This document shows, piece after piece, positions 1 through 64,000 of a stretch of 64,000 nt of DNA. The notes under the pieces were generated by a model. That model was not told the origin of the DNA. It saw nothing but the letters and a program-made list of their open reading frames with translations, and searched no databases. Numbering within the stretch: position 1 is the first letter of the stretch; each line of letters starts with the position of its first letter. This DNA is from a bacterium (GTDB lineage Bacteria > UBA8248): the NCBI GenBank assembly GCA_965203325.1, contig OZ241875.1, forward strand, positions 1,152,001 through 1,216,000, read 5' to 3'. A program made the translations under genes and the position numbers.

Positions 1-96
1 GTGCTTTGGGTTCGAGCACAAAACGCGCACGACACCCTTGCGGCGGATGACCTTGCACTTGTCACACATCGGCTTGACGGAACTCCTCACCTTCAT
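1..96 (-). CDS. rpmJ: 50S ribosomal protein L36 (Zn-binding form), 3' end truncated by window edge
   Basis: Manual translation from ATG 96: [32 protein letters not shown]; follows infA. Confidence 0.95.
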
Positions 97-124
97 TTCC
101 CGACTCCAAATCTCGCTTGAAAAC

Positions 125-412
125 CTACTTGTACCGGCTCGTTATCCGCCCTCTCGTCAAATCGTAAGGGGACAACTCCACCTTGACGTTATCTCCCGGG
201 AGAATCCGGATGAAGTGCATCCGCATTTTCCCCGAGATGTGGGCCAACACCTTGTGGCCGCCTTCGAGTTCAACGCGAAACATCGCGTTCGGCAGAGGCT
301 CCACGACAATCCCGTCCACCTCGATCACGCCTTCCTTGGGAGCCCTCTCCTCGCGCTCTGCCTGATCGCGCTTTCTCTGCTTCCGGCTTCCCCCTCGGCG
401 CGGTCTCCTCAT
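125..412 (-). CDS. infA: Translation initiation factor IF-1 with basic N-terminal extension
   Basis: [44 protein letters not shown] overlaps the map stop (ATGA). Confidence 0.95.
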
Positions 413-1161
413 GCGGCCAGGCTCAGAATATCCGGGCCGTCTTCGGTGATGGCGACGGAATGTTCAAAATGCGCGGAAAGTTTCTCGTCCGCCGTAACGA
501 CTGTCCATTCATCGCTTAAAACCTTTACGTCATGAACACCCATGTTCAGCATCGGCTCAATCGCGAGAACCATGCCCGCCTTCAATTCCGGCCCCGTGCC
601 GGGTTCGCCGAAATTCGGAACCTGGGGTTCTTCGTGAAGATTCGTTCCCACCCCATGCCCCACATAGGCGCGCACCACCGAAAACCCGGCGTTTTCCGCG
701 TGCTTTTGCACGGCGTGTGAAATATCAAACAACCGATTGCCCGGTTTCGCCTGCTCGATGCCCTTGAAAAGGGACTCCTCGCAGCATTTCAACAGCTTCT
801 TCGCCCCGGGATCAACGTCGCCCACGGGAAAGGTGACGGCATGGTCTCCATAGTAGCCATACAATTTCGCCCCGACATCCACGCTGACGATATCCCCTTC
901 CTCGAGTTTCTTCCCGGAGGGCACCCCATGCACTACTTCTTCATTGATCGAAGCGCATATCGTGTGCCGATAGCCCCTGTACCCCTTGAAAGCAGGTATG
1001 GCCCCTTGCTCCCGAATCACCCGCTCCGCCAAAGCGTCCAACTCCAGCGTCGTAACACCCGGCCGAATCGCTTCTTTGAGTTCCGCCATGACGCTCATTA
1101 CCACCCGGTTGCTGGCCCGTAAACGCTCTATCTCTTTTCGCGAACGAAGGATGATAGCCAT
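409..1161 (-). CDS. map: Methionine aminopeptidase type I
   Basis: [31 protein letters not shown] motifs. Confidence 0.97.
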
Positions 1162-1790
1162 CAGGCAAGCACCTGGGCAATACCTTCCTCCACCCTCTGC
1201 GCGATTTCCTCAACGCTGCCCTCACCGTTGATCTCCGCGAGCTTGCCCTTGTGGCGATAAAACGCCACCAACGGTTCGGTATGCTCCCGGTACAACTCCA
1301 GGCGACGGAGCACAGTGCTCGTCATGTCGTCCTCGCGCTGGTAGAGGTCTCCTCCACAAACGGAGCAAAGCGAGGTGTCCATGTTGGGATAGACGGCGCC
1401 GCATTTCCTGCAGGTGAGTCTACCCGCTAGGCGAGCCACCACGGCCTCGCTCGACACATTGAAATAGATAACCACATCCACGCTGTCCGGCAAGACTCTC
1501 TCCAGGGCCTCGCCCTGCTCAATCGTCCTGGGAAAACCATCCAGGATGAAGCCATGCCCGCAGTCCGCTCGGGAAATGCGCTCCTCGATCACCGAAATGA
1601 TAAGCGCATCCGGCACGAGGCAGCCCTGGTTGATGACATCCCCCACCTGCTGGCCCAGCGCCGTCTTCTCCTCCACCGCCTGACGCAACATGTCTCCCGT
1701 CGAGATTTCGGGCACCTGCAGGGATTTCGAAAGCGCAGCGCCCTGGGTGCCTTTTCCCGAACCCGGGGGGCCCAGAAGAATCATTTTCAC
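1161..1790 (-). CDS. adk: Adenylate kinase (CxxC..CxxC LID)
   Basis: GPPGSGKGTQ, STGDMLR, LDGFPRT; GTG start just after secY stop. Confidence 0.95.
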   Translation of the reverse strand: MKMILLGPPGSGKGTQGAALSKSLQVPEISTGDMLRQAVEEKTALGQQVGDVINQGCLVPDALIISVIEERISRADCGHGFILDGFPRTIEQGEALERVLPDSVDVVIYFNVSSEAVVARLAGRLTCRKCGAVYPNMDTSLCSVCGGDLYQREDDMTSTVLRRLELYREHTEPLVAFYRHKGKLAEINGEGSVEEIAQRVEEGIAQVLA

Positions 1791-1791
1791 G

Positions 1792-3110
<1,319 letters not shown>

Positions 3111-3114
<4 letters not shown>

Positions 3115-3623
3115 TCGCTTTTATCCTCCGGCTTCGCGGCGAGGGCCACGATCTCCACGCTGCCGCCCGCGCTCTCGATTTTCCGGCGGGCCGATTCGCT
3201 GCATTTCTGGACCTTGAGGTGAACCGCGCGATCCACTTCGCCCTCACCCAGGAGCTTGACGCCGTCTTTGGCTACCTTTCGAATCAGGCCGGCGGCCCGC
3301 AGGGCGTCCGCGTCGACGTTCGCGCCCTCGGCCAGCACGCCCAAACGCCCCACGTTCAACTCGGAGAACTCTTTTTTGAAGCGGTTGTTGAACCCACGCT
3401 TCGGCAGGCGGCGCTGGAGCGGCATCTGACCACCCTCGAAACCGACTTTCCGGCTGTAGCCGGAACGCGATTTCTGCCCCTTGTGCCCGCGTGTGGAGGT
3501 CTTGCCCCTTCCGGAGCCCACACCGCGGCCCACGCGCCGCCTGGCCTTCACCGCCCCGTCCGGGGAGGTCAAATCACCCAGGCCCGTATATGAATTTTCC
3601 GGCTTCGCGTCGTTCTCGGACAT
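3111..3623 (-). CDS. rplO: 50S ribosomal protein L15
   Basis: RVGRGVGSGRGKTSTRGHKGQKSRSG..FEGGQMPL. Confidence 0.97.
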
Positions 3624-3637
3624 TCGAATCCGGGGCG

Positions 3638-3826
3638 CTAGGCCCCCTCCTCCACTTCTACGAGATGCTTGATCTTGAACACCATGCCGCGAATGCAGGC
3701 GTTGTCCGCCTTCACGACCGTCTGGTTGATCCGCCTCAGACCCAATCCATGCAAGACGGCGCGCTGCTTCACGTTCGAACCGGAAGTGCTCTTTCTCAAG
3801 GTGATTTTTAGCTTATCCTGCGCCAT
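3638..3826 (-). CDS. rpmD: 50S ribosomal protein L30
   Basis: [23 protein letters not shown]; synteny. Confidence 0.93.
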
Positions 3827-3834
3827 CTTTCCCT

Positions 3835-4512
3835 CTATTCTTCCTTCGCGCCGGCGTCTTCGTCATCGCTCGCCTCGTCGGCGTCACCAGCTTCGTCGGC
3901 TGCAGCGCCGCTGTCCAGGGCATCTTCCGCCGGGGCCTCCGCCTCTACTGCCGCTGTCTCGGTGTCCTCCGTCTCTGCGTCTCCGGCGGCGTCATCTTCG
4001 ATGCCGATTCCCCGGAGCGCCAAAACTTCTTCCTTGTTGCGCAGCGAACTCAAGCCCTGCAGCGTCGCCTTGGCCGCGTTGTGCGGGTTGTTCGTGCCGA
4101 TGCACTTCGTCAGTATGTCACGCACCCCGGCGACGTCCAGAACCGCGCGTACGGGGCCGCCGGCGATGACGCCCGTTCCCCGCGCCGCCGGCTTGAGAAG
4201 CACACGGCCCGCGCCGTATTTGCCCATCGTCTGGTGGGGGATGGTCTCATGATCGAGGGCCACCTTCACCATCGCCTTGCGGGCCTTCTCCACGCCCTTG
4301 CGGATGGCTTCGGGCACCTCGTTCGCCTTGCCCATCCCGATGCCGACCTGGCCCTTCCTGTCGCCGACGGTCACCAGGGCGCTGAAACTGAAGCGCCTGC
4401 CGCCCTTCACCACCTTGGCCACACGATTCACGTAGATGACCCGGTCGATGAATTCACGCTCTTCGGGATTCTCGGGCTCCCTGTCCCGGCCTCGCCTTGC
4501 GTCTCGCGCCAT
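3835..4512 (-). CDS. rpsE: 30S ribosomal protein S5 with acidic C-terminal tail
   Basis: [28 protein letters not shown]. Confidence 0.97.
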
Positions 4513-4892
4513 CAGAAACTCACCCCCGTCTCTCTCACGCTGTCGGCCAGCGCCTTCACGCGGCCATGATAGAGATAGCCGTTGCGATCGAAAACCACTT
4601 TTTCCACACCCTTGGCCTTCGCGCGACCGGCCAGCAGCTTGCCGACGATGGCGGCGCCCGTCACGTTGCTCCCGCCCGCGTTTTCGGCGCTCTTCGCCTC
4701 GGTGGCGAAATCCTTCTCGCGCGAGGAGGCCGCGGCCAGGGTCCGGCCCGAGACGTCATCAATCACCTGGGCGTAGATGTGTCCACCGCTCCTGAAAACC
4801 GTCAAGCGAGGACGCTCACCCGTTCCGCGGCTCTTCTTGCGGATTCTTACCTTTCGCTTGAGTCTCGCCTCGAGTTTCGTCAATCGACCCAC
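4512..4892 (-). CDS. rplR: 50S ribosomal protein L18
   Basis: [28 protein letters not shown]. Confidence 0.97.
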
Positions 4893-4909
4893 TTCTCAAA
4901 CCTCCCGCG

Positions 4910-5455
4910 CTACACGCCGGCCTTGCCGACCTTGCGGCGAACCGTCTCGCCCGCATAGCGGATGCCCTTGCCCTTATACGGCTCGGGGGGCTTCACCTTG
5001 CGGATTTCGGCGGCCACCCAGCCCACCAACTGCTTGTCGATGCCCTTCACCTTGATCGCCGTCCGGTTGCGGTCGCTCTGCACCTCGAAGGTGATGCCCT
5101 CGATCGGTTCGATGCTCACCGGATGCGAAAATCCCACGTTCAGGACGACTCCCTCGCCCCTCGCCTCCACGCGGTATCCCAAGCCGATTATCTCGAGTTC
5201 CTTCTCGAACCCTTTCGTCACGCCTTCGACCATATTGGCGATCAGCGAGCGCGTGAGCCCGTGGAGCGATTTGTCCTGGCGCGATTCGCTGACGCGCGTG
5301 ACGACGATGTTCCCGTCATCTATCTCCACCTTCGGCCTGTGGTGCAACTCGAGGTCGAGTTCGCCCAGGGGCCCTTTGACGGAGATGTTCCGTCCATCGA
5401 GCTTCGCTTCGACGCCCGAGGGGATGGGAATCGGCATTTTTCCGATGCGTGACAT
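4910..5455 (-). CDS. rplF: 50S ribosomal protein L6
   Basis: MSRIGK..PEPYKGKGIRY. Confidence 0.97.
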   Translation of the reverse strand: MSRIGKMPIPIPSGVEAKLDGRNISVKGPLGELDLELHHRPKVEIDDGNIVVTRVSESRQDKSLHGLTRSLIANMVEGVTKGFEKELEIIGLGYRVEARGEGVVLNVGFSHPVSIEPIEGITFEVQSDRNRTAIKVKGIDKQLVGWVAAEIRKVKPPEPYKGKGIRYAGETVRRKVGKAGV

Positions 5456-5465
5456 TCAAACCACC

Positions 5466-5867
5466 TCACCAAATTTCACAGAGAACTTCACCGCCGACCC
5501 CCAGGTTCCTCGCTTCCTCATCCGTCACCACGCCTCGCGAGGTCGTGAGAATGGCGATTCCCATGCCGTTGAGCACCTTGGGAACCGACTCCTTGTCCAC
5601 GTACACGCGGAGGCCGGGCTTGCTGACGCGCTTGAGGCCGCTCAACACCAGCTTGCCGTCCTGGGGCGGCTTGAGCGCCACCTTGATTCGCGTCTGTCCC
5701 GTCGGACCCGGTTCGACATCGTATCCCTTGATATAGCCCTGGGACTTCAGGATTCCGACGACTCGCGCCTTGAGTTCGCTGCCCGGAATCTCGACGCTAT
5801 CATGGCCCGCACGCACCGCATTGCGAATGCGCGTCAGAAGATCGGCAATGGGATCCGTCATGCTCAT
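5466..5867 (-). CDS. rpsH: 30S ribosomal protein S8
   Basis: MTDPIADLLTRIRNA..SKPGLRVY..GGEVLC. Confidence 0.97.
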   Translation of the reverse strand: MSMTDPIADLLTRIRNAVRAGHDSVEIPGSELKARVVGILKSQGYIKGYDVEPGPTGQTRIKVALKPPQDGKLVLSGLKRVSKPGLRVYVDKESVPKVLNGMGIAILTTSRGVVTDEEARNLGVGGEVLCEIW

Positions 5868-5883
5868 ACGCTTTGTTCTCCGG

Positions 5884-6069
5884 CTACCAACTCGACTTCG
5901 TGACTCCCGGAATTTCGCCCTTGAGCGCCAATTCACGGAAACAAATCCGACAAATCTTGAAACGCCTCAAGTAGCCTCGCGAACGTCCGCAACGCTGGCA
6001 GCGGTTATACGCCCGCACGCCGAACTTGGGCGGCTTCTTCTGTTTCGCAATCAAGCACTTTTTCGCCAC
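5884..6069 (-). CDS. rpsZ: 30S ribosomal protein S14 type Z
   Basis: 61 aa, RCQRCGR..CRICFRE. Confidence 0.96.
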
Positions 6070-6080
6070 TGTATTTCCCC

Positions 6081-6632
6081 TTAACTCGCCCGGAAGGGGA
6101 CGCCCAACTCACGAAGCAGCGCCCTGCCCTCTTCATCCGTGTTCGCCGATGTGTTCAGGACCACCCCGATGCCACGGGATCTCTCCACCTTGTCGATATC
6201 GATTTCGGGGAAAATGAGCTGCTCGCGTATCCCGAGGCTGTAGTTTCCGCGCCCGTCGAAAGACTTTGGGCTCAAGCCCCTGAAATCGCGCACGCGGGGG
6301 AGCGCCACGTTCACCAGCCGGTCCGCGAAATCCCACATCCGCGCGCCGCGAAGCGTCACCATCGCCCCGATGGGCATGCCCTCGCGCAGCTTGAAATTCG
6401 CGATGGATTTCCTCGCGCGTGTGATGACGGGCTTCTGGCCCGCAATGCTCGTCAACTCGGCGACGCCGTTCTCCAGAGTCGCCGCATTCTGTACGGCCTC
6501 CCCAAGGCCCATGTTCAGAGTGACCTTCACAAGCCGCGGAATCTGCATGACGTTGGCGTATTCAAACTCCTTGCGGAGTTTTTCCACGATTTCGTCACGA
6601 TAAAGCTGCAACATTCTGGGCACGTACGCCAT
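6081..6632 (-). CDS. rplE: 50S ribosomal protein L5
   Basis: [28 protein letters not shown]. Confidence 0.97.
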
Positions 6633-6655
6633 TTCGAATCAAATCCTTCTTTCTT

Positions 6656-7006
6656 CTACACCGTATCGAGCAATTCGCCGCTGCTATGCGTCACGCGCAC
6701 ATGCGCGCCGTCTTCGAGCCGCTTTCTCCGAATCCGCGAAGGCTGGTTGGTCTTCGGGTCCACGGGCATGACGTTGGAAATATGTATCTTGCCCTCCCGC
6801 TCCAGAATACCGCCTTGCTGCTGCCCCTGGCTCGGCTTCGTGTGCCGCTTCACGATGTTCACCTTCTCGACGATGACACGGTTCTCATCCTTGAGCACCT
6901 GAAGCACCTTGCCGGTCTTCCCCTTCTCGCGGCCGGCGATCACCTGAACGATGTCGCCTTTTTTTACATGCGTTTTCTTTGAACTCGAACCCATCTCGTT
7001 CCTCAC
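6656..7006 (-). CDS. rplX: 50S ribosomal protein L24
   Basis: [19 protein letters not shown] (KOW), IHISNV. Confidence 0.96.
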
Positions 7007-7371
7007 AGAACCTCAGGCGCGAGCGAAACGATGCGCATGAACCGCTTGCGTCTCAACTCGCGGGCCACGGGCCCGAAAATGCGCGTCCCCATCGGTTCGC
7101 GCGCCTCATTGATGATGACGACGGCATTGTCGTCGAAGCGAATGTAGGTGCCGTCCTCGCGCCCGGTCTCCTTGACGGTCCGAACGACGACGGCGCGCCG
7201 GACTTCCCCCTTCTTCACGGGACTGTTCGGCACGGCTTCCTTAATCGCCACGACGATGATGTCGCCGATCCGCGCGTACCGCCGCCGCGAGCCGCCCAAC
7301 ACCTTGATGCACTGGGCGCGCTTCGCCCCCGAATTGTCCGCCACGCTGCACATTGTTTCGACCTGAATCAT
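7003..7371 (-). CDS. rplN: 50S ribosomal protein L14
   Basis: [26 protein letters not shown]. Confidence 0.98.
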
Positions 7372-7383
7372 TTTTTCGGTTCC

Positions 7384-7644
7384 CTACTTGCTGCGCTCGA
7401 TTACATCCAGAAGACGCCAGCGCTTCCTCCGGCTCATCGGCCTGGTTTCGATGATGCGCACCCTGTCTCCCGTATTGAGTGAATTCTCCTCGTCATGAAC
7501 CAGATATTTCTTTCGCCGGCGCACGACGCGCTTGAAGGTCGTATGCTTGAACATGCGCACCACCTCGACGGTGGCGGTCTTGTCCATCACGTCGCTTACG
7601 ACTCTTCCTTCCCGAACCTTCCGCCTGCCTCGAACATCACTCAT
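7384..7644 (-). CDS. rpsQ: 30S ribosomal protein S17
   Basis: GRVVSDVMDKT..ETRPMSRRKRW. Confidence 0.96.
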   Translation of the reverse strand: MSDVRGRRKVREGRVVSDVMDKTATVEVVRMFKHTTFKRVVRRRKKYLVHDEENSLNTGDRVRIIETRPMSRRKRWRLLDVIERSK

Positions 7645-7866
7645 CTACGATCCCTCTCCCTCGGCGCCCGCGGCCTGCGCGCTTTCGCGCTCACGCTTTG
7701 AAGTCAACACCCGCGCCAAATCCCGCTTCAACAGTCCGATGCGCGCCGTGTTGTCCAGTTGGCCCGTCGCCTTTCGAAAGCGCAGGTTGAACAACTCCTG
7801 ACGCAATTCGTTCTCCTTGAACCCGAGTTCTTCATCGCTCAGTTCGAGGACCTCGCCGTATTTCAC
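7645..7866 (-). CDS. rpmC: 50S ribosomal protein L29
   Basis: ELFNLRFRKATGQLDN..RDLARVLT. Confidence 0.95.
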   Translation of the reverse strand: MKYGEVLELSDEELGFKENELRQELFNLRFRKATGQLDNTARIGLLKRDLARVLTSKRERESAQAAGAEGEGS

Positions 7867-7879
7867 GCCATCATCCCCC

Positions 7880-8287
7880 TCAGGAAGAGGTTACAATCCT
7901 GGTTTTGCACGGCAGCTTCTGGGCGGCCAGGCGTAGCGCCTCGCGGGCGACGTCGTCGGCGACGCCGTCCATCTCGTAGAGAATCCTGCCCGCGCGCACG
8001 GGCGCCATCCAGTACTCGGGCGAACCCTTGCCCTTGCCCATGCGAACCTCGGCCGGTTTCTTGCACATGGGCTTATCGGGGAAAAGACGAATCCATATCC
8101 GCCCACCGCGCTTGACGTGGCGCGTCATCGCGATACGGGCCGCCTCAATCTGGCGCGCCGTAATGTGCGTCGTCTCCAGGGTTTGAAGCCCGTAGGAGCC
8201 GAACGAGAGCGTCGAGCCGCGCTGGGCCTTGCCGTCCAGACGACCCTTCTGCGTCTTTCTGAACTTCGTTCTTTTCGGCTGCAGCAT
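7880..8287 (-). CDS. rplP: 50S ribosomal protein L16
   Basis: [18 protein letters not shown]. Confidence 0.97.
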
Positions 8288-8307
8288 GTCTCGCTCCTAA
8301 GCGCCTG

Positions 8308-8970
8308 TTACGAACCCAGGGTCTGGGAAGGCGTTCTTCTCGCTTGCCGGATCATCTCGCCCCTGAATATCCAGACCTTCACCCCGATGATTCCGTATGT
8401 CGTCTTGCCTTCGGCGAAGCCATAGTCGATGTCCGCGCGAAGGGTCTGAAGCGGCACGCGGCCCTCCCGGTACCACTCGGTTCGCGCGATCTCGGCGCCC
8501 CCGAGCCTGCCGGAACACTGAATCTTCACGCCCTTGGCGCCGAAGCGAAGGGCGGAGGTCACCGCTTTTTTCATCGCTCGGCGAAAGGCGATCCGGCGCT
8601 CGAGCTGCATGGCGATGTTCTCGGCCACGAGCTGGGCGTCCATCTCGGCCTTTCGCACTTCCTTGATGTTCACGTTCACCTGGTTGCCGGTGAGTTCCTG
8701 CAGATCCGCTTTCAGCCTGTCTACCTCGGCACCGCGCTTTCCGATGATGATGCCCGGCCGGGCCGTCCAGATGTTGATGCGCGCACGCTCGCTCGCCCGC
8801 TCTATCTCCACGTTGCTCACGCCTGCGTGCGAGAGGCGCTCCTTCACGTACTTTCGGATGCGCTGATCGTCCAGAAGCAGGTCGCCGAAATTGTGCTTGG
8901 CGAACCAGTGCGAATTCCAGCCTCTGGTGATGCCGACCCGAAAACCGATGGGGTGAACTTTTTGACCCAT
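8308..8970 (-). CDS. rpsC: 30S ribosomal protein S3
   Basis: [25 protein letters not shown]. Confidence 0.98.
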
Positions 8971-8980
8971 TTGTATCCCC

Positions 8981-9316
8981 CTAATTCGCTTCGCCGATAT
9001 CCACGCGGATGTGGCAACTTCTGTGTTTGACGCGTCCGATGCGTCCGCGCGCCCGCGCGCGGAAGCGCTTGAGCGTCGGCCCCACGTCGACCCGAACGCT
9101 CTTCACGATGAGACCTTCGGGATCGTCATGCTCCCCCTTGTCGGTGGCGTTCGCGAGCGCGGAGAGAAGCACCTTCTCCACCACCTTGGCCGATGAGCGC
9201 GTGGACAGGCGCAAAAGGTTGAGAGCGTCCGCCACCCGCTTGCCGCGGATCATATCCGCTATCTGGCGCGTCTTGCGCGGCTTGGCGCGGTGATATTTCA
9301 AAATCGCCTTGGACAT
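8981..9316 (-). CDS. rplV: 50S ribosomal protein L22
   Basis: [18 protein letters not shown]. Confidence 0.96.
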
Positions 9317-9353
9317 GTCATTCCCTTGCCTGTTTCGACCGACCCGCCAAAAC

Positions 9354-9638
9354 CTACTTCAGCGTAACCTGCCGCTTCGTCATTCCCGAATGCGAGCGGA
9401 AGGTGCGGGTGGGAGAAAAATCCCCGAGCTTGAAGCCCACCATGTTCTCCGTCACGTACACGGGCACGAATTTCTTGCCGTTGTGCACGGCGAACGTATG
9501 GCCCACGAAATCCGGTACGATGGTGGAGCGCCTCGACCAGGTCCTGATCATCCGCTTCTCGCCGCTCTCGTCCATCGCCTCCACTTTCTTGCGTAGGTGA
9601 GCATCTACGAATGGGCCCTTGTGAAGAGAACGTGGCAT
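9354..9638 (-). CDS. rpsS: 30S ribosomal protein S19
   Basis: [18 protein letters not shown]. Confidence 0.97.
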
Positions 9639-9664
9639 CGCTATCCAATCTCCCTGAAATCCGG

Positions 9665-10495
9665 CTACCTGGATTTTCTTCGCCGCACGATGAATTTAGA
9701 AGAAGGCTTATCCTTCTTGCGCGTCTTGTAGCCTTTCGTCGGCTTGCCCCACGGGGTCACCGGGTGCCTGCCTCCCGAACTCTTGCCCTCGCCGCCGCCC
9801 AGCGGGTGATCCACCGGATTCATGGCCACGCCGCGAACGTTGGGACGACGACCCAGCCACCGCTTTCGCCCCGCCTTGCCGAGGCTCACGTTGCTATGGT
9901 CCGAATTTCCCACCTCTCCTATCGTGGCGTAGCAGGAAAGGTGAATCATGCGGACCTCTCCGGAGGAGAGCCGGAACTGCGCGTAATTCCCCTCCTTCGC
10001 CATGAGCTGGGCGCTCACGCCCGCGCTGCGGGCGATCTGCCCGCCACGCCCCGGCTTCATCTCGATGTTGTGGCACGTGGTGCCCAGCGGAATCCGGTCC
10101 ACGGGCAGCGCGTTTCCGACGCGGATTTCCGCCTCCGGCCCGGAGCTTATGGTCGCGCCCACTTCCAGGCCATCGGGCGCGATGATGTAGCGCTTCTCGC
10201 CGTCGAGATAGACGATGAGCGCCAACCGCGCGGAGCGGTTCGGATCATATTCGATTGAACGCACCTTGCCGGGCACGCCGGTTTTCTCGCGCCGAAAATC
10301 CACCACCCGGTAGCGGCGCTTGTGGCCTCCGCCCCTCTGATAGGTGGTGATGCGTCCCCGGTTGTTCCGTCCGCCGGATTTCGACATCCCCTTGGTCAGG
10401 GACTTCTCGGGCCGATCCGTCGTAATCTCGTCCCGCACGAGAACGTCCTGAAACCTCCGTCCCGGAGAAGTCGGCTTGTATTTTTTCACCGGCAT
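9665..10495 (-). CDS. rplB: 50S ribosomal protein L2
   Basis: [25 protein letters not shown]. Confidence 0.98.
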
Positions 10496-10512
10496 GACAC
10501 TCGCCTCAAAAT

Positions 10513-10800
10513 CTAGGTAGATTCAAAAAATTCGATCGTGTCGCCTTCGCGCAGCGTCACAATCGCTTTTTTCCATGCGGGCTTGACGCCCTGGTGACGG
10601 CCCATGCGAACCTTCTTGCCGGGCACCCGCATCGTGTTCACGTTCAGTACCGTCACGCCGAACAACTCCTGCACCGCCTTTTTTATCTCTATCTTGTTGG
10701 CTCCGACGGCGACCTCGAAGACGACCTTGTTCGCCTCCTCGGAGCTCGCGATGCTTTTTTCCGTCACGCAGGGTCTGCGGATGATGGATGTGTTTTCCAT
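10513..10800 (-). CDS. rplW: 50S ribosomal protein L23
   Basis: [24 protein letters not shown]. Confidence 0.96.
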
Positions 10801-10803
10801 GAC

Positions 10804-11430
10804 CTAGCCCGCCAACCTTTCCGAGATGCCGCCGAGCGCGCCCTTGGTGCAAACGAGGTGCTCGTGACCCATGATGTCGTATACGTTCAGACCCTCGGGC
10901 CTCATCGGTTTCGCGCCCTTGATGTTTCTCGTCGCCAACTCGAAATTCCGCTCGTCCCCGTCGTTCACGATCAACGCCTTGCGCCCGAGGTTCAGGTTCT
11001 CGATGACTTCCACCATGAGGCGCGTCTTGGGTTCGGGCAGATTGAGGTCGCGCACGACGAGCAGTTTTCCTTCTTTCCATTTCAGATTCAGGGCGCTCCG
11101 GAGTGCGCCGCTTTTCATCTTCTTGTTCATCTTTTGGGTGTAATCGCGCGGTTTGGGGCCGAAGGTGATCCCCCCGTGCCGCCATATCGGGGACTTGACG
11201 TCGCCCGCGCGAGCGCGTCCCCCGCCCTTTTGGCGAAAAGGCTTCGCGCCCGTGCCGTGCACTTCCTTGCGCGTCAGCGTCGAATGCGTGCCTGCGCGCC
11301 GCGCCGCGAGTTGCGCCTTCACCATCTGGTGGATCAGGTGCACCTTCACCTCACCGTCAAAAACGGACTCGGGCAGATCCATCTGCTCCACCACCTGGCC
11401 TTCCAAGTCATACACATCAATCGTGGGCAT
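10804..11430 (-). CDS. rplD: 50S ribosomal protein L4
   Basis: KPFRQKGGGRARAG..FGPKPRDY. Confidence 0.97.
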   Translation of the reverse strand: MPTIDVYDLEGQVVEQMDLPESVFDGEVKVHLIHQMVKAQLAARRAGTHSTLTRKEVHGTGAKPFRQKGGGRARAGDVKSPIWRHGGITFGPKPRDYTQKMNKKMKSGALRSALNLKWKEGKLLVVRDLNLPEPKTRLMVEVIENLNLGRKALIVNDGDERNFELATRNIKGAKPMRPEGLNVYDIMGHEHLVCTKGALGGISERLAG

Positions 11431-11438
11431 GTCGTTCC

Positions 11439-12152
11439 TCAATTCCCTCGCGCGGCCCGCTTCGAAGCCTTCAGGGGGTTCAGGCTCCTGGCCTGCTCCT
11501 TCGGTTTTTCCAGCCCGCCCCTGTTGCCCTTGACGCTCTTGCGCAAAACCACAAATCCATCGTTCGCTCCGGGCACGGCGCCCCTGAGCAGAAGCAGATT
11601 CTCCTCGGGGATGACGTCCACCACCAAGAGTCCCTGCGTGGTGACCTTCTCGTTCCCCATCTGGCCCGGCATCTTCTTGCCCTTGATGATCTTCGAGGGA
11701 TACGCCGAAGCGCCCATCGCTCCCGGCAGGCGATCGAACATGCCGCCGTGGGAGGCGGGCCCGCCGCCGAACCCATGGCGCTTCATCACGCCCGCGAAGC
11801 CGCGGCCCTTGCTCGTGCCCGTCACGTCGAGCCGATCGCCGCGATCGAATATCGTCACGTCGATGAGGCTGCCCGCCTCGAGTTCCGCGTCCTCATCCTC
11901 CAGCGGAACTTCCTTGAGATATCGAAACGGCTGCGTCCCCGCTTTTTGGAAATGGCCCAAAGCCGCTTTCGAGAGGCCCTTTTCCTTTCGGGGCATGTAC
12001 CCGAGCTGAACGGCCGTGTAGCCGTCGTTCTCCTCGGTCTTGCGCTGCACGACGATGCAAGGTCCCGCCTCGACCACCGTCACCGAGATCGCTCCGCCAT
12101 CCGGCGAAAACACCTGGGTCATCCCGACTTTTCGACCAAGCAAAAATTCCAT
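11439..12152 (-). CDS. rplC: 50S ribosomal protein L3
   Basis: LGRKVGMTQ, GTSKGRGFAG, KMPGQMG; C-terminal extension. Confidence 0.97.
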   Translation of the reverse strand: MEFLLGRKVGMTQVFSPDGGAISVTVVEAGPCIVVQRKTEENDGYTAVQLGYMPRKEKGLSKAALGHFQKAGTQPFRYLKEVPLEDEDAELEAGSLIDVTIFDRGDRLDVTGTSKGRGFAGVMKRHGFGGGPASHGGMFDRLPGAMGASAYPSKIIKGKKMPGQMGNEKVTTQGLLVVDVIPEENLLLLRGAVPGANDGFVVLRKSVKGNRGGLEKPKEQARSLNPLKASKRAARGN

Positions 12153-12165
12153 CACATCATCCCGG

Positions 12166-12474
12166 TTAGTTCAGCTTGATTTCGACGTCTACTCCTGCGG
12201 CGAGTTCGAGCTTCATGAGCGCATCCACCGTCTGCTGGGTCGGCTCCATGATATCCACGAGCCTTTTGTGCGTCCGTATCTCGAACTGCTCTCTCGATTT
12301 CTTGTCGATGTGCGGGCCGCGCAGCACCGTGTACTTGTTGATGGAAGTGGGCAGCGGCACCGGCCCCACCAGCGAAGCGCCCGTTCGCTTCACCGTATCG
12401 ACGATCTCGCCCACCGATTGGTCCAGCAGACGGTGATCGTATGCCTTGAGTCGAATCCGAATCTTCTGGCTCAT
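12166..12474 (-). CDS. rpsJ: 30S ribosomal protein S10
   Basis: [29 protein letters not shown]. Confidence 0.98.
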
Positions 12475-12498
12475 TTCCCCCGCTATCCTTCCATCTCT

Positions 12499-13677
12499 CT
12501 ACTCGACGACCTCGGTGACGACGCCGGCCCCCACCGTGCGGCCCCCCTCGCGTATCGCGAAGCGTAGCTCGCGCTCCATCGCTATCGGCGTGATCAATTC
12601 CACGTCCAGCGACACGTTGTCCCCCGGCATCACCATCTCCCGGCCCTCGGGCAGCGTCACCAGACCCGTCACGTCCGTCGTACGGAAATAAAACTGCGGA
12701 CGGTAGCCGTTGAAAAACGGCGTGTGACGGCCGCCCTCTTCTTTCGTCAGGATGTACACCTCGCCCTTGAACTTCAGGTGCGGCTTGATCGACGCCGGCT
12801 CCGCCAGCACCTGGCCGCGCTCTATCTCGTCTTTCTTGACACCCCGGAGCAATACGCCCACGTTGTCGCCCGCCTGGCCCTGGTCCAGGAGCTTTCGGAA
12901 CATCTCAACGCCCGTCGCGACCGTCTTCCTCGTGTCCGTGATGCCCACGATCTCCACCTCATCCCCAACGTTCACGATGCCCCGCTCCACGCGGCCCGTC
13001 GCCACCGTACCCCGGCCGGATATCGAGAAAACGTCCTCCACCGGCATCAGGAACGGTTTGTCGACGTCGCGTACGGGTTCGGGGATGTAGCCGTCCACCG
13101 CCTCCATCAACTCGTCTATCGAGGAGGTGTCCGTACCCTCCAGGGCCCTCAGCGCAGAACCCGGAACCACCGGGATGTCGTCGCCCGGGAACTCGTAGGT
13201 CGAGAGAAGCTCGCGGACTTCCAGCTCCACCAGCTCCAGGAGCTCCTCGTCGTCCACCATGTCGACCTTGTTCAAGTACACGCAGATGTAGGGTACCCCC
13301 ACCTGGCGGGCCAGCAGGATGTGCTCGCGCGTCTGCGGCATCGGGCCGTCCGCCGCCGACACCACCAGTATGGCGCCGTCCATCTGCGCCGCACCCGTTA
13401 TCATGTTCTTCACGTAGTCCGCATGGCCCGGACAGTCCACGTGCGCGTAGTGGCGGTTCTCCGTCTCGTACTCCACGTGCGCCGTCGCTATCGTGATGCC
13501 GCGTTCGCGTTCTTCGGGCGCCTTGTCGATCTCGTCGAACCCGATCTCCTCCGCCATCCCCTTCTGCGAGAGGTGCCTCGTGATCGCGGCCGTCAACGTC
13601 GTCTTACCGTGGTCCACGTGACCTATCGTCCCCACGTTCACGTGCGGCTTCGTGCGCTCAAACTTCGCCTTCGCCAT
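12499..13677 (-). CDS. tuf: Elongation factor Tu (str-operon copy)
   Basis: [18 protein letters not shown]. Confidence 0.99.
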
Positions 13678-13699
13678 GACGCGAATTCTCCTTCTAATA

Positions 13700-13733
13700 G
13701 AAAATCAAAGAGGGCGGCTCACGCCCGCCCCCT
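13700..13733 (-). terminator. Hairpin plus U-rich tail between fusA and tuf (terminator/attenuator-like)
   Basis: Minus strand AGGGGGCGG-GCGTGAG-CCGCCCTCT then TTGATTTTC. Confidence 0.4.
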
Positions 13734-13747
13734 CCAGATATACCTGC

Positions 13748-15853
13748 CTATACCGTTTCGACCGCCGTGCCTGCGTTTTTCGCCATCAACTCCTCGGCAA
13801 GCTGGCGCGGCATCTCTTCATATCGGCCAAACTGCATCGTATAGGTCGCCCTGCCCTGGGTCATCGACCGAACGTCGGTCGCGTAACCGAACATTTCCGA
13901 GAGCGGGACGGAGGCGTTCACCACCTTGGCGCCCGCCCTGTCATCCATCTCTCGAATCCGGCCGCGCCGGGAGGTGAGGTCTCCCATGACATCACCCAGA
14001 AAATCCGAGGGGCACACTACTTCCATATCCATGATCGGCTCGAGCAGAACGGGCTTCGCCTTCTTCGCGGCCTCCCGGAAGGCCATGGAGCCTGCGATCT
14101 TGAAGGCCACCTCCGAACTGTCCACCTGGTGGAACGAACCATCGAAAAGCGTGACCTCAATGTCGAGCAACGGATATCCGGCCAAAACCCCGTTCTCCAT
14201 GGCTTCTCTGACGCCATTCTCGACCGCCGGGATGTATTCTCTCGGAATCACGCCGCCCACAATCTTGTTGACGAACTGAAATCCGCCGCCCGGAGCGAGC
14301 GGTCTGATGGTGATCTCCACGTCCCCGAACTGCCCGCGTCCACCGGACTGGCGCACGAAACGCCCGCGCGCGGTGGCCTCGGCCCGGATCGTTTCCCGAT
14401 AGGCGACCTGGGGTTTGCCCACGCTGGCTTCCAGCGCGAATTCCCGAAATAGCCTGTCCACCAGAATCTCCAGGTGCAACTCCCCCATGCCGGAGAGGAT
14501 GGTCTGCGCCGTCTCCTCGTCCGAACGTACCCGGAAGGTCGGGTCCTCATCCGAGAGCCTCGCCAGGGCGTTGCCGAGCTTGTCCTGGTCGGATTTCGTC
14601 TTCGGCTCGATGGCGATGGAAATAACGGGTTCGGGAAAGTTGATGCTTTCAAGAAGGATGGGGTGGGAAGGAGCGCAGAGAGTATGGCCCGTTTTGGCCT
14701 GTTTGATGCCCAGGGCGGCGACGATGTCGCCTGCGTGGGCCTCCTGTATCTCTTCACGCTTGTTCGCGTGCATTCGCATAAGACGCCCTACGCGCTCCTG
14801 CTTGCCGGTGATCGTGTTCAATACGGAGGAACCCGATTTCAGCACGCCCGAATACACGCGGATAAATACCAGTTGGCCCACATAGGGGTCCGTCATGACC
14901 TTGAAAGTCAGCGCGCAGAGCGGGTCATCGTCCGAGGGCGCTCTCTCCTCGGGCTTTCTGCCCAGTTCCAAATCTTCATCTGACAATACGGCCTGAACGG
15001 GAGGGATTTCGAGAGGAGAGGGGAGATAATCAACAATGGCGTCCAGCAGAAGCTGAACGCCCTTGTTCCTAAACGCGGAGCCGCATACGACGGGAACAAA
15101 TTCGCCGCAGATCGTTCCCTGTCGAATTGCGGCCCGAATCTCCTCGGGAGAAATCTCCTCGCCTTCCAGGTATTTCTCCACCAACGAGTCATCGAACATC
15201 GAGAGCGTGTCGAACAGCTTTTCTCTCAGATCATTGGCTTCGTCCTTCAGATTATCAGGCACTTCCGCCTCCCGGTAGGAAGCGCCCATCGGGTCGTCGA
15301 ACACCCGCGCCTTCATGGTCACGAGATCCACCATGCCGGCGAAATTCTCCTCCGCCCCGATCGGCAGTTGCAGCACGAGCGGGTTCGCGGCGAGACGTTC
15401 CCTCACTTCATTCACCACCCTTTGGAAATCCGCGCCCGTCCTGTCCATCTTGTTGACGAACACGAGGCGGGGAACGCCGTATTTCTCCGCCTGACGCCAG
15501 ACCGTCTCGCTTTGCGGCTCCACGCCGCCCACGGCGCAGAACACCGCCACAGCGCCGTCGAGAACCCGCAGGCTTCTCTCCACCTCTGCCGTGAAATCCA
15601 CATGGCCGGGCGTGTCGATGATGTTGATGACGTGATCGTTCCAGGCACAGCGCGTCGCCGCGGAGGTGATGGTGATGCCGCGTTCCTGTTCCTGCGCCAT
15701 CCAGTCCATGGTGGCCGCGCCGTCATGCACTTCGCCCATTTTGTGGGTTCGGCCCGTGTAGAACAGGACGCGCTCGGTCGTCGTCGTCTTGCCGGCATCG
15801 ATGTGCGCCATGATGCCGATGTTTCTCGTTTTCCGGAGCGCTTCGCTGGGCAC
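13748..15853 (-). CDS. fusA: Elongation factor G
   Basis: [24 protein letters not shown] start with a GGAAGGA RBS. Confidence 0.98.
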
Positions 15854-15872
15854 GGTCAATCCTTCCCTCGGC

Positions 15873-16340
15873 CTACCAACGATAATGGGCGAAGGCTTTG
15901 TTCGCCTCCGCCATGCGATGCGTGTTCTCTCGCAAGCGAACGGCGCCGCCCGTATCGTTCGCGGCGTCCATGATCTCGGCGGCGAGGCCGTTCGCAATCT
16001 TCCTGTCCCGGCTCCGCGCGTTCTGGATGATCCAGCGGATACTGAGCGCCGTGCGCCTGTCGGGCCGCACTTCCACGGGCACCTGATAGGTGGCGCCGCC
16101 CACACGCCTGGAGCGAACCTCGAGAGCGGGTTTCACGTTGTCCATGGCGCGCTTGAAGACCTTGATGGGGTCTTCCTTCATCTTCTCCTCCACCACGTCC
16201 ATCGCCCCGTAAAACACGCGCTCGGCCAGACTCTTCTTCCCCTTGAGCATCAGGGAGTTGATGAACTTGGTCACCAGCCGGTCGTTGAACTTCGGATCCG
16301 GCAAAACGGTTCTTTTCGTGGCTCTTTTTCTTCTCGCCAT
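15873..16340 (-). CDS. rpsG: 30S ribosomal protein S7
   Basis: [24 protein letters not shown]. Confidence 0.98.
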
Positions 16341-16382
16341 GAAATACGAGTCTCCCTGCTGAACCTGAAACGAGAACGCCGC

Positions 16383-16757
16383 CTACTTCGGCTTTTTCGC
16401 CCCGTATTTGGAGCGCCCGTTACGACGCGCTTCCACGCCCACGCTGTCGAGCGTTCCCCGGACGACGTGATAGCGAATGCCGGGCAGATCCTTCACGCGT
16501 CCGCCGCGGATCAAGACGATGGAGTGTTCCTGAAGGTTGTGTCCCTCACCGGGGATGTAGGTGGTCACCTCCATGCCATTGGTGAGGCGCACGCGCGCGA
16601 CCTTCCGGAGCGCCGAGTTCGGCTTCTTGGGCGTCGTCGTATACACACGAACGCAAACGCCGCGCTTCTGGGGACAATTTCGCAGCGCAGGACTATCGGT
16701 TTTCGTCTGAATCCGCTTGCGTCCCTTGCGTATCAACTGGCTGATCGTCGGCACCAT
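16383..16757 (-). CDS. rpsL: 30S ribosomal protein S12
   Basis: [22 protein letters not shown]. Confidence 0.98.
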
Positions 16758-16955
16758 TCACTCCGAATCATGAGAAAGCCGCCCCGAAAAATCCCGCTCT
16801 TTCGAGACCAAAGCGTTCTTCGCCCTCATCTCGGGGCCACTTATTTCGACTACGGCTGAGCCTCGAGATGGGGCAGCCAAATAATCATAATTATTTCAAT
16901 TACTTGCAAGGCTCTGCGACTTCAAGAACCACGCACTCCAGACAACGAAGCGGCG

Positions 16956-16983
16956 ATTATAGCCCTACACGCGCTCTTGTCAA
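16956..16983 (-). promoter_or_regulatory. sigma70 promoter for the rpsL operon
   Basis: TTGACA-16 nt-TATAAT, perfect hexamers. Confidence 0.8.
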
Positions 16984-17018
16984 CCTCACGTGCGGAAAAA
17001 ATCCACATTTTCAAGGGG

Positions 17019-21200
<4,182 letters not shown>

Positions 21201-21254
21201 CCCTTGGGCGACGGCCGATGGAACCGCCGAACAAACAGGCTCAGAAATTCAGGT

Positions 21255-24200
21255 CTAGCTCGGCGCCTCGCCGCTCTCTATCAATTCGACATCAAGGGCG
21301 AGACTCTGAAGCTCCTTCATCAACACGTTGAAGGATTCCGGCAGACTCGCCTCCAGCGAGTTCTCTCCTTTCACGATGGATTCATAAATCCGCGTGCGGC
21401 CGGAGACGTCATCGCTCTTCACCGTCAATATTTCCTGCAGCGTCTTGGCGGCGCCGTAGGCCTCGAGCGCCCACACCTCCATCTCACCGAGGCGCTGCCC
21501 GCCGAACTGCGCCTTGCCGCCGAGGGGCTGCTGCGTCACCAGAGAATAGGGGCCCGTCGATCGCGCGTGAATCTTGTCGTCCACGAGGTGGTGGAGCTTG
21601 AGCATGTAGATCATCCCCACCGTGACCTTCTGCTCGAAGGGCTGGCCGTTTCTTCCGTCATAGAGCTGGGTTTTGCCGTATGGCGGCAACTCCGCCTCTT
21701 CCGTAAAGCGTACGATGTCCTGCTCCGTCGCGCCGTCGAACACCGGCGTCGCGAAATGCTTGCCCAGCACCTTCGCGGCCCACCCCAGGTTCGTTTCCAG
21801 AATCTGGCCGACGTTCATGCGCGAGGGCACGCCGAGGGGGTTGAGCACGATCTCGATCGGCGTGCCGTCTTCGAGATAGGGCATGTCCTCCTCGGGAACG
21901 ATGATGGAGACGACGCCCTTGTTGCCGTGGCGGCCCGCCATCTTGTCGCCTACCTGGAGCTTGCGTTTCATCGCCACGTAGACTTTCGCCATCTTGAGAA
22001 CGCCGGGGGGAAGCTCGTCGCCGCGCTGAAGCTTGGCTATCTTTTCCTCCAAAATACTTTCGAGCAGCTCGACCTGCTCGTTCGTGTGGTCGGAGAGGAC
22101 CTTGATCTGAGCGAGCAACGCCTTATCGACGGGCAGGTTCAGGAGGTTGTCGCCGCTGAAACTCGCGAGACCTTCCGCGTTGAATTCCTCTCCCTTGGCG
22201 AAGAGCCGCTCGTCGGCTCTGGGGCGAACCACGTCGGCGAGGGCGCGCTGCCCGATGAGCAAAGAGCGGATTCTCGCGTCTCCCTCATCGAGCAGGATGC
22301 GAATTTCATCGCCGTAATCCTTCACCAGCCTGTTGATCTCCGCCTCCTCAATCTGTTGCATGCGGACATCCTTCTCCGCGCCCCGCCTGGAGAAGACGCG
22401 CACCTCCACGACCGTCCCCTCGATCCCCGGAGGCACTCTGAGCGAGGAGTCGCGGACGTCGCCCGCCTTCTCGCCGAAGATGGCCCGCAGGAGCTTCTCC
22501 TCGGGGCTCAGCTGCGTCTCTCCTTTGGGCGTGATGCGCCCGACGAGCACGTCTCCCGGATTGACCCGCGCGCCCACGCGAACGATGCCGCTCTCATCGA
22601 GGTCGCGGAGGGCTTCTTCGCTCTGATTCGGGATGTCCCGCGTGATTTCCTCGGGACCCTGCTTCGTGTCGCGCGCCTCGATTTCGAACTCCTCGATGTG
22701 CAGGGAGGTGTAGATGTCTTCCTTCACCACCTTTTCGGAGATGACGATGGCGTCCTCGAAGTTGTAGCCGTTCCAGGGCATGAAGGCGACAAGCATGTTT
22801 CTGCCCAGAGCGAGTTCGCCCTGATCGGTGGAGAACCCATCTGCGATGATGTCGCCCTTCTGCACCTCCTGGCCCACGTGTACGATGGGTTTCTGGTTGA
22901 TGCAGGTATTCTGGTTCGAACGGCGGTACTTCACCAGATTGTGGATGTAGACACCCTCTTCGGCCAGGTTTCCCGCCTGCTCGGTCGCGCGAATCACGAT
23001 TCTGGTCGCGTCCACGCTCGCCACACGGCCGTCGCATTGCGCGATGACGACCGCGCCCGAGTCCCTTGCCGCGATTCCCTCCATGCCGGTGCCGACGAAG
23101 GGCGCCTCGGGCCGCAAAAGGGGAACCGCCTGGCGCTGCATGTTCGAGCCCATGAGCGCGCGGTTCGCGTCGTCATTCTCCAGGAAGGGAATGAGGGAGG
23201 TGGCCACGCTCACCAACTGCTTGGGCGATACGTCCATGTAGTCCACCTGCTCGCGGGGCACCATAACGAACTCTCCGCTCGTCCTCGCCGAGACGAATTC
23301 GTTGACGAGGTTGCCCTTATCGTCCACGGGTGCGTTCGCCTGGGCGATCTTGTACTTGTCCTCATCGATCGCCGAGAGCCATTCGACCGATGCGCCCACG
23401 CGCCCGTTCACCACCTTGCGGCAGGGCGTTTCGATGAATCCGTACTGATTCACGCGCGCATACGTGGAAAGGCTCGCAATCAGCCCGATGTTCGGCCCCT
23501 CGGGCGTCTCGATCGGGCAAATGCGCCCGTAGTGCGTGGCATGAACGTCGCGCACTTCGAAACCGGCCCGGTCGCGCGTCAGGCCGCCGGGTCCCAGGGC
23601 CGAGAGCCTGCGCTTGTGGGTGATCTCCGAGAGGGGATTCGTCTGGTCCATGAACTGGCTCAACTGGCTGGAACCGAAAAATTCCTTCACCGCCGCCGTG
23701 ATCATCTTGGAGTTGACCAGATCGCGCACCAGCAGATTTTCCATGTCCTGGATGCTCAGCCGCTCGCGAATGGCGCGCTCCATGCGCACGAGACCGACGC
23801 GGAACTGGCTTTCGAGCAACTCGCCCACGGAGCGCACGCGCCGGTTGCCGAGATGATCGATGTCGTCCACCACCCCCTGACCATGGCGAAGCTCGATGAT
23901 GTAGCGGACCGTGGCGATAACGTCGTTGAGCGTCAGGGTTCTCTGATCCAGCGGGAGGTTCAGGCCCAGCTTCGTGTTCAGCTTCAGGCGTCCGATGCGC
24001 GACAAGTCATATCGCTTCGAGTTGAAGAAAAGATTCTCGAAAAGGAGCCTCGCCGTTTCTTTCGTCGGGGGATCGCCCGGGCGCAGGCGCTTGTATATCT
24101 CGACGAGAGCATCTTCTTGCGTCTCGCATTTATCCGACGTCAGGGTGTCGCGGATGGTCCTGTCCGCCCCCACGCCGGAGACGTAGAGAATCGCCAGCTT

Positions 24201-25301
24201 GGGGATTTTCTTGTCCCGCAGGGCGGCGAGAACCTCGGAGGTGATCTCGAGGTTCGTGTCGAAGAGCACCTCGCCGGTTTCGGGGTCGGCCACCGGCTGG
24301 GCCAGAATGCCCCCGACGACTTCCTCGTCCTTGAGTTCCAGGATCTCCACGCCCGCAGACTGAAGCTTCCGAAGAGCGGCGCGCGTGAACTTGCGCCCCG
24401 ACCGCAGAACGAGTTCGCCCGTCTCGGGGAGGACGATGTCCTCGAAAATCCTCTGGTTCACCATGAGTTCGGAGAGTTTCTTGTAATAAGTGTCTCTCTT
24501 CTCGTCGTAGAAGAGTTCCTCGCTCTGGTAGAAAGAATTGAGAATATCGTCTTTATCCAGGCCGAACGCGCGCAGCAGAACGGTGACGGGAAGTTTGCGG
24601 CGCCTGTCGATTCGGACGAAGAGCAAATCCTTGCTGTCGAATTCGAAGTCCAGCCAGCTTCCCCGGTAGGGGATGAGCCGGGCCGTAAAGGCCGATTTGG
24701 CGGTGGGCTTCACCTTGTCCGCGCTGAAGAAGGCGCCGGGCGAGCGGTGCATCTGGCTGACGACGACCCGCTCCGTGCCGTTGATGATGAAGGTGCCGTT
24801 CTCCGTCATCAGGGGGATTTCCCCCAGGTATACCTTTTGCTCCTTCACCTCGCGGACGCGGCGCTCCTTGGTCTGCTCATCATGCTCATACACCGTAAGG
24901 CGCAGCATGACGCGCAGGGGCGCGACGTAGGTCATCCCTCTCTGGCGGCATTCATCCGCCTCGTGCTTTTGTCGGCAGAAGACCTCCACCCCGTCGTCGT
25001 CCTTTACGCCGGGGCCGCCAAGGCCGGGATATTCGTTGCCCTTCGACTCCCAGACGCCTATCTCATAGCCGAGGTATTCGAGCGTTACATTCTCGGCGGC
25101 ATCGGAGATGGGGAAGACGCTACGAAACACGCCCTCGAGACCCTCGTCCGTACGGCGTTCGGCGGGCAACACTTCCCATTGGAGGAATCGTTCGTAGGAA
25201 GACAGCTGAATGTCGATCAAATTCGGAATATCGATAACCGCAGGTATGGAGGCGAAATCCTCACGAACCCGACGGCCGTTCTTACCATTTTTTATATTCA
25301 T
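21255..25301 (-). CDS. rpoB: RNA polymerase beta subunit
   Basis: [35 protein letters not shown]. Confidence 0.99.
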
Positions 25302-25395
25302 GTCGGCTCACCTCAAAAAAGTGGGGGCGATACGAGTAAAGCGCCGACCCCGCCGCGACCGGCAGGGATCGGGCCATCGGCATCCCGGGTGAGCC

Positions 25396-25779
25396 CTATG
25401 TGATTTCCACCTCCGCGCCTACCGCTTTGAGCTTATCGGCAGCAGCATCGGCGTCTTCCTTGGGAACCGCCTCTACGACGGCTTGGGGTGCGCTCTCCAC
25501 CAAGTCTTTCGCCTCCTTGAGACCAAGATTGGTCAGTTCGCGGACGGTCTTGATAACCTTGATTTTCTCTGAACCAAAAGCTTTGAGGGTGACGGTGAAA
25601 TCGGTTTGCTCCTCCGCCGCTTCGCCCGCGTCGCCGCCCGCCGCCATTCCCGCTCCGGCCACCATCATGGGCGCGGCCGCGGTTACGCCGAACTTCTCCT
25701 CGAGCTCCTTGACGAAGTCGCTCAACTCCATCACCGTCATGTTTTCAATGAAATCGATTACTTCTTCTTTGGTCGCCAC
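25396..25779 (-). CDS. rplL: 50S ribosomal protein L7/L12
   Basis: [24 protein letters not shown]. Confidence 0.97.
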
Positions 25780-25889
25780 AATTCGCCCTTTCCTCGCAAT
25801 CGCAATAGACCATCGGCCAGATCAAGGCCATTTTATCTTGGAAATTTCGCTGTTTGCCCCCCTTCTAAGGGCAAACAGTTATATTACAC

Positions 25890-26450
25890 TTATTCTTTCT
25901 TTTTGGCAATGGCGTCGACGACATTTATGAGTTGGGAAACGACGCCGTTCAGAACTCTCGGCAGACCCGCCACGGGGGCCTGCAAGGCGGAGAGCAACAT
26001 CGAGAGCAGCACATCGCGCGAGGGCAGTTCCGCGAGCGAGTCCACTTCGGCGGTTTCCAGGAATCTGCCGTCCAGAACCCCGCCCTTGATCTCGCCGGCG
26101 GACTCTTTCTTCACGAATTCCTTGAGTATCTTGGCGGGAGTCGAGGGGTCGCCGTCGGTCGTCACGATGGAAATCGGTCCGACGAGCCTTCCCTGCAACT
26201 CCTCGAAACCCGTGCCTTCCACCGCGCGCTCGGTGAGCGAATTCTTGACGACGGAGAGCCGAACGCCCGCTTCGCGCGTTTGCCGCCTGAGCGCGGTCAT
26301 CTGCGCGACGCTCAGCCCGCGGTAGTCGAACAACACCAAAGAGGTGCTCTCGTTAAAACGAGTCTGGAGCACCTCTATCGCCTCGAGCTTATCTTCGCGG
26401 GGCGCCTTGCCCGTCGCCAGCCTCCCCTTCTCCACAACTGCTGTCGCCAT
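25890..26450 (-). CDS. rplJ: 50S ribosomal protein L10
   Basis: DYRGLSVAQMTALR..VVKNSL..LAELPSRD. Confidence 0.96.
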   Translation of the reverse strand: MATAVVEKGRLATGKAPREDKLEAIEVLQTRFNESTSLVLFDYRGLSVAQMTALRRQTREAGVRLSVVKNSLTERAVEGTGFEELQGRLVGPISIVTTDGDPSTPAKILKEFVKKESAGEIKGGVLDGRFLETAEVDSLAELPSRDVLLSMLLSALQAPVAGLPRVLNGVVSQLINVVDAIAKKKE

Positions 26451-26462
26451 TTCAGGGCCTCC

Positions 26463-27167
26463 CTATTTCAATGCCGCGAGAAGAGACTGGTGGTCGACCT
26501 TCACGCCGGGCCCCATCGTGCTGGAGATGGTGAGGCCCTTGAAGTACACCCCCTTGCTCGCCGCGGGCTTCGCGCGAACGAGCGCGTCCACGACTGCAGA
26601 GATGTTCTCGGAGAGCGCCTTCTCTTCGAAACTCACCTTTCCGACCGGGGCGTGAATAATGCCCGCCTTGTCCACGCGATATTCCACCTTGCCCGCCTTG
26701 ATCTCCCGAACCATGCGGCCCACGTCGAAGGAGACGGTGCCGGATTTCGGGTTGGGCATCATGCCGCGCGGGCCAAGCACCCGCCCGAGCTTGCCCACGA
26801 CGCTCATGACGTCGGGCGTCGCCACCACGCGGTCGAACTCCATCCAGCCGCCCTGAATCTTCTCGGCCAGATCATCCGCACCCACGTACTCGGCACCCGC
26901 CTCTTTGGCCTCGGCCACTTTCTCGCCCTTGGCGAAGGCCACGACGCGCTCTTCCTTGCCGATGCCGTTGGGCAAAGCGACGCTTCCCCTCACCATCTGC
27001 TCCGCATGGCGCGGGTCGACGCCGAGTTTGGCGCTGATCTCGACGGTCTCGTCGAATTTCGCCGTCGATATCTCCTTCAACAAACCAACGGCCTCTGCGA
27101 GCGGAATCTGTTTTTCCCTGTCGATTCGCTCCCGGGCTTCTTTGTATTTCCTGCCGTGTTTGGGCAT
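26463..27167 (-). CDS. rplA: 50S ribosomal protein L1
   Basis: [39 protein letters not shown]. Confidence 0.98.
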
Positions 27168-27185
27168 TCGTCTGTCTCCTCCTTC

Positions 27186-27221
27186 GTGGTTCGAACGACG
27201 CCCGAGCCGGACGCCTCCCAC
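27186..27221 (-). promoter_or_regulatory. Putative L1-binding autoregulatory leader between rplK and rplA
   Basis: GTGG-GA-GGCGTCC..GGGCGTC-GTTCGAA-CCAC: two stems around an asymmetric internal loop directly before the rplA RBS. Confidence 0.7.
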
Positions 27222-27236
27222 CTGGTAAAATAAAAA

Positions 27237-27662
27237 CTACCCGCTGACCTCGATCCCCATGCTGCGGGCCGTACCCTCGATGATCCGGACGGCCCCGTCG
27301 AGGTCGGCGCTGTTCAGGTCCTCTTTCTTGATCTCCGCGATTTCCTCGAGTTGTTTGCGCGTCACGCTGCCCACGCCCTCGCGACCGGGCTCGGAGGAGC
27401 CTTTCGCCAGGGCGGCGGCCTGTTTGAGTAGAGCGGAGGCCGGCGGACTCTTCATGATGAAGGTGAAGCTCTTGTCCGCGTACACCGAGATCACGACCGG
27501 TATGATCGTGCCCTCCTTGCCCTGGGTCTGCGCGTTGAAGGCCTTGCAGAACTCCATGATGTTCACGCCCTGCTGGCCGAGCGCGGGACCGACGGGCGGG
27601 GCGGGGTTCGCCTGACCGGCCGGTATTTGAAGTTTGATGATGCCAACCGCTTCTTTCGCCAT
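27237..27662 (-). CDS. rplK: 50S ribosomal protein L11
   Basis: [22 protein letters not shown]. Confidence 0.98.
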
Positions 27663-27764
27663 TTTTCCCTCTCGTAGCGACAAAGCCTGAGACTTGCCCG
27701 GGCTGCGCCTCGCTCTATTTCCCGGACGCGGCGAACGCCGCGCCCCCGATAAACCTTTTCTTCC

Positions 27765-28292
27765 CTATACCTTCTCCACCTGGAGCATCTCGAGTTCCAC
27801 GGGCGTCGCCCGGCCGAAAATGCTGACCATGACCTTGAGCTTTCCTCTGTCGGCGTGAACCTCGTCGATCTCGCCGGTGAAGTTCACGAAAGGCCCGTCT
27901 ATCACCCGGATGCTCTCGCCTTTTTCGAAATCGATCTTGGGCTTGGGCTTCTCGGCCTCTCCGCTCATCTGCTTGAGGATGTTTTCCATCTCGCCTTCAG
28001 AAAGGGGACTCGGCGCCGTTCCGCCCAGAAAACCCGTTACCTTCGGCGTGTTCTTGACGACATACCAGGTGTCCTCGTCGCACTCCATCTTAATCAGGAT
28101 GTAGCCGGGGAAGAATTTCCGGTTGGTCGTGCGCCTCTTCCCGCCCTTCACCTTCACCACCTGCTCGGTGGGAACCACGATTTCACCGAGTTTCTCCTCG
28201 TATTCCTTCCCGCGAAACTGCTCTTCGATCGAGCGTTTCACCTTGTTTTCAAAACCCGAATAAGTGTGCACCACGTACCAGTTCATGGACAT
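27765..28292 (-). CDS. nusG: Transcription factor NusG
   Basis: WYVVHTYSGFE, FFPGY, KOW, SIFGRATPVEL. Confidence 0.98.
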   Translation of the reverse strand: MSMNWYVVHTYSGFENKVKRSIEEQFRGKEYEEKLGEIVVPTEQVVKVKGGKRRTTNRKFFPGYILIKMECDEDTWYVVKNTPKVTGFLGGTAPSPLSEGEMENILKQMSGEAEKPKPKIDFEKGESIRVIDGPFVNFTGEIDEVHADRGKLKVMVSIFGRATPVELEMLQVEKV

Positions 28293-28306
28293 GCCGGAAT
28301 CCTGAC

Positions 28307-28522
28307 CTAGAAGCCGAAATTGAGGAAATAGCTGACGGCTCGGGACAACGCCAAATCGACCAGCCCCAAATATATCGCAATGATGAAGACGAACACGAGG
28401 GCCATGGCGGTTTGCGCCGCCGTCTGGCGCATATCGAGCCACGTCACGCGCTTCGCTTCGCTTTGCACGTCACGCAGAAAGGTGCGCCCCTGATGAATCC
28501 AGCCCATCACCTTGTTATTCAT
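28307..28522 (-). CDS. secE: Preprotein translocase SecE
   Basis: EAKRVTW plus one TM helix; synteny. Confidence 0.92.
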   Translation of the reverse strand: MNNKVMGWIHQGRTFLRDVQSEAKRVTWLDMRQTAAQTAMALVFVFIIAIYLGLVDLALSRAVSYFLNFGF

Positions 28523-28581
28523 GCATCCGCTCTCCGCAGCCGCTTACGACGTTTTCGAATCAAGGTCCGGCCCCGGGTTCA

Positions 28582-28658
28582 TGGCAGGCCAGGAGGGACT
28601 CGAACCCCCAACCGCCGGATTTGGAGTCCGGTGCTCTACCAAATTGAGCCACTGGCCT
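28582..28658 (-). tRNA. tRNA-Trp(CCA)
   Basis: Cloverleaf, anticodon loop CTCCAAA, 3' CCA. Confidence 0.97.
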
Positions 28659-28699
28659 GTGAAAACCTTTGTTGTAGCGAAACGACCGCCTTGTCCGCT

Positions 28700-29878
28700 C
28701 TACTCGACGACCTCGGTGACGACGCCGGCCCCCACCGTGCGGCCCCCCTCGCGTATCGCGAAGCGTAGCTCGCGCTCCATCGCTATCGGCGTGATCAATT
28801 CCACGTCCAGCGACACGTTGTCCCCAGGCATTACCATCTCCCGCCCCTCGGGCAGCGTCACCAGACCCGTCACGTCCGTCGTACGGAAATAAAACTGCGG
28901 ACGGTAGCCGTTGAAAAATGGCGTGTGGCGACCGCCCTCTTCTTTCGTCAGGATGTACACCTCGCCCTTGAACTTCAGGTGCGGCTTGATCGACGCCGGC
29001 TCCGCCAGCACCTGGCCGCGCTCTATCTCGTCTTTCTTCACGCCCCGGAGCAGTACACCCACGTTATCGCCCGCCTGGCCCTGGTCCAGGAGCTTTCTGA
29101 ACATCTCCACACCCGTGGCGACGGTCTTCCTCGTGTCCGTGATGCCCACGATCTCCACCTCATCGCCCACGTTCACGATACCCCGCTCCACGCGGCCCGT
29201 CGCCACCGTACCCCGGCCGGATATCGAGAAAACGTCCTCCACCGGCATCAGGAACGGTTTATCCACGTCGCGGACGGGTTCGGGGATGTAGCCGTCCACC
29301 GCCTCCATCAAATCGTCTATCGAGGAGGTGTCCGTCCCCTCCAGGGCTCTCAGCGCAGAACCCGGCACCACCGGGATGTCGTCGCCCGGAAACTCGTAGG
29401 TCGAGAGAAGCTCGCGGACTTCCAGCTCCACCAGCTCCAGGAGCTCCTCGTCGTCCACCATGTCCACCTTGTTGAGATACACGCAGATGTAGGGCACCCC
29501 CACCTGGCGGGCCAGCAGGATGTGCTCGCGCGTCTGCGGCATCGGGCCGTCCGCCGCCGATACCACCAGTATCGCCCCGTCCATCTGCGCAGCGCCCGTT
29601 ATCATGTTCTTCACGTAGTCCGCATGGCCCGGACAGTCCACGTGCGCGTAGTGGCGGTTCTCCGTCTCGTACTCCACGTGCGCCGTCGCTATCGTGATAC
29701 CGCGTTCGCGCTCCTCGGGCGCCTTGTCGATCTCGTCGAACCCGATCTCCTCCGCCATCCCCTTCTGCGAGAGGTGCCTCGTGATCGCGGCCGTCAACGT
29801 CGTCTTCCCGTGGTCCACGTGACCTATCGTCCCCACGTTCACGTGCGGCTTCGTGCGCTCAAACTTCGCCTTCGCCAT
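28700..29878 (-). CDS. tuf: Elongation factor Tu (second copy)
   Basis: Protein matches the first copy except one E/D difference. Confidence 0.99.
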
Positions 29879-30109
29879 GACGCGAATTCTCCTTCTGTTG
29901 AATATTCAAAAAACAATTATCTTCATGGGGAGAGGAACCATTTCCTCTCTACCCTTGCCATTCCCGAAAAACGCGCCTTTATACCCGCTCGGCCGAAACC
30001 TTGTCCATCGCCAAAGGGAAACCATGCGAACCCGAGGGATTCCAGGGCGCTTCATGCGACTCGCAGAATAATGCACGAACCTCGAAATTTCAATGAACTT
30101 CGCCTGCCC

Positions 30110-30185
30110 TGGAGCCCACGACCGGACTTGAACCGGTGACCTCTTCCTTACCAAGGAAGTGCTCTGCCGGCTGAGCTACGTGGGC
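30110..30185 (-). tRNA. tRNA-Thr(GGT)
   Basis: 76 nt, loop TTGGTAA, 3' CCA. Confidence 0.97.
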
Positions 30186-30365
30186 CGGCTACGCCCCGGG
30201 CATGCGAACATCATTTGTTTCAACCGGAGCAACCTCGGCGAACGATGACCTCCGGCATTCGCTCCGGGCGGATAATACAACTTATCCCGTCCAGAGCAAC
30301 CCCGGGAGCCAAAATCCACACGAATGAAACTCATATCAAGAAAAGGCGAAAGCCTCGAATCATCC

Positions 30366-30441
30366 TGGAGCGGGAAACGGGGCTCGAACCCGCGACCCTC
30401 AGCTTGGAAGGCTGATGCTCTACCATCTGAGCTATTCCCGC
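30366..30441 (-). tRNA. tRNA-Gly(TCC)
   Basis: 76 nt, loop CTTCCAA, 3' CCA. Confidence 0.97.
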
Positions 30442-30489
30442 TTCTGAATCCAAAGCGCCCGTCTCAAAGCGTCCCGACTATCTATCTGC

Positions 30490-30574
30490 TGGTGGGGAGG
30501 GGAGGATTCGAACCTCCGAAGGCTGAGCCGTCAGATTTACAGTCTGATCCCTTTGGCCACTCGGGAACCTCCCC
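30490..30574 (-). tRNA. tRNA-Tyr(GTA)
   Basis: 85 nt, long variable arm, loop CTGTAAA. Confidence 0.97.
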
Positions 30575-30740
30575 GGAAAACCGCCGTTCATCAAAACAAC
30601 AACCACAAAAGCTATCAAAAAAACCTTGCGGGAACCATCGACTCCCCGAAGCCGTCACATCCACCGAAGCCCGTATGGAAAAACCGCAGACATTCTCCCC
30701 CGGATTTTCTCCGGCGAGGGCCGGGAGGCGCGTCCCGCCG

Positions 30741-30816
30741 TGGAGCTGGCGAGAGGACTCGAACCTCCGACCTGCTGATTACAAATCAGCTGCTCTACCA
30801 GCTGAGCTACGCCAGC
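30741..30816 (-). tRNA. tRNA-Thr(TGT)
   Basis: 76 nt, loop TTTGTAA, 3' CCA. Confidence 0.97.
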
Positions 30817-30831
30817 CCGCAAAGGCGGGTT

Positions 30832-30860
30832 AAATTAGGCCCACCGACGCACCTTGTCAA
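30832..30860 (-). promoter_or_regulatory. sigma70 promoter for the tRNA-tuf operon
   Basis: TTGACA-17 nt-TAATTT just upstream of tRNA-Thr(TGT). Confidence 0.7.
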
Positions 30861-30950
30861 CCCCCTTTATCCCCCTGGAGAGAGCGAAACGCAAGGAGCG
30901 CGGGGTCGGGGGTTCGACCCCGGATATCAAGGCGCCCACGAGGGAGAGGC

Positions 30951-31715
30951 CTACACCTGAGCCGCGCCCTCGTCTTCCGCGCGATTCTCGCATAATCCGT
31001 GGAGCAGGATCGCCGCGGCGACCGAGGCGTTCAGCGAAGACACCACGCCCTCCTCCATGGGAATCCGCACGCGCACATCGCAATTCTTTAACACGAGCGG
31101 CCGCACGCCCCTGCCCTCCGCTCCGATCACCAGGCAGCAAGGCCGGGGCAATTCATCGACGCCCAGCGTTCTATCGCCTTGCGCATCCGCCGCCAGCGCC
31201 CAGTAGCCCGCTTCTTTGAGCGTCGAGACGGCGCGCGCCAGGTTCGTCACGCGCGCGAGCGGCACGATCTCCAGCGCGCCCGCGGCCGCCTTCGCGGCGA
31301 CGGGCGTGAGGCCCACGGCGCCATCCTTCGGCCAGACCACCCCGCCCGCCCCCAGAGCCGCCGCGCTTCTTAAGATAGCGCCGAAATTCCTCGGGTCCTG
31401 CACCCCGTCGAGCAGTAAAACGGGCGGAGCCGCCGCGGGTTGCGCTTCGATGAGATCATCGAGCGGGAGAAGCGGCGTGGGATGCACCTCCGCCACCAGG
31501 CTTTGATGCTGCGCCGTGGCGGCCATTTTCGCGAGTTGCCTGGAGTCGAGCGCATCGACGGGGATGCCGGATGACTCCGCGAGCCGCACCGCCTCGGCCA
31601 CCCGGCGGCTCCGGCGGCCTCCGGCAATGAGGAGCCGCTTCACCCGCTCCGGCCCGCGAGAGAGAGCCGCCGGCACGCTGTGCGCCCCGCAGACGTATTC
31701 GGGTTTGGGGTTCAA
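30951..31715 (-). CDS. rlmB: 23S rRNA Gm2251 methyltransferase RlmB (SpoU family)
   Basis: LDGVQDPRNFGAILRSA, IGAEGRG, SLNASVAA; next to cysS. Confidence 0.9.
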   Translation of the reverse strand: MNPKPEYVCGAHSVPAALSRGPERVKRLLIAGGRRSRRVAEAVRLAESSGIPVDALDSRQLAKMAATAQHQSLVAEVHPTPLLPLDDLIEAQPAAAPPVLLLDGVQDPRNFGAILRSAAALGAGGVVWPKDGAVGLTPVAAKAAAGALEIVPLARVTNLARAVSTLKEAGYWALAADAQGDRTLGVDELPRPCCLVIGAEGRGVRPLVLKNCDVRVRIPMEEGVVSSLNASVAAAILLHGLCENRAEDEGAAQV

Positions 31716-31786
31716 GGGTTATGCTCTTCGGTGATGGGATGAGACCCGGCGAGACCGCAACCTTCGGCCTCGCCCCCGCGCGGCGC

Positions 31787-33250
31787 TCACGGCACCCTTC
31801 GCTTCCAGAGGGTGCCGTCGGGGCCGTCTTCCAGGACGATGCCGGCCTCTGCGAGTTCCTCCCGGATCCGGTCGGCCTCCGGGAAATCCCTGCTCGCCCG
31901 CGCCTCCGCGCGTTTTTCGAGCAGGTTTTCTATCTCTTCATCGCGCAGGACGCCGTTTTGTTCCTCATCCCCATCCGAGGACAGAACGCCCGCGGTGCTT
32001 CGGAACCACTCCTCGGGCGGGTGGGCGAACAGGCCCAGCACATCGCCCACCTCCTCGAATACGCCGCGCGCAAGGGCGGCTGCGGATTCCGGCAGCGCGC
32101 CCGCCTCGTTGATGAAGCCGTTGATGCGGCGCGCGAAGTCGAAGAGATACCCCAAGGCGCGCGCGGTGTTGAAGTCATCGTCCATCGCTTCGGTGAACTG
32201 GGCGCGGAAAGCGGCGGCTTCCTCCTCTACCCGCTCGCGCCAGCCACCCGTATCCTCCCCGCCGCTTCGCGCGAGCCTGAGCCGCACGTTGTAGAGCCTG
32301 TCCAGCCCTTTCCTCGCCTCACCCACCACCTGATCCGAATAATCCACCGGGTGCCTGTAGTGCGTCCCCAGCAGGAAATAGCGGATCACCTCGGCGGGGT
32401 AGTCTTCCAGAATCGCCTTGATGGTGAAGAAGTTGCCCTTCGATTTGCTCATCTTCTCGTGGTTGATCTGCACGAAGCCGTTGTGCACCCAGTAGCGCAC
32501 CCACTCGTGCCCGAAACAGCCCTCGCTCTGCGCAATCTCGTTTTCATGGTGGGGGAACACCAGATCCTCACCCCCGCCGTGGATGTCGAAACGAGCGCCC
32601 AGATATCGGCTCGACATGACGGAGCACTCGATGTGCCAGCCGGGACGGCCAGGCCCCCAGGGACTCTCCCATTCGGGCTCGCCGGGCTTCGCCGTCTTCC
32701 AGAGGGTGAAGTCGAGCGGGTTGCGCTTGCCCTCGCCCGGTTCGATGCGGTGGCCGGCTTCGAGTTCCTCGGTGTTGCGGCCCGAGAGCTTGCCGTAGTC
32801 TGCGAATTTCTCGATGTCGTAGTAGACGTTCCCCTCGACCTCGTAGGCGATTCCCTTCTCGATGAGTTTTTCGATCATCTCGATCATGCCCTCGATGTTC
32901 TCCGTGGCGCGCGGGGCGATGTCCGCCCGCCGAACGCCGAGCGCATCCATGTCGGCGTAGTATTCGCCGATGAACTTCTCTGTCAGCTCATTGATGGGAA
33001 TCTTGAGACGCCTGGCGCGGGCGATGATCTTGTCGTCCACGTCGGTGAAGTTGCACACGAATAGAACATCGTAGCCGCGGTATTCGAAATAGCGGTGAAT
33101 CACGTCGAAAACGATGGCGGCGCGCGCGTGGCCGAGATGGCAGTGGTCGTACACCGTCACCCCGCACACATACATCTTCACGCGACCTTCTTCCAAGGGC
33201 ACGAAAGGTTCCTTCGTCTTCGTCAAAGTGTTGTATAGCTGCAGACTCAA
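31787..33250 (-). CDS. cysS: Cysteine-tRNA ligase
   Basis: YVCGVTVYD..HLGH, PGWHIECS, KMSKS. Confidence 0.98.
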   Translation of the reverse strand: MSLQLYNTLTKTKEPFVPLEEGRVKMYVCGVTVYDHCHLGHARAAIVFDVIHRYFEYRGYDVLFVCNFTDVDDKIIARARRLKIPINELTEKFIGEYYADMDALGVRRADIAPRATENIEGMIEMIEKLIEKGIAYEVEGNVYYDIEKFADYGKLSGRNTEELEAGHRIEPGEGKRNPLDFTLWKTAKPGEPEWESPWGPGRPGWHIECSVMSSRYLGARFDIHGGGEDLVFPHHENEIAQSEGCFGHEWVRYWVHNGFVQINHEKMSKSKGNFFTIKAILEDYPAEVIRYFLLGTHYRHPVDYSDQVVGEARKGLDRLYNVRLRLARSGGEDTGGWRERVEEEAAAFRAQFTEAMDDDFNTARALGYLFDFARRINGFINEAGALPESAAALARGVFEEVGDVLGLFAHPPEEWFRSTAGVLSSDGDEEQNGVLRDEEIENLLEKRAEARASRDFPEADRIREELAEAGIVLEDGPDGTLWKRRVP

Positions 33251-33340
33251 TGACTCTCTCCGGAAAATCCGTGAATTCAGGCGTGAAAATGCGCTTCAGG
33301 TCGTATCCGGGGGGAATTTGTCATGCCCCGCCGATGGGCG

Positions 33341-33823
33341 TCAAGGAGACTCCACGCTTATGGTGCAAACTGCGTGCGCCGCGACGCCCTCCTCGCGTCC
33401 CGCGAAGCCGAGCCCCTCGCCCGTCGTCGCCTTGATACCCACCCGATCGGGCGGAATTCCCAGAACGGAAGAGATAGCCTCTCGCATCTCGGGGATATGG
33501 GGAGCGAGTTTCGGCCTTTCCGCCACGACCACGGAATCCACGTTCCCCGGCCTCATGCCGCGCTCGGCGAGAAGCGCCACGGCGCGCGCGAGGAGTTCCC
33601 GGCTGTCCGCGCCGCGATACGCTTCGTCCGTGTCGGGAAAGTGACTGCCGATGTCGCCCAGGGCCGCCGCGCCCAGAAGCGCGTCGATGATCGCGTGGAT
33701 GAGCGCATCGGCATCGGAATGTCCGGCGAGACCCCGCTCAAAGGGAATTTCCACGCCGCCTAGAATGAGCTTGCGACCCGCCTCGAAGCGGTGGACGTCG
33801 TAGCCTACCCCGACGCGTATCAT
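33341..33823 (-). CDS. ispF: MECDP synthase
   Basis: [20 protein letters not shown]. Confidence 0.97.
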
Positions 33824-34584
33824 GTGGAAGCCTCCGCTTCAACATATTTTTCAAGTTCCATCAGCCGCGCCGCGCGCTCGACGTCGCCCGGCGTGGTCAC
33901 CTTGATGTTCTGCGCGCTGCCCTCTACCAGTTTCACCCGAACGCCGACAGCCTCGAGCAGGGCCGCCTCGTCGGTTCCCTCGAAATCATTCTCGTCCGCC
34001 CATTCCATCGCGCGGACGAGCAGTTCGCGCCGCGCCGCCTGGGGCGTCTGGGCGAGCCAGAGGCCCTCGCGCGGGCGCGTCGCCTCGATGAATCCCTCGG
34101 CGTCGCCCGTCTTCACCGTATCCACCACGGGCAGGGCCGCGATGGCGGCGCCCGTCTCCGCCGCGCCGATGAGGCACCTCTCTATCAGATCGGGCGTCAC
34201 CAGAGGACGCGCCCCGTCGTGCACGACGACCCAGGAAACGTCTTCTCCCAGGAGGTCGAGCCCGTTTCGCACCGAATCCTGGCGGCGCGCGCCGCCTTCG
34301 GCGACCTGAACCTCTACGCCAATTCCCTCAGGAAGCTCGGGCGGGTCCGCGCCGGGGGGAAGCGCCATGACGACTCGCCCCACGAGGCCCGCCCGCGCGA
34401 TTCGCAATAGAGCATGATGGAACAGGGGTTTTCCGGCGAGGATTTGGAACTGTTTCGCTACTGCGCCGGGCAGGCGCAAGCCCTTGCCTGCGGCGGGTAC
34501 GATGGCCGCCGTCTCGTCGGGATCCGGCAAAGCAGAAGAAGAGAGCGCGCGCTCAGGCGCCGGTTTGCGATAGTTCGGCTTCAT
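33820..34584 (-). CDS. ispD: MEP cytidylyltransferase
   Basis: [30 protein letters not shown]. Confidence 0.96.
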
Positions 34585-35632
34585 CTCGTATTTTCGTAAA
34601 AATCATCCGCCCGGCGGTGGTCTGCAGGACGCTCGTCACGGAGACGGCGATCTGGTCGCCGATTCGGTTCTTGGCGTTATCCACCACCACCATCGTCCCG
34701 TCATCCAGATAGCCGACGCCCTGGTTGTGCTCCTTGCCCTCCTTGATGACGAACACGCTCATGTCCTCGCCGGGCAGGACGACCGGCTTCACCGCGTTCG
34801 CCAGCTCGTTGATGTTGAGAACGCGCACCCCCTGAAGTTCGGCCACCTTGTTCAGGTTGAAATCGTTGGTCATCACCTTACCGCATATCTCCTTGCCCAG
34901 GAGCACGAGCTTGGTGTCCACCTCCTTCACGCGGGGGAAGTCCGTTTCGACAATGTCGATGTCGAGGTCCTGGTTCTGCTGAATCCGCTGGAGGACGTCG
35001 AGGCCGCGGCGGCCGCGGTTGCGTTTCAGGGAATCAGAGGAATCGGCGATCTGCTGCAATTCCTTGAGCACGAACTGGGGCACCACCATGGGACCTTCGA
35101 CGAAGCCCGCCTCGCAGATGTCGGCGATGCGCCCGTCGATGATGACGCTGGTGTCGAGAATCTTGGCGTGATGGTGTTTCTTGGCGTTTGCCTCTTTTCC
35201 CTGGGCGGGAAGAGACGGTGAATACAGGCTTCCCGCCACCGAGCCGAGAAATACGCCCATACAACTGAAAAGCAGGCCGATGAATGCGCCGGCCAGGGGA
35301 CGGACGTTTTGCGGAAACGCCTCCCCGATAAGAGCGCACAGCAGCAGGGCGGCCAGCAGGCCGAAGAGCAGGCCTGCGGCCCCGCCAGCCAGAACGCCGA
35401 CCTTGAGCTTGCCGAGTTCCCTCGCGAGCGCCAGCAGCAAAACGCCCGTCAAAGCGCCTCCGGCCAGGCCGGCCGCGCGGCCCGCCACGCCCAAAGCTTC
35501 TGTGAGCGCAGCGCCCAGGACGCCGCACAGGACGATGAAGAAAACGCCCAGAATCAAGCCCAGGCGGTTTGGGCCCGCCTTTTTCTCCTTCGGTATCGTC
35601 TCTATCGAGATCTTCTTCGTGGATTCATTCAT
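34553..35632 (-). CDS. Membrane PIN/TRAM domain protein (YacL-like)
   Basis: TM helices, [33 protein letters not shown]; upstream of ispD. Confidence 0.92.
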
Positions 35633-35832
35633 GTATATTTCCCCCGGAATATCTTATTACGATAAATATTGCCGTGGCATATTATAATAACCTTGTTACG
35701 TAATGATTTCGGACGGAATCCATTCCGCCTTCGATGATGAAGCGCCGGGCTTCCGGTCTGATTCCGGCAGGTCGAGTGGAGGGCGAAGCGGGGCAGGCGT
35801 ATCGTCTCCCCAAAATAAGAAGCGAAAAATGG

Positions 35833-36318
35833 CTATTCTTCATCCAGCATGAAATCTCCGCTCTTTCCTCCCGTTTTTCTCACCAGCCGAACATCCGAGA
35901 GCACCATGCCCTTATCCACCGCCTTGCACATGTCGTAGACGGTAAGACCCGCCACGCTCACGGCGGTCAGAGCCTCCATCTCCACACCCGTTCTGTCCTG
36001 CGCGCGCACGGCAGCCTCGATGCTCAATTCGCCGGGCGGCTCATCGGCCGAGAAGTCTATTTCCACGCTCGTTAAACGCAGCGGATGACACATCGGGATG
36101 AGGTTCGCACACTGCTTCGCCGCCATGACGCCGGCGATTCGCGCCGTGCCCAGTACGTCGCCCTTGGGCAGACCGCCTTCGAGAATCAGCCGCAGGGTTT
36201 CGGGCGCCATCTCGAGGCGGCCGCGCGCCACGGCCTCGCGGCGGGTGACTTCCTTATCCCCCACGTCCACCATGCGGGCGCGGCCCTGCTCGTCGATATG
36301 AGAGAGTTCCTGGGGCAC
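35833..36318 (-). CDS. moaC: Cyclic pyranopterin monophosphate synthase MoaC
   Basis: [32 protein letters not shown]. Confidence 0.97.
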
Positions 36319-36480
36319 GGACGACGCCTCCCGAGCAAACCGAAGAAGCGGGAGATTTCGCTTCACGGGCGGAATGTATGGGATCATCATACAACAGGAG
36401 CGCGAAACATCAAAGGGAAAAGAAAAACAAGGGGTTTGGGGAGGGGGCAGGTACAGGCCGCGCTACAAAAACAACATGGC

Positions 36481-37035
36481 CTACAGCTTCGCCAGCGTGA
36501 GGCCCTTTTGTTTCTGGTATTTGCCCTTCTTGTCGGCGTAGGAGGTCTCGCACTCCTCGTCGCTCTCGAAGAACAGCACCTGCGCGATGCCCTCGTTCGC
36601 GTATATCTTGGCGGGCAGGGGCGTGGTGTTCGACACTTCGAGGGTGACGAAGCCCTCCCACTCGGGTTCGAAGGGCGTGACGTTGACGATGATGCCGCAG
36701 CGCGCGTAAGTGCTCTTGCCGACGCAGACGGTGAGCACGCTCCTGGGGATGCGGAAATACTCCACCGTCTTGGCGAGGGCGAAGGAATTGGGCGGGATGA
36801 TGCAGGTGTCGTCCTTGACGTGGACGAGCGAGCGCTCGTCGAAATTCTTGGGATCCACGATGGTGGAGTTCACGTTCGTGAAAATCATGAACTCATCGGC
36901 GATGCGGATGTCGTAGCCGTAGGAGGAGACGCCGTAGGAGATGGCGCCCTCGCGCACCTGCTTGTCCTCGAAGGGCTCGATCATCCCGTGCTCGCGCGCC
37001 ATCTTCGATATCCACCTGTCCGACTTGATCGACAT
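36481..37035 (-). CDS. dcd: dCTP deaminase
   Basis: [30 protein letters not shown]. Confidence 0.96.
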
Positions 37036-37058
37036 CGCGTGAACCTCGTCTCCCGGGA

Positions 37059-37258
37059 CGCTTCGTGAAAACCCGGATTCCACCCGGAAACGAAAACGAC
37101 CGATGCGCGAAATCCCGGGGGTGAAATTCCCGAGCACATAATATCTGGGGGCGAGAGGAGACCAACTCCCCCCACCCCCAGACGACCTCCCCTGTCCGCC
37201 CGAAACGGGGGAGACCTGACAAGCGCTTCTCCGGTCCGAAGCCCGAGAGACGCGCTTG
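37059..37258 (-). ncRNA. Structured 5' leader of dcd (candidate cis-regulatory RNA)
   Basis: Five consecutive hairpins; G-U pairs work only on the minus strand; cUUCGg loop. Confidence 0.55.
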
Positions 37259-37299
37259 GGATTCGCTGTAGTCATCATGCTTCGAGGAAAATCATATAA

Positions 37300-37357
37300 C
37301 CACAAGATATAGTGGCGCGTCAACGATTTTTTTGCCCAAAACCACAATTTCTTGTGG
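37300..37357. promoter_or_regulatory. Tandem NrdR-like boxes
   Basis: CCACAAGATATAGTGG (37300-37315) and CCACAATTTCTTGTGG (37342-37357), 42 bp apart, flanking a minus-strand TTGACG -35 (37318-37323). Confidence 0.75.
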
Positions 37358-37416
37358 ATAGGCCGTGGAATATCCGGGGGTATCCGGGGGAGAAGCTGTG
37401 GAAAAAATGTGAATAA
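37353..37416. promoter_or_regulatory. Cluster of DnaA-box-like 9-mers
   Basis: TGTGGATAG, TGTGGAAAA, TGTGAATAA in the same orientation. Confidence 0.5.
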
Positions 37417-37441
37417 AACGCGATGCCGGTCGTGCGACGGA

Positions 37442-38296
37442 CTATTGGAACCGATCTGCGTGAACCTTGACTTTCGCTCCCTCGCGCAAGCGCCTGAGCA
37501 GCGCCTCGTACCTCTCGTTTCGCTTGATCTCCGAATAAACGAGCTTTACGTCGTCTTTCACGTCTTCAAACTTCGCATCCGCAGCCCCCACGCGCTCGAG
37601 CACACGTATCACCTGCCAGCCGGCGGACGTTCGAATCGGGTCGCTCGGCTGGCCGATGGGCAGTTTGAACGCCACATCCTCAATCGCTTTATCCAATGCG
37701 CCCCGCTCGGCGGTTCCCATCATCCCGCCCGCATCGCGCGTACCCTCGAATATCGAGCGCTGCTTCGCCACCTGCGCGAAAGGCGTCCCTTTTCTGAGTT
37801 CGGCGACGGCATCCCAGGCCTCCTGTTCGGTTTTGAGCACGATGTGGGCGAGGGTGACCGCTTCCCTGCGGCGAAACCGCTCCTTGTTGGCGAGGAAGAA
37901 ATCGCGCAACTGCTGCTCGGACGCACTCGACGTCTCGGCGTCGCGTCTCAGGAATTCCTCGATGACGAGCCTTCGCTTCAACCGCGCTATCCTTTTGCTG
38001 ATCTCGGGAGATTCGTCGATTTTTTGGCGAATCGCTTCCTGGTAGAGAAGTTCCCCCTGTACGATACCTTCGAGAAACCGTTCCTTGCTCTTGCGGATGC
38101 GGATGCGCACGGCGGGCGCCAATTGTCTGAGTCTCGCTTCAATTTCCCCCAGGGTGATTTTCTTCTCGTTCACCTCGATGACGACCCGGCCCAATTCCTT
38201 CACCGCGGGGCCGGCTTTCCTGCTCGCCCCTTCGGCGCCCAGGCCGCATGACAATGCAATTGCTGCGATCAACGCGAATATCTTTTTCATGCCCAT
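37442..38296 (-). CDS. Exported PpiC/parvulin-type peptidyl-prolyl isomerase
   Basis: Signal peptide, [30 protein letters not shown]. Confidence 0.88.
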
Positions 38297-38401
38297 CTCA
38301 TTCCCTTTCCCTGCGAACCTCTGGAACTATCCGGAACCATCGACCCTTAATATACCGGCAAAAGGCGCCGAGCGAAAATTAAAATTTTCGTATGAAGGTC
38401 T

Positions 38402-39364
38402 TCAAACGAAATAAGCGAAAATGAGCGCCAGGTAGCATACATATCCGGTCAGGAACATGATCCCTGCCCTGCGCCCCATGCCGCGCTTCAACAAGGCGAG
38501 AAGCAAGAACATCAGCATCAGCAAGAGCATGAACGGGAAATCCAGAACGAACGATTGATGCTCTATCCCCAAAGGCGCGATGAGAGACGCCCCGCCCAGC
38601 ACCCATGCGATGTTCAGGACGTTCGCCCCCAGCACGTTGCCGACGGCCATGTCCCCATGACCGCTCAAGGATGCGGAGACGGCCGTGATCAGTTCGGGCA
38701 GCGAGGTGCCGACGGCCACGAGCGTAAGGCCGACGATGAGTTCGGGAACGCCCATGGCGCGGGCGAGATGCACCGCGTTCTGAACGAGCAGAACGCTGCC
38801 GAAAACGACCGCCAGCGAGCCGGCGATGAAACGCAGCCCGATATGCTGCTGTTCCCGGTCCGTCACGGCGCTCCCGATATCGAAATCCGTCCACGTGGCC
38901 CGCTTCATGGTGAACCACAGATAAACGGGCACGAAAACGAACAAGACCACGCCCTCGACGCGTGCGATTTCTCCGTCCCAGCCCAAGGTGAGGAGCAACA
39001 CGCCCATCATCAGCATGAAGAGGCCTTTCGGCAAAACGTCCGCCCGGGCGAGGGACACGGGCTCGAGCAGGAACGCCACCGCCAGGATGAGTCCGATGTT
39101 GCAGATGGTGGAGCCGACCGCGTTTCCCACGGACGTGGCGGGATGGTCCAGCCAGGCCGCGATGACCGAGACGCTGAACTCGGGCGCCGTCGTCGCCAGA
39201 CTCACCAGAGTGGCGCCGATGATCACCTTGGGAATTCCCGTGATTTCGGCGACTCCCACCGCGCCGTCGGTAAACCAGTCGGCGCCTTTCGTGACGATGA
39301 GCAGGCCCGCGGCGAAGAAGATGAGATTCGCCCAGATGGGAAAACTTGCGAAATATGCTTCCAT
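38402..39364 (-). CDS. Calcium/sodium antiporter (YrbG-like)
   Basis: Two alpha repeats: ATTAPE..GNAVGSTICN and GTSLPE..GNVLGANVLN. Confidence 0.92.
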   Translation of the reverse strand: MEAYFASFPIWANLIFFAAGLLIVTKGADWFTDGAVGVAEITGIPKVIIGATLVSLATTAPEFSVSVIAAWLDHPATSVGNAVGSTICNIGLILAVAFLLEPVSLARADVLPKGLFMLMMGVLLLTLGWDGEIARVEGVVLFVFVPVYLWFTMKRATWTDFDIGSAVTDREQQHIGLRFIAGSLAVVFGSVLLVQNAVHLARAMGVPELIVGLTLVAVGTSLPELITAVSASLSGHGDMAVGNVLGANVLNIAWVLGGASLIAPLGIEHQSFVLDFPFMLLLMLMFLLLALLKRGMGRRAGIMFLTGYVCYLALIFAYFV

Positions 39365-39423
39365 CCTCGAGAAGCGTCCTTTATATGGCTATACGGCGCC
39401 GGTTCCGAATCGCCGGGGAACGG

Positions 39424-40209
39424 TCACTTGGCCTGGAACCTGGGTTCTCGCTTCTCCAGAAAGGCGGCGATTCCTTCCTGAAAATCCCGGCTGGCGACCG
39501 TCTCGGCCTGCGCGCTCGCCTCTGCGCGCAGCGCCGTCGCCACGTCCAGGCCGCCTGAGGCGCGAATCAGCTTCTTCGCCGCGCGAAGCGCAATCGAAGG
39601 CCCCTCGGCGAGCCTTCGCCCAAGTGCTATCGCCTCCTCCATGAGCGCGTCGTCATGATGAACCGAGCGGACGAGGCCGATGGCGAGCGCCGCCTCCGCG
39701 TCGATGACGTCGCCCGTCAAAATCAACTCCAGGGCCTTCGCGCTGCCCACGACGCGGGGCAGGAAAAACGTGCCCCCGCAATCGGGGACGAGTCCGACCC
39801 TGGAGTACACCTGCCCGAACGACGCGCCCGCGCCCGCCAAGCGGATGTCGCAGGCCAAAGCGATATCACATCCCGCGCCTACGGCGAAACCGTGGACGGC
39901 GGCTATCGTCGGGCAGCGGGCCTCATGGAGTTTCGCCAGCGCTTTTTGATAATCCGGCCAGAGGAACTCCTCCATCCGCTCGCCCGCCCGGATGCGCGCC
40001 TCGATTTCCTTCAGGTCCCCGCCCGCGCAGAAGGCGCGCCCCGCCCCGCTCAGAACCATCGCGCGGATGTCGGGCTCGCTGCATCGCTCGCACACCTCGT
40101 ATAAGTCTTTCGCCATCTGCCGGTCGAGCGCATTCAGCGCTTCGGGGCGATTGAGCCGCACGAGGGCCAAGCCGCCCTCTTGCTCGAAACCGATTGTCTC
40201 CCACGCCAT
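39424..40209 (-). CDS. Enoyl-CoA hydratase/isomerase family protein
   Basis: LNRPEALNAL, FCAGGDL, GLVPDCG, EGIAAFLEKR. Confidence 0.93.
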   Translation of the reverse strand: MAWETIGFEQEGGLALVRLNRPEALNALDRQMAKDLYEVCERCSEPDIRAMVLSGAGRAFCAGGDLKEIEARIRAGERMEEFLWPDYQKALAKLHEARCPTIAAVHGFAVGAGCDIALACDIRLAGAGASFGQVYSRVGLVPDCGGTFFLPRVVGSAKALELILTGDVIDAEAALAIGLVRSVHHDDALMEEAIALGRRLAEGPSIALRAAKKLIRASGGLDVATALRAEASAQAETVASRDFQEGIAAFLEKREPRFQAK

Positions 40210-40414
40210 GTCCTGTTCCCCCGTAATCACCATTGCCGATTGGTATGGAAAAAATTTTTATTTTTTCTTACAATATGGCATCTCTTCCGAAGTTGGAAGG
40301 AAGAGAGTTGGTACAATCCGGGAAGTATACTGGATATATTCGCGGTTGGTATGCCCGTCGCCCACCGGATTCGCGTGCAGTTGCGAGCGCGGGAGCTTTA
40401 TTGAGGGGTGCAAA

Positions 40415-41038
40415 GTGGAATCACCGGACGCTGTCATCAAGATATACGATCGCTGGGGGAAATTCTACGACCTGGTCTTCAAGCACGTGTTCAGTGAAGG
40501 CAGGAACGTCGGCGTCGACCTGCTCGATCTCCAGCCGGGCGAGAAACTGCTCGAAGTGGGCGTGGGCACGGGTCTCTCCCTGCCGCTCTACCCGTCGACG
40601 TCGGAGATCATCGCCATCGACCTCTCTTCGAAAATGCTCGAGAAGGCGAAGGAGAAGGTCGAGAAGATGCGCCTTCAAAACGTCGAACTCTCCGTGATGG
40701 ACGCGCAGAACATGGCGTATGCGGACAACACCTTCGACTGCGTCACCGCCTGCTATGTGGTGAGCGCCGCCCCCGATCCGCACAAGGTCGTCTCGGAGAT
40801 CTGCCGCGTGTGCAAGCCGGGCGGGCGCATCGTCTTCATCAACCATTTCAAGAGCCAGAAACTTCTGCTGGCCAAGTTCGAAGAACTCATCAACGGGGTC
40901 TGCAAGAAATTCGGATGGGAGACCACCCTGGACCTCGAACCCCTGCTCGAGGCGAACAATCTGACCCTCGAACGCCAGGAGCGCGTGAACATCTTCGACT
41001 ACTGGCGCGCGGTGCTCTGCATCAATACCGACAAATAA
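40415..41038 (+). CDS. Class I SAM methyltransferase, PmtA-like (phospholipid N-methyltransferase)
   Basis: YDRW..FYDLVF, LEVGVGTGLSL, RVCKPGG..FINHF; GTG start. Confidence 0.85.
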   Translation: MESPDAVIKIYDRWGKFYDLVFKHVFSEGRNVGVDLLDLQPGEKLLEVGVGTGLSLPLYPSTSEIIAIDLSSKMLEKAKEKVEKMRLQNVELSVMDAQNMAYADNTFDCVTACYVVSAAPDPHKVVSEICRVCKPGGRIVFINHFKSQKLLLAKFEELINGVCKKFGWETTLDLEPLLEANNLTLERQERVNIFDYWRAVLCINTDK

Positions 41039-41100
41039 CCCCTTTGGCCACGCTCCGAAGGTCTCGACGCGCGGCGCACCCGCCCGCGCGGTAAGCCGAG

Positions 41101-42009
41101 ATGAACCCCGAATCGAACGCCTACGGCGTGCTTCTGGCCTCGGTCGCCTCGGCCGCATGGGCGGTGTTCGTCTATTTCATCAAGCGCGCGCTCATGAACG
41201 CGCCCGTCCTCAAGGTCACCGCCGCCGTCACGAGCGTGAACGCCGCTCTCGTGACGCTCATCGCCATCGGCTTCATCTCGAAAAACGATTTTCAGGGCGT
41301 CACGACAGCCACTCTTGCGTTCGCCTTCCTGGCGGGTTTTTTCCACATCGGCATATCGCGCACCTTCTATTACCGCGCCATTCACCGCATCGGGCCGAAC
41401 CGCTCCATCCCCATCGCGCTGACGTATCCCGTCGTCACGGCGATCAGCGCGTCGTTCATGCTGGGAGAGACGCCGACGCTCTCCATCTTCACCGGCCTCG
41501 CGATCCTCCTCATCGGCATCACCCTCATCGTTCAGGCCGAACCATCCCGGGAGGCGGAAGCCGAAGCCCACGGCGCGAGGTGGAAGCTGTTCGGATGGTT
41601 TTCCGCCGGCGTCACCTCGCTGCTCTGGGGCGTGGCCGCGGTTTTCTTCAAAAAAGCGTCCCTGAATCTCCATCCGCTCGCCACCGCCGCGATAGCGATG
41701 TGGGTGGGGGCCGCCACGGCCATGCTTCTCATGGCGCTCGACAAGGGCGAGGAATCGCGCGGCCCCATCCCCGCCTCGGCCTGGAGGTGGATTTTCGCCG
41801 CAGCCGTCTGCCAGACGATCGCCGTTCCGTTCTATAACTTCGCGTTCGTCCACACGCTGGCCGTGCGCGTCACGGCCATCATCTCCGCCCAGCCGCTCAT
41901 CGTCCTGGTGCTGGGCTGGCTCTTCCTGCGCGAGATGGAAAACATCACGCCCCGGCTCGTCCTCGGCGCGCTCCTGACCGTGGCGGGCACCATCGTCGTC
42001 ATCACGTAA
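41101..42009 (+). CDS. DMT/EamA family transporter
   Basis: ~10 TM in two repeats; YYRAIHRIG, LFLRE. Confidence 0.88.
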   Translation: MNPESNAYGVLLASVASAAWAVFVYFIKRALMNAPVLKVTAAVTSVNAALVTLIAIGFISKNDFQGVTTATLAFAFLAGFFHIGISRTFYYRAIHRIGPNRSIPIALTYPVVTAISASFMLGETPTLSIFTGLAILLIGITLIVQAEPSREAEAEAHGARWKLFGWFSAGVTSLLWGVAAVFFKKASLNLHPLATAAIAMWVGAATAMLLMALDKGEESRGPIPASAWRWIFAAAVCQTIAVPFYNFAFVHTLAVRVTAIISAQPLIVLVLGWLFLREMENITPRLVLGALLTVAGTIVVIT

Positions 42010-42108
42010 AGCCGGCATAGAGTTCCCCTCGCCTCATGAGGGTGCTACCCTTGAACGCCTAATCATTCAGTGAATTTTTTGAAACCCTATTTCAACAAGG
42101 AGACCGAC

Positions 42109-42585
42109 ATGGGCGAAGTCATTCACGTCACCAAGGCCCGCATCGTCAAGGAACCCGGCAGGGGAATGAAAACGGGCTATCTCGACGCCTTCCCGGACGA
42201 GCCGATTCCCTACGGCATCCACGGGGGCATCAAGAACTTCTACAAGGCGGAACCCGAAGAAGAGCGGCCGGCCACGCTGGATCACCTGGCCGCCGCCGTC
42301 GCCGGCTGACTGACGGGCAACATGGGAGGCGCGCTGGATGCGCGCGGGATAAAGAGCAGCCCCGACAACCTGGTGGCGGAAGTGGAAGGCATCATCGAGA
42401 ACGTGGACGGCATGGCCCTGGTCACGAAGATCAAGGTCAATTACAAGTGCCGCATCCCCAGAGGAAAGCGAGAAGACGCCGAGCGCGCACTCGCCGTGCA
42501 CGAGAAGGGCTGCCCGGCGAGCCAGAGCGTGCAGCGGGGGATTCAGGTGGAGTATACGGCGGAGTTCGAGGAGGTGGACGAGTAG
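42109..42585 (+). CDS. OsmC/Ohr-like protein, probable selenoprotein (Sec67 from in-frame TGA 42307-42309)
   Basis: AAGGAG RBS; two ORFs in one frame separated by a single TGA: HLAAAVAG-U-LTG...KGCPASQS. Confidence 0.8.
42329..42345 (+). promoter_or_regulatory. Putative bacterial SECIS apical hairpin
   Basis: GCGCGC-TGGAT-GCGCGC; loop starts 26 nt after the UGA, G at loop position 2. Confidence 0.65.
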
Positions 42586-42608
42586 GGAGTTCGCAGGGCA
42601 ACGGTTTC

Positions 42609-42680
42609 GCAGTGGCGGACCCATGTGTCCGCCCGCATCAAGGATGAAAGGCGCAGGGACAGGTCGCGACCTGTCCCTGC
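42609..42680. repeat. REP-like palindromes (GCAG variants)
   Basis: GCAGTGGCGGAC..GTCCGCC and GCAGGGACAGGTCGCGACCTGTCCCTGC. Confidence 0.75.
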
Positions 42681-42797
42681 CATTTTTTGCGCTTTCATTT
42701 CCCCCAGGAAACGCATAAATGTAGGCGCAAGCATTCCCCAAGGCAGGGTGTTTCTATAAAATTTTAACGAAAAAGCGATTGCTGGTTGAAGAACCGG

Positions 42798-42959
42798 CTA
42801 GTCCGCAGACTTGCGCTGCGAAGCCATGAAACCCTCGAACGTCCCCTCCAGTTTCGCCATGCGCTCCCGGAGTTCGGCGATGTCCCTGTGAAGCCAGGTG
42901 TGGGAGCCGACGATCGTGATGACAACCACGATGAAGCCTATCCAGATGTTGCTTTCCAT
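42798..42959 (-). CDS. Small hypothetical protein (TM helix plus coiled coil)
   Basis: MESNIWIGFIVVVITIVGSHTWLHRDIAELRERMAKLEG... Confidence 0.6.
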   Translation of the reverse strand: MESNIWIGFIVVVITIVGSHTWLHRDIAELRERMAKLEGTFEGFMASQRKSAD

Positions 42960-43114
42960 TGTTCCATCCCCCCATCCCGAAGCAGGGATTTTCTCTTCCG
43001 CCGTCCAAAAGCGGTCGTGACAACTTACCCCACTTGCCGATGACCTTGACGCATAGGCGGCATCACAAAACCATTTTATCCCATATCCCGGCCATAGGTT
43101 CAAACGTGAATTCT

Positions 43115-43240
43115 GTAGGGACAGGCCCCCGTGCCTGTCCGTGGCCTCCGCGCCGGTTCGACAAAGGACAACCAAGGAGGGTTGTCCCTACGAATCAATA
43201 TCCGTTCGCCACGTAGGGACAGGTCGCGACCTGTCCCTGC
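43115..43240. repeat. GTAG-REP doublet plus REP palindrome
   Basis: GTAGGGACAGGC..GTTGTCCCTAC (43115-43191); GTAGGGACAGGTCGCGACCTGTCCCTGC (43213-43240). Confidence 0.8.
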
Positions 43241-43280
43241 AAAACCCTCGCGCCTGTGTTTCTCCGTATGGGCAGCCCCC

Positions 43281-45110
43281 CTACACGAACAAAATGCCGT
43301 AGCGATACCTCCGGTCGATCCACCACGCCGTGCAGAGGGAGAACCCCGCCAGGAGCGCGAGCCCGCCCGACTGTGTCCAGGTGCCCACGAGCAGCGCCCC
43401 GACCAGGAACATCAAGGCGAAGACGAATACGCTCAAAGCCAGCCACAGACCCGCGAGCGCTGATATGGGCGCCGAACGCGCGTCCGGCCCTCGCACCCGG
43501 CCCCATGCGCCCGGCGGATGCACCCTCGTCCAGAAATTTCGCAAAACCTCCGCCCGCGCGGGCCTCGTGATGAAGGTGACTATCAGCATCGCCGCGAAGC
43601 CGACGCCCACCTCCGCGGCCAGCAATACGGGAAATGCGGGCGGTACCCCATCCCAGTGGAGATAGAGGGCGGTCGCGCCCGCGGCCAGCATTCCCGAGAT
43701 TTCCGTCCAGGCGTTCGCGCGCCACCACAGCCAGCGCAGGATCACCGGAAGCCCCAGCCCCGCACCGAGCGAGATGTGGAACTTCCACGCTACCTCGATG
43801 CTTTTGATTTGCCCCGCCACGGCGAAGGCGCCGAGCGCCATGATCAACACGCCCAGGCGGCTGACGAAGACGACTTCGCGCGCGCCCGCTCCTTTTCTGA
43901 TGAAGCGCGCATAAACGTCGTTCACCAGATAGCTCATCCCCCAGTTCAGGTGCGTGTCCACCGTGCTCATGAACGCGCCCAAAAGACCCACCAACACGAG
44001 GCCGAGAACCCCCGCCGGCAGAAGTTTCTCCATCAGGAGGGGATAGACCGCCTCGCGGTCAGCGAGAATTTTCGCCTCCATCGTGCCTGGGAGAACGTCC
44101 ATGCCCTTTGGCACGAGGATCAGGCTCACCAGACCGATGAGTATCCACGGCCAGGGCCTCAGGACGTAGTTCCCGACCGTGAAGAGGAAAGCGCCCGCCT
44201 GGGCGTCCCTCGGCGTGCGCGCCGAGCACAGCCTCTGGCCGATGTAGCCCCCGCCGTCGGCGTTGTTGTGCGCCCACCAGACCACGAACAGATAGATGAG
44301 GATCACCTGTGCCCCCGCCCATCCCGCGCCCTCGGGCGGCAGGAAGGAGAGAACAGCCGCCGCGCCCTCCGCGCCGTAAATCTCGCCCAGCTTCGCGCTC
44401 ATGCCCGAGAGCCCGCCCACCGCTTCGACGGCGTACCACGCGAACAGGCAGCTTCCGGCCATCGCGATGACGAACTGGAACAAGTCGGTGAGCATGACGC
44501 CGCGGATCCCGCCCGCGCTCGCATACGCCGCTATCATCAAGACGAGCAGGGCGACCGTTACGCTCTCGTTCACGCTTCCCATCGTGAGGACGGCGGGCCA
44601 GTACGCCTCGACGGCCGTCCACAGGTTTTGGGGCAGAATCTCCTCCCATCTCAAGAAGGGCTCGGCGATCTTCGCCATGGCGCGGAACACCCAGCCCAGG
44701 ACGATCAGGTTCACGATGAGGGAGGAATAGACGGCCTTGAAGCCGCGCAGGAATGCGCCGGGGCCGCTCCCGTAGCGCAGTTCGATGAGTTCGGCGTCGG
44801 TCACCACGCTCGCGCGCCGCCAAAGAGGGGCGAAGAAGACCGCGACGCCCACGTTCCCGATGACCCACGCCCACCAGAACCAGTTTCCCGAAATCCCGCG
44901 CTTGGCGACGATGCCGGCCACGACGAGGGGTGTGTCCGAGGCGAACGTGGTCGCCACCATCGAGGTGCCTATCCACCACCAGGGCAGGCTGCGCCCGGCC
45001 ACGAAGTATGAGGCCAGGCTCTTAGACGCCACTCGCGAGGTGAGAACACCGACGAGCAAGGCGAAAACGATGTAGCCGAGAATGAGCGACCAGTCCAGAG
45101 TCGAGAGCAT
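43281..45110 (-). CDS. Sodium:solute symporter family protein
   Basis: YFVAGRSLPWW, SMVATTFASDTPL, QRLCSAR, AFMSTVDTHLNWG. Confidence 0.93.
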   Translation of the reverse strand: MLSTLDWSLILGYIVFALLVGVLTSRVASKSLASYFVAGRSLPWWWIGTSMVATTFASDTPLVVAGIVAKRGISGNWFWWAWVIGNVGVAVFFAPLWRRASVVTDAELIELRYGSGPGAFLRGFKAVYSSLIVNLIVLGWVFRAMAKIAEPFLRWEEILPQNLWTAVEAYWPAVLTMGSVNESVTVALLVLMIAAYASAGGIRGVMLTDLFQFVIAMAGSCLFAWYAVEAVGGLSGMSAKLGEIYGAEGAAAVLSFLPPEGAGWAGAQVILIYLFVVWWAHNNADGGGYIGQRLCSARTPRDAQAGAFLFTVGNYVLRPWPWILIGLVSLILVPKGMDVLPGTMEAKILADREAVYPLLMEKLLPAGVLGLVLVGLLGAFMSTVDTHLNWGMSYLVNDVYARFIRKGAGAREVVFVSRLGVLIMALGAFAVAGQIKSIEVAWKFHISLGAGLGLPVILRWLWWRANAWTEISGMLAAGATALYLHWDGVPPAFPVLLAAEVGVGFAAMLIVTFITRPARAEVLRNFWTRVHPPGAWGRVRGPDARSAPISALAGLWLALSVFVFALMFLVGALLVGTWTQSGGLALLAGFSLCTAWWIDRRYRYGILFV

Positions 45111-45240
45111 GCGCACGTCTCTACGAATGGGCGGGCTTCGGGCGCATCCTACAGGGAAAGACAAGAAGATGCGATACGGCAGGCCTTGCGTCCCGACGCA
45201 GAAACGTCCCGCAGCGCGTGCGGGGCGCTTCACCCAAAAG

Positions 45241-45388
45241 AAAAACCTCCTCCCGTCTCCGGGAGGAGGCTCTCGCAGGGAGTAGATGCGAGATGTATGA
45301 TTGCGTGGCGGAGGAGCGCCGACCCAATCAGCGCTCCTCGCGCCGGCCGGTCGGGGCGTGCCGCCTAAGAACGCCCCGACCGGCATTT
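45241..45388 (-). ncRNA. Candidate sigma54-dependent small RNA, copy 1
   Basis: Four hairpins, the last a terminator with U tract; near-identical to 50659-50809. Confidence 0.7.
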
Positions 45389-45399
45389 CCTGTATCCAA

Positions 45400-45415
45400 G
45401 GCAAGCGCCGCGCCG
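45400..45415 (-). promoter_or_regulatory. sigma54-type -24/-12 promoter (weaker match)
   Basis: CGGCGCGGCGCTTGCC (GG-N10-GC), about the same distance from the RNA as in copy 2. Confidence 0.55.
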
Positions 45416-45492
45416 TGTTGCTCAAAAGATGCGCGCGCCTGCTTCTCGGCCCGCCGGGCACCGCCCGCCCAACCGGGTCGGCGGGCGCCGGT

Positions 45493-46686
45493 TTAGCGGG
45501 CGACGAAGTTCCGGTGCACCCAGCGGTCGTTCCCGCGCCGGACTTCCATGTAGAACGACTCGCTCGCCTTGCGCGTCTCCAGGTTCAAGCCGCCCGGCAT
45601 CGCTCTCAAAGCGGGCTTCGCGGCGCGCGCGGAATCGATGAACGCGGCGACCTCGGCGAGTGTGGGCCGTATGCGTCTGTGCGCGCCTTTTTCGGCAATG
45701 GCCTCCGTCGCCGCCGCCTTGAGCTGCCGCTGCCACAGCTTGCGGAACAGGCCGGTGCTCTCGAATTCATCGCCGCTGTTGATCCGGCCGTTCACCGCGA
45801 AGACATAGCCCACGGCATCCGGATGCTTTGCCGACAGTCCACCCAGGGCTTTTTCATAGTCCGCCACGGCGGACGCGAGGCGCTTGTTCTCCAATGACAA
45901 CTGGAGGCTCGAACGCGAGCGTTCGTCGGCGACGCGCGCACGCACGGCCCGGCCCAACCCCTGCTGTGTCATCGCGACCGAGCGCCACACTTCGCCCTGA
46001 AGAGATGCGCCTCTTCGCCGCCGTATCCTCCCCAACCTTCCGCTCCAAACGGCTTCGGGAGCGGTCTCGCGCCCCATGCTTTTCATCATCGCAATCTTGC
46101 CGGCTCTCGAAGGCATGCGGTATGCGGAGGTCGAAAACGCCATCACATTCTCCAGGCCGCGCCTGGCCCACCTGCCCTGCTCCACGCAAAACGCGCCGAT
46201 GGGGATGTAGCCCGACTTCGGGGGGACGAGCAGGCTGGTGAGCAGGACACGGTCCTGCTTGCCTCCCTTGACGATGTCCCCCGACTGGATGAAGACCTCG
46301 CGATCGCCCAGGTTGCGGACCTTGAGGCGGCCGACGCTGCCGGTTTCGACGACCTTGACGAGGCCCCGCCTCATCGCCTCGCCCAGGGTGATCGGCGCGG
46401 GGCCTTCGCTTCGGCCTTCGCGGTGAATCAGATAGATGGAGAGATTGTTCTGCGTGTAGGGGCCGCTCAGGCGGTAGTCCTTCCCCGCTGTAGCATTGGC
46501 AGTCGCCGGCGGTAGCCCGATTGCGACCGCGCAGGCGAGGAGAACGGCGACGCCACACGCCCGGAACATTCTCGATGCAACCCGCGCCCTGCGGGCCGGA
46601 CGCCCTTCTAAAGATCTGATGTGCATGATTTTCCCTCCCCGATCGCTCAATCCCGGCAGCGCAATCTCTTCCATATCGCTCAACAA
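45493..46686 (-). CDS. Exported ARPP-1/DUF6569-like protein (start may be ~46569)
   Basis: Signal-like segment; L.V.N..VFIQSGDIVKGGKQDR, FCVEQGRW, QGEVW. Confidence 0.7.
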   Translation of the reverse strand: MLSDMEEIALPGLSDRGGKIMHIRSLEGRPARRARVASRMFRACGVAVLLACAVAIGLPPATANATAGKDYRLSGPYTQNNLSIYLIHREGRSEGPAPITLGEAMRRGLVKVVETGSVGRLKVRNLGDREVFIQSGDIVKGGKQDRVLLTSLLVPPKSGYIPIGAFCVEQGRWARRGLENVMAFSTSAYRMPSRAGKIAMMKSMGRETAPEAVWSGRLGRIRRRRGASLQGEVWRSVAMTQQGLGRAVRARVADERSRSSLQLSLENKRLASAVADYEKALGGLSAKHPDAVGYVFAVNGRINSGDEFESTGLFRKLWQRQLKAAATEAIAEKGAHRRIRPTLAEVAAFIDSARAAKPALRAMPGGLNLETRKASESFYMEVRRGNDRWVHRNFVAR

Positions 46687-46841
46687 GCGGCGTTGCCGTA
46701 CATTCTCGTACGGCAGCCGCTTCTCGTATTTCTTTATTTCAGCCTATCTAGGAGTTATGACGGGGCCGGGTTCCACCTGTGGAAATTACGGGTTGCGACG
46801 GAATGACGAGCATAGGCAAAAGGGAACGGGGGTTTTGTTTT

Positions 46842-46869
46842 GTAGGGACAGGTCGCGACCTGTCCCTAC
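46842..46869. repeat. GTAG-REP perfect palindrome
   Basis: GTAGGGACAGGTCGCGACCTGTCCCTAC. Confidence 0.85.
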
Positions 46870-46890
46870 GGTGGAATCCCGACCGAGAGG

Positions 46891-47143
46891 AGAATTGTCG
46901 AAAAAGCCCCCTTGTCAGGGGGTAGAGGAAACACCCCTCTCGACTGGAAAAGCAACCCCCCCCCTACCCCCCCCTTGTCAGGGGTCAAACGCGAGTGATG
47001 AACGAGCGTTTGCATAAGCCATTGACGAGAAACACATCGTCTTGCAAAACCTCCCTCTTCGGTCGGTTTTGACCCCTGACAAGGGGGGGTAGGGGGGGTT
47101 GTCTTTATGGGATTTCCCTCTCAGGGGGTTTTTCAACAACCCC
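46891..47143. mobile_element. Composite MITE-like element; inner TIR unit 46953-47101
   Basis: Outer TTGTCGAAAAAG..TTTTTCAACAACCCC; inner TIR CAACC(n)TACC(n)TTGTCAGGGGTCAAA; inner unit is an inverted copy of 55027-55172. Confidence 0.75.
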
Positions 47144-47174
47144 ATGAGGGGAAGTATTTTTCTATCGCAACCGT

Positions 47175-47213
47175 CGACGCAAAAACGCCCCGCAGCGCGT
47201 GCGGGGCGTTTCA
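47175..47213 (-). terminator. Terminator-like hairpin after the xdh gene; repeated at 45194-45232
   Basis: AAACGCCCCGCACGCGCTGCGGGGCGTTTTTG. Confidence 0.55.
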
Positions 47214-47245
47214 GATGGAAGGATATTGTGCTCGGTGCCAGTCGT

Positions 47246-49492
47246 CTAGCCCTGGCTTCCGTTCGTCTTGAGGCGTCCCAGCACCTCCAGGACGTGGTCC
47301 GGCGTGATGGGGATGCGCGTGAGGCGCGCGCCTATCGCCTGTCCCGCCGCGCAGGCCACCGCCGCGGCCGCCGCCGTGCAGGGGGGTTCGCCGATGCCCT
47401 TGGCCCCGTAGGGCCCCAGGCCCTCGCCGGATTCCAGGATGACGTTGTCCCATTCGGGCGTGTCCACCGAGGTGGGGATGAGGTAGCCGTGGAACTCGTT
47501 GTTCAGGAGCGCGCCCTTTTGCGTGAGGACCTCTTCGGTCAGGGCGTGGCCGACGCCCATCATCGCGCCGCCCTCGAACTGGCCTTCCACGTGCTGCACG
47601 TTGATGGACTGGCCCACGTCGTGGCCCGACCAGTAGTTGAGCACGCGGAGTTCGCCCGTATCGACGTTCACCTCGACTTCCGCCGCGTGGATGCCGAACA
47701 CGTAATCCATCCAGCCGCCCGCGTCGCCGTACTGCTCGTTACCCTCGTATTCGTGGACGCCGAGCTTCGTCTTGCCCACGGCGTGGAGGTCGATACCCAT
47801 CTTCCTTGACTGCGTCACGGCTTCGGCGAAGGAGACATCGCGCTCTTCGGCCGCTTTCACGTACACCCGGCCCTCGCGGATATCCAGGTCCTCAGGGTTC
47901 GCTTCGAGAAGTTCGGCGGCGCCCTTCAGAATTCTGTTCTTGAGTTCCGCCGACGCCCGGTAACACGCGCCGCCCGAGATCATCGTCTGGCGCGATCCTG
48001 CAGTGACCCCTACCAGCGGGGTGACGTGGGAGTCCGACATCGTCACCGTCACGTCCTCGAGCGCTATTCCTAAGGCTTCCGCCGCAATCTGGCGGTTCGT
48101 CTGTGTCTGGCCCGCGCCGACGTCCGAAGCGCCGGTGCGCACGCTCACGCTGCCGTCCTCATCAATGCCCACATAGACTTCGCCCTCGTTCCTCGGCCTT
48201 CCGTATCCGCCGACGTTCCCGATGATCCCGACGCCGACGCGCCAGGGGCCGTGGTCTTTTTCGGGGACGCGGCCCGCCGAGCGGCCGATGAGCTTTTTCG
48301 TTTCCTCCGCCAGTTCGGGCAGCATCACGCGCGTGGGCACGGGCTGATTCTGGATGAGGGTCTGGCCCTTCGCGATGAAGTTTCTCTCGCGGAACTCGAG
48401 CGGGTCCATCCCCAGCCGCTCCGCGAGTTCATCCATCTGCGCTTCGTAGGCGAAACACACCTGGTTCGCGCCCACGCCGCGCATCGCCTCGGTGAAGGGG
48501 TTGTTCGTCCGGACGGCGCGCGAGCGGCCCCGCGCGTTGGGTATCTCATAGGGTCCCGCGCTCACCACGAGCGCGCCCAGCAACAAACCCTTGCTGTTGG
48601 CCGTGTAGCCACCCGCATCGCCGATGATGTCGACTTCTATGGCGGTGAGTTTCCCGTCCTTCGTCGCGCCCGTCCTGTACTTCATGACGAAGGGATGCTT
48701 CTTGCTGCCAGTGTTCATGGTCTCCTCGCGCGAGTAGGCCATGCGCACGGGCCGCCCCGTCCGGATCGACAGGAGCGCCATGAAGGCGCCGAGCAGCGGG
48801 TGCTCCTTGCCCCCGAACGCTCCGCCCAGCATCGGGCAGTCATACCGCACGCGGCTGAGGGGGAGGCCCAGCGTCCGCGCCACGTTCTGGTAGTTCTCTA
48901 TCATCTGCGTGGGCACGCGGATGTTCACCACCCCCCGCTCGTCCACCCAGGCGACGCCGCCTTCGGGCTCGATGAAGGCGTGATCCAGACAGGCGGAGAA
49001 ATAGGTCTTCTCGACGATAACGTCCGCCCCGGCGAAGCCCGCCTCCACGTCGCCCTTGTCCGCCTTCCAGTCGCAGACCACCTCGCCCTCTTCGAGTGTG
49101 GCGAAGTCGTAAGCGCCCGGCAGCGGCTCGTAGACGACGCGCACGAGCGAGGCCGCCTCTTCAGCCAGGTCCCGCGTGTCGGCGGCCACGAGGGCGACCG
49201 CGTCGCCGATGTCGACCACGAGGTCTTCGGCCAGCACCGGGTAATCGGGATAGCGGCCCGCGTTCAGGCCGGGAATGTCCTTCGCCGTCAGGACGCAGTG
49301 CACGCCGGGCAGAGCGAGCGCTTCCGTCGCATCAATCTCCACGATCTTCGCCGGCGTCATCGTGGCGCGGACGGCTTTCCCGTAAATCTCGCCCGGCATG
49401 TGGAAGTCATCGCCGTAGACCGTGTCGCCGACCGCCTTCGCCAGGGCGTCTTCTTTCGTCGGCGACGCGCCGACATGCGTCATCTGAGCCAT
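47246..49492 (-). CDS. Xanthine dehydrogenase family molybdopterin-binding subunit
   Basis: GGAFGGK, AMRGVG, GPYGAKGIGEPP. Confidence 0.93.
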   Translation of the reverse strand: MAQMTHVGASPTKEDALAKAVGDTVYGDDFHMPGEIYGKAVRATMTPAKIVEIDATEALALPGVHCVLTAKDIPGLNAGRYPDYPVLAEDLVVDIGDAVALVAADTRDLAEEAASLVRVVYEPLPGAYDFATLEEGEVVCDWKADKGDVEAGFAGADVIVEKTYFSACLDHAFIEPEGGVAWVDERGVVNIRVPTQMIENYQNVARTLGLPLSRVRYDCPMLGGAFGGKEHPLLGAFMALLSIRTGRPVRMAYSREETMNTGSKKHPFVMKYRTGATKDGKLTAIEVDIIGDAGGYTANSKGLLLGALVVSAGPYEIPNARGRSRAVRTNNPFTEAMRGVGANQVCFAYEAQMDELAERLGMDPLEFRERNFIAKGQTLIQNQPVPTRVMLPELAEETKKLIGRSAGRVPEKDHGPWRVGVGIIGNVGGYGRPRNEGEVYVGIDEDGSVSVRTGASDVGAGQTQTNRQIAAEALGIALEDVTVTMSDSHVTPLVGVTAGSRQTMISGGACYRASAELKNRILKGAAELLEANPEDLDIREGRVYVKAAEERDVSFAEAVTQSRKMGIDLHAVGKTKLGVHEYEGNEQYGDAGGWMDYVFGIHAAEVEVNVDTGELRVLNYWSGHDVGQSINVQHVEGQFEGGAMMGVGHALTEEVLTQKGALLNNEFHGYLIPTSVDTPEWDNVILESGEGLGPYGAKGIGEPPCTAAAAAVACAAGQAIGARLTRIPITPDHVLEVLGRLKTNGSQG

Positions 49493-49518
49493 CGTATCCT
49501 CCTGAATATCCCCAAAAG

Positions 49519-50517
49519 CTATCCGCGCAGGGCCGCCACGTCCACCACCTGACCCGTCGTTGCGCTCTGGACGACCGCCTCGAGTACGGCGACCACTTCA
49601 ATGCCCTCGGGCCCGCCGGTCTCGGGCGTCGCCTCGCCCCGGATGCACTTGCAGAACTCGTCCATCTCATCCGCCAGGGCGTCTCCGCCCACGACCTCGA
49701 CTTCCGTTCGGGCTTCCTCGCCCACCTTGGCCACGTAGAGCTTTCCGCCTTCCTCTTCGCTGTAGGCCCTCATCTTCGTGCCGAAGGCCGCCGTGTCGCA
49801 TATCTTGGGAACCACGAAGGAAGAACCGATGTGGCCGAGCGGGCCGCTCTCGTATTCGATGATGATGCTCGTCGCATCATCCAAATTCGTCTTGCCGAGC
49901 AGCTTCTTGCTGAAGGCGGCCACCCGCTTCGCGGGTCCGGCCAGGTATTGCAGGTTGTCGATCATGTGGACGCCCAGGCCCGTCATGGAACCGGCGGGAC
50001 ATTCGGCGGGGTCGTTGCGCCAGCCCGGCCTGGATTCGAAGCCCATGGGAAGCGAGAGGTTCGCCTCCACCTGATGCACCACACCCAGTTCGTCATTATC
50101 TATCATCTCGCGCATCTTGCGGTTCGCGCCGAAGCGGCGGCGGTGATGGCCGACTTGCAAGGTGACGTTCGCGCTTGAGGTCGCTTCGTGCGCCTTTTTG
50201 GCCTCATCGACGGTGAGCGTGAGCGGCTTTTCGACGAAGACGTGCTTTCCGGCCGATGCGGCCGAAGAAATCATGTCCAGGTGCGTGGAGTGGGGCGTCG
50301 CGACGATGACGCCCTCCACCTCGGGGTCGTTCAATAATTCGTCGAGGCTGCCCGCCGTCCGGCAACCGTGTTTCTCGGAAAACGCCTTGCGGGCGTCCTC
50401 GCTGCGCGCAAAACCCGTGACCACCTCGCCCGAACCGCTCCGGTTGAGCGCCTCCACCAGAACGCCGCCCCACCAGCCCAGCCCGATAGAGGCGAGGCGC
50501 ACCTTGTCCGTAGCCAT
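49519..50517 (-). CDS. Gfo/Idh/MocA family oxidoreductase
   Basis: IGLGWWG, ATPHSTH, GKHVFVEKP, GVHMID. Confidence 0.93.
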   Translation of the reverse strand: MATDKVRLASIGLGWWGGVLVEALNRSGSGEVVTGFARSEDARKAFSEKHGCRTAGSLDELLNDPEVEGVIVATPHSTHLDMISSAASAGKHVFVEKPLTLTVDEAKKAHEATSSANVTLQVGHHRRRFGANRKMREMIDNDELGVVHQVEANLSLPMGFESRPGWRNDPAECPAGSMTGLGVHMIDNLQYLAGPAKRVAAFSKKLLGKTNLDDATSIIIEYESGPLGHIGSSFVVPKICDTAAFGTKMRAYSEEEGGKLYVAKVGEEARTEVEVVGGDALADEMDEFCKCIRGEATPETGGPEGIEVVAVLEAVVQSATTGQVVDVAALRG

Positions 50518-50658
50518 TTTTCGACTCCTTAATCACTGAATGGATGAATTTTCAACATCGAATATACGCCGAGTGATTTCACTTGGGCCGCACCATAACC
50601 CAACATCGCCCGCTTGAAAACCGCGCCGGAAGAAATTGGTCCGAATAAAAGCCCGCCA

Positions 50659-50809
50659 ATAAAAAACCTCCTCCCGTCTCCGGGAGGAGGCTCTCGCAGG
50701 GGGTAGATGCGAGATGTATGATTGCGTGGCGGAGGAGCGCCGACCCAATCAGCTACTCCTCTCGCCGGCTAACCGGGGCGTGCCGCCTATGAACGCCCCA
50801 ATCAGCTTG
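50659..50809 (-). ncRNA. Candidate sigma54-dependent small RNA, copy 2
   Basis: Same four-hairpin fold as copy 1 with compensatory changes; U6 tail. Confidence 0.72.
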
Positions 50810-50820
50810 CTCTTATAATA

Positions 50821-50836
50821 TGCAATAGCTGTGCCA
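50821..50836 (-). promoter_or_regulatory. sigma54 -24/-12 promoter
   Basis: TGGCACAGCTATTGCA, matching TGGCAC-N5-TTGCW. Confidence 0.85.
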
Positions 50837-50982
50837 TTTGCATGGAATTAGAATATGCCTTATTTTTCAATCAGATAATAATATATACGTTCGGTCAAAT
50901 TGTCATTTTGTCACGATATGTCCGGCGAAAACGACAAATCGTCATGGCGGAGAATCATATTTCAGGTGGAAATTTCCTGTTT

Positions 50983-51615
50983 TTACCTCGAAGTGGGCGA
51001 TTTTTCGGGAAAGACGTCGAACGCCTCGGACACGGCGGCCTTCATCTCATCCCCCTGGGAGAGGGCCGTCGTCGCGCGGGCCCCCGATACCCACAACGCC
51101 TCCAGGGAGCCCAGGTCGATCAGGCGTATTTCCACACTGGCGACGCACACTTCGACGTCTTCGCAGGTGCGCTCTCCTCCGGCGATCACCACCGCCTGCG
51201 CGCCCGAACGCTTAAGCGCCCCCAGATGGACTTCGGCGATTCCACCCGCAGCGTCCAGCAGATCCTCCGCCTTCGTTTTTGCCAGCTTCTCCGGCCAGCG
51301 AAGCGCCAGATAGCCCTTGGCGGCAAGGGCGTCGCGTAGCAAGAAGGCGCCCTCCACCATCTCGATTTTTTTCACATCGGGCGCCTTGAGCCCCGCCTGC
51401 GCGTAGACGTCGCGGAAGAGGCCCGTCCAGTCGCTCGGGTAGCGAAACGGAGCGACGACGACCCGCTCGAGCGCCCGTATCCGCCCCGGCCTGACGACGC
51501 CTTGCATCGTCGACACCTCATAGGCGCAGGCCGGAATCATCAGGAGCATAAAAACGATCAGAGAGGATCGAACCCGCGATGCGAAGGCGTTTTGTTTCAC
51601 GATCCGAGGCTCCAT
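50983..51615 (-). CDS. Putative lipoprotein, function unknown
   Basis: Hydrophobic stretch ending IPAC; VVVAPF, IRLIDL..LW. Confidence 0.65.
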   Translation of the reverse strand: MEPRIVKQNAFASRVRSSLIVFMLLMIPACAYEVSTMQGVVRPGRIRALERVVVAPFRYPSDWTGLFRDVYAQAGLKAPDVKKIEMVEGAFLLRDALAAKGYLALRWPEKLAKTKAEDLLDAAGGIAEVHLGALKRSGAQAVVIAGGERTCEDVEVCVASVEIRLIDLGSLEALWVSGARATTALSQGDEMKAAVSEAFDVFPEKSPTSR

Positions 51616-52310
51616 GCGATTCGCTCCACCAGGCCGAACAGCGTCACATACGCGCCCCAACTCTCATACCAAATCGACGCGCCGTAGGAAGCCGCCACTC
51701 CCCATCCTCCCACCGAGACGAGCGCGGCGCCGCCGATGAATACGAGGCCGAAGAAAAAGATGAAGGCCCAGGAGAAAATCCGCCCGCCCCGCGCGATGTC
51801 GGGCTGCGACGCGCCCAGCGCGCGGAGCGTCATGAGCACGTGCAGGCATAGCGTGAGGCCGGCGAGGAACGCCGCCGCCCAGCGAATCTCCTCGTATCCG
51901 AAAGTCCAGTCGAGCAACGCGCCCAGAATCAACACCACTATCGTCGGCAGCGGGAAGAAATAAGGCGCGAGCGTGATGATTGGGTTCGTGCCGCTCAAGC
52001 CCACCTTCCCGCTTCCCTGATTCACCTCGAACGAACGCACCTTCTTCCCCGTGAGCAGGGCGAAGGCCATGTGCGTGAACTCGTGCACGAAGGCGTAGAG
52101 GAACTCCGGCGGACGCAAGCGATGCCAGACGGCGTATGCGCAGGCGCCCGCGATGAAGGCCCAGCCCTCGGGCGCAGGCATATATGAACCGCCGTCTGCG
52201 AGAAAAGCGGCCGGGAGATTCTTGCCGAACGCGAGCGCCGCGCCCCAGCAGGCGGGCAGGAGGAGGACAGCGACCATCCAGGCCAGGGGTCTCAAGAGAA
52301 ACGATTTCAT
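51597..52310 (-). CDS. Membrane metallopeptidase, M50B-like
   Basis: FVHEFTH (HExxH), ITLAPYFFP, several TM helices. Confidence 0.75.
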   Translation of the reverse strand: MKSFLLRPLAWMVAVLLLPACWGAALAFGKNLPAAFLADGGSYMPAPEGWAFIAGACAYAVWHRLRPPEFLYAFVHEFTHMAFALLTGKKVRSFEVNQGSGKVGLSGTNPIITLAPYFFPLPTIVVLILGALLDWTFGYEEIRWAAAFLAGLTLCLHVLMTLRALGASQPDIARGGRIFSWAFIFFFGLVFIGGAALVSVGGWGVAASYGASIWYESWGAYVTLFGLVERIAWSLGS

Positions 52311-52419
52311 GAACTCACCCGTCTCGGTCCTCGGGCGGCGAGGCGAACACCACGCAAGCATGGCCCATATCCCGCTCCCCGACAAGACGGACGGTCACAA
52401 ATCCTGTCCCGGCGGCAAG

Positions 52420-52463
52420 TTGACCGGAAGACCGGAGCGCTATATAGTTAACCATATGGTTAA
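52420..52463 (+). promoter_or_regulatory. sigma70 promoter with a 16-bp palindromic operator
   Basis: TTGACC-17-TATAGT then TTAACCATATGGTTAA (52448-52463). Confidence 0.7.
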
Positions 52464-52636
52464 TCATTAAATGGTTTCAGGACTACCCAAAAACAGGAGC
52501 TTCCCATGAGCGGCGCAAGAATCATTTCCGGCATACCGGGCCGAACCATCGAAGCGGGAGACGGCCCGGAGAGGAGGTCCCCCTGCGCGGATTCAACAGC
52601 GGACATGGCATCCCCCTTACATCCTGGCATGGGAGC

Positions 52637-53053
52637 GTGATGATGGACACCAGGAAGCTGATCCTGGGAACCGCCGCTTATACGATCTGCACCTTCTCCC
52701 TTGCCGTGATCTGGCATGTGCTCCTTTTCAAGGAGAGATACGAATCGTTCGGCTACTTCGAGGGGGAACCGAACTTTCTGCTCGGTCTGCTCACCATCGT
52801 GCTCCAGGGCGTTCTGCTCTGCGCCCTGTTCCCGATGTTGAAGACCGAGGGAAGCAGCTTTCGTCGAGGGTTCAGGTTCGCTCTCATCACCGGCGCCTTC
52901 TTCTGGACTTCTCACGTGCTCGCCTTCGTCGCCAAGCAGGAGGTGACGGGGGCGTCTGCGTTCATCTGGATGGAAACGCTCTATCTGCTGCTCCAATTCG
53001 GCGTGTTCGGCCTTTGCATCGGCTTCATCCACCGCGAAGAGAAACTCATCTGA
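52637..53053 (+). CDS. Four-TM hypothetical membrane protein
   Basis: 138 aa, four hydrophobic helices, WHVLLF..Y motif. Confidence 0.75.
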   Translation: MMMDTRKLILGTAAYTICTFSLAVIWHVLLFKERYESFGYFEGEPNFLLGLLTIVLQGVLLCALFPMLKTEGSSFRRGFRFALITGAFFWTSHVLAFVAKQEVTGASAFIWMETLYLLLQFGVFGLCIGFIHREEKLI

Positions 53054-53142
53054 CAGGCAGACATCGGCATCCAGGAGACATAAAGCAAACCATATCGTGA
53101 ATCACGAAATCATTTCACGCACTACTAAAAAGGGGAGTTCCC

Positions 53143-53661
53143 ATGAACGGAGCGCAGATGATCGCCTTCACTTTCGAGATGAGCGACGGACTCGTGAAAC
53201 GGGCCCTGAAGGGCCTCACGGACGAGGACCTCATGAAGCGGCCCAGCGACCAGGACAACCCCATCGGCTGGCTGATGTGGCACAAGACGAGGGTCGAGGA
53301 TTGCGCGATGGCGGCCGTCGCCGGTGAAGAGCAGGTCTGGATCGCCGGGAAATGGCACGAGAAATTCGATATGCCCCCCGAGCCCAAACAAATCGGTTTC
53401 GGTGATTCGCTCGAGCAGGTGATGCGCCTCAAATTCACGAAACAGGACCTGATCGGCTACGCCAACGCCACCCGGGCGAGGACGCTTTCCACCCTGGAAG
53501 CGCTTTCGGCGGAGGACCTCGAAAAAGAGATGACCGACATCGGGGGCAACGCCGCCAAGACGGGAGAATACCTGGGGAGAGTGGCCACCGACTATCACCA
53601 GCACTGCGGGCAGATCTGCTACCTCCGGGGATTCATTACCGGGTTCGGCTGGGCGTTTTAG
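53143..53661 (+). CDS. DinB family protein
   Basis: NPIGWLMWH, QHCGQICYLRG. Confidence 0.88.
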   Translation: MNGAQMIAFTFEMSDGLVKRALKGLTDEDLMKRPSDQDNPIGWLMWHKTRVEDCAMAAVAGEEQVWIAGKWHEKFDMPPEPKQIGFGDSLEQVMRLKFTKQDLIGYANATRARTLSTLEALSAEDLEKEMTDIGGNAAKTGEYLGRVATDYHQHCGQICYLRGFITGFGWAF

Positions 53662-53704
53662 AAGCAACCCGACCGAGGAGGGAGGGGTTGGAGCCGATCG
53701 AGAA

Positions 53705-54072
53705 GGGGTTGTTGAAAAAGTCCTCTCCCTCAAGGGATAAAGGCAACCCCCCCTACCCCCCCTTGTCAGGGGGGCAAGAAAAAACAAAAGCCCCTCTACC
53801 GGCGGCGGGTTTCGCCTTTTTATACCCCCCTGACAAGGGGGGGTAGGGGGGGTTGGTTTTCAAGGCGAGAGCCTGCGGCACCGCCCGGTTTCAGGTTCTG
53901 TCCGTCATTCCGGCCTTCGCCGGAATGACGATCAAAACGCAAGAACTGTAGGGGCAGGCCCCCGTGCCTGTCCGGTGCCCTGTTCTACAAAGGACAACCA
54001 CAGGGGGTTGTCCCTACAAACGGCCAGCTCCATACGCCGAATCGCGAAAACGAAACTTTTTCAACACCCCCC
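53705..54072. mobile_element. Composite MITE-like element with outer IR and a short flanking direct repeat AGA(A)
   Basis: GGGGTTGTTGAAAAAGT...ACTTTTTCAACACCCCCC enclosing a TIR unit (53744-53855), a GTCATTCCGG hairpin and a REP doublet (53948-54017). Confidence 0.75.
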
Positions 54073-54094
54073 AGAAAGGAGGGTATGCCGACCC

Positions 54095-54436
54095 ATGAAC
54101 GCAGGAGCCGACCTGGACGCCACCTTCTCCGCGCTCTCGGACCCGACGAGGCGGGCCATTCTCTCGCGCCTCTCCCGGGGGGAAGCCACCGTCACCGGCG
54201 TGGCCGCCCCTTTTGATATTTCCCTGCCGGCGATCTCGAAACACCTGCGCGTTTTGGAGCGCGCCGGCCTCATCCGCAGGGAAAAGAAAGGCCGCGTCCA
54301 TCGCCTGAGACTCGAAGCCGAACCGATGCGCGAGGCGTCCGAATGGCTCGAATTCCACCAACGGTTCTGGGAGGAGGGATTCGATGCCCTCGCCCGCTAT
54401 CTCGATGAAACTACAGACACGGAGACTTCGAAATGA
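54095..54436 (+). CDS. ArsR/SmtB family regulator
   Basis: FSALSDPTRRAIL, ISKHLRVLERAGLI. Confidence 0.92.
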   Translation: MNAGADLDATFSALSDPTRRAILSRLSRGEATVTGVAAPFDISLPAISKHLRVLERAGLIRREKKGRVHRLRLEAEPMREASEWLEFHQRFWEEGFDALARYLDETTDTETSK

Positions 54437-54876
54437 TTGAAACAACAATGACGCTCATCATCAAACGAACCTTCCAGGCACCGAGGGAGAAAGTATTCGC
54501 CGCGTGGACGCAGGCCGAGGCGTTAAAGAAATGGTGGGGAACGGAGGGGCACACCGTGCCCTCGGTGGAGATGGACTTAAGCCCAGGCGGAAAATACCGC
54601 GTCGAGATGCGGACGGATGAGGGAGAGTCTTTCTACCTGAACGGGACGTTCGTCGAAATCAGTCCGCCCGAGCGGCTCGTCTTCACCTTCCGGTGGGAGC
54701 GGGGGGATTGGGATTACCCCGAGACCCTGGCGAGCATCGATTTCACCGGAGAGGGCGATGAGACCACGGTCGTCCTCACGCACGAGGGATTCCCGGACGA
54801 GAACATGCGCGACGAGCACCAGGGAGGCTGGGTCGAGTGCCTGGAGAATCTCGGCGCGTATCTGGGAGGGGGATAA
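54433..54876 (+). CDS. SRPBCC/AHSA1 domain protein
   Basis: APREKVFAAWT..WWG, PPERLVFT, HQGGW; overlaps the ArsR stop. Confidence 0.92.
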   Translation: MIETTMTLIIKRTFQAPREKVFAAWTQAEALKKWWGTEGHTVPSVEMDLSPGGKYRVEMRTDEGESFYLNGTFVEISPPERLVFTFRWERGDWDYPETLASIDFTGEGDETTVVLTHEGFPDENMRDEHQGGWVECLENLGAYLGGG

Positions 54877-54961
54877 CTTCTCATCACGTCCGGTTCGTTT
54901 CAGGAAACCCGGGCGGTTCACGAACCGCCCCTACGGAACCCCCGAATCGAATTGATGGACT

Positions 54962-55007
54962 CTCGGGAATCACTCCCCCTTGAACTCGGGAATCACTCCC
55001 CCTTGAA
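54962..55007 (+). repeat. 23-bp tandem duplication
   Basis: CTCGGGAATCACTCCCCCTTGAA x2. Confidence 0.85.
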
Positions 55008-55026
55008 AAAGCCTTTGTCAAAGGAG

Positions 55027-55172
55027 CAACCCCCCCTACCCCCCCTTGACAGGGGTCAAAACCGACCGAAGAGGGAGGTTTTGCAAGACGATGTGTTTCT
55101 CGTCAATGGCTCATGCAAACGCTCGTTCATCACTCGCGTTTGACCCCTGTCAAGGGGGGGTAGGGGGGGTTG
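55027..55172. mobile_element. MITE-like TIR unit, inverted copy of 46953-47101
   Basis: Interior matches the reverse complement except one base. Confidence 0.8.
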
Positions 55173-55450
55173 ATTTTCAAGACGAGAGGCGAGCGGGGGT
55201 CTCGGACAGGCATGGAGGCCTTGTCCCTACGGATGAGAGAGGTTTCGTTCGTCATTCCTGTGCATGCGCCGCAAGGCCGGCAATCTCGATCGGAGTCGCA
55301 AATCTCACCCAATAGCGACCCGCGCGCCGTTTTGCTATACTCCCGAAAACTAAAGACAATCCGCATGGAAGAGTTTTTTCGATCCTGAGTCAGGAGACAT
55401 ACCGGGGGCGGCTTGTTTCCCGCATCTCCTGCAGCATGGAGGAAAACGTC

Positions 55451-56419
55451 ATGCCTCGTCGTTCGCTGTTTCTCCTGTTCGTCGTTGCGCTGATCTGCCT
55501 GCCGATTACGAGCGCGCATTCGGCCAATTATCCAAGCTACCCCGTGCAGTTCATCATCTCCTTCCCGCCGGGAGGGCCCGGGGACACCACGATCCGGATC
55601 ATCCATCCCGCGCTCCAGAAAAATTTCGGGGGCGCCATCCAGCTCGTCAACAAGCCCGGCGCCGGCGGCGCCATCGCCTACACCTACGTCAAGAAGGCCA
55701 AGCCGGACGGCTACACCATCCTCTCCACCATGTCCGCGCCCTTGACCGTGGGAACGGCGCTGCGCACCCTGCAATTCGCACTGGATGATTACGAGTACAT
55801 CGGCGCGTACGCCTTCGGCGCCACGGGGGTCGTCTCCAAGCCCGACAAGCGCTGGAAGGACCTCGACGGCCTTCTCGCCTACATCAAGAAAAACCCCGGA
55901 AAGCTGAACTACGGCACGAGCGGGGCGCCGACCGCGCCGTATCTCACCATGGCGGCGGTTCTCGCCATACGGGGCCTGAAAGCCACCCCCGTGCATTACA
56001 AGGGCTCCGGCCCGGCGCGCAACGCCGCCCTGGGCGGCCACGTGGACTTCTCCGCGGGCGGATTCGGCGCGATGCAGGCGCTCCTGCGGGCGGGCAAGCT
56101 GGTGGGCCTCGCCATCACGGACAACGCGCGGGATCCCAAGTTCCCCGACATCCCGACCCTGAAGGAGAAGGGACTCGGACGGGCGAGCATCGGTCTCTGG
56201 GCCGGGCTGTGGGCGCCGAAGGGAACGCCCAAGGCCGTTCTCGACAAGCTCTCCGCAGCCCTCAAGAAGACGGCAGGCGACCCGGCGGTGGTGAAAAAAC
56301 TGAACAAGGCGGGCTTCCGTGTGGAATTCGTGGACGGGCCGGGGGCGAAGAAGCTCGCCCGGCAGGACCACGAGACTTCCAAGGAGATCATGAAGGCCGT
56401 CGGCATCAAGAAAAAATAG
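55451..56419 (+). CDS. Tripartite tricarboxylate transporter substrate-binding protein (TctC/Bug)
   Basis: YPSYPVQFII.FPPGGPGD, NKPGAGG, PDGYT, VHYKG, PDIPT. Confidence 0.93.
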   Translation: MPRRSLFLLFVVALICLPITSAHSANYPSYPVQFIISFPPGGPGDTTIRIIHPALQKNFGGAIQLVNKPGAGGAIAYTYVKKAKPDGYTILSTMSAPLTVGTALRTLQFALDDYEYIGAYAFGATGVVSKPDKRWKDLDGLLAYIKKNPGKLNYGTSGAPTAPYLTMAAVLAIRGLKATPVHYKGSGPARNAALGGHVDFSAGGFGAMQALLRAGKLVGLAITDNARDPKFPDIPTLKEKGLGRASIGLWAGLWAPKGTPKAVLDKLSAALKKTAGDPAVVKKLNKAGFRVEFVDGPGAKKLARQDHETSKEIMKAVGIKKK

Positions 56420-56429
56420 CGGGGGCGAC

Positions 56430-56891
56430 GTGCGCAAATTCGCCCCTCCCGCGGCGTTGCTCGTCGTCTCGATGCTTATGGGCTGGTTCGCCCACCGGCT
56501 AGGGATGGGGAGCATCAACCGGCCCGAACCGGGATTTTTCCCTTTCTGGATATGCGCAGGGCTTGCGGCCACATCGCTCTACCTGATGACGCAACGCTTG
56601 CGTCAAAGCCCGGAAGATGAGGCGTCCCCGGAGTCCGAGTCCGTATTCACGCTCGACCGGTTCCGGCGGGTTCTCTCCGTCATGGCGGGGACGGCGCTCT
56701 TCGGCCTCCTGCTCGAATTTTCGGGATTTTTGGCCACGACTTTCATCTTCATGGCGTTCTGCTGGCTCGTCATCGACCGCCAGTCTCTCCTCCGGGGTCT
56801 CCTGATCTCGGCGGTCGCATCCGCGGCGGCCTTCGTCCTCTTCGTCAAGCTGTTGAACGTGCACTTCCCCCGCGGTCTGCTGGGATTTTGA
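56430..56891 (+). CDS. TTT small membrane subunit TctB
   Basis: PEPGFFP, four TM helices, F..LL.V.FPRG. Confidence 0.88.
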   Translation: MRKFAPPAALLVVSMLMGWFAHRLGMGSINRPEPGFFPFWICAGLAATSLYLMTQRLRQSPEDEASPESESVFTLDRFRRVLSVMAGTALFGLLLEFSGFLATTFIFMAFCWLVIDRQSLLRGLLISAVASAAAFVLFVKLLNVHFPRGLLGF

Positions 56892-58399
56892 TGGGCGATC
56901 TTTTCTCCAACCTCTATTTCGGCTTCTCGGTGAGCCTCGCCCCGTACAACCTCCTCGCCTGCTTCATGGGCGTTTTCGTGGGGACGGCCATCGGGGTGCT
57001 GCCGGGTCTCGGCCCGGTCGCCACCATGTCCCTCCTGCTCCCGATCACCATCAAGATGGAGCCGACGGCCGCCATCATCATCATGGCGGGAGTGTTTTAC
57101 GGGGCGATGTACGGCGGCTCCACCACGTCCATTCTGCTCAACCTGCCCGGCGAGGCGTCCTCGGTCGTGACCACCCTGGACGGCTACCAGATGGCGCGGA
57201 AAGGGAGAGCCGGACCCGCGCTCGCCATCTGCGCCTGGGGCTCGTTCATCGCGGGAACGCTGGGCGTTCTGGGCATCACGCTCATGGCGCCCGCCCTGGC
57301 CGAAATGGCCGTGAAGATCGGCCCGCCGGAGCTTGTCGCGCTCCTGTGCCTGAGCTTTCTGCTGGTGGTCCAGTTCAGCGGCGGCTCGCGCCCGCGCGCA
57401 GCAGCTTCGGCCCTGCTCGGATTCCTCCTCTCCACTATCGGCCTGGACCCGGTGGAATCCACGCCGCGCTATGACTTCGGCACCTTCACCCTGATGGACG
57501 GGGTGGGCTTCGCTCCCCTGGTGATCGGCCTGTTCGGCATCTCGGAGGTGCTGATCAACCTCGAGAAATCAGAGAAGCTGGAAGTGTTCAAGGGCCGCAT
57601 CAAGGGGTTGTGGCCCACGCGCCAGGACTGGCGCGACTCCGCTCCGGCCATCGGGCGGGGAAGCATGGTCGGTTTTTTCATGGGGATCCTGCCGGGCATG
57701 GGCACCATCGTGCCTCCATTCCTCTCCTATTCCCTGGAGCGGCGCATCTCGAAGCGCCCCGAGAAGTTCGGCACGGGCGTGATCGAGGGCGTGGCGGGGC
57801 CCGAGGCGGCCAACAACTCCGCCACGGCGGGCAGCATGATTCCCCTCCTCACGCTGGGCATCGCCCCGAGTGCCGCGGTGGCCGTTCTCACGGCGGCCTT
57901 CCTCACCCACGGCGTGCAGCCGGGACCGCTGCTGATCACCGAGCACCCCGCCATCTTCTGGGGGGTGGTGACGAGCATGTACACCGGAAACGCGCTGCTC
58001 CTGCTGCTCAACCTGCCGCTCGTGGGCATGTGGGCGCGCCTGCTCACCGTGCCCTATCGCTACCTCTGGCCCCTGATTCTTCTGTTCTGCGGCATCGGCG
58101 CCTACAGCGTGAGCAACAATCCGGCCGACGTCCTGCTCATGGCGGTCTTCGGGCTGTTGGGCTACATGATGCGCAAGTTGAACTATCCGGGCGCGCCGCT
58201 GGTGCTCGCGTTCGTCCTCGGCAGGCTTTTCGAGGAAAAGGTGCGCCAGTCGCTCGTCATCTCGCGGGGGAGCTATGAAACCTTCATCGCGCACCCGCTC
58301 GCCCTGCTCGCTTGGATCGCCTCGGCGATCCTGCTCCTTTATCCGTTTTTCCTGCGGGGCAAGAGCGCCCCGCACTTCCCGCCGGAGGAGGAAGAATGA
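56891..58399 (+). CDS. TTT permease TctA
   Basis: GVLPGLG, YGAMYGGS, PEAANNS, PLLTLGI. Confidence 0.94.
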   Translation: MGDLFSNLYFGFSVSLAPYNLLACFMGVFVGTAIGVLPGLGPVATMSLLLPITIKMEPTAAIIIMAGVFYGAMYGGSTTSILLNLPGEASSVVTTLDGYQMARKGRAGPALAICAWGSFIAGTLGVLGITLMAPALAEMAVKIGPPELVALLCLSFLLVVQFSGGSRPRAAASALLGFLLSTIGLDPVESTPRYDFGTFTLMDGVGFAPLVIGLFGISEVLINLEKSEKLEVFKGRIKGLWPTRQDWRDSAPAIGRGSMVGFFMGILPGMGTIVPPFLSYSLERRISKRPEKFGTGVIEGVAGPEAANNSATAGSMIPLLTLGIAPSAAVAVLTAAFLTHGVQPGPLLITEHPAIFWGVVTSMYTGNALLLLLNLPLVGMWARLLTVPYRYLWPLILLFCGIGAYSVSNNPADVLLMAVFGLLGYMMRKLNYPGAPLVLAFVLGRLFEEKVRQSLVISRGSYETFIAHPLALLAWIASAILLLYPFFLRGKSAPHFPPEEEE

Positions 58400-59232
58400 A
58401 GATCACCCTGCTAGGCACGGGCGGCCCCCGGCCGGACCCGGCGCGCCAGGGTTCCTCTCTCGTGGTCAACGTGGGCGAGGAGCGGCTGCTCTTCGACTGC
58501 GGCAGAGGCGCGGTCACCCAACTCGTCCGCGCGGGCGTGCCCCTCGCGAAGGTGAATCCCGTCTTCATCACGCACCACCACTACGACCACATCAGCGATC
58601 TGGGCGACGTGATCCTGAGCACATGGCTCCAGGGGCGTCCGGGCGCCCTGCGCGTATATGGGCCGGCGGGAACGGCGGAGATCGTAACCGCCTTGCTCGA
58701 TCGGGTCTACGCGAAGGACATCCGCTTCCGGGCGGAGGGAGAGCCCGCGGTCGGGAGGTGGAAACCGGTGGAGGTCGAAGAAACCGGCGCGGGCCTGGTC
58801 TGTGACGGCGGGGGCTGGAAGGTGTATGCGGAGTTCGTCGAGCACGGCCAGGACCTCGGAATCCCCGATTTCGACTGGACGACGCTGGGCTACCGCCTGG
58901 AGGCGGAGGGAAAAACCCTCGCCATCAGCGGAGACACGATCCCGTGTGCGGGACTGGATCGTCTGGCGCAGGGGGCGGACGCCCTCGTGCTGTGCTGCTA
59001 TCTGGCCGCTGCGGAGGTCGTCGACGCGCATACCGAACGCCTGACCCGGCACCTTTTTCCCTCATCAGAACAGGCGGGGAAGATCGCCGCGAGCGCGGGC
59101 ATCAAGAAACTCGTCCTGACCCACTTCCGCGAGAAGCCGGAAAGCCTCATGCGCGAAATCCAAGAAGACGTCCGGCGGGATTTTGACGGCGAAGTGATTC
59201 TGGGGCGTGATTTGCTGGAGATCGAGGTGTGA
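58396..59232 (+). CDS. MBL-fold metallohydrolase (RNase Z/AtsA-like)
   Basis: LLGTG, FDCG, THHHYDH, SGDT, LTHF. Confidence 0.88.
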   Translation: MKITLLGTGGPRPDPARQGSSLVVNVGEERLLFDCGRGAVTQLVRAGVPLAKVNPVFITHHHYDHISDLGDVILSTWLQGRPGALRVYGPAGTAEIVTALLDRVYAKDIRFRAEGEPAVGRWKPVEVEETGAGLVCDGGGWKVYAEFVEHGQDLGIPDFDWTTLGYRLEAEGKTLAISGDTIPCAGLDRLAQGADALVLCCYLAAAEVVDAHTERLTRHLFPSSEQAGKIAASAGIKKLVLTHFREKPESLMREIQEDVRRDFDGEVILGRDLLEIEV

Positions 59233-59304
59233 GGGGGGTTGAATAAGTTCTCGGGAAACGATTTTGAGTTTCGCGCACATTTTGAAGTTCACTCCCCCCT
59301 TGAG

Positions 59305-59476
59305 GGGGTTGTTGATAAACCCTCGAGAGGAAAATTCGTTTGTATGTAGGGGTCGCATATATGCGACCCCGATTTTTTTTTGCCCACTACAAGGGCCGCA
59401 TGTATGCGGCCCCTACAAAACCGCCCCTCCTCGGTCGCGCAAAACCCGCGTTCATCAGGGCTTTATCAACAGCTCC
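59305..59476. mobile_element. MITE-like element carrying a REP doublet, flanked by TTGAG direct repeats
   Basis: GGGGTTGTTGATAAACCCT...AGGGCTTTATCAACAGCTCC; REP pair 59346-59416. Confidence 0.7.
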
Positions 59477-59604
59477 TTGAGAGGACGCTGGCGCTGAAGA
59501 ACCCCTCCGGGCTCCGGTGGCGCCGGCCACGTGCATGACCCTCTCCTTTGCGGATAGAATGCGCTTGTTCGCCTTTCTCGCCGCCGTTTCCGCTGAGGCC
59601 GCCC

Positions 59605-60939
59605 GTGCTGGAAATCCTCGCCGATCGCACTTATCGCCATCTATTCGCAGCGCAGGTCACGGCCCTTGCGGGCACGGGGCTCGCCACGATTGCGCTGGGC
59701 CTTCTCGCCTACGACCTCGCGGAAGAGGACGCGGCGATGGTGCTCGGCGCCGTCTTCACCATCAAGATGGCGGCCTACGTCGGGGTCGCGCCCATCGCCG
59801 GCGCCTTCGCCGACCGTATCCCGCGCCGGGCGCTGCTCGTAGCGCTCGACATCGTGCGCGCCGCCGCGGCGCTGGCATTGCCCTTCGTGACGCAGATCTG
59901 GCAGCTCTACCTCTTGATCTTCGTGCTCCAATCGGCCTCGGCGGCCTTCACCCCGACCTTCCAGGCGACGATACCGGACGTGCTGCCCGAAGAATCCCGC
60001 TACACCCGCGCGCTGTCGCTCTCACGCCTGGCTTATGACCTCGAGAACATCTTCAGCCCGACCCTCGCGGCGCTGCTTCTGGCGGTGATGTCCTACGACG
60101 CCCTGTTCCTCGGCACGGCGGCCGGCTTTCTCGCCTCCGCTTTGCTCGTGGTTTCGGTATTTCTGCCGAGCACAGCGCCTGCGGCCCCGCGAAGCGTCTA
60201 CGAGCGCACGACCCGCGGGCTCCGCATCTACCTCGCCACGCCCCGGCTCCGCGGGCTCCTGGCGCTCAATCTCGCGGCGGCGGCGGCCGGCGCGATGGTG
60301 CTGGTCAACACCGTCGTGCTCGTGCGGGGCGTGCTGGGGCTCGGCGAGAGCGCCGTGGCATGGGCGATGGCCGCATTCGGGGGAGGTTCGATGCTGGCCG
60401 CGCTCGCCCTGCCGCGCCTGCTGGACCGGGCGCCAGAGCGGGCGGTGATGCTGACGAGCGCTGCGCTGATGATCGCGGGTCTGTGCGCGCTCGCCGCGTT
60501 CATCCCGGGCGCCGGGCTCTCCTGGCCCCTCCTTCTCGGCGCATGGGTCGCGGTGGGGATCGGCTATTCCGGGGTACTCACGCCATCGGGACGCCTGCTG
60601 CGGCGCTCCTCGAACCCCGAGGACAGGCCCGCGCTCTTCGCGGCGCAGTTCGCGCTCAGCCATGCCTGCTGGCTGGCGACCTATCCGCTGTCGGGCTGGT
60701 TGATGACCGCCTATGGCGCGTTCGCCGCGCTCGCCGGACTGAGCGCGCTGGCTCTCTTCGGCGCGGCGCTCGCGCTATTGGTGTGGCCGGGCTCCGATCC
60801 GGTCGCGATCGCGCATCGTCACGACGACCTCCCTCCCCATCACCCGCACCTGCGCGGCGCGGGCGAACACGTTCATCCTTACATGATCGATGACTTGCAC
60901 AGGCGCTGGCCGCCGGCGGACCCGCGTTCACCCGACTAG
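59605..60939 (+). CDS. MFS transporter, NreB-like with His-rich C-terminus (metal efflux?)
   Basis: RTYRHLFAAQV, FAAQFALSHACW, HRHDDLPPHHPH..HVH. Confidence 0.85.
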   Translation: MLEILADRTYRHLFAAQVTALAGTGLATIALGLLAYDLAEEDAAMVLGAVFTIKMAAYVGVAPIAGAFADRIPRRALLVALDIVRAAAALALPFVTQIWQLYLLIFVLQSASAAFTPTFQATIPDVLPEESRYTRALSLSRLAYDLENIFSPTLAALLLAVMSYDALFLGTAAGFLASALLVVSVFLPSTAPAAPRSVYERTTRGLRIYLATPRLRGLLALNLAAAAAGAMVLVNTVVLVRGVLGLGESAVAWAMAAFGGGSMLAALALPRLLDRAPERAVMLTSAALMIAGLCALAAFIPGAGLSWPLLLGAWVAVGIGYSGVLTPSGRLLRRSSNPEDRPALFAAQFALSHACWLATYPLSGWLMTAYGAFAALAGLSALALFGAALALLVWPGSDPVAIAHRHDDLPPHHPHLRGAGEHVHPYMIDDLHRRWPPADPRSPD

Positions 60940-61080
60940 CGCGTCGTGCGCGGCGCGGGGGGCGGACGCGCTCCAGCCGCTCCGTTATCGGGCCAAGCGG
61001 AGGGGGCCGAGCGAAAAATCCTGCGATGCCGGAATGAGAAGCAAAAAGAATTCCGGGGGGAAGCGTCTGTCTCTGTGAAT

Positions 61081-61108
61081 GTAGGGGCGGTTCGCGAACC
61101 GCCCCTAC
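61081..61108. repeat. GTAG-REP perfect palindrome
   Basis: GTAGGGGCGGTTCGCGAACCGCCCCTAC. Confidence 0.85.
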
Positions 61109-61169
61109 TAAAGAACTTATCGGAATAAACGCAACTCGGATACGGTTTCTGTGAAAGCCATTCACCAAC

Positions 61170-61634
61170 TTACTCGTAACCGATTCCGAGCGTCTGGCTC
61201 TCTTCCGTAAGCCGGTCCAGGGCTTTCAGGCGCGCCCGCTTGGTTCGCTCCTCGTAGGCCTTCAAGTCGTTGAACATAACGCGCCTGTGCGTCCCGACCA
61301 TTCGACAGGGTATCTCCCGGTTATCGAGAAGTTTGACGATGAATCCCCGCGATACGTTGAGCAAATCCGCAGCTTGCTGGGTCGTCAGTTCCGCGTTCAT
61401 GGGTATCAGCGATACGGCGTTGCCCTTGGACATCTCGTCCAGCAGTTCGATAAGCAGGCGAACCGCCGCAAAGGGCAATTCGATAACATCGCGTTCATCC
61501 TCGGCGAGCCGAATAGCCACTTTATCGGGACTATCCGCGAGTTTGTCCGCAAGCGCACGAGCAGACGCTTTCGCAATACTCGCCTCCCGGGAACTGGGAA
61601 ACGCCGATGGGAATTGCATTATCGTGCCTGTCAT
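61170..61634 (-). CDS. Excisionase-like HTH (HTH_17) DNA-binding protein
   Basis: ELTTQQAADLLNVSR..LL..EIP..VGTHRRV. Confidence 0.88.
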   Translation of the reverse strand: MTGTIMQFPSAFPSSREASIAKASARALADKLADSPDKVAIRLAEDERDVIELPFAAVRLLIELLDEMSKGNAVSLIPMNAELTTQQAADLLNVSRGFIVKLLDNREIPCRMVGTHRRVMFNDLKAYEERTKRARLKALDRLTEESQTLGIGYE

Positions 61635-61863
61635 ATTCAATCTCCCCTTCAGCCTCGGATTCTCGACACATCGTCAATGTAAATCATATTCGATATAAAT
61701 GCAATAATCGATATAAACGACGTGACTCCGGTTTCAGTGGCTCTTGCCTGGCGAGCGAGCTTAGGCTGGAGGCAGGGGCAATTGCCATCTCGCACGACAT
61801 CACGAAGAAACGCCGGAGGTGGGGACTAGCAGGTCGGGGGTTATTTACGTTTCGCCCAGGCGA

Positions 61864-63318
61864 TCATACGGCGATCATCTTCTGCTCTTTCAACTTGGCG
61901 AGCAGTTCCTCCATGGTTCCCGCGCCCTTCATGGAATTGCAGGCGCCGCAGAGTAGCTGAAGGTTTTCTATGTGATCCTGCCCGCCTCTCGCCTGCGGCA
62001 CGATATGGTCAATGGTGAAGTTCCTGAACGGGAAATGAACCTTGCAGCCATTGCACCGCCCTTCCTGTAGCCCATAGAGCGTGTGCTTGTGGGTTTTGTA
62101 AATCGGGAAGTCAACAATATCGGTTCGCCTGGGGATGTCCGTGCGGTGGTTTACATTTCCGAAAAGACCCAGCTCTTTAGTCATGCGAAGTTGAACCAAA
62201 TCCACCGCTTTGGGCGATATGTCTATCCCCACCCATTCACGGACGTTTTTCTCCGCCGCGATGAGCGCTGTAGCGCACCCACAGAATGGGTCCAGTATAG
62301 TATCTTCCGGGTTCGATGACGCTTTGATGATGCGCTCCAAAAGCGCAAGTGGTTTTTGCGTGGGATAGCCCAAGCGCTCTTTCCCTATGACTGGCGCAAT
62401 ATCGTTCCAATTGTTTTGTATGGGTACGCCGGGCATTTCATCCAAGTATCGCTTGTAGTTAGGAAATCCTGTTTTCGCATGATAAATTCGACCTTCGCGT
62501 GCGATTTTTCGCATATTGTCTTGAGAATATGCCCAAAATCTTCCCTTATACGGTGGCACTCCCTTGTACTCCCAATTCTCTTTCGGGTTTATATGCTCGT
62601 TATCCAGATCAGCTTCCCATTTTCCTCCTATCGGACGTTTAACTCTCCATTCATAGCTCACGTCTCCACCCGGTTTCGCGGCCGTCAAGTTGTCGACGCG
62701 GTATCGTCTACCGGTACTTTCCTCTATATGGCGATAAAATTGATTTGTATAACTTTCGTCGTACCCAGTGAATACCTGATTCCATTTCCATTTTTTACCC
62801 TTGGTATAGAAGAGGATGACATCTCTTATTTTTCCATGGATCCGGCGCCCTTGTTTCCCGTCATTGTGTGCGCTGGAACGCTTCCAGCTAATCTCAGAGC
62901 GATAATTCTTTGCCCCGAAAATCGCGTCCATGACGAGCTTGAGATAATGGCTCATCGTGGGGTCGCAGTGGAGATAGATTGAACCCGTGGATTTCAGGAT
63001 GCGCCTCATCTCAAGAAGGCGGATCGCCATGTAGATGATGTAGGCCCGATCCGATTTCGTCATGGTGGCGTCGATGACTTTGTAGAGTTCCGGGTTTTCC
63101 TCCGCGATGAGGCCGTGCCACTCCACCGCGATGTCGCTGAGCGTCCACGTATCCTTGAACTCCGCGCCTGCCGCCTCGCTTCCTATCGGCGCGGCGTAAT
63201 TGTGTTTGCTGTTGAATGGCGGGTCGAGATAGATGAGGTCGACGGATTCTGAGTTCATGCCGCGCATGATGTCGAGGTTGTCCCCCGTCCACATCGTGCG
63301 GTTCTTCCAGTTGGTCAT
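61864..63318 (-). CDS. Beta-class N6/N4 DNA methyltransferase fused to a C-terminal HNH domain
   Basis: DLIYLDPPF ... YPTQKP ... LDPFCGCAT; CNGC..IDHIVP..GG..NLQLLCGACN. Confidence 0.9.
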   Translation of the reverse strand: MTNWKNRTMWTGDNLDIMRGMNSESVDLIYLDPPFNSKHNYAAPIGSEAAGAEFKDTWTLSDIAVEWHGLIAEENPELYKVIDATMTKSDRAYIIYMAIRLLEMRRILKSTGSIYLHCDPTMSHYLKLVMDAIFGAKNYRSEISWKRSSAHNDGKQGRRIHGKIRDVILFYTKGKKWKWNQVFTGYDESYTNQFYRHIEESTGRRYRVDNLTAAKPGGDVSYEWRVKRPIGGKWEADLDNEHINPKENWEYKGVPPYKGRFWAYSQDNMRKIAREGRIYHAKTGFPNYKRYLDEMPGVPIQNNWNDIAPVIGKERLGYPTQKPLALLERIIKASSNPEDTILDPFCGCATALIAAEKNVREWVGIDISPKAVDLVQLRMTKELGLFGNVNHRTDIPRRTDIVDFPIYKTHKHTLYGLQEGRCNGCKVHFPFRNFTIDHIVPQARGGQDHIENLQLLCGACNSMKGAGTMEELLAKLKEQKMIAV

Positions 63319-63475
63319 ACCAAGCCTCGTGGAACCCACGTCGTCATGGGCCGTTGGTATTGGGTCGCAATGTCTGGATATTGCTTTCGCCACGTATGGG
63401 CTGTCAAGGCCGCTGAGGGCTTCGCCGCCTGCCCGCTCCAAGCGAGGCTCGGCCGTTCCTGCACTTGAAAAGTGC

Positions 63476-63583
63476 GGGCGGACACGCGGGTCCGCCCCTA
63501 CAGGTTCAAAACCTCGAGCAACCCCTTCCTCATCGGCCGGAATTGATCTCACGACCCGTCATTCCGGCGCATGCCGGAATCCA
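63476..63583. repeat. REP half-site and GTCATTCCGG-type palindrome
   Basis: GGGCGGACACGCGGGTCCGCCCCTAC; CGTCATTCCGGCGCATGCCGGAATCC. Confidence 0.65.
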
Positions 63584-63835
63584 TTTTCGCCTTCGCCTCG
63601 CCGCTCCACCTCCTGAGCACCGCGAGGGATTGCTCGCCGCCGCCTTGCTGGAGCAACTGGTTCCAAGGGACTACATCTTGGGCCAGATGGACTGTATTCT
63701 GGACCAAAGTCGGATGCGCGAGGTAGGTTCGCTTTTCGCCGTTTCATAAGCTTAGTAGGAGGCGATGGAAGTGCCGTGGCACGTGTTTTCTGATAAGTTG
63801 CGGATATGTAACGTTTCCGTGGAGGTGGTCTAACA

Positions 63836-64000
63836 ATGGTGGCAAATAGTAAACGTCGTTATAAAATGACCGTTGCCGGCCAGCTTTTTAAGCATCTTGG
63901 TTTGCAGATGTATTCCGGGGCGGTTCCTGCCATTTCCGAGCTAATCTCGAACGCTTACGACGCTATGGCGAGGAACGTGTGGGTCACCATACCCACGGGA
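63836..64000 (+). CDS. GHKL (HATPase/MORC-like) ATPase, N-terminal fragment at window edge
   Basis: Manual translation MVANSKRRYKMTVAGQLFKHLGLQMYSGAVPAISELISNAYDAMARNVWV; GGAGG RBS; ExxxNxxDA motif. Confidence 0.8.
   Translation, partial: MVANSKRRYKMTVAGQLFKHLGLQMYSGAVPAISELISNAYDAMARNVWVTIPTG

Follow-up and report, generated by a model that had tools for sequence, protein, structure and literature searches.

Positions 42109-42585 of the window, by which we mean the whole 64,000-nucleotide stretch of bacterial DNA analysed here, very probably form a single gene that encodes an OsmC/Ohr superfamily protein of 158 residues and in which the UGA at codon 67 is decoded as selenocysteine (Sec). 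The selenocysteine reading draws on the combination of an in-frame UGA conserved in a gene under selection, the coincidence of that UGA with the position of the first redox cysteine, and a constrained stem-loop of the bacterial SECIS (bSECIS) type. The features of the locus are as follows.

41101..42009, plus strand: EamA/DMT transporter gene (Pfam EamA, 1.5e-32), upstream on the same strand, with a 100-nt gap to the gene at 42109.
42097..42102, plus strand: Shine-Dalgarno-like AAGGAG, 6 nt 5' of the ATG at 42109, read from the sequence.
42109..42585, plus strand: predicted OsmC-family selenoprotein coding sequence, 158 aa, starting at ATG, ending at TAG and containing a single in-frame TGA, identified by a PF02566 match and a fold model.
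42307..42309, plus strand: the in-frame TGA, codon 67, predicted to specify selenocysteine where OsmC proteins have their first conserved (peroxidatic-type) Cys, from conservation, Cys homologues and alignment to 1ukk and 1qwi.
42329..42345, plus strand: SECIS-like hairpin within the coding sequence, with GCGCGC at 42329-42334, loop UGGAU at 42335-42339 and GCGCGC at 42340-42345, from folding, pairing and four-fold sites.
42511..42513, plus strand: TGC codon of Cys135 in a GCP motif, predicted resolving cysteine, which aligns with the 'GCPVS' Cys of 1ukk and 1qwi.
42653..42689, plus strand: terminator-like stem-loop of 12 bp with a T run after it, lying 68 nt 3' of the stop codon, seen in the sequence.

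Routine open reading frame detection divides this gene in two. As the sequence-only reading had described, ORFs of 79 aa (42070-42309, with a GTG start) and 87 aa (42322-42585) occupy the same plus-strand frame and are separated by the single TGA at 42307-42309, and translation from the ATG at 42109 with that TGA taken as U yields 158 residues, including ...ATLDHLAAAVAG-U67-LTG... and, further on, ...HEKGCPASQS.... TGA is the ordinary stop of 15 of the 49 confident genes in the window, so UGA is not reassigned genome-wide. A crude screen of the window for in-frame TGA codons flanked on either side by coding-like GC3 gave 28 sites; by eye, only 42307 is in the frame of a real gene, and the 27 others were rejected as selenoprotein genes because they fall in frames that are antisense to known genes or shadow them.

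The gene was compared with related loci at the species level, the best 80 of 256 being used, all of them Sec forms. TGA, never TAA or TAG, is found at the same column in 80 of these 80 loci, with the frame continuous through both halves and a codon context of AVAG or AVGG before the TGA and LTG or MTG after it. The loci carry the labels Nitrospinota/Nitrospinaceae, Tectomicrobia, Rokuibacteriota, Methylomirabilota/NC10, Acidobacteria and Armatimonadota, and protein identity across them runs from 99 down to 56%. An ATG stands exactly 66 or 64 codons 5' of the TGA in 78 of the 80. In ten pairs, dN/dS ranged from 0.07 to 0.39 for the N-terminal half and from 0.08 to 0.62 for the C-terminal half, always less than 1. 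Both halves of the gene are under purifying selection, and the TGA at 42307-42309 is retained beyond chance.

Homologues without the UGA mostly have cysteine in its place, as the sequence-only reading had expected. Cys occupies position 67 in 60 of the 77 representatives that span the column (one of the 60, P0002, aligns there through a frameshifted stretch), while the remaining 17 comprise four G, four R, four S, two W, one D, one A and one gap. Among further representatives, 28 stop just short of column 67 and 35 begin just past it. The prediction that automated annotation would miss the gene was likewise borne out: 113 of the 120 best database matches are C-terminal pieces of 86-93 aa, none is a read-through form, and public records name such fragments 'OsmC family' or 'hypothetical'.

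Membership in the OsmC family, also proposed from the sequence, is supported by a Pfam PF02566 match over residues 53-149 with a score of 47.5 bits, the cut-off being 27.5. An AlphaFold model of the read-through protein has a pLDDT of 96.8 and a pTM of 0.89, and a Foldseek search with it gave 63 matches at E<=0.001. All 29 chains among the matches listed are OsmC, Ohr, or OsmC-like/putative-redox proteins from structural genomics; the top matches are the OsmC structures 1ukk (best, E 3.2e-10), 1nye and 1qwi, and 2onf aligns with a TM-score of 0.77. On this model, the read-through protein is confidently predicted to have the OsmC/Ohr fold. The first 50 residues show no sequence alignment to 1ukk or 1qwi. 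OsmC and Ohr peroxidases also have a catalytic Arg (and Glu). The more specific models for the OsmC peroxiredoxin (TIGR03562, 28 bits against a cut-off of 85.8) and the Ohr peroxiredoxin (TIGR03561, 20 bits against 88.85) were not matched above their thresholds.

The first Cys of OsmC proteins is the peroxidatic one. U67 aligns with the Cys of 'AAHAGC' in 1ukk and of 'AAHAAC' in 1qwi, and C135 with the Cys of 'GCPVS' in both, so that the protein has the two redox positions of OsmC/Ohr proteins, the first located on a long helix, the second within a C-P motif. Among 69 aligned family members the Cys135 column hardly varies; the near-invariant residues of the family are G36, D58, G70, L76, H131, C135 and S140. 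By analogy with OsmC/Ohr enzymes, the selenolate of Sec67 would attack a hydroperoxide or similar oxidant and become a selenenic acid, which Cys135 of the GCP motif would resolve to a selenenylsulfide, and a cellular thiol reductant would then regenerate the enzyme. A peroxidase function for the 42109-42585 protein is suggested by this analogy.

Decoding of the UGA as selenocysteine would be directed by the hairpin GCGCGC-UGGAU-GCGCGC, which SelB carrying Sec-tRNA(Sec) would bind while the ribosome stands at the UGA, inserting Sec. The hairpin had been noticed in the initial reading, and its geometry holds: the loop begins at the 26th nucleotide after the UGA and has G at its second position. 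Published bSECIS criteria, as given in PMC13188914, are a loop of 3-9 nt and a stem of 4-16 bp, G in the first two loop positions, a spacing of 16-37 nt, and an energy of -7.5 kcal/mol or lower. The hairpin at 42329-42345 lies within all four, with a 5-nt loop on a 6-bp stem, G at position 2, 25 nt spacing and -11.4 kcal/mol.

When the same peptide was recoded synonymously 5000 times, an equally good SECIS-type hairpin arose in only 116 cases. Across 38 distinct sequences of the window's group of related genes, pairing of the 42329-42345 stem is intact in 228 of 228 cells. Of the 67 four-fold sites scored over 42 distinct sequences from this group, just three have zero entropy, those of codons 75 (GCG), 76 (CTG) and 78 (GCG), and all three lie inside the hairpin; Ala codons elsewhere in these genes mostly end in C. 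The region as a whole folds no more stably than dinucleotide shuffles (z = +0.6) or synonymous recodings, and 1977 of 3000 of the latter fold as well. Rfam returned no family match, and a relaxed threshold over 42250-42450 gave matches at chance level (E >3). Compensatory two-sided changes, the mark of a covarying RNA structure, were found in neither this hairpin nor that of the second group described below, and support for the hairpin consists of conserved pairing and constrained synonymous sites. The hairpin at 42329-42345 is, in part, beyond chance.

A second group of related sequences has a different hairpin, whose stem of 6-7 bp starts at the 11th nucleotide after the UGA, as against the 20th in the window's group. 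With its 6-nt loop CG[G/U]GGC, a spacing of 17 nt and energies of -8.0 to -8.8 kcal/mol, it too falls within the bSECIS ranges described in PMC13188914. The stem is paired in 97.5% of 238 cells, and synonymous constraint is similar to that in the first group, with GCG in 35 of 35 sequences and ACG in 34 of 35; the rare codon CTA is used at Leu72 and Leu76, never at Leu57 or Leu88. The best SECIS-type hairpin of this group is equalled by 24-38% of synonymous recodings, which weakens the case for it, and the difference in hairpin position between the two groups is a further weakness. An invariant GCGCU forms the 5' arm in one group and the 3' arm in the other, and the SECIS hairpin may have shifted by 9 nt between lineages within the same conserved peptide-coding stretch.

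The best-surviving alternative, which we nevertheless consider improbable, is that the UGA is read through without selenocysteine, a near-cognate tRNA inserting Cys or Trp, or the UGA imposing a regulatory pause, with the hairpin stimulating read-through rather than binding SelB. This alternative gains from the outcome of the search for Sec machinery. No match to selA, selB or selD was found among the 59 high-GC3 ORFs scanned, out of 190 window ORFs of at least 100 aa. ARAGORN and Rfam identified five ordinary tRNAs and no tRNA-Sec in the window, and ARAGORN found no tRNA-Sec in the 80 related loci. Three SelB candidates, obtained by tblastn of the window's EF-Tu against the 80 loci, were rejected because NCBIfam models identify them as EF-G (L048 and L077) and IF-2 (L077). 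The W in two and G in four of the 77 spanning homologues could also reflect other decodings or gene-calling codes.

Against read-through of this kind stands the pairing of Cys and UGA at a redox Cys position together with a bSECIS-type hairpin, a recognised signature of bacterial selenoproteins according to PMC13188914. Selenoproteins, moreover, are reported to be very numerous in lineages with the same labels: the ten bacterial genomes with the most selenoprotein genes include three under the labels Nitrospinota, Nitrospinaceae or Nitrospinae, which have 48-54 such genes each (PMC13326102, Table 2), and 63 selenoproteins were predicted in one Methylomirabilota MAG (PMC13188914). In one of the related loci, L022, the OsmC-type gene has as its neighbour a Prx-like gene that also contains an in-frame TGA, here within a WUPYC motif, which is the pattern of known UxxC Prx-like selenoproteins.

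Still less probable is a split gene, in which translation stops at the UGA and re-initiates just after it, so that an N-terminal polypeptide of 66 aa and a C-terminal one of 87-90 aa assemble into an OsmC-like protein lacking the first Cys. The C-terminal piece is indeed what gene callers report as an ORF (113 of the 120 matches listed), and in the second group an ATG directly follows the TGA, TGAATGAC being present in 36 of 36 sequences, an arrangement that resembles stop-start coupling. In the window's group, however, the codon after the TGA is mostly CTG or CTC, the downstream ATG at codon 72 is missing from L031, which has ACC CTG there, and no AGGAG-type ribosome-binding motif is visible 5' of the ATG at 42322. 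In every case, furthermore, the break is exactly one TGA codon and falls at the single column that holds the conserved Cys of the Cys forms, a place where it would delete the catalytic residue. A pseudogene, or a TGC or TGT changed to TGA by a mistake in sequencing or assembly, might be suspected in a single genome, where a lone TGA in an otherwise intact OsmC gene resembles a nonsense mutation, but this explanation retains next to no probability and is already refuted: the same TGA is shared by 80 of 80 independent assemblies under several phylum labels, which excludes the sequencing error that the sequence-only reading had named as a risk, dN/dS is less than 1 on both sides of it, and the synonymous sites of the hairpin are constrained.

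The genes next to the proposed selenoprotein gene were also compared. The order methyltransferase, EamA, OsmC is found in the window and in L021, L033 and L037, which are Nitrospinota-type loci, and in none of nine loci examined from other lineages. Neighbours in those nine are unrelated, and include TetR with a Prx-like protein, a NifU-like protein, an ADP-ribosylglycohydrolase, ThiC/RtcB, an ECF sigma factor or zf-HC2 anti-sigma factor, and AcrB. Conserved neighbourhood was therefore set aside as a clue to function, the gene order being confined to Nitrospinota-type loci; the EamA/DMT gene at 41101-42009 may share an operon with the OsmC-type gene, but within this lineage alone. On the 3' side, the core of the terminator-like stem-loop at 42653-42689 is a 22-nt palindrome, of which the window holds three copies.

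The kind of selenoprotein proposed here is already familiar, since OsmC-like selenoproteins were reported from marine metagenomes in 2005 by Zhang, Fomenko and Gladyshev (PMC1088965). The present gene shares with those, as they are described there, membership in the OsmC superfamily, an in-frame UGA, Cys homologues and a SECIS stem-loop directly 3'. The published OsmC-like family is given as COG1765/YhfA or PF02566, with the motif UxxT (PMC2398784, PMC9312934, PMC13188914); by that description it differs from the genes examined here, which have U-L-T-G in the window and U-M-T-G-T in the second group. The name 'OsmC' occurs nowhere in the main text of BSepDB or in its supplement as far as a point within Table S1. 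The NCBIfam model NF041052, 'OsmC-related (seleno)protein', which we assume is probably the model of the published 2005 family, scores the window protein at 18.4 bits, under its cut-off of 95; of 69 family members, 45 match it at E<=0.01, with a best E of 9.7e-08.

Among proteins of known structure, the OsmC peroxiredoxins 1ukk (Thermus thermophilus) and 1qwi and 1nye (both E. coli), the type covered by NCBIfam model TIGR03562, share the fold of the predicted protein (Foldseek E 3e-10 to 6e-09, TM by query 0.66-0.70). The predicted protein differs from them in having Sec for Cys, in an identity of 18-24%, and in its own near-invariant D58 and H131. Ohr proteins (2bjo, 6ebg, 1n2f) have the same superfamily fold and two Cys about 64-68 residues apart, but identity to them is 12-16% and the match to TIGR03561 is below its cut-off. 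Prx-like (UxxC) selenoproteins are likewise of the thiol/selenol peroxidase type and occur in the same environmental lineages; they differ in having the thioredoxin-like AhpC/TSA fold and in carrying Sec and Cys within one short motif, whereas here the two are 68 residues apart.

Because the score is far below the NF041052 cut-off, the family is probably separate and unmodelled. Its signature is a length of about 155 aa, the pattern HGG...TLDH...AVAG-U-[L/M]TG...H-x3-C-P, and near-invariant Asp58 and His131, and nearly all records of it show a fragment of 87-90 aa. That it constitutes a second selenoprotein subfamily within the OsmC superfamily, one that catalogues lack, is a tentative proposal about which we are somewhat more doubtful than hopeful. 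Judging from the best 80 of 256 species-level loci, all 80 of which have it, the Sec form may predominate in environmental Nitrospinota-like, Tectomicrobia, Rokuibacteriota/Methylomirabilota and some Acidobacteria genomes.

The gene at 42109-42585 leaves the understanding of Sec decoding and of OsmC proteins as it was. Its recognition bears on annotation, for the fragment records leave the catalytic residue, along with half of the protein, out of the proteomes of lineages whose selenoproteomes, to which the gene would add one family, are reported to be among the largest in bacteria. Eighty orthologues with two alternative SECIS placements make a clean training case for curation, and the natural Sec/Cys pair would let enzymology ask what selenium gives an OsmC-type enzyme.

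The OsmC-type gene appears in the ORF list as two pieces, as the sequence-only reading had noticed, and the following features lie in or beside it.

42070-42309, plus strand: ORF of 79 aa
42322-42585, plus strand: ORF of 87 aa, in the same frame as the 79-aa ORF
42307-42309, plus strand: in-frame TGA, the sole stop between the two ORFs
6 nt upstream of ATG 42109, plus strand: AAGGAG, read from the sequence
42329-42334 and 42340-42345, plus strand: the two GCGCGC arms of a hairpin with loop UGGAU
42653-42689, plus strand: terminator-like 12-bp stem-loop with a T run, 3' of the stop codon of the OsmC-type gene

Translation from ATG 42109 with the TGA read as U gives 158 residues, including ...ATLDHLAAAVAG-U67-LTGNMGGALDARG... 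and, later, ...HEKGCPASQS.... This reproduces the product described earlier, with its KGCPASQS motif, and the hairpin is likewise present, its loop beginning at the 26th nt after the UGA with G at loop position 2; all statements of that reading on the sequence itself were correct. Of 80 related loci, 78 have an ATG upstream of the TGA at a distance of exactly 66 or 64 codons.

A word-based search at the protein level gave 338 matches. Among the best 120, which were listed, 113 are pieces of 86-93 aa that start right after the TGA (MTG... or MGG...), two are N-terminal pieces ending ...AVAG, one is a 110-aa partial sequence, and four are full length, two of them (P0023 and P0032) reading AVAG-C-LTG. 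When one genome per species was scanned, 256 loci encoding a relative came up, and the best 80 of them (numbered from L001) were examined. TGA occurs at the same column with both halves in frame in 80 of these 80 loci, and TAA or TAG never does. The MAGs concerned are labelled Nitrospinota/Nitrospinaceae, Tectomicrobia, Rokuibacteriota, Methylomirabilota/NC10, Acidobacteria (3), Armatimonadota (1) or plain "bacterium", and identity to the window's protein across the best 80 of 256 loci runs from 99 down to 56%. Across ten pairs, dN/dS ranged over 0.07-0.39 in the N-terminal half and 0.08-0.62 in the C-terminal half. The sequence-only reading had named a sequencing error and a pseudogene as explanations that would defeat its proposal; both are excluded because the TGA is in frame in every one of the 80 loci, because dN/dS is low, below 1, on both sides of it, and because UGA is a normal stop in the window rather than a reassigned codon, as TGA ends 15 of 49 confident window genes.

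We classed 154 proteins by their coverage of column 67: 148 representatives of 50%-identity clusters from an exhaustive search, plus six from the word-based search. Seventy-seven span the column, 28 end at or before residue 66, 35 start at or after residue 68, and 14 are other fragments. Cysteine, the residue predicted earlier for OsmC homologues at position 67, is found in 60 of the 77 spanning proteins (one of them, P0002, aligned across a frameshifted stretch); the rest have Gly (4), Arg (4), Ser (4), Trp (2), Asp (1), Ala (1) or a gap (1). Glycine or tryptophan stands exactly at the Sec column in P0003, P0126, P0167, P0185, P0207 and P0245 (e.g. AVAG-G-MTG); these may be TGA codons to which a gene caller applied genetic code 25 or 4, as opposed to real Gly or Trp codons.

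The read-through protein matches the Pfam OsmC model (PF02566) at 47.5 bits, with a cut-off of 27.5. Its predicted fold has a mean pLDDT of 96.8 and a pTM of 0.89; the input was an alignment of 69 sequences (the window's protein, 24 Sec forms and 44 Cys forms), with fragments and non-Cys forms excluded and column 67 invariant by construction. Nearly invariant columns of this alignment are G36, D58, G70, L76, H131, C135 and S140. Foldseek returned 63 matches (E up to 0.001), and all 29 chains listed are OsmC, Ohr, OsmC-like or putative-redox structural-genomics proteins; the best is 1ukk from Thermus thermophilus (E 3.2e-10), followed by 1nye and 1qwi from E. coli, with 2onf at TM 0.77. Sequence alignment to these structures pairs position 67 with the cysteine of AAHAGC (1ukk) or AAHAAC (1qwi), and Cys135 with that of GCPVS. 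Judged from this alignment, position 67 and Cys135 are the two redox-cysteine sites of OsmC, the first of which we take to be the peroxidatic one. Narrower curated NCBIfam families were rejected, as the protein scores below cut-off for TIGR03562, OsmC peroxiredoxin (28 bits, cut-off 85.8), TIGR03561, Ohr (20 bits, cut-off 88.85), and NF041052, "OsmC-related (seleno)protein" (18.4 bits, cut-off 95). A scan of NCBIfam models found no better-fitting family for the 69 aligned members.

The 66 nt starting at the TGA align without gaps across 81 sequences, the window plus 80 loci (alignment A2), and fall into two groups. Group A (the window, L001-L041, L059, L067 and L075; 45 sequences, 38 distinct) shares the window's hairpin, with its arms at columns 23-28 and 34-39; 228 of 228 cells are paired, and the stem varies solely in its outer pair, which is G-U instead of G-C in eight sequences. 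Group B (36 sequences, 34 distinct, mostly Methylomirabilota and Rokuibacteriota) has a distinct 7-bp hairpin, CGCU[A/G]GC-CG[G/U]GGC-GCU[A/G]GCG, with arms at columns 14-20 and 27-33. Of its 238 cells, 97.5% are paired; counting from the first nt past the UGA, the stem begins at the 11th nt and the loop at the 18th. Both hairpins fall within the bSECIS model as set out in the Fig. 2 legend of PMC13188914, bearing out the earlier description of the window's hairpin as SECIS-like.

Hairpins of the two groups beside the bSECIS model (PMC13188914, Fig. 2 legend)
Loop, 3-9 nt: Group A, 5 nt; Group B, 6 nt
Stem, 4-16 bp: Group A, 6 bp; Group B, 6-7 bp
G in the first two loop positions: Group A, yes; Group B, yes
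Spacing, 16-37 nt: Group A, 25 nt; Group B, 17 nt
Energy, at most -7.5 kcal/mol: Group A, -11.4; Group B, -8.0 to -8.8

In our reading, the Group B loop also fits the pattern N1-G-[G/U]-N-N2-N of that legend, where N1 = C and N2 = G can pair. An invariant GCGCU at A2 columns 25-29 (columns 14-39 being window 42320-42345) forms the 5' arm and first loop base in Group A, and the loop end and 3' arm of a hairpin 9 nt further upstream in Group B. The SECIS appears to have shifted between the groups within one conserved peptide-coding stretch.

Evidence that the hairpin exceeds chance is mixed. The region's minimum free energy is ordinary relative to dinucleotide shuffles (z = +0.6), and when the window's peptide was recoded synonymously 3000 times, 1977 of the recodings reached an equal or lower energy. 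No compensatory changes occur in the hairpin of Group A (38 distinct sequences) or Group B (34 distinct), and 24-38% of Group B recodings give an equally good SECIS-type hairpin. For the window's peptide, an equally good hairpin of this type results from just 116 of 5000 recodings, and for loci L022, L020 and L036 from 49, 137 and 315 of 5000, respectively. Synonymous sites are the strongest signal. Across 42 distinct Group A genes, with 67 four-fold sites scored, entropy is zero at three only, codons 75 (GCG), 76 (CTG) and 78 (GCG), all inside the hairpin; at codon 79 the sole alternatives are C and T, either of which retains a G-C or G-U pair, and Ala codons elsewhere in the gene mostly end in C. 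Across 35 Group B genes, codon 75 is GCG in all 35 and codon 71 is ACG in 34, and the stem Leu codons are often CTA (19 times at Leu72, 23 at Leu76), each A pairing with the other codon's U, while CTA never occurs at Leu57 or Leu88. Because synonymous sites are constrained in the hairpins of both groups, we take this as selection on the RNA, with a hairpin that is conserved rather than covarying.

The window carries the region of ribosomal-protein genes, rpoBC and tuf, along with cysS, ispDF, moaC and others; selA, selB and selD are absent from the 59 ORFs scanned in these 64 kb, and tRNA-Sec is absent from the window and from all of the best 80 loci. EF-Tu-like matches in those loci, considered as SelB candidates, are EF-G and IF-2. 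Indirect support for Sec machinery comes from published selenoprotein-rich lineages, which may not be the window organism's own. Table 2 of PMC13326102 (BSepDB) includes, among the top ten genomes by selenoprotein gene number, three labelled Nitrospinota, Nitrospinaceae or Nitrospinae (GTDB UBA8248), with 48-54 each; SelA and SelB co-occur in most sponge-symbiont bins as reported in PMC5649159; and a Methylomirabilota MAG cited in PMC13188914 is predicted to have 63 selenoprotein genes.

In the Rokuibacteriota locus L022, a Prx-like (AhpC/TSA) gene at 8500-9342, minus strand, adjoins the OsmC-type gene and diverges from a TetR gene; its reading frame contains a TGA, at ...FYRGRW-U-PYCNAEL.... 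Its UxxC pattern suggests a second selenoprotein in this locus. The frame stays open to another TGA about 135 codons on, probably the true stop.

The family has a single conserved reading frame in which a UGA under selection occupies the first redox-Cys position of the OsmC fold, and a constrained stem-loop located where bacterial SECIS elements lie. SelB loaded with Sec-tRNA(Sec) would bind the hairpin, and Sec would be inserted at codon 67; Sec67 would reduce a peroxide or similar oxidant, Cys135 would resolve the selenenic acid to a selenenylsulfide, and a thiol system would recycle the enzyme. Neighbors in 13 loci, the window included, yield no consistent clue to the substrate. The order methyltransferase, EamA transporter, OsmC occurs in Nitrospinota-type loci only (the window, L021, L033 and L037) and is absent from the nine other loci examined, some of which have redox-stress-like neighbors: TetR and Prx-like genes (L022), a zf-HC2 anti-sigma factor (L071) and an ECF sigma factor (L078).

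The window has further features of its own.

12499-13677 and 28700-29878, minus strand: two near-identical tuf (EF-Tu) genes, 392 aa each
45493-46686, minus strand: 397-aa protein with an ARPP-1 domain (ARG and Rhodanese-Phosphatase-superfamily-associated protein; 1.1e-56)
61170-61640, minus strand: excisionase-family DNA-binding protein, adjoining the next gene
61864-63552, minus strand: adenine-specific DNA methyltransferase, 562 aa

A 22-nt palindrome, GGGACAGGTCGCGACCTGTCCC, has three exact copies (42656-42677, 43216-43237 and 46845-46866; 0.01 expected by chance), all apparently intergenic. The first copy is the stem of the terminator-like structure 3' of the OsmC-type gene, and the palindrome resembles either a shared terminator or a repeated element of REP type. 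One tuf copy follows fusA in the str operon and the other sits beside a tRNA-Thr/Gly/Tyr/Thr cluster, upstream of tRNA-Trp and nusG, a layout usual in bacteria. The ARPP-1 gene, for whose product NCBIfam gave no name, lies between a sodium:solute symporter gene and one for a xanthine-dehydrogenase-family molybdopterin subunit (47246-49492). Over its last 60-70 residues, the methyltransferase has a weak match to the HNH region of IscB and Cas9d models. The excisionase and methyltransferase pair may belong to a restriction-modification module or to the border of a mobile element.

This kind of selenoprotein was already known, since OsmC-like selenoproteins have been reported from 2005 onward: three Sargasso Sea sequences (COG1765, motif UxxT, predicted SECIS; PMC1088965), then again in GOS (PMC2398784) and in two reviews (PMC9312934, PMC13188914). 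The published motif is UxxT, whereas the window's family has U-[L/M]-T-G, a signature not described in the OsmC passages of these four papers. The motif differs and the family falls far under the cut-off that NCBIfam sets for OsmC-related selenoproteins, so that it probably forms a subfamily of its own. The OsmC-type selenoprotein is a real finding, of use to annotation, and holds no surprise for the specialist.

Follow-up and report, generated by a model that had tools for sequence, protein, structure and literature searches.

We found that the window, a stretch of 64,000 nucleotides of bacterial DNA analysed as a whole, carries two copies of an RNA, here called RNA-A, which, judging from comparisons of its sequence, is a previously undescribed, strongly structured and conserved family. 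We give about even chances to the explanation that RNA-A is a family of small regulatory RNAs of ~155 nt, in which copy 2 would be a transcription unit of its own acting in trans, and copy 1 would be a paralogue made by read-through. The initial annotation had described a structured repeat in two copies and all the elements that it listed were found in place: both copies, ~155 nt long, lie on the minus strand and are ~93% identical over 137 aligned nt (Table 1). In the whole genome of 4.39 Mb, BLAST and a covariance model found these two copies and no more; a third covariance-model match, of 23 bits, was a terminator hairpin alone and not a copy of RNA-A.

Table 1. Features of the RNA-A region, with positions counted from the first letter of the window
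Feature	Position	Strand	Evidence or remark
UAS site 1, TGACGATTTGTCG	50932..50944	-	108 nt before TGG of the -24 element
UAS site 2, TGACAAAATGACA	50901..50913	-	77 nt before the -24 element
AT-rich block, TATCTNATTGAWAAATAAGG type, between UAS and promoter	50858..50880	-	alignments
Sigma-54 promoter of copy 2, TGGCAC-N5-TTGCA	50821..50836	-	sequence and conservation
RNA-A copy 2 (ancestral locus)	50657..50813	-	covariance model 178.9 bits; fold z = -6.15; covariation
Copy 2, predicted start	about G50810	-	
Copy 2, stem 1	50806-50768	-	
Copy 2, stem 2	50766-50728	-	
Copy 2, linker	50727-50715	-	
Copy 2, stem 3 with C-rich loop	50714-50692	-	
Copy 2, terminator	50691-50667	-	followed by T6 at 50666-50661
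RNA-A copy 1, paralogue between ARPP-1 and SSF symporter	45236..45391	-	covariance model 178.0 bits
Conserved 225-aa ORF, directly 5' of UAS	50983..51660	-	conservation
Sigma70-like motif TTTTCA-N17-TATGGT, between RNA-A terminator and gfo	50592..50620	-	conservation
Gfo/Idh/MocA oxidoreductase, first gene 3' of copy 2	49519..50517	-	Pfam
Xanthine-dehydrogenase-family molybdopterin-binding subunit	47246..49492	-	Pfam; NCBIfam under all equivalog cut-offs
ARPP-1 domain protein, directly 5' of copy 1	45493..46686	-	Pfam
Sodium:solute symporter (SSF), ~125 nt 3' of copy 1	43281..45110	-	Pfam; NCBIfam sss superfamily

The minus strand of RNA-A folds at -85.8 kcal/mol, and none of 200 shuffled sequences was as stable; the z-score of the plus strand was -3.99. 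Copy 1 has the four helices and the terminator of copy 2, which in the latter consists of 11 GC-rich base pairs followed by U6. The differences between the copies in stem 1 are exactly those claimed before: positions 3 and 5 show compensatory swaps (C-G to U-A and G-C to A-U) and positions 4, 6 and 7 change to G-U, where the plus strand would give C-A mismatches. Across the alignment, 97.1% of the cells in the four helices are paired, and 19 pairs changed on both sides, compared with 8.6±1.9 after shuffling (none of 500 shuffles equalled the observed number, and slid controls gave 2-8). Furthermore, the loop-3 region differs in length among homologues by 1, 2, 3, 4 and 11 nt, therefore RNA-A is non-coding. 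The proposal of a paralogous non-coding RNA family with an intrinsic terminator is in this way upheld by conservation and covariation. Base conservation is highest in the structured 5' domain, which is present in all the genera and contains invariant loops (AGGCGGCAC in loop 1 and GAUYGGNUC in loop 2, with a second GGCG at the base of stem 2). The 3' half is variable, and the C-rich hairpin of stem 3 is absent or not conserved in most homologues beyond the genus.

Regarding its distribution, RNA-A was present in 37 of the 51 genomes of the phylum searched, all belonging to one family (36 of 41 inside that family, none of 9 outside it); the hosts are uncultured bacteria of the Nitrospinota/Tectomicrobia type. 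The locus is orthologous and syntenic in eight genera. Two orthologues of copy 1 (L037 and L043) have RNA bodies 93-96% identical and flanks 64-84% identical. Three other candidates reaching 23-28 bits with the covariance model (L064, L102 and L103) turned out to be terminators alone, having neither the promoter nor the conserved loops. A loose pattern, AGGCGGCAC-N26-31-GATYGGNTCG, matched at least 120 loci in metagenomes (7 of 64 parts), none of which fitted the covariance model, and we regard these as chance matches.

Copy 2 is preceded by a consensus sigma-54 promoter; counting the C of its GC element, at 50822, as position -12 would place the start at ~50810. TGGYAY-N5-TTGC stands just ahead of stem 1 at 39 of the 42 loci examined (copy 2 and its orthologues), and matches of the TGGCAC-N5-TTGC type are infrequent in the genome, 7 against 28 expected from base composition. 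Upstream, TGAC-N5-GTCA occurs at fixed positions, with at least one site in 34 of 38 distinct promoter regions and two sites in 26; the background was 0.08% of 5000 random 120-nt windows of the genome. The AT-rich block between these sites and the promoter may be the point of action of a DNA-bending protein. UAS site 2 overlaps with a sigma70-like match, ATGACA-17-TATTAT at 50906-50878, which carries no weight, since one match was found and 1.2 were expected from shuffles.

The initial annotation had regarded the two RNAs as twins driven by sigma-54, and this holds for copy 2, with its promoter and UAS, but not for copy 1. The GG-N10-GC element is indeed present in both copies; in copy 1, however, it belongs to a degenerate -24/-12 remnant (CGGCGC-N5-TTGCC only) and is not conserved in the orthologues L037 and L043. 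The search for the promoter pattern was negative in copy 1 and in both these orthologues, where the spacing or the sequence of the -24/-12 element has been lost, and TGAC-N5-GTCA was not found upstream of copy 1. Sigma-54 control of copy 1 is not credible.

Among the genes that the initial annotation had proposed to look for, rpoN (one Sigma54_DBD match) and two bEBPs were found in the genome, but hfq was not: there is no PF17209 match in this genome, which is estimated to be 95.5% complete. ProQ and CsrA domains were not found in it either. The two bEBPs, both strong Sigma54_activat proteins, have the architectures REC-AAA-HTH_8 and GAF-AAA-HTH_8, and one of them sits 4 kb from a third promoter. 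The REC-AAA-HTH response regulator adjoins a PAS histidine kinase, 135 kb from copy 2. Every genus bearing RNA-A has full-length orthologues of this regulator, with 71% identity or more, and in a genus of four genomes lacking RNA-A (g5) the match is partial and of ~50%. In two fragmented assemblies the two do not coincide: G024 has the regulator and no RNA-A match, and G034 has RNA-A and no regulator match of at least 71%. This response regulator is the most likely candidate for the activator of RNA-A, because of exclusion among the two bEBPs and one correlated loss.

In the whole genome, a sigma-54-like promoter combined with a UAS-like site no more than 260 nt upstream was found at two places only. 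One is RNA-A copy 2 and the other belongs to RNA-B, a further non-coding RNA, which is unrelated to RNA-A and present in 21 of the 22 genomes of the genus. RNA-B is convergent with a HAD gene and has no gene downstream; its predicted structure has 9 covarying pairs and also unpaired C/U-rich runs, and its promoter has an AT-rich block matching that of copy 2. We also observed that RNA-A and RNA-B have the 9-mer ACAUCUCGC in common, for which a rough estimate gives ~0.1 matches expected by chance.

The gene contexts of the two copies had been called unrelated; actually, both lie in one co-directional cluster of the minus strand, in the order M50B-like gene, 225-aa ORF, copy 2, Gfo, Xdh, ARPP-1, copy 1 and SSF. 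Highly repeated elements are located at 46825-47150, between the copies. The SSF gene has its ATG at 45110, in the reading frame of the listed ORF; the SSF assignment comes from Pfam, as the SSF rows of the tblastn survey of loci stand for DNA-level similarity only. The 225-aa ORF, which had no Pfam or NCBIfam match, precedes RNA-A on the same strand at 35 of the 38 Gfo-linked loci. Gfo follows on the same strand, at ~100-370 nt, in 38 of 42 loci, and the copy-1-type loci (3 of 3) all precede SSF. The sigma70-like motif behind the terminator, which was found with two mismatches at most in 23 of 23 distinct loci of the genus and in a related form in 34 of 37 distinct loci, is a candidate for an own promoter of the Gfo-Xdh operon.

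No known family was recognised at the outset, and this agrees with our search of the whole window in Rfam 15, where at the gathering threshold 5 tRNAs were the only matches and no family was found for RNA-A. In E-value mode the best matches of both copies were all sub-threshold (in bits, against the gathering score: Scr6106 26.6/52.5, nse_sRNA 22.2/75, rpfG 18.2/75.9). The best of them, anti-hemB (RF02837), aligns its model to the C-rich hairpin and the terminator behind it; nevertheless, the two copies reached 23.6 and 25.7 bits, where the gathering score is 49.5, and the alignment covered the last 58-71 nt alone, so RNA-A is no member of that family.

Among the systems described elsewhere, Vibrio Qrr/LuxO appears similar in outline, in that an NtrC-family regulator and sigma-54 drive several paralogous small RNA genes ending in terminators, and the module of UAS plus promoter was seen here only before non-coding RNAs. 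Nevertheless, RNA-A is unlike Qrr in having no Rfam match at the gathering score, a host from another phylum with no Hfq match, a UAS of the form TGAC-N5-GTCA, and a length of ~155 nt with a large structured 5' domain; its candidate regulator scores 366.8 bits, under the 800-bit equivalog cut-off of LuxO. According to the available accounts of GlmY in Enterobacteria, this structured sRNA is under the control of a two-component system (GlrK/GlrR) and sigma-54, functions chiefly by its fold as a protein decoy, and has a homologous sibling RNA (PMC7073468, PMC4152352). RNA-A resembles it in the proposed two-component/sigma-54 control, the structured RNA and the sibling copy, and differs in lacking an Rfam match and in the regulator score (367.8 bits against the GlrR cut-off of 763). 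The Cuckoo RNAs (CcsR / RSs0680, SmelC397) have the exact anti-SD-like 9-mer CCUCCUCCC, which is also present in RNA-A. As described in the source, they consist of 2-4 adjacent hairpins with CCUCCUCCC in each loop (PMC4615179), whereas in RNA-A it occurs once and is base-paired as the 5' arm of the terminator stem, so we rejected this assignment; the Rfam models ar14 and RcsR1 scored 13.6 and 12.4 bits (cut-offs 58.8 and 60). Finally, for RsaE/RoxS of Firmicutes the source proposes that unpaired C-rich motifs pair with G-rich ribosome-binding sites without Hfq (PMC2790875), and this may be compared with the C-rich loop or pre-terminator region of RNA-A in a genome with no Hfq match. They share no homology and differ in promoter class, the C-rich hairpin of RNA-A is not conserved beyond the genus, and the pairing itself is a proposal.

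The transcript data consisted of assembled contigs from two metatranscriptome runs (coral and sponge), each with 6% of the sampled words, over window positions 45000-51000. With identities of 88-100%, contigs covered portions of the xdh, gfo and ARPP-1 genes. Copy 2 was uncovered in the contigs of both runs, which break at the two-copy repeat, so that this gap allows no inference on expression. A contig of 184 nt (45080-45264) extends from the start region of SSF into the terminator of copy 1; it could come from DNA carry-over and is uninformative on expression. In a duplex scan of four unpaired segments against the 6993 windows of SD plus start in a single genome, the best z values were -3.4 to -4.7. 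No target was called, because these are the expected tails of the distribution. The top matches of loop 3 were one multi-copy IS-like ORF.

According to the explanation that we favour, an NtrC-family enhancer-binding protein bound to the two TGAC-N5-GTCA sites (~77 and ~108 bp upstream) would activate the sigma-54 RNA polymerase at copy 2, and transcription would begin 4-5 nt before stem 1 and stop at the terminator and U6. The freed RNA would most likely act in trans and independently of Hfq, with its pyrimidine-rich unpaired segments (the AUCAU linker and the C-rich loop or pre-terminator region) pairing to purine-rich ribosome-binding regions of mRNAs, and the invariant loops of stems 1 and 2 would form a structural or protein-contact module. 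Copy 1 would be a paralogue that has lost the promoter module and is made only by read-through from ARPP-1, as an RNA of the 3'-UTR type, its terminator also limiting transcription into the SSF gene.

A fairly unlikely explanation, but one still alive because a same-strand gene follows RNA-A at 41 of 42 loci with the terminator in between, is that RNA-A acts in cis as a leader or attenuator, copy 2 serving as 5' leader to the Gfo-Xdh operon and copy 1 to the SSF gene. Stems 1 and 2 would then bind a metabolite or an antiterminator protein that decides on the formation of the terminator, one signal gating both. Such a position-dependent role fits the distance of Gfo, 106-368 nt downstream across eight genera, the invariant loops of stems 1 and 2, and the preserved body of copy 1 despite the decay of its promoter, which is expected if the RNA body matters in place. 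In the classic pattern of riboswitches, a single element precedes both an enzyme operon and a transporter, and RNA-A shows that arrangement. The GGAG and CUCC strings contained in both stem 2 and the terminator make an alternative pairing conceivable; nevertheless, no conserved antiterminator helix was seen when the alignments were inspected by eye, stem 3 abuts the terminator, and the covariation of pair 54:81 backs stem 2 itself. Moreover, signal control is already given by the sigma-54 promoter. We favour a stand-alone sRNA over a leader for three reasons. The exception among the 42 loci, a second copy in G030 (L101), retains a UAS site, promoter, structure (118 bits) and terminator and faces convergent genes, ComEC and a 187-aa ORF ending 43 nt from the end of the RNA terminator. 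The conserved sigma70-like motif stands between terminator and gfo, and the same enhancer-promoter module also drives the unrelated RNA-B, which has no downstream gene.

RNA-A could also be a decoy whose invariant loops titrate or escort an RNA-binding protein or an enzyme, like GlmY, CsrB or 6S RNA, without pairing to mRNAs. The concentration of conservation in loops and helices of fixed geometry rather than in a linear seed, the presence of the 5' domain in all genera beside a variable 3' half, the missing Hfq-type chaperone and the empty target scan in a single genome all point that way. Nevertheless, we consider it improbable: no candidate protein partner was identified, CsrA was not found, an array of repeated GGA-type motifs is absent, and the neighbouring M50B-like and 225-aa ORFs match no RNA-binding family. 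The least plausible explanation by far is a mobile or selfish MITE-like repeat or a functionless cluster of chance hairpins. Near-identical copies 5.4 kb apart with repeated elements between them could suggest a MITE, an origin that the initial annotation had itself raised. This is refuted by the copy number, only two, and by the synteny in eight genera, and is also opposed by the compensatory changes and by the conserved promoter and UAS at copy 2.

Going beyond the stand-alone sRNA, we might imagine one NtrC-family two-component system having sRNA genes alone (RNA-A and RNA-B) as its direct sigma-54 targets, similar to LuxO/Qrr but of independent origin, in a symbiont-rich phylum lacking Hfq. 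RNA-A would then have a dual function, with a 5' domain sensitive to a ligand or a protein gating terminator read-through into Gfo-Xdh, or into SSF in the case of the promoter-less copy 1. We put this forward as a speculative extension which we consider unlikely.

Very little is known of regulatory RNAs in uncultured phyla. In this lineage, which is found as MAGs and has relatives seen in sponge and coral libraries, the sequence alone reveals a complete unit made of enhancer sites, a sigma-54 promoter, an RNA backed by covariation, its terminator and a candidate activator, with a second RNA likewise controlled, and it offers a concrete regulon that can be tested. Copy 1 is a natural case of an sRNA paralogue that has lost its promoter and is yet under selection. 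Finally, the RNA-A model provides a new family model for annotation of the Rfam type.

Only two copies of RNA-A, a non-coding RNA family of about 155 nt, were found in the genome (4,392,711 bp) by BLAST and by a covariance model, and these are the two repeat copies that the initial annotation had located, around 93% identical over 137 nt. A third covariance-model match (23 bits) was a bare terminator and was rejected as a copy. The family had not been recognised before, and Rfam 15 has no matching family either at gathering thresholds or in E-value mode. At gathering thresholds the whole window gave five tRNAs and nothing else; in E-value mode the best matches of the RNA-A copies reached about half of the cut-offs and covered just the C-rich hairpin and the terminator.

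Regarding the structure, the minus-strand fold has an energy of -85.8 kcal/mol (z = -6.15, none of 200 shuffles being equally good), and z is -3.99 for the plus strand. Between the copies stem 1 differs, as had been claimed, by two compensatory double changes and by three G-U pairs, C-A mismatches if read on the plus strand. RNAalifold on the alignment A2 (34 sequences) recovered stem 1, stem 2 and the terminator, and we scored these helices together with stem 3, 49 pairs in total. In this alignment 19 pairs are changed on both sides, versus 8.6±1.9 in shuffles (0/500 reach 19), and 97.1% of the cells pair, whereas control structures shifted by 1-3 columns had 2-8 such pairs and 42-50% pairing. 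Most of the covariation is in stem 1 (9/16 of its pairs), and in the terminator 5/11 pairs covary. Stem 2 is nearly invariant, its pair 54:81 going from A-U to C-G or U-G in more distant homologues. Loop 1 (AGGCGGCAC), loop 2 (GAUYGGNUC) and CUCCNCCGCCAC are near-fixed across all genera. Outside the genus, stem 3 and its C-rich loop are absent or not conserved in most homologues, and those lacking this hairpin have instead a pyrimidine-rich stretch or a C-rich 5' arm of the terminator. A conserved reading frame is ruled out, because the lengths of the stem-3/loop-3 region vary by 1, 2, 3, 4 and 11 nt.

By BLAST RNA-A was present in 31 of 61 related genomes (30/36 in the same family, 0/24 outside it). 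The covariance model R1 found it in 37/51 genomes of the phylum, 36/41 of the family and 22/22 of the genus, with no matches in the 9 genomes of the other three families; the family genomes without a match were four of about 2.1 Mb from genus g5 and one that is 87% complete. Searching 185,579 species genomes with an exact pattern gave 30 loci, 27 of them duplicates of known loci and three second copies, all in genomes known from the earlier searches and deposited as MAG Nitrospinota, Nitrospinaceae or Candidatus Tectomicrobia. As an RNA family, RNA-A is new and well supported.

Coordinates of the features (positions refer to the window unless a contig or locus is named)
Feature	Position	Strand	Description
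RNA-A copy 1	45236-45391	-	between ARPP-1 and SSF
RNA-A copy 2	50657-50813	-	predicted start ~50810, 4 nt before stem 1 (GC element set as -12)
xdh/ARPP-1 gap	46825-47150		short interspersed repeats with C-rich/G-rich inverted repeats
Further gap-repeat copy	~55027-55189
tRNA gene cluster	28585-30816	-	five tRNAs
RNA-B candidate	G000:C1:2929597-2929975 (L109:3098-3475)	+	~175 nt, UAS + AT-rich block + sigma-54 promoter
RNA-B upstream region	G000:C1:2929597-2929786		UAS-like site and sigma-54-like promoter
Third intergenic promoter	G000:C1:2852373 (L105 ~8373)	+	TGGCAC-N5-TTGCT
Insertion in G014	L057:2365-2440 (identical in L011/L036)		~65 nt between sigma-54 promoter and stem 1
Repeated ORF start (examples)	G000:C1:888840, 2714202, 3568280		top matches of loop-3 scan
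bEBP 1			REC-AAA-HTH_8 response regulator, adjoins PAS histidine kinase
bEBP 2			GAF-AAA-HTH_8 protein

The model gave 44 strong loci in the 37 genomes, and we examined 42 of them, all but those of the copy-1 type in G010 and G011. TGGYAY-N5-TTGC lies at most 60 nt from stem 1 in 37 loci, and in two identical loci of G014 it is 66 nt further upstream, beyond an insertion, so that 39/42 have a sigma-54-type promoter. The insertion starts with a partial duplicate of the 5' end of RNA-A and lies downstream of the promoter; therefore the RNA of this species would be longer at its 5' end. Promoter-like strings are rare genome-wide, only 7 versus 28 expected from base composition. Upstream activator sites (UAS, TGAC-N5-GTCA with an AT-rich centre) occur at constant positions near -77 and -108. 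Of the 38 distinct promoter regions, at least one site is present in 34 and two are present in 26, whereas 0.08% of 5000 random 120-nt genome windows have one. A conserved AT-rich block separates UAS and promoter. The ancestral copy of RNA-A is thus a predicted transcription unit dependent on sigma-54 and an NtrC-family enhancer-binding protein (bEBP).

The proposal of twin sigma-54-driven RNAs holds for copy 2 but fails for copy 1, where promoter and UAS are absent. The promoter-less loci among the 42 are exactly those of the copy-1 type, that is, copy 1 and its orthologues L037 and L043. Copy 1 retains CGGCGC-N5-TTGCC, L037 has a spacer shortened by 5 nt and L043 has no GG at the correct distance. 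Upstream of copy 1 there is no UAS, the distance to the ARPP-1 stop codon being too short (about 100 nt). Among these three loci the RNA body is 93-96% identical and the flanks 64-84%, which means that copy 1 is under selection as an RNA. It is a promoter-less paralogue and, from its upstream sequence, not credibly sigma-54-driven.

The genome has 51 UAS-like sites, and in only two places is one followed within 260 nt by a sigma-54-like promoter: RNA-A copy 2 and a second RNA candidate, RNA-B. Its promoter is TGGCAC-N5-ATGC, with the same AT-rich block as in RNA-A and the UAS TGAC-N5-GTCA. The approximately 175 nt after the promoter contain no credible ORF, have no match in Rfam, end in a GC-rich hairpin and extend into a convergent HAD hydrolase gene at its 3' end. 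RNA-B is present in 21/22 genus genomes and one g6 genome, its homologues keeping UAS, AT block and promoter, and its conserved fold includes 9 covarying pairs and leaves C/U-rich runs unpaired.

The gene contexts had been described as unrelated; actually both copies lie in one minus-strand array, in the order M50B-like, 225-aa ORF, RNA copy 2, Gfo, Xdh, repeat-filled gap, ARPP-1, RNA copy 1 and SSF. The Gfo/Idh/MocA oxidoreductase gene (gfo) is on the same strand 106-368 nt downstream of RNA-A in 38/42 loci (Pfam support); of these 38, Xdh likewise follows in 36 and the 225-aa ORF is upstream in 35. In three copy-1-type loci the RNA is between ARPP-1 and SSF (Pfam), the SSF row of the locus-context search being DNA-level similarity only. 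The gap repeats have around 60-100 genome copies (BLAST) and, in the DNA runs, a depth some 30-130-fold higher than their flanks.

This shared orientation with the downstream gene is why a cis leader or attenuator has to be weighed, although we consider it unlikely. At L101, the second RNA-A copy of G030, the UAS site, promoter, 118-bit structure and terminator are all present, yet the next genes, ComEC and a 187-aa ORF overlapping it, have the opposite orientation and end 43 nt from the terminator end of the RNA. Moreover, the spacer before gfo contains a conserved TTTTCA-N17-TATGGT-type motif (at most 2 mismatches in 23/23 distinct genus loci, related forms in 34/37 distinct loci), a putative promoter; no conserved antiterminator pairing was seen; and the regulon evidence, with RNA-B under the same control, also speaks against attenuation. 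That RNA-A is an independent sRNA gene acting in trans has in our opinion an even chance of being right, and a role as protein decoy is still less probable than attenuation.

In two metatranscriptomes, of which the assembled contigs were analysed, no contig lies over copy 2, an uninformative result as to a discrete transcript. A scan of the single genome for mRNA targets of RNA-A was empty. For loop 3 its top matches came from the start of one ORF, probably that of an IS transposase, which has 12 or more almost identical copies. The C-rich, Hfq-free pairing proposed for RNA-A resembles RsaE/RoxS. RNA-A also shares the 9-mer CCUCCUCCC with the cuckoo RNAs; however, members of this family have by definition 2-4 hairpins with the motif in every loop (PMC4615179), whereas RNA-A has it once, inside the terminator stem. 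Known sigma-54-dependent sRNAs among the literature matches listed are Qrr, GlmY, NcS25 and those of Campylobacter, and no paper naming Nitrospinota appeared among the 15 matches listed, of 138, for small RNA and sigma-54.

Regarding the trans-acting factors, rpoN and two strong bEBPs are encoded in the genome; neither hfq nor genes for ProQ or CsrA were found. Both bEBPs score under every NCBIfam equivalog cut-off. A third good intergenic promoter, about 3.3 kb beyond the end of the gene for the GAF-type bEBP, is followed by Usp and RimK-like genes and has upstream a perfect palindrome, ATCGTATAATTACGAT, different from the UAS of RNA-A and RNA-B; this leaves, by exclusion, the other bEBP, the response regulator, as the likely activator of both RNA-A and RNA-B. 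Full-length orthologues of the response regulator (71-100% identity) occur in every genus having RNA-A, whereas in g5, whose genomes are without RNA-A, rpoN is present and the regulator has only a partial match of about 50%. Two fragmented assemblies are exceptions, G024 with the regulator and no RNA and G034 with the RNA and no regulator match of at least 71%. This co-occurrence is in effect one correlated loss. Many genomes of three genera (for example G029:C1, G035:C110, G019:C1 and G003:C3) have the regulator gene only 20-50 kb from RNA-A, and in G000 it is 135 kb away. The nearest systems by their logic are LuxO-sigma-54-Qrr and GlrR-sigma-54-GlmY, but RNA-A matches neither RNA family and the regulator neither equivalog.
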